Source of the DNA: Candidatus Iainarchaeum sp.
GTDB lineage: Archaea > Iainarchaeota > Iainarchaeia > JAGGVJ01
Assembly: GCA_021158055.1 (NCBI GenBank)
Contig: JAGGVJ010000032.1
Location: 1-11,565, forward strand
DNA length: 11,565 nucleotides
Direction of reading: 5' to 3'
Shown: positions 1 to 11,565 of the stretch, piece by piece
Layout: every line of letters starts with the position of its first letter
How positions within the stretch are numbered: position 1 is the first letter of the stretch
Made by a program: the position numbers and the translations under genes
The notes under the pieces: generated by a model
Seen by the model: the letters and a program-made list of their open reading frames with translations, nothing else
Told to the model about the DNA's origin: nothing
Databases searched by the model: none

Positions 1-110
1 GATAGGCACATAAAATTACTTTGATAGGCACATAAAATTACTTTGATAGGCACATAAAATTACTTTGATAGGCACATAAAATTACTTTGATAGGCACATA
101 AAATTACTTT
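1..110. repeat. Perfect tandem direct repeat, 5 x 22 bp (GATAGGCACATAAAATTACTTT); possibly truncated by the window start
   Basis: Identical units at 1-22, 23-44, 45-66, 67-88 and 89-110 with no spacers; the repeat decays at 111 (GGTAG...). Confidence 0.98.
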
Positions 111-352
111 GGTAGTTAACGCGATTTTTCAGTAATGTAATCCGGATTTCAATCATTAACTTTTTAGTCCAGAGTTTATTTATTATTTTATAAACACTAT
201 TGTTTCATAGGCATATATTTAAAGTGTTTTTTAGTAATTAAATATGTTTTGAATAGGTTGTGTGCTAAACATGTTTGCGGGTGGCTGTGAAAATTTTCAT
301 GCGGCTTCAAAGCATGGTGTGGCATTTTTTTGGTGTTTGAGTGGTGAAATAA

Positions 353-889
353 ATGGAATTTGGCGTGAAGAAAGTTGCATTTGCTCTTTTTTCTTTTTTG
401 GTTTTGATGGCTGTTTGCCTTTTGCTCGGGTTGTTTGTTGAACAGTTTTCTTTTATGAAAATGGATAACCCGACCTTTGCGCTCATAACTGTTCCGGCTT
501 TTTTTCTTGGGTTTTTGCTGCCGGAAGCCCTGTTAAAGTATTTCGGAGAAGAGCCGTTTGGTTTTGCGTTGTCTGTTCCGGTGATATTTGTTTTCCTTAC
601 GGTTGCGGGGTTTGTTGTTTCGGTTTCAATTTTTCTCCCCGCGCTTTACGGCAGTTCCAATTTGGATTTTGCAGTGAATGTGTTTTCGCCAAAAGAAATG
701 TCTTTTGACACGCAGTATCTTGAAGACGGGACCGCTAAAACAATTTTGATATACAATCCTTGTTTGATGCTTGTTAATTCTGCAGTAATTTTTGTTGCAA
801 TATTCGGGTTTTTTGGCATATTAACTGCGAACATATTTGACTGGTACAGAAAAGAACACTGTAAAGAACAGAAGAGCAAGGGTAATTGA
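353..889 (+). CDS. Hypothetical membrane protein, 178 aa, about 4 TM helices
   Basis: Four long hydrophobic segments and a charged C-terminal tail; GGTGA Shine-Dalgarno-like motif at 343-347; ends 22 bp before the next gene. Confidence 0.8.
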   Translation: MEFGVKKVAFALFSFLVLMAVCLLLGLFVEQFSFMKMDNPTFALITVPAFFLGFLLPEALLKYFGEEPFGFALSVPVIFVFLTVAGFVVSVSIFLPALYGSSNLDFAVNVFSPKEMSFDTQYLEDGTAKTILIYNPCLMLVNSAVIFVAIFGFFGILTANIFDWYRKEHCKEQKSKGN

Positions 890-911
890 CTGGAATTGAA
901 GGATTGAAAAA

Positions 912-3689
912 ATGATTGCTGAAGTTGAACGCGGGCTTGACGCGAAAAAAATGGAAAAGCAGATTATTAGCCATTGGAAGGAAAACGATTGCGCTTTCCA
1001 GGCAAAAACAGCACCCCACAAAAAGAAACAGTTAGTCTTTTTTGACGCGCCTTTAACCACTGCAAAATCAAAGAGGTCAAGTGAACTGCGAAAGGAGATT
1101 TTACGCGACACACTTGCAAGGTTTTGGTCAATGAATTGTTTTTCACCGGAGCCGCTTTCGGTTTTTCTTCCTCCTCTTTCGGTTACTTTTGGTTCGCATG
1201 CTTTGATTGAAGAAGAAAAAAAGCAAATGGAACAAGTTGGAATCTGGACCTGCCCTGATTCTGTTTATACGATTTCCTCCAAAAAGTTTATGAATGTCGC
1301 GTGGAGCACAGTAAAGCAGCTGTATGAAAAAAATCTGCTTTATCCTGGAAAGATAATTTCGCAGGTTTGCCCTTCATGCAATGAGGTTTCAAGGCAAAGG
1401 GAGAACGAGCAGTCCAAAACAACAGGGGTAATCGTAAAACTTGGTTTTTCTGACGGCAACGGGAGTTTGGCGGTGTTTGCCGCAAACCCGAAAGATTTTC
1501 TTGACGCTTGCGGTGTTTCGGTTTCATCCAGGTCCCGGTATGTCCGGTTTGAATTTGCAGGCGAACAGATAACGGCAGAGGAGTCTGTTGCAGAATTTAT
1601 TTCAAAAAAGACACTGAAACCCCTGAAGAAACAAGAGGTTCTTTCAAAAGAAATTGCGGGCCGCGAAGTCAACAATTTGGTTGCGGGAAATTCTTTCGGG
1701 GTTGATGTTTTGGGCGGGTTCAAGGTAGTTGTTCAAAACCCGAGGGACGCATTGCAGCTAAACCAGGGGCTGAAACTTGTTGTACCGACTGCAAGTCAGA
1801 AAGATTACTTAATTGCCCTTGAGAACAACCTGAAAATTGTTCAAAATGTCAGCAAGTTGGAGTCAGCCGACAAAAAAAGACCTGCAGGCAAAAAAATTGA
1901 TTTGGACAGCAAAGTTTTAAGCAGCCTTGACAAAAAACAGCTTTTGGTGGAAAAGGTGCCTTCAGTGGTGTTTTCACAGGACTGTTTGTTTTGCGGTTCA
2001 GAAACAAAAGCGTTGCTTGGCAGCCACTGGATGTTAAGGGCAGTGGATTTCAATTTTGAGCTTATAAAGTCGCTTGATTCAGTTGAATTTGAACCGGATG
2101 AAAGCAGGCAAAAAGTAAAAAAGAATCTGATGTCAACTGATTTTCCGATTTCCCGCGTCGGCGGTTCCGGAATCCCTCTTCCTTTTTGGGTGTGCGACAG
2201 GTGCGGTAAACTGGAGATAGTCGGAAGCGTTTCAGAGCTTTATGAAAAAAGCAACAAAAACAACCGTTTTTCAGATGACTTTGATTCAGTGACAGATTCG
2301 TTTTGCGGGCTTGTAAGGGAAACAACTTGGAGTTGCGGCAGTTGCAGCAACGGCAAGATGAAGTGGGTTGATCAAATATTCTCAAGGTCTTTTGAACTGG
2401 CAGTGACGCCGTTTTTGCCTGGCCGAAAAGACAGTGAGTTCCAACCCGCTGATTTTGTGCTTGCAAACAGGATTGACAAGATGCATTTGCTGCTTTTGTT
2501 GCCGTTTGCGTTGCACCGGAAACCGTTTTTTTCAAGGATTTACTGCACAAATTACCCTGATTCAGAAAATCAAAGCCAGTTGCCTGCAAGCGGAAAAAGT
2601 GCAGATGCCTTGAGGATAGCAAGCCTTTCAGACAAATCACTTGCACTTGACATCAGTCTTCTTGACGAGCCGGAGGAGTTTATCAGTTCTCTTTTAAAGC
2701 TTCACAGCAATATGGTTTACTTTTTTTCGTTTGAGTTCCAACCGGAAGTTTACGTTGTCGAGCATTCAGAGCCAGAGGATTTGTGGCTTGACTCAAGGCT
2801 GAATTCACTGAGCAGAGACGTGGCTGATGCTTACGAAAAACTTGATTTCAAGCGTGTGTTTTTTGAAATAAGAAATTTTGTCGAAAAAGACCTGCTGGAA
2901 TTTTTTGTCCCGCTGTCAAGGAAGAAACTCTTGATTCGCGATTCAAAGCACCCGGAAAAACAGGCTGCTTTCAGGAGCATTTACGACGCGCTTGTTCAAG
3001 TCGCCTTTCTTTTGGCGCCGATGGCACCGTTTGTTTCAGAAAAAATTCACCTTGACTTGGTGTACCCATCAGACAATGCAAGCACTCCCACAATTCACGC
3101 CAAGAGATGGCCCGGGTTTGCGCAAATGAAAATAAATTCTGAAAAAGAAGAGCGAATGGGCCTGGTAAAGGAAATTGTTTCAGTTGCGGGGGTCGAAACA
3201 GGCAGGGGTGAAAAAGATCTGTTTGTGCCTTTCGAGTCGGCAGTGATTTTTTCAGACGTGCAGAAAGTAGAGAAAGCGGTGACTGAAAACAAGCACATTC
3301 TTGAATTTTTCCTTAATGCGAAGGATATTGAGGTGAAGCCCCTTGCAGGTTCAGTTACCAAGGAATCAGTTGACTTTTCAAAGGGAAAAATTAAGCTTGT
3401 CCATTCAAAGACAAACGAATTTGAAGCAGAGGGAAAGGCAAACAAGCTCATAAAAGAAGTGGGTGTTTTGCGAAGCGAGCTTGGCATACTTCCAAAAGAA
3501 GAGATAATCCTTGAAGTTGCGGCTTCAAAAGAACTTGTTGCAGAACTTTCCGGTTTTGAGAAAAACATAAAGTTCATGTCGTTTGCAAAAAGCCTGATTT
3601 TTTCCGAAAAAATTCCGGCGCTTTCATCAATGTCAAAAAAAGTGGTTGTTTTCGGCCAGGAAGTCACGATTACAGTTGCAAAGAAATAA
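912..3689 (+). CDS. ileS-like: Isoleucyl-tRNA synthetase-like protein (class Ia, archaeal/eukaryote type), degenerate and probably catalytically inactive paralog, 925 aa
   Basis: IleRS landmarks occur in the right order: E..I...W N-terminus, FFDAP, D.LARF..M, GIW...Y.T, LYEKNLLY, CPSC, DFPISR...GIPLPFW.CDRC, CGSC, PADF, ADALR, DLWLDSRLNSL, LLAPMAPFVSEKI, IH...WP and EGKA..LI..V..LR. HIGH and KMSKS are absent. Confidence 0.9.
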   Translation: MIAEVERGLDAKKMEKQIISHWKENDCAFQAKTAPHKKKQLVFFDAPLTTAKSKRSSELRKEILRDTLARFWSMNCFSPEPLSVFLPPLSVTFGSHALIEEEKKQMEQVGIWTCPDSVYTISSKKFMNVAWSTVKQLYEKNLLYPGKIISQVCPSCNEVSRQRENEQSKTTGVIVKLGFSDGNGSLAVFAANPKDFLDACGVSVSSRSRYVRFEFAGEQITAEESVAEFISKKTLKPLKKQEVLSKEIAGREVNNLVAGNSFGVDVLGGFKVVVQNPRDALQLNQGLKLVVPTASQKDYLIALENNLKIVQNVSKLESADKKRPAGKKIDLDSKVLSSLDKKQLLVEKVPSVVFSQDCLFCGSETKALLGSHWMLRAVDFNFELIKSLDSVEFEPDESRQKVKKNLMSTDFPISRVGGSGIPLPFWVCDRCGKLEIVGSVSELYEKSNKNNRFSDDFDSVTDSFCGLVRETTWSCGSCSNGKMKWVDQIFSRSFELAVTPFLPGRKDSEFQPADFVLANRIDKMHLLLLLPFALHRKPFFSRIYCTNYPDSENQSQLPASGKSADALRIASLSDKSLALDISLLDEPEEFISSLLKLHSNMVYFFSFEFQPEVYVVEHSEPEDLWLDSRLNSLSRDVADAYEKLDFKRVFFEIRNFVEKDLLEFFVPLSRKKLLIRDSKHPEKQAAFRSIYDALVQVAFLLAPMAPFVSEKIHLDLVYPSDNASTPTIHAKRWPGFAQMKINSEKEERMGLVKEIVSVAGVETGRGEKDLFVPFESAVIFSDVQKVEKAVTENKHILEFFLNAKDIEVKPLAGSVTKESVDFSKGKIKLVHSKTNEFEAEGKANKLIKEVGVLRSELGILPKEEIILEVAASKELVAELSGFEKNIKFMSFAKSLIFSEKIPALSSMSKKVVVFGQEVTITVAKK

Positions 3690-3767
3690 TTTTTTGTTTG
3701 ACAAAAGCAGTAATTCTTATGCTCTCTTGCAGTTTATGTTAAAATTTTGCAATTTTTAGTGGATAAA

Positions 3768-5036
3768 ATGAAAGTTTTTGTTAAAACATTCGGATGCGCC
3801 ATGAACAAGGCTGATTCAGATTTGCTCAGGACATATATTTCTGCAGAACACGAAGTGGTTTCAGATGAATGCAAAGCAGATGCGGTTGTAATCAACACTT
3901 GCGCGGTCAAGACCCAGACTGAAAACGCGATGATCCGGCAGATAAAAGTGCTTTCGTCTTCAGGCAAACCTTTTGTTGTCGCGGGGTGTCTCCCGAAAAT
4001 CAACATGCCTCGCATAAGAGATGTTTGTCCGCATGCAGCGTGTGTTGACACAAAATCGATGGAAAAGATAAACCGCGCACTGGACAGTGCAGTGAACAGG
4101 TCGCCTGCTTTTTTTTCAGGTGAAAAAAGAACGCAGATGATTCCGACAGACAACAAGGCAAGGGAAAGCAAGGTAATTGCAGTGATTTCGATTGCCGAAG
4201 GCTGCCTGTCTGCGTGCAGTTATTGTGGGACAAGGCTTGCAAGGGGAAAACTCCAGAGTTTTTCGCAAGCACATATCGAACGTGAATTTGACAACGCGCT
4301 GAAAAATGGTTTCAAAGAGTTTTGGCTTACGGCACAAGATACTTCCGCGTTCGGCGCGGACTGCGGTACTTCACTTGATGCTCTTCTTTCAGGCCTTCTT
4401 TCAAGACAAGGGGAGTTTCGCATACGCATTGGGATGATGAACCCAAAGCATCTTTTTCCGATTCTTGATGGCGTTGTTGAAGCCCTGAAAAACGACAACA
4501 TGTATAAATTTTTGCATTTGCCTGTGCAGTCCGGAAGCGATTCGGTTTTAAAAGACATGAACAGAGGTTATTCAAGAGACGAATATTTTGGTCTTGTTAA
4601 AGAGCTGAGATCAAAAATTAAAGATCTGACCTTAAGCACGGATATAATTGTGGGTTTTCCAAACGAAACCGGGTCTGATTTTGAGGACACACTGGATCTT
4701 TTAAATCAGGTTAAACCGGACATAACAAACATTTCACGTTTCGGGGTGAGACCAAATACCACAGCAGCAGAAATGCCTCAGCTGCACGATCAGGTGAAAA
4801 AAGACAGGTCAAGGGTTGTTTCAAAGCTTTGCGCTGATTTGAGTTTTGAAAACAACAAAAAAATGGTCGGCAAAGTGCAGAGGTCACTTGTAAGCGGTCT
4901 TGGCAGGAAAGGGAATTTCGAGGCAAGAACCCAAAACTACAAGCCGGCGATCTTAACGGAAGCGGCTTTGGGTGAGTTTGTGGACCTGAAAGTAAAAAAA
5001 GCACACCGCACGTACCTTGACGCGGAATTGGTTTAA
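3768..5036 (+). CDS. mtaB: tRNA t6A37 methylthiotransferase, MiaB/MtaB family (archaeal e-MtaB/CDKAL1-like), radical SAM, 422 aa
   Basis: UPF0004 domain cysteines (TFGCAMN, INTC, VAGC), radical SAM CxxxCxxC (CLSACSYC), FLHLPVQSGS, TDIIVGFPNET and a C-terminal TRAM-like domain. The start is moved from TTG 3747 to ATG 3768 (MKVFVKTFGC), which matches the family N-terminus. Confidence 0.9.
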   Translation: MKVFVKTFGCAMNKADSDLLRTYISAEHEVVSDECKADAVVINTCAVKTQTENAMIRQIKVLSSSGKPFVVAGCLPKINMPRIRDVCPHAACVDTKSMEKINRALDSAVNRSPAFFSGEKRTQMIPTDNKARESKVIAVISIAEGCLSACSYCGTRLARGKLQSFSQAHIEREFDNALKNGFKEFWLTAQDTSAFGADCGTSLDALLSGLLSRQGEFRIRIGMMNPKHLFPILDGVVEALKNDNMYKFLHLPVQSGSDSVLKDMNRGYSRDEYFGLVKELRSKIKDLTLSTDIIVGFPNETGSDFEDTLDLLNQVKPDITNISRFGVRPNTTAAEMPQLHDQVKKDRSRVVSKLCADLSFENNKKMVGKVQRSLVSGLGRKGNFEARTQNYKPAILTEAALGEFVDLKVKKAHRTYLDAELV

Positions 5037-5044
5037 GTTGTTTT

Positions 5045-5079
5045 CCTGCAAAACCGGTTTTGTTTTGCAGGGGGTTTTT
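5045..5079 (+). terminator. Hairpin plus T-tract, putative terminator after mtaB
   Basis: CCTGCAAAAC (5045-5054) pairs with GTTTTGCAGG (5062-5071) around a 7-nt loop and is followed by GGGTTTTT; it starts 8 bp after the stop codon. Confidence 0.6.
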
Positions 5080-5104
5080 CTCAGTTGGCGCTTGAACAAT
5101 CAAA

Positions 5105-5113
5105 TTATTTAAA
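5105..5113 (+). promoter_or_regulatory. Putative archaeal TATA box for the 5144 gene
   Basis: TTATTTAAA about 30 bp upstream of the TTG start; AAGGGG RBS-like motif at 5133-5138. Confidence 0.4.
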
Positions 5114-5143
5114 CAGGTGTGTATACAATAATAAGGGGTTTTT

Positions 5144-5896
5144 TTGAAACTTGTCAGGCTTGCATTTGATTCATATAAGAAAAACGCAAAGATAGTCGGA
5201 TTGTTTGCGCTGTTGCTTCTTTTTGCGGCGCCAATGGCAGCTCTTGCTTCGTCTTATTTTTCTTCGGGCGGTCAGTTTATCAGGTTTTCAAACATCGGGT
5301 TTGAGTTGAGTCTTATTGACCTTGCAGGAACCATGGGTTTTTTCCTTTTGTCAACCCTTGTTTTTTCAATCGCCCTGACTTTGCTTATAGCAGTTGTAAA
5401 GTCACAGTTTGCAGTTACTCAAATCAGTTCCGCGATAATTGAGGAGATTGATTCAAATTATCCTCAGGTGTTTTTGTTTTTCGTGGCATTTTCAGTGTTT
5501 TCTCTTTTGATCGGCTCGATTTTCACAAAAGCGGAAATCCCGTATTACATTTCTTCCATAGTTACGTTCCTTGTCTGGATGCCTTTTGTTTTCACGCCGC
5601 AGGCAATCATAGTGGGTGACATGAACATAGTTGCGGCCATGGCTGACAGCGCAAAGTTTGTAAAAAGAAAAGCAGATCTTGCATTGCTTTGGCTTGCTGT
5701 GGGGTTTGTTCTGGTGGGACTGGTGGCAGTGTTTGAGGCATTGCTTTACAGTGCAGTGTTTTTCATGCCGGTTGTTTCGCTTGTTGTAGTGACTGTTTTT
5801 GTGTTGCCGTTTCTTGAAGTGCTCAAGACCGAGATTTACCTGTCAAAATACGACATAATGCGGGCATCGATTGAACGCGGAATGAACCCGGAATAA
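5144..5896 (+). CDS. Hypothetical integral membrane protein, 250 aa, about 6 TM helices
   Basis: Multiple hydrophobic segments, TTG start with an RBS-like AAGGGG, and a T-tract after the stop. The pattern F.PQAIIV......AM..S..FV resembles common archaeal multi-TM hypothetical proteins. Confidence 0.8.
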   Translation: MKLVRLAFDSYKKNAKIVGLFALLLLFAAPMAALASSYFSSGGQFIRFSNIGFELSLIDLAGTMGFFLLSTLVFSIALTLLIAVVKSQFAVTQISSAIIEEIDSNYPQVFLFFVAFSVFSLLIGSIFTKAEIPYYISSIVTFLVWMPFVFTPQAIIVGDMNIVAAMADSAKFVKRKADLALLWLAVGFVLVGLVAVFEALLYSAVFFMPVVSLVVVTVFVLPFLEVLKTEIYLSKYDIMRASIERGMNPE

Positions 5897-5954
5897 GTTT
5901 TTTGCTGTTATGGGCTTTTTTGAGGAATAACAACATAGTAGGTTACTTAAGGTA

Positions 5955-6212
5955 TCATGAGGCGTCAAGAGCATCGTTTAATTCTTGTTTTGTCGGAACT
6001 GTTGAGACAAAAATCGCCTTGTCACCTATTATGATTGAAGGCGTGCTTGCCACTTGGTACTGTAGCCCGCGAAACATGTTTTCTGTCAGGTCAAGTTCTT
6101 CAAGTTCGGTGTCTTCCCGTTCGTCTGCAACTTCTTTTGCCACGCGTTTTGCTGCCGGGCAGTTTGGGCAGTTTTTTATCGTGAAGACAATCATTTTTTT
6201 CTTTTCAGTCAT
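5955..6212 (-). CDS. Thioredoxin/glutaredoxin-like (NrdH-like) redoxin, 85 aa
   Basis: CPNC active site after a beta-strand and a cis-Pro motif (YQVASTPSIII); starts 14 bp downstream of the nrdD stop on the same strand with a G-rich RBS. Confidence 0.9.
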   Translation of the reverse strand: MTEKKKMIVFTIKNCPNCPAAKRVAKEVADEREDTELEELDLTENMFRGLQYQVASTPSIIIGDKAIFVSTVPTKQELNDALDAS

Positions 6213-6226
6213 TTAAACCCCCCATG

Positions 6227-8587
6227 TTAGCTTTCATTCTCCTGCTTTATTTCTTCTGCACCGGCGCCTGCAACGGAACTGTCCTGTTCCTGGGCAGCTT
6301 TCGCAATCATAGAAGACGATGAAACCGAGTACTTTTGGCGGTCGCGCAGTTCCTGTTGTTTTCCTTTGTTCCAGGAACTGACTTTTTGCACGTATCCGGT
6401 TATCCTGCTGTACCCCTCAACGTTTGTTGAGTTGCAGTGGCTGCATTTATCGACGAGTGTTTGCGACACTTTTGAGCAGTCAGAGCACAAGGTGTAGTCT
6501 TTGGTGTATGCAAAGTAAGATGCAAGGGTGTTTTTTGCAATTTTTTTCGTCAACTCGTTTATTGCAATCGGGCTCGGGTTTGCTTCTCCAAGGAACATGT
6601 GGTTCATTGTGCCTCCTGAGAGAAGGGGGTGAAAGGATGATTCGATTTTCATCCTGTCAAACAAGCCGATATCAGCAGATGGCCGCACATGCGCACCGTT
6701 TGTGTAATAGATGTCCTCTGTGTTTTTGTTTCCCTGCACGTGCGCGTTTGGATATTTTTTGATGTCGATTTTAGGAAGCCTGTAAGACGCGCTTTCTGCG
6801 GGGGTTCGCGAGAGAACAAATCTTTTTCCGGTTTCTTTTGCAATGTCTGCAACTATTTCTTTTAGCGTGTTTATTGTTTTTAGCCCGAAGTCCCATGCTT
6901 CTTTTGAAGAGTGGAGTTCTTCCCCCATGTGGTTCAAGAGCATTTCATTCAGGCCTATGAACCCTATTTCAAGCGCCTGTTCGTCTAGGTCATAGTACAG
7001 CGTGCCTTTTTCATCAATTGGTTGGCTTAAAAATGGCAGTACTCCTGAAGACAGGCGTTTCTTTATGACTTCTTGTTTTTTTATAAGCATGTCTCGTGCC
7101 AGCTCGGCGCGTTCCCTCATCAATTCAAAAAGCTTGTTGTCGTCTCCGCCCGACTCAAGGCCTATTCTCGGCAGGTTCAAGGTGACTACCTGCAGTGCAC
7201 CGCCCCTGACAGTTCCGTTGTGAAGGTCGCTTTCGGTTGTCTGGTCTGAAAGCGGCATCAAATATGCGCAGCATTGGTAGCACGCGAATTCTGGCAGGTA
7301 CGGCTGGTTTATGAAGTAGTAAGGGGTGCCGAATTTTGCAGCAAGTTCGCTTACTTTCATCCAGCTGTCTTCATATTGGTTTGCTATCTTCGGGTTGTAT
7401 GTGACTTCGCATTTCGGGAAGCTGAATGGTTTTTCAAGCGCGTCCCCTTCAGTGTAAACGTCAATGAACGCGTCAAACAGTTTGTGCGTTTCGTCGGCGT
7501 AGTCTGCGTATGTTTTGCTTTCAGTTACTTTTCCTCCCGGAAGCACCGCCGGAATGTCTTCAAGAGTTTTTGGAACGTCCGGCTGGATGTTTATGCTTGA
7601 GAATACCACTTGCCCCCCGCGGGCAACGTACATTTGGCTCATTTCGTAAATCATTATTTGAGCCGCCTGCTTGTAGTCGGAGTAGCTTTTGCCTTCAAGG
7701 AACGGTGACATCAGGATGTTGAACCAGCTGAATCCCTGTCCTCCCGCAAAGTTGGTTTGTGCTGCCGCAAGTACTTTTGCAGCGTGCGACATTGCTACAG
7801 CATAGTGTTTTGCAGGCTTTGAGGTTGCTGTGTGAAGCCCGCGCCCGTCTGCCTTGAATCCGTTTTTTAGGAAGAACCTTATGTCGTGCGAGAAACAAAA
7901 AGGCCTTATTGGGAAGTAGTCAAGGTCGTGGATGTGAATTGCCCCGTTCATGTGGGCGTCTGCCTGATTCCTGTCAAGCACTTTTATGAGGGTGTATTCC
8001 CTCATCACGCTGTCTGCAATCAGCTTGTGGATGGTTTCGGGGTTGTGCTGCAGGTTTGCGTTTTCGGTGCTCCCCCCGTCGATCAGTTTGTTCACGTCAT
8101 AGACCGGCATTCCAAGCCTTGTGTAGTCAAGACGGGCTTTTTCAAGTCCGCTTTCAATGAGTTTTGAGTCGACCAGTTCTCTTATGAGCGGCGCTGAAAC
8201 AAAATCAAGTTTTAGTTTTTGGAGCTCTTCTTCTACGGAAGAGGATATCTGGTTTGAGAGGTCTGTTGAAAGTCCTGTTTCGCGTGTGAGGGATTCAGCG
8301 ATTCTGTCGCGGTCAAATGATTCTATTTCCATGTTGTTTGTGCGCACTTTTATCGTGAAAAGAGAGTGGTATTTCATCGCGACTTTTGCGTTTGTTTTCC
8401 CGAGTTCTTTTATTGCCTCGTATCGCAGTTCGCGCAAAGTGTTTGTGTTTGAGTTAAGTTTGAGCTTGTCAATCACCTCAACTGTTTCCCATATGCTTGC
8501 GCCGCATCTGACGCATTCGTTGCTTATCTGTTCAAGGTAGTTATTTTTTGTTTTTGCGAGTTCAAAGTTTTTTTTGTTTTCTGGCAT
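6227..8587 (-). CDS. nrdD: Anaerobic (class III) ribonucleoside-triphosphate reductase, 786 aa, with N-terminal ATP-cone region
   Basis: AHMNGAIHIHDL, PFCFSH, finger-loop QCC, TPAES, YYTN, Zn sites CSDC/CSHC and the glycyl-radical motif SRITGY (6392-6409). The start is placed at ATG 8587, which has GGAGGG 5 nt upstream, rather than TTG 8623. Confidence 0.96.
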   Translation of the reverse strand: MPENKKNFELAKTKNNYLEQISNECVRCGASIWETVEVIDKLKLNSNTNTLRELRYEAIKELGKTNAKVAMKYHSLFTIKVRTNNMEIESFDRDRIAESLTRETGLSTDLSNQISSSVEEELQKLKLDFVSAPLIRELVDSKLIESGLEKARLDYTRLGMPVYDVNKLIDGGSTENANLQHNPETIHKLIADSVMREYTLIKVLDRNQADAHMNGAIHIHDLDYFPIRPFCFSHDIRFFLKNGFKADGRGLHTATSKPAKHYAVAMSHAAKVLAAAQTNFAGGQGFSWFNILMSPFLEGKSYSDYKQAAQIMIYEMSQMYVARGGQVVFSSINIQPDVPKTLEDIPAVLPGGKVTESKTYADYADETHKLFDAFIDVYTEGDALEKPFSFPKCEVTYNPKIANQYEDSWMKVSELAAKFGTPYYFINQPYLPEFACYQCCAYLMPLSDQTTESDLHNGTVRGGALQVVTLNLPRIGLESGGDDNKLFELMRERAELARDMLIKKQEVIKKRLSSGVLPFLSQPIDEKGTLYYDLDEQALEIGFIGLNEMLLNHMGEELHSSKEAWDFGLKTINTLKEIVADIAKETGKRFVLSRTPAESASYRLPKIDIKKYPNAHVQGNKNTEDIYYTNGAHVRPSADIGLFDRMKIESSFHPLLSGGTMNHMFLGEANPSPIAINELTKKIAKNTLASYFAYTKDYTLCSDCSKVSQTLVDKCSHCNSTNVEGYSRITGYVQKVSSWNKGKQQELRDRQKYSVSSSSMIAKAAQEQDSSVAGAGAEEIKQENES

Positions 8588-8618
8588 GCTATCCCTCCAT
8601 TTTGATTTGATTGGAAAA

Positions 8619-8719
8619 ACCAATTGGTAATCTGTTTACGAATCAATTGATAATTGGTTTACGAATCAATTGATAATTGGTTTACGAATCAATTGATAAT
8701 TGGTTTACGAATCAATTGA
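8619..8719. repeat. Tandem 23-bp repeat (GTTTACGAATCAATTGATAATTG), 3.7 perfect copies plus one degenerate copy, each carrying a 10-bp palindrome
   Basis: Units at 8634-8656, 8657-8679, 8680-8702 and partial 8703-8719. Palindrome ATCAATTGAT at 8642, 8665, 8688 and (9/10) 8711; variant ACCAATTGGT at 8619 in the same 23-bp phase. Confidence 0.97.
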
Positions 8720-8761
8720 AATTAATTTAGTACAGATTATGAAGAAAAGAGTAAAAACTTG

Positions 8762-8769
8762 TTAATATA
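8762..8769 (-). promoter_or_regulatory. Candidate TATA box for nrdD
   Basis: The minus strand reads CAAAACA-TATATTAA; a second candidate, TTTTTATAT, lies at 8792-8800. The region is AT-rich, so the assignment is uncertain. Confidence 0.3.
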
Positions 8770-8977
8770 TGTTTTGTGTAAGTAAAAATTGATATAAAAA
8801 GCAAACATTTTTCATCAAAAATCTTCATTTTTCAAACATTTTTAGTAATTATTAAATACTTTTGTATATCATAACTGTATTGTGGGTATGTATTGTGTAT
8901 ATCTTGGAATAGTGTTGTGTTATGTTAGAATGCTGTTGCTGTGTCTTGGGTTGTCAGATGTTTGAGGTGGTTGCGGA

Positions 8978-9451
8978 ATGGAAGGTGAAATTGATGAAAT
9001 TGACAAAAAAATTCTTGCGTTGCTTTTAACAGATGGAAGGGCGTCTTTTAGCAGGATTGCAGAGGAAGTCACATTGACTGACGTGGCAGTCAAAAGGCGT
9101 GTTGAAAAAATGTTTGATTCGGGAGTTATTTCAGGCATTCACGCAAAGATAAATCCTAAAAAGCTCGGGTTTGGCTACACAGTTGTTTTTCTGGTTTCGG
9201 TTGAAGCAGGTAAAATTCAGCAGGCAGCTGTTGAGATAGCTGAAATTCAAAATGTTGTCGAAGTGTTTCAGGTAATGGGTGAAAAAAACCTTTTGGTAAA
9301 AATTTATGCAAAAGACATGGATCACGCAAAGAAATTCGCTGACGAGTTTGGGAGAATCAACGGTGTAATCAGTTACAGCACGAATGTTGTTTTGGATTCG
9401 TTTAAAGAAAGTTTTGGCTTGTTTGATTTTTCAAATTTCCAAAGCATTTAA
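8978..9451 (+). CDS. Lrp/AsnC family transcriptional regulator, 157 aa
   Basis: N-terminal HTH (IDEIDKKILALLLTDGRASFSRIAEEV...AVKRRVEKM...GVI) and a RAM domain (VVEVFQVMGEKNLLVKI); GAGGTGG RBS at 8964-8970. Confidence 0.95.
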   Translation: MEGEIDEIDKKILALLLTDGRASFSRIAEEVTLTDVAVKRRVEKMFDSGVISGIHAKINPKKLGFGYTVVFLVSVEAGKIQQAAVEIAEIQNVVEVFQVMGEKNLLVKIYAKDMDHAKKFADEFGRINGVISYSTNVVLDSFKESFGLFDFSNFQSI

Positions 9452-9462
9452 AGCATTAAGAC

Positions 9463-9494
9463 CTTAAATTTAAGTATAGGCCTTAATTTAAGGC
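9463..9494. promoter_or_regulatory. Paired inverted repeats overlapping the probable topA promoter
   Basis: CTTAAATTTAAG (9463-9474, perfect palindrome) and GCCTTAA-T-TTAAGGC (9480-9494); both contain TATA-like TTAAAT/TTTAA sequence. Confidence 0.5.
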
Positions 9495-9520
9495 TTTAAT
9501 ATTCCATTTTTTGTGTTTGA

Positions 9521-11565
9521 ATGAGACTGATAATTTCTGAAAAAGTAATTGCCGGAAACAAGATTGCGGCTATTCTCAGCAACGGCACTGCAGAAAAGAG
9601 ATTTTCAGGGAAAATTCCTGTTTGGAATTTTGAGTTTCAGGGCGAAAAAACAACTGTGATTCCTCTTTCAGGTCACATTCTTGATGTTGATTACCCGAGA
9701 AAGTACAATTCCTGGCTTGGAACAGACCTTGAAAAACTTATTACTGTTGAACCTGATTACAAGCATTCTGCAGTGGCAATAATCCACGCGCTTAAAGAGC
9801 ATGCAAAAGACGCTGACCGAATTACGATCGCAACTGATTCTGACCGCGAGGGAGAGTCAATTGGGCTTGAAGCAGTTGAAGTGGTACAGGCTTTGAACAA
9901 AAACGTAAAAGTTGACCGTGCAAGGTTCAGCGCCATGACTTCGGAAGAGCTGACTCATGCTTTTGACCAAAAAAACATTGAGCCCTTGAATTTCAACCTT
10001 GCTTACGCCGCAAATGCAAGGCGGGAAATTGACCTTGTGTGGGGTGCGGTTTTAACAAGGTTTTTGTCTCTTTCAAGCGGAAGAATGGGCAGGGATTTTT
10101 TGAGTGCCGGTCGCGTTCAGTCGCCTGCTTTGGCTTTGCTTGTGGACAGGGAAAAAGATATTCTCAAGTTCAAGCCCGTGCCTTTTTGGGTTGTTTCCGC
10201 GCTTCTTGAGAAAGACAAAGTGGATTTTGAAGCTCTTCACGAGAAAAAAACATTCAGCAACGCGGAAGATGCAAACGAAGCTGTCGGAAACTGCGAGGAT
10301 CCGGCGCTGGTTACGGCTGTTTCAAAAAGAAAGAAAATTTTGAAAAAACCGGTCCCGTTTAATACGACTGCATTTTTGCAGGCCGCAAACGCCTTGAATA
10401 TTTCTGCTGCCGAAGCAATGATGATTGCCGAAAGCCTTTACATGGATGGTTACACGAGTTACCCGAGAACCGACAATCAGGTTTATGAAAAGTCCATTGA
10501 CCTGAAAGGGATCCTGAAAAATCTTGAATCAAGCCCGTGGTTTAAAAAAGAGGCGCGTGAGTTGCTTGACCAGCCAAAGATTGAGCCGAGCGCGGGGAAA
10601 AAAGCAGAGGACCACCCTCCGATTCACCCGGTTGATTTTCCGAAAAAGAAATTGCCTGATAAGTACTGGAAGATTTATGAATTGATTGTAAGGCGGTTTT
10701 TTGCTACTCTTTCAACTGACTGCATTTTGAACGCCGTTAATGTGAAGCTGGTGATTGGCACTGAAAAATTTCAGTCAAACGGCCAGACAATTGTTGACCC
10801 CGGCTGGAAGAAATATTATCCTTATTCAAAGACAACTGAAGTGGTTTTGCCTGAATTGGTCAAGGGCGACAATGCCAAAGTAATTGAAGTGAAATCCGAA
10901 AAGAAGGAAACAAAACCCCCGCAGCGTTTTTCACAGGGATCCCTTATTAAGAGAATGGAGGATATGGGTATCGGGACAAAGTCCACTCGCCACGAGATAA
11001 TCAAAAAACTTCAAAACAGGCGTTATGTGAACGCGGGAAAAGTTCTTCAGCCGACGTCTTTGGCTTTTGCTGTCATCGGTTCTCTTGAAAAGGGCGCGAA
11101 AGAAATTGTGCTTTCTGAAATGACTTCAAAGCTTGAAGAAGAAATGGATCTGATTGCTGCAAAGAAGAAGACAAAAAAAGAAGTGACTGTTGATTCTCAA
11201 GACATATTGAAGGAAGCCCTTAAAAAACTGAAAAAAACACAGAAGGAGTCAGTGGGTTTCATTAGAAGCGCGGTTGCTGACGCAAACATTGTCGGAAAAT
11301 GCCCGAAGTGCAACAAAGGTGATTTGAGATTGATCAAGTCAAAGGCAACCGGAAAAAGGTTTATCGGCTGCTCAAATTATCCCGAGTGCAGCAACAGTTT
11401 TCCTGCTCCTCAAGAGGGCCAGATAATTGCTTTAAAGACGCCGTGTCCCGAGTGCGGTCTTCCGCAGATAAAAGTGACCAGAAAACATTCGAGAGGTTAC
11501 CAGATGTGCATTGATCCCAAGTGCAAGTCAAAAGAAGGCTGGGGAAAAAAGAAAACTGATTCTAA
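9521..11565 (+). CDS. topA: DNA topoisomerase IA (archaeal TopA), at least 681 aa, 3' end runs off the window
   Basis: Translated by hand from ATG 9521: MRLIISEK (TOPRIM), LSGHI, ATDSDREGE, LSAGRVQSPAL, catalytic SYPRTD (Tyr at 10460-10462), DHPPIHP, GIGTKSTR, and zinc ribbons CPKC..CSNYPEC and CPEC..CIDPKC. No stop occurs before the window end, which explains its absence from the ORF track. Confidence 0.97.
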   Translation, partial: MRLIISEKVIAGNKIAAILSNGTAEKRFSGKIPVWNFEFQGEKTTVIPLSGHILDVDYPRKYNSWLGTDLEKLITVEPDYKHSAVAIIHALKEHAKDADRITIATDSDREGESIGLEAVEVVQALNKNVKVDRARFSAMTSEELTHAFDQKNIEPLNFNLAYAANARREIDLVWGAVLTRFLSLSSGRMGRDFLSAGRVQSPALALLVDREKDILKFKPVPFWVVSALLEKDKVDFEALHEKKTFSNAEDANEAVGNCEDPALVTAVSKRKKILKKPVPFNTTAFLQAANALNISAAEAMMIAESLYMDGYTSYPRTDNQVYEKSIDLKGILKNLESSPWFKKEARELLDQPKIEPSAGKKAEDHPPIHPVDFPKKKLPDKYWKIYELIVRRFFATLSTDCILNAVNVKLVIGTEKFQSNGQTIVDPGWKKYYPYSKTTEVVLPELVKGDNAKVIEVKSEKKETKPPQRFSQGSLIKRMEDMGIGTKSTRHEIIKKLQNRRYVNAGKVLQPTSLAFAVIGSLEKGAKEIVLSEMTSKLEEEMDLIAAKKKTKKEVTVDSQDILKEALKKLKKTQKESVGFIRSAVADANIVGKCPKCNKGDLRLIKSKATGKRFIGCSNYPECSNSFPAPQEGQIIALKTPCPECGLPQIKVTRKHSRGYQMCIDPKCKSKEGWGKKKTDS

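Follow-up and report, generated by a model that had tools for sequence, protein, structure and literature searches.

A full-length isoleucyl-tRNA synthetase relative with erased synthetic and editing motifs in a Candidatus Iainarchaeum genome

What keeps a complete isoleucyl-tRNA synthetase (IleRS) reading frame open once its catalytic signatures are gone? The question is raised by the first gene listed in Table 1, which lies in the window (here the whole 11,565-nt stretch of a Candidatus Iainarchaeum sp. contig that was analysed) and encodes the protein P0001. The original prediction described this gene, from its letters alone, as a full-length, uninterrupted 925-codon IleRS-like frame. Translation and a colinear BLASTP alignment bear this out, and all the coordinates it gave (for RSSE, the four CXXC motifs and the PFFSRIY...ADALR segment) agree with the translation. 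The frame is single, and the other frames of the same stretch hold no ORF longer than 194 aa.

P0001 is colinear with IleRS from end to end at 22–25% identity; against the canonical IleRS of its own genome, the N-terminal half aligns at 23% identity over 474 columns and the C-terminal half at 25% over 374 columns. The best NCBIfam model is ileS (TIGR00392, 8.3e-47), all 13 of 13 PDB sequence matches are IleRS, and Pfam recovers Anticodon_1 (5.9e-18) together with a partial match to tRNA-synt_1 (2.3e-12). Full-length colinearity, IleRS as the nearest class Ia synthetase, the zinc cysteines, and the anticodon-binding and C-terminal domains together place P0001 in the IleRS homology family. Its TIGR00392 score of 159.9 bits is below the curated cut-off of 621.4 for the functional-enzyme equivalog, and the models of mupirocin-resistant IleRS, NF000257 (MupA) and NF000258 (MupB), give 100.5 and 85.2 bits against cut-offs of 1900. 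Of 126 columns with a conservation of 90% or more across 51 canonical IleRS, P0001 retains 59, while the active ValRS of the same genome retains 84.

The losses are concentrated in the signatures of catalysis. The BLASTP pairing confirms the predicted replacement of HIGH by RSSE at 1074–1085, of DVWFDSG by SRSFELA, and of EGxDQxRGWF: DVLDVWFDSG of the canonical enzyme is paired with QIFSRSFELA, and EGADQFRGWW with AN....RIDKMH, the position of ExxDQxRGW reading NRIDKM and then a 4-column gap. The KMSKS loop is lost between PFFSRIY and ADALR as predicted, with no K-x-S-K-S in the segment opposite KFSKS of the canonical IleRS, and some 24 residues have gone from the second Rossmann half. The GWDxHGLPIE segment had been called missing from a region some 30 aa shorter; a vestige of it, TFGSHAL, does align to the GWDxHG motif, and the deletion of about 30 residues follows this vestige. 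P0001 thus lacks both the HIGH/KMSKS signatures and the motifs of the amino-acid pocket (GWDxHG, DxWFDSG and ExxDQxRGW). To this the present analysis adds the erasure of the CP1 editing motifs, of which nothing survives but the final Asp and one Pro. As part of the overall explanation favoured below, and with the same degree of confidence, P0001 is probably no longer able to activate isoleucine, charge tRNA or edit.

Table 1. Positions in the window of the pseudo-IleRS gene, its replaced and retained elements, and the neighbouring genes
Feature	Coordinates	Strand	Basis and remarks
Pseudo-IleRS gene, protein P0001	912..3689	+	925 codons + stop, ATG start
HIGH signature position, R-S-S-E, residues 55-58	1074..1085	+	Aligned to canonical HMGH; ortholog R-S-T-E
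CPSC, zinc site 1 first half (C153, C156), retained	1368..1379	+	Translation, alignment
Editing motif WTTTPWT position, FAANPKD, residues 189-195	1476..1496	+	Alignment to canonical IleRS
Editing motif H-x-A-P-x-H-G-x-x-D position, LVVPTASQKD, residues 289-298	1776..1805	+	Alignment
CLFC, zinc site 1 second half (C358, C361), retained	1983..1994	+	Translation, alignment
DFPISRVGGSG at D-W-x-I-S-R-x-R-x-W-G, partly preserved, residues 410-420	2139..2171	+	Alignment
CDRC, zinc site 2 (C428, C431), retained	2193..2204	+	Translation, alignment
CGSC, zinc site 2 (C475, C478), retained	2334..2345	+	Translation, alignment
DVWFDSG position, SRSFELA, residues 491-497	2382..2402	+	Alignment
Second Rossmann half, shortened, without KMSKS loop (PFFSRIY...ADALR)	2523..2615	+	Alignment
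Anticodon-binding helical domain, residues 623-760, best-preserved part	2778..3191	+	Pfam Anticodon_1
C-terminal domain, residues 829-924	3396..3683	+	Weak DUF5915 match; length equal to that of G001's IleRS
MtaB-like tRNA ms2t6A37 methylthiotransferase	3747..5036	+	Likely ATG 3769; directly downstream of pseudo-IleRS gene
250-aa ORF, no known family	5144..5896	+	Homolog in same place in G001
Anaerobic ribonucleotide reductase NrdD, synteny marker	6227..8623	-	Homology, synteny
Lrp/AsnC regulator, synteny marker	8978..9451	+	Homology, synteny
DNA topoisomerase I, synteny marker	9521..11563	+	Runs off contig

The structural parts of the synthetase are kept. The four CXXC motifs are present where they had been reported (1368, 1983, 2193 and 2334), and all eight zinc cysteines are found both in P0001 and in its ortholog (see below). 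The anticodon-binding bundle and the C-terminal domain, also listed as kept by the original prediction, prove to be the least diverged parts: identity to canonical IleRS, expressed by domain as a fraction of the canonical-to-canonical level, is 0.78 and 0.69, respectively, against 0.40–0.49 in the catalytic, editing and CP parts. An alignment-based AlphaFold model (pLDDT 86.4, pTM 0.87), proposed earlier as a check, shows the whole IleRS architecture preserved; its alignment consists mostly of canonical IleRS, so that the model does not vouch for the fold independently, and the single-sequence model was uninformative (pLDDT 32.1). The top fold matches of the model are IleRS2 (8c9d, TMq 0.83) and the yeast IleRS-tRNA complex (8wnd, 0.82), and the best 19 listed are all IleRS.

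The gene neighbourhood points to where this gene came from. In one relative of the same class (G001) a canonical IleRS gene is followed by those for MtaB, an ORF (orf254), NrdD on the opposite strand, Lrp and TopA, in the same order as in the window, and in a second relative (G004) IleRS and MtaB are adjacent. Because the pseudo-IleRS gene thus sits in the slot of a canonical ileS (ileS-mtaB-orf-nrdD-lrp-topA), it is probably the native ileS, which would have degenerated once charging had passed to another copy. The adjacency to mtaB is likewise inherited from the canonical ileS of the relatives, and there is therefore no specific reason to expect the two products to bind each other. TopA is 41–50% identical to its relatives in full-length matches, which does not single out the closest one. 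Visual inspection shows a run of T after the stop codon of the pseudo-IleRS gene and, about 25 nt ahead of the mtaB ATG at 3769, an A+T-rich box, so that mtaB might be transcribed from a promoter of its own; in scans for sigma-70 promoters and terminators the counts did not differ from those of shuffled sequences.

The same genome encodes a second ileS with every motif intact, as the original reading of a dead paralog had implied. This canonical gene is split across the ends of two contigs, C26 and C17, which share an exact 127-nt overlap, and its pieces score 586.7 and 354.6 bits, respectively, with TIGR00392. The P0001 gene is therefore a paralog and not the sole IleRS, and P0001 shows the combination expected of a pseudoenzyme, namely lost catalytic residues beside an active paralog. 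The flanks of the canonical ileS have nothing in common with the ileS flanks of relatives and contain no marker genes.

An ortholog of P0001 is encoded in a related Diapherotrites MAG, on a 5042-nt contig as P0251 and P0250, and also occurs as the fragment P0100, which its source assigns to a Candidatus Diapherotrites MAG. It is 71.3% identical to P0001 over 891 aligned residues, shows the same degenerate motifs, and differs by only two indels, both in-frame, of 4 and 6 residues. It is called as two ORFs, one of 715 aa and one of 176 aa. The break that separates them, between residues 725 and 749, could reflect a frameshift, a stop codon, a genuine split or a fault of assembly, and some decay may have occurred in that lineage; the 176 residues past the break are still 72% identical to P0001. 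Conservation is patchy, with blocks at 80–87% and maxima at residues 31–90, 421–450, 661–720 and 781–810 of P0001. In simulations of neutral drift to the same identity, at least 4 stop codons arose in each of 600 runs (mean 12.4–16.7), whereas no stop interrupts the copy in the window and the ortholog shows at most one break. The mean BLOSUM62 score of the observed substitutions is +0.102, against -0.42 to -0.52 for the simulated neutral ones (sd 0.10, maximum -0.216). Since substitutions are conservative and neither copy carries the stop-codon load of neutral drift, a catalytically inactive protein appears to be under purifying selection, as judged at the protein level and with the one break in the ortholog. 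This provides the homolog without HIGH and KMSKS under selection that was sought as a check on the original prediction, and it supports a selected non-catalytic role, the exact nature of which is still a matter of inference. Because the remodelled N-terminal region is strongly conserved, the comparison also suggests that the former active-site half is under a new constraint.

Neither the 40 relatives nor all 215 genomes of the class, in which the order of the host is represented by this genome only, contained an ortholog of P0001; the one further match among the class genomes, in G134, is at 25% identity, the level of a canonical IleRS. Scans of metagenome contig and genome contig collections found no relative. 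Contigs from cold-seep metagenomes (X3 and X4) are related to the whole window at about 92–94% identity, as estimated from the table of aligned pieces, and show no indel within the gene in the pieces listed (912–2464 and 2991–3689 in X3; 912–1004, 2719–3308 and 3616–3689 in X4).

In the sequence databases, Thermoplasmatota and Chloroflexota also contain full-length IleRS homologs in which the HIGH/KMSKS columns and, in most cases, the editing columns are degenerate, named by their sources as 'class I tRNA ligase family protein' or 'isoleucine--tRNA ligase'. They carry indels different from those of P0001 and share no gene context with it, and the Chloroflexota group nests in another IleRS type (SH-aLRT 100). 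In a library of 1.84 billion proteins the best full-length match to P0001 is the IleRS of G001 (210 bits, the next at 161.5), which is also the best match for its anticodon-binding (82.7) and C-terminal (39.9) domains. In the free tree the orthologous pair stands on a stem of 2.0–2.4 substitutions per site, beside other degenerate IleRS-like proteins. Constraining it with the IleRS of G001, G004 and P0105 raises the log-likelihood by 5.53 (p-AU 0.55), and with the degenerate groups added to the tree lowers it by 22.2 (p-AU 0.188); constraining it with the canonical copy of G000 lowers it by 3.89 (p-AU 0.456). None of these topologies is rejected, and the sequence phylogeny is compatible with more than one origin of the pseudo-IleRS.

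Two alternatives to a native origin beside a working copy were weighed. The pair could belong to a distinct and ancient family of dead IleRS-like proteins that also occurs in Thermoplasmatota, and have been acquired by transfer: in the tree that includes the six Thermoplasmatota proteins it groups with them (SH-aLRT 99), and a few similar replacements recur in both, such as an R-x-D-G-x-G form of ISRQRYWG and Trp for a conserved Arg. However, the 8-residue insertion, the deletion of about 30 residues and the deletions in the second Rossmann half of the pair are all absent from that group, whose own KMSKS-loop deletion lies elsewhere and whose members, 1174–1825 aa long, carry extra helix-hairpin-helix-type domains. 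The pair also scores lower against them (86–144 bits) than against G001's IleRS, the shared order of six genes assigns the pseudo-IleRS gene to the slot of the native ileS, a topology with the pair among the IleRS of G001 and G004 is not rejected, and the long branches of both lineages make long-branch attraction likely; such a transfer is thus improbable. It is very unlikely that the canonical ileS contigs come from another organism in the sample, which would leave P0001 as the only IleRS-like gene product of its host. They are short (4.5 and 5.5 kb), and C26 is atypical, with 36% G+C and a tetranucleotide distance at the 98.5th percentile, but C17, to which the exact overlap joins it, is typical (61st percentile), the bin contamination estimate is 0.05%, and the canonical IleRS groups in the tree with those of the same class. 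Lacking HIGH, KMSKS and the amino-acid pocket, P0001 could not supply Ile-tRNA, and a canonical enzyme would be needed regardless.

As to function, the replaced gene might be a decaying pseudogene that simply has not yet acquired a stop codon, in keeping with the loss of all catalytic and editing motifs, the very long stem branch and the two-ORF call in the ortholog. The simulations, the far more conservative substitutions, the strictly in-frame indels, the patchy conservation and the identity maintained beyond the break all argue against this, and we regard it as quite unlikely. The former active-site half might instead bind another ligand or run another reaction in a remodelled pocket: residues 31–90, with the replaced HIGH region among them, show 83% identity in the ortholog comparison and rank among the best-kept stretches, and the fold and zinc sites are preserved. 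SbzA and GluQ are precedents, being repurposed synthetase-like proteins with a chemistry of their own. In P0001, though, all the class Ia motifs that hold ATP and the amino acid are replaced or deleted, the second Rossmann half is shortened, and the window offers no biosynthetic gene context. IleRS-like enzymes known to have been repurposed keep these signatures: SbzA, which transfers Ile from Ile-tRNA, is reported to have HYGH and AMSKA (PMC12945691). A still-catalytic enzyme is accordingly an unlikely reading.

Several known synthetase derivatives resemble P0001 in part. HisZ and the HisRS-like domain of GCN2 have lost aminoacylation and act as a regulatory subunit or a sensor of uncharged tRNA, a role of the type suggested for P0001. 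Both derive from HisRS, a class II synthetase, and HisZ has no anticodon-binding domain, whereas P0001 keeps the whole multi-domain class Ia architecture. LeuRS-I of Sulfolobaceae is closer, as an archaeal class Ia duplicate of full length beside a working copy, with a disrupted CP1 editing domain and no aminoacylation; it is reported to bind tRNA and to be important for optimal growth, but also still to form leucyl-adenylate (PMC9437257). Its synthetic site is thus alive, in contrast to P0001 without HIGH, KMSKS and pocket motifs, and it belongs to another synthetase family and another archaeal lineage. IleRS2, MupA, MupB and SbzA are, like P0001, second IleRS genes in one genome, and P0001 shows weak matches to the MupA and MupB models and its best fold match to IleRS2, but they are active enzymes with signature motifs (PMC12945691, PMC9437257). 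The literature search found no description of a dead IleRS, including the Thermoplasmatota and Chloroflexota groups, which agrees with the original statement that no such full-length family is known to have been described; these groups do make the kind less singular in sequence databases than that statement implied. A look-up in the ESM Atlas returned ordinary IleRS clusters only.

Taken together, P0001 is probably a full-length descendant of IleRS, encoded by a native ileS that was replaced in charging and retained by purifying selection as a non-catalytic folded protein that likely binds the tRNA anticodon arm. Aminoacylation would have passed to the other, canonical ileS of the genome, while the native gene would have stayed in its old slot and lost catalysis and editing. 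P0001 would then act through the two parts nearest their ancestral state, the C-terminal domain and the helical domain that binds the anticodon. Its most likely activity appears to be that of a sensor, a chaperone or a scaffold that binds tRNA(Ile), or a tRNA like it, at the anticodon arm without catalysis. More tentatively, an original IleRS might have become a reader of the tRNA(Ile) anticodon arm (e.g. a sensor of uncharged tRNA or a chaperone), and dead full-length IleRS might have originated repeatedly, among DPANN archaea, Thermoplasmatota and Chloroflexota, and together form an undescribed class of tRNA-binding pseudo-synthetases; this wider proposal is possible but rather doubtful at present.

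Degenerate proteins labelled 'isoleucine--tRNA ligase' by some sources can conceal that a function is absent, or make duplicated synthetases seem more numerous than they are. HisZ, the GCN2 domain and LeuRS-I are all synthetase derivatives that do not charge tRNA, and each revealed a regulatory or tRNA-handling role; P0001 would offer a clean natural case of a class Ia synthetase in which tRNA binding can be studied apart from the chemistry. It would also illustrate a route of gene displacement in which the native copy changes its function in the old neighbourhood and leaves the essential work to a second one. That an IleRS with both synthetic and editing sites erased appears nevertheless to be selected in a genome of only 1.15 Mb suggests that the scaffold may be useful beyond catalysis.

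The stretch 912-3689 of the window reads on the forward strand as a single uninterrupted frame of 925 codons, and the remaining five frames across it contain no ORF longer than 194 aa. Its product, P0001, is matched in Pfam by Anticodon_1 (residues 623-760, 5.9e-18), by a partial tRNA-synt_1 (2.3e-12) and weakly by DUF5915; its top NCBIfam model is ileS at 159.9 bits, below the cut-off of 621.4, and all 13 of its PDB sequence matches are IleRS. The positions given for this gene in the original prediction are all consistent with the translation. The canonical ileS that the prediction proposed to seek elsewhere in the genome (1.15 Mb in 45 contigs, of which the window is C30; estimated completeness 94.9%, contamination 0.05%) is present, cut between the ends of contigs C26 and C17, which share an exact 127-nt overlap. 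On C26 the ileS model scores 586.7 bits over its positions 4-485, on C17 it scores 354.6 bits over positions 448-852, and the encoded motifs are intact (HMGH, GYDTHGLPIE, WTTTPWT, GTGLVHTAPGHG, DVWFDSG, EGADQFRGWW and KFSKS). As these contigs carry a stronger, motif-intact ileS, the window gene is a paralog and not the sole IleRS, with a small reserve on binning: in tetranucleotide make-up C17 is typical of the genome (61st percentile) and C26 lies at the 98.5th percentile. A third contig, C41, terminates in the 5' end of this ileS, with one residue changed and a different upstream sequence, suggesting that strains vary beside the gene. Upstream of ileS, C26 carries radical-SAM/SPASM/methyltransferase and DUF3800 genes at 36% G+C. 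Among the class relatives (loci L018-L051) the canonical IleRS mostly have H-x-G-T, not H-x-G-H, as their HIGH signature, with KMSKS intact, the canonical copy of this genome having HMGH.

P0001 aligns colinearly with the canonical copy at 23-25% identity, each half of its Rossmann domain being about 24 residues shorter. In class Ia synthetases the signature motifs form the ATP, amino-acid and editing sites. The proposal that the catalytic residues had been erased, with the CXXC motifs and the anticodon-binding domain kept, was confirmed in an alignment with 51 canonical IleRS: P0001 retains 59 of the 126 columns that are at least 90% conserved, as against 84 of 126 in the active ValRS of the same genome. 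The HIGH position reads RSSE, the residues of GWDxHGLPxE are lost, and both editing motifs are replaced (FAANPKD and LVVPTASQKD). DWxISRxRxWG has lost two Arg/Trp positions, DVWFDSG its DxW, EGxDQxRGW its E, Q, R and W, and the KMSKS lysine is absent. All eight zinc cysteines are retained, as are numerous structural Gly, Pro and Trp and, in the DALR stretch, the D-x-x-R; the anticodon-binding domain keeps most of its conserved residues. Expressed as a fraction of the identity that canonical IleRS have to each other, P0001 reaches 0.78 in the anticodon-binding domain and 0.69 in the C-terminal domain, but 0.40-0.49 across the Rossmann, CP1 and CP-core regions. P0001 is predicted to have neither the synthetic nor the editing chemistry of IleRS.

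The AlphaFold model proposed as a check keeps the IleRS architecture. From the single sequence pLDDT was 32.1; with a 95-row alignment it rose to 86.4 (pTM 0.87), falling below 50 only at residues 50-53, immediately preceding the former HIGH position, and 90-93. The first Foldseek match is IleRS2 (8c9d, TMq 0.83); 8wnd, the yeast IleRS-tRNA(Ile) complex, scores 0.82. The predicted structure is thus compatible with a full IleRS architecture and, because the alignment consists mostly of canonical IleRS, is no independent proof of the fold.

Among proteins of near-equal length, none in a word-indexed search (5.8 billion proteins) came closer to P0001 than 28% identity. An exhaustive search of 1.84 billion representatives gave one close match, the 343-aa fragment P0100 (69% identical), named at source as a partial class I tRNA ligase from a Candidatus Diapherotrites MAG. 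Its 90% cluster includes P0251 (715 aa), which shares a 5042-nt contig with P0250 (176 aa), 72% identical to P0001 residues 749-924; together the two align over 891 residues (71.3% identical), within which two in-frame indels occur, one of 4 and one of 6 residues. The motifs of this ortholog are equally degenerate (RSTE, IVVPSASQKD, SRSFELA, no KMSKS). When the window ORF was randomly point-substituted to the same identity in 600 runs, a mean of 12.4-16.7 stop codons arose (minimum 4) against none observed, and the mean substitution BLOSUM62 was -0.42 to -0.52 (sd 0.10, maximum -0.216) against an observed +0.102. Identity per 30-residue bin ranges from 53% to 87%, with peaks at residues 31-90, 421-450, 661-720 and 781-810. 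At the protein level the pattern is that expected of purifying selection, and P0251 and P0250 are homologs without HIGH and KMSKS of the kind that the prediction proposed to look for. However, gene calling divides the ortholog into two ORFs; some 23 residues are missing where the anticodon-binding domain meets the C-terminal one, and the gap may reflect a frameshift, a stop codon, a genuinely split gene or an assembly error. A search of the class (215 genomes), in which the order is represented by this genome only, found no ortholog of the dead copy. Cold-seep metagenome runs X3 and X4 have contigs related to the whole window at an estimated 92-94% identity, and no indel falls within 912-3689 among the pieces listed (X3, 912-2464 and 2991-3689; X4, 912-1004, 2719-3308 and 3616-3689).

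Downstream of the pseudo-IleRS gene, on the same strand, lie an MtaB-like ms2t6A methylthiotransferase, a 250-aa ORF and a 104-aa ORF, followed by nrdD on the opposite strand, an Lrp/AsnC regulator and topA. The class relative G001 has, in this order, canonical IleRS, MtaB, a protein homologous to the 250-aa ORF product, nrdD (opposite strand), Lrp and TopA, and in a second relative, G004, canonical IleRS is directly 5' of MtaB; these are the only 2 of 26 relatives with an MtaB match that show this adjacency. The G001 IleRS is also the top full-length library match to P0001 (210 bits; next 161.5) and the top match for its anticodon-binding and C-terminal domains searched separately, the latter being nearly equal in length in the two proteins (166 and 165 residues). 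Given the shared gene order and this best match, the dead gene fills the place of the native ileS, and its position next to mtaB goes back to the canonical arrangement. By eye, a T-run follows its stop codon and an A+T-rich box precedes the mtaB ATG, suggesting that the two genes may be transcribed separately. In view of the inherited adjacency and these signs, we claim no functional tie between P0001 and MtaB.

Coordinates and members of the features discussed
Feature	Location or members	Remarks
22-nt repeat	window 1-115	5.2 head-to-tail copies at the contig's very start; run contigs extend past it into dissimilar sequence
178-aa ORF	window 353-889	immediately upstream of pseudo-IleRS gene; largely hydrophobic by eye; no Pfam or NCBIfam match; no counterpart 5' of ileS in G001 or G004; compensating -1/+1 indels at 712-717 in X3 and X4 relatives
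Pseudo-IleRS gene (P0001)	window 912-3689 (+)	
mtaB ATG	window 3769	
mtaB/250-aa-ORF spacer	window 5007-5130	782 other letters instead in X3 relative
23-nt repeat	window 8621-8723	4.5 copies between nrdD and Lrp/AsnC gene, abutting nrdD start; X3 relative lacks 68 nt (8652-8721), so copy number varies; possibly binding sites for a regulator
Canonical ileS pieces	C26:1-1420; C17:1-1752	
Same ileS start	C41:3226-3378	
Thermoplasmatota group	P0104, P0106, P0180, P0166, P0240, P0187	910-1480 aa; one cluster member 1825 aa
Chloroflexota group	P0110, P0117, P0128, P0141, P0145, P0150, P0154, P0155, P0163, P0186, P0218, P0236	12 representatives
Very long degenerate proteins	P0121, P0127, P0192, P0198, P0220	

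The best 150 library matches to P0001, from which the motif table was drawn, include more IleRS homologs of full length in which the HIGH and KMSKS columns are degenerate, most of them degenerate in the editing columns too, and some from unnamed sources. Members of the Thermoplasmatota group, where named, are "class I tRNA ligase family protein"; extra helix-hairpin-helix-type domains occur in P0104, in P0240 and in two close relatives. Some of the Chloroflexota group, a clade within another IleRS type (SH-aLRT 100), are named "isoleucine--tRNA ligase". A stem 2.0-2.4 substitutions per site long leads to P0001 and its ortholog, which in free tree searches join other degenerate sequences; one tree unites the pair with the Thermoplasmatota group at SH-aLRT 99. 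Nevertheless, no indel of that group is common to the pair, which has its own, and P0001 scores lower against the group than against the G001 IleRS. We read the grouping as long-branch attraction and independent loss, and regard a true common family as unlikely. The trees cannot confirm the native-slot origin either: constraining the pair with G001, G004 and the library protein P0105 improved the log-likelihood by 5.53 in one data set and worsened it by 22.2 in another (p-AU 0.188), and a constraint with the genome's own canonical copy was not rejected (p-AU 0.456). With competing topologies unrejected, the working copy may have arisen via duplication or via transfer.

P0001 keeps its architecture and is under selection, and the original interpretation as a selected non-catalytic IleRS is supported as far as sequence reaches. 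It would act via the domains nearest its ancestor, those gripping the anticodon arm in IleRS, as a non-charging binder of tRNA(Ile) or of a tRNA like it. As the remodelled region 31-90 is highly conserved, the former catalytic half may be under a new constraint, a protein partner or ligand being suggested. A full-text literature search found no catalytically dead IleRS described. In a 2022 review of synthetase duplications the IleRS entries are only IleRS2 and SbzA, and LeuRS-I of Sulfolobaceae is described as binding tRNA and making adenylate while being unable to aminoacylate (PMC9437257). SbzA, according to a 2026 review, keeps HYGH and AMSKA (PMC12945691), signatures that P0001, in contrast, has lost; a survey covering over 2500 genomes places IleRS among the most stable synthetases (PMC5388404). 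The observation is therefore confirmed and extended: P0001 is of a known kind, the non-catalytic synthetase paralog, and is the first IleRS case found in this literature search, new in that both active sites are erased and the ancestral gene slot is retained.
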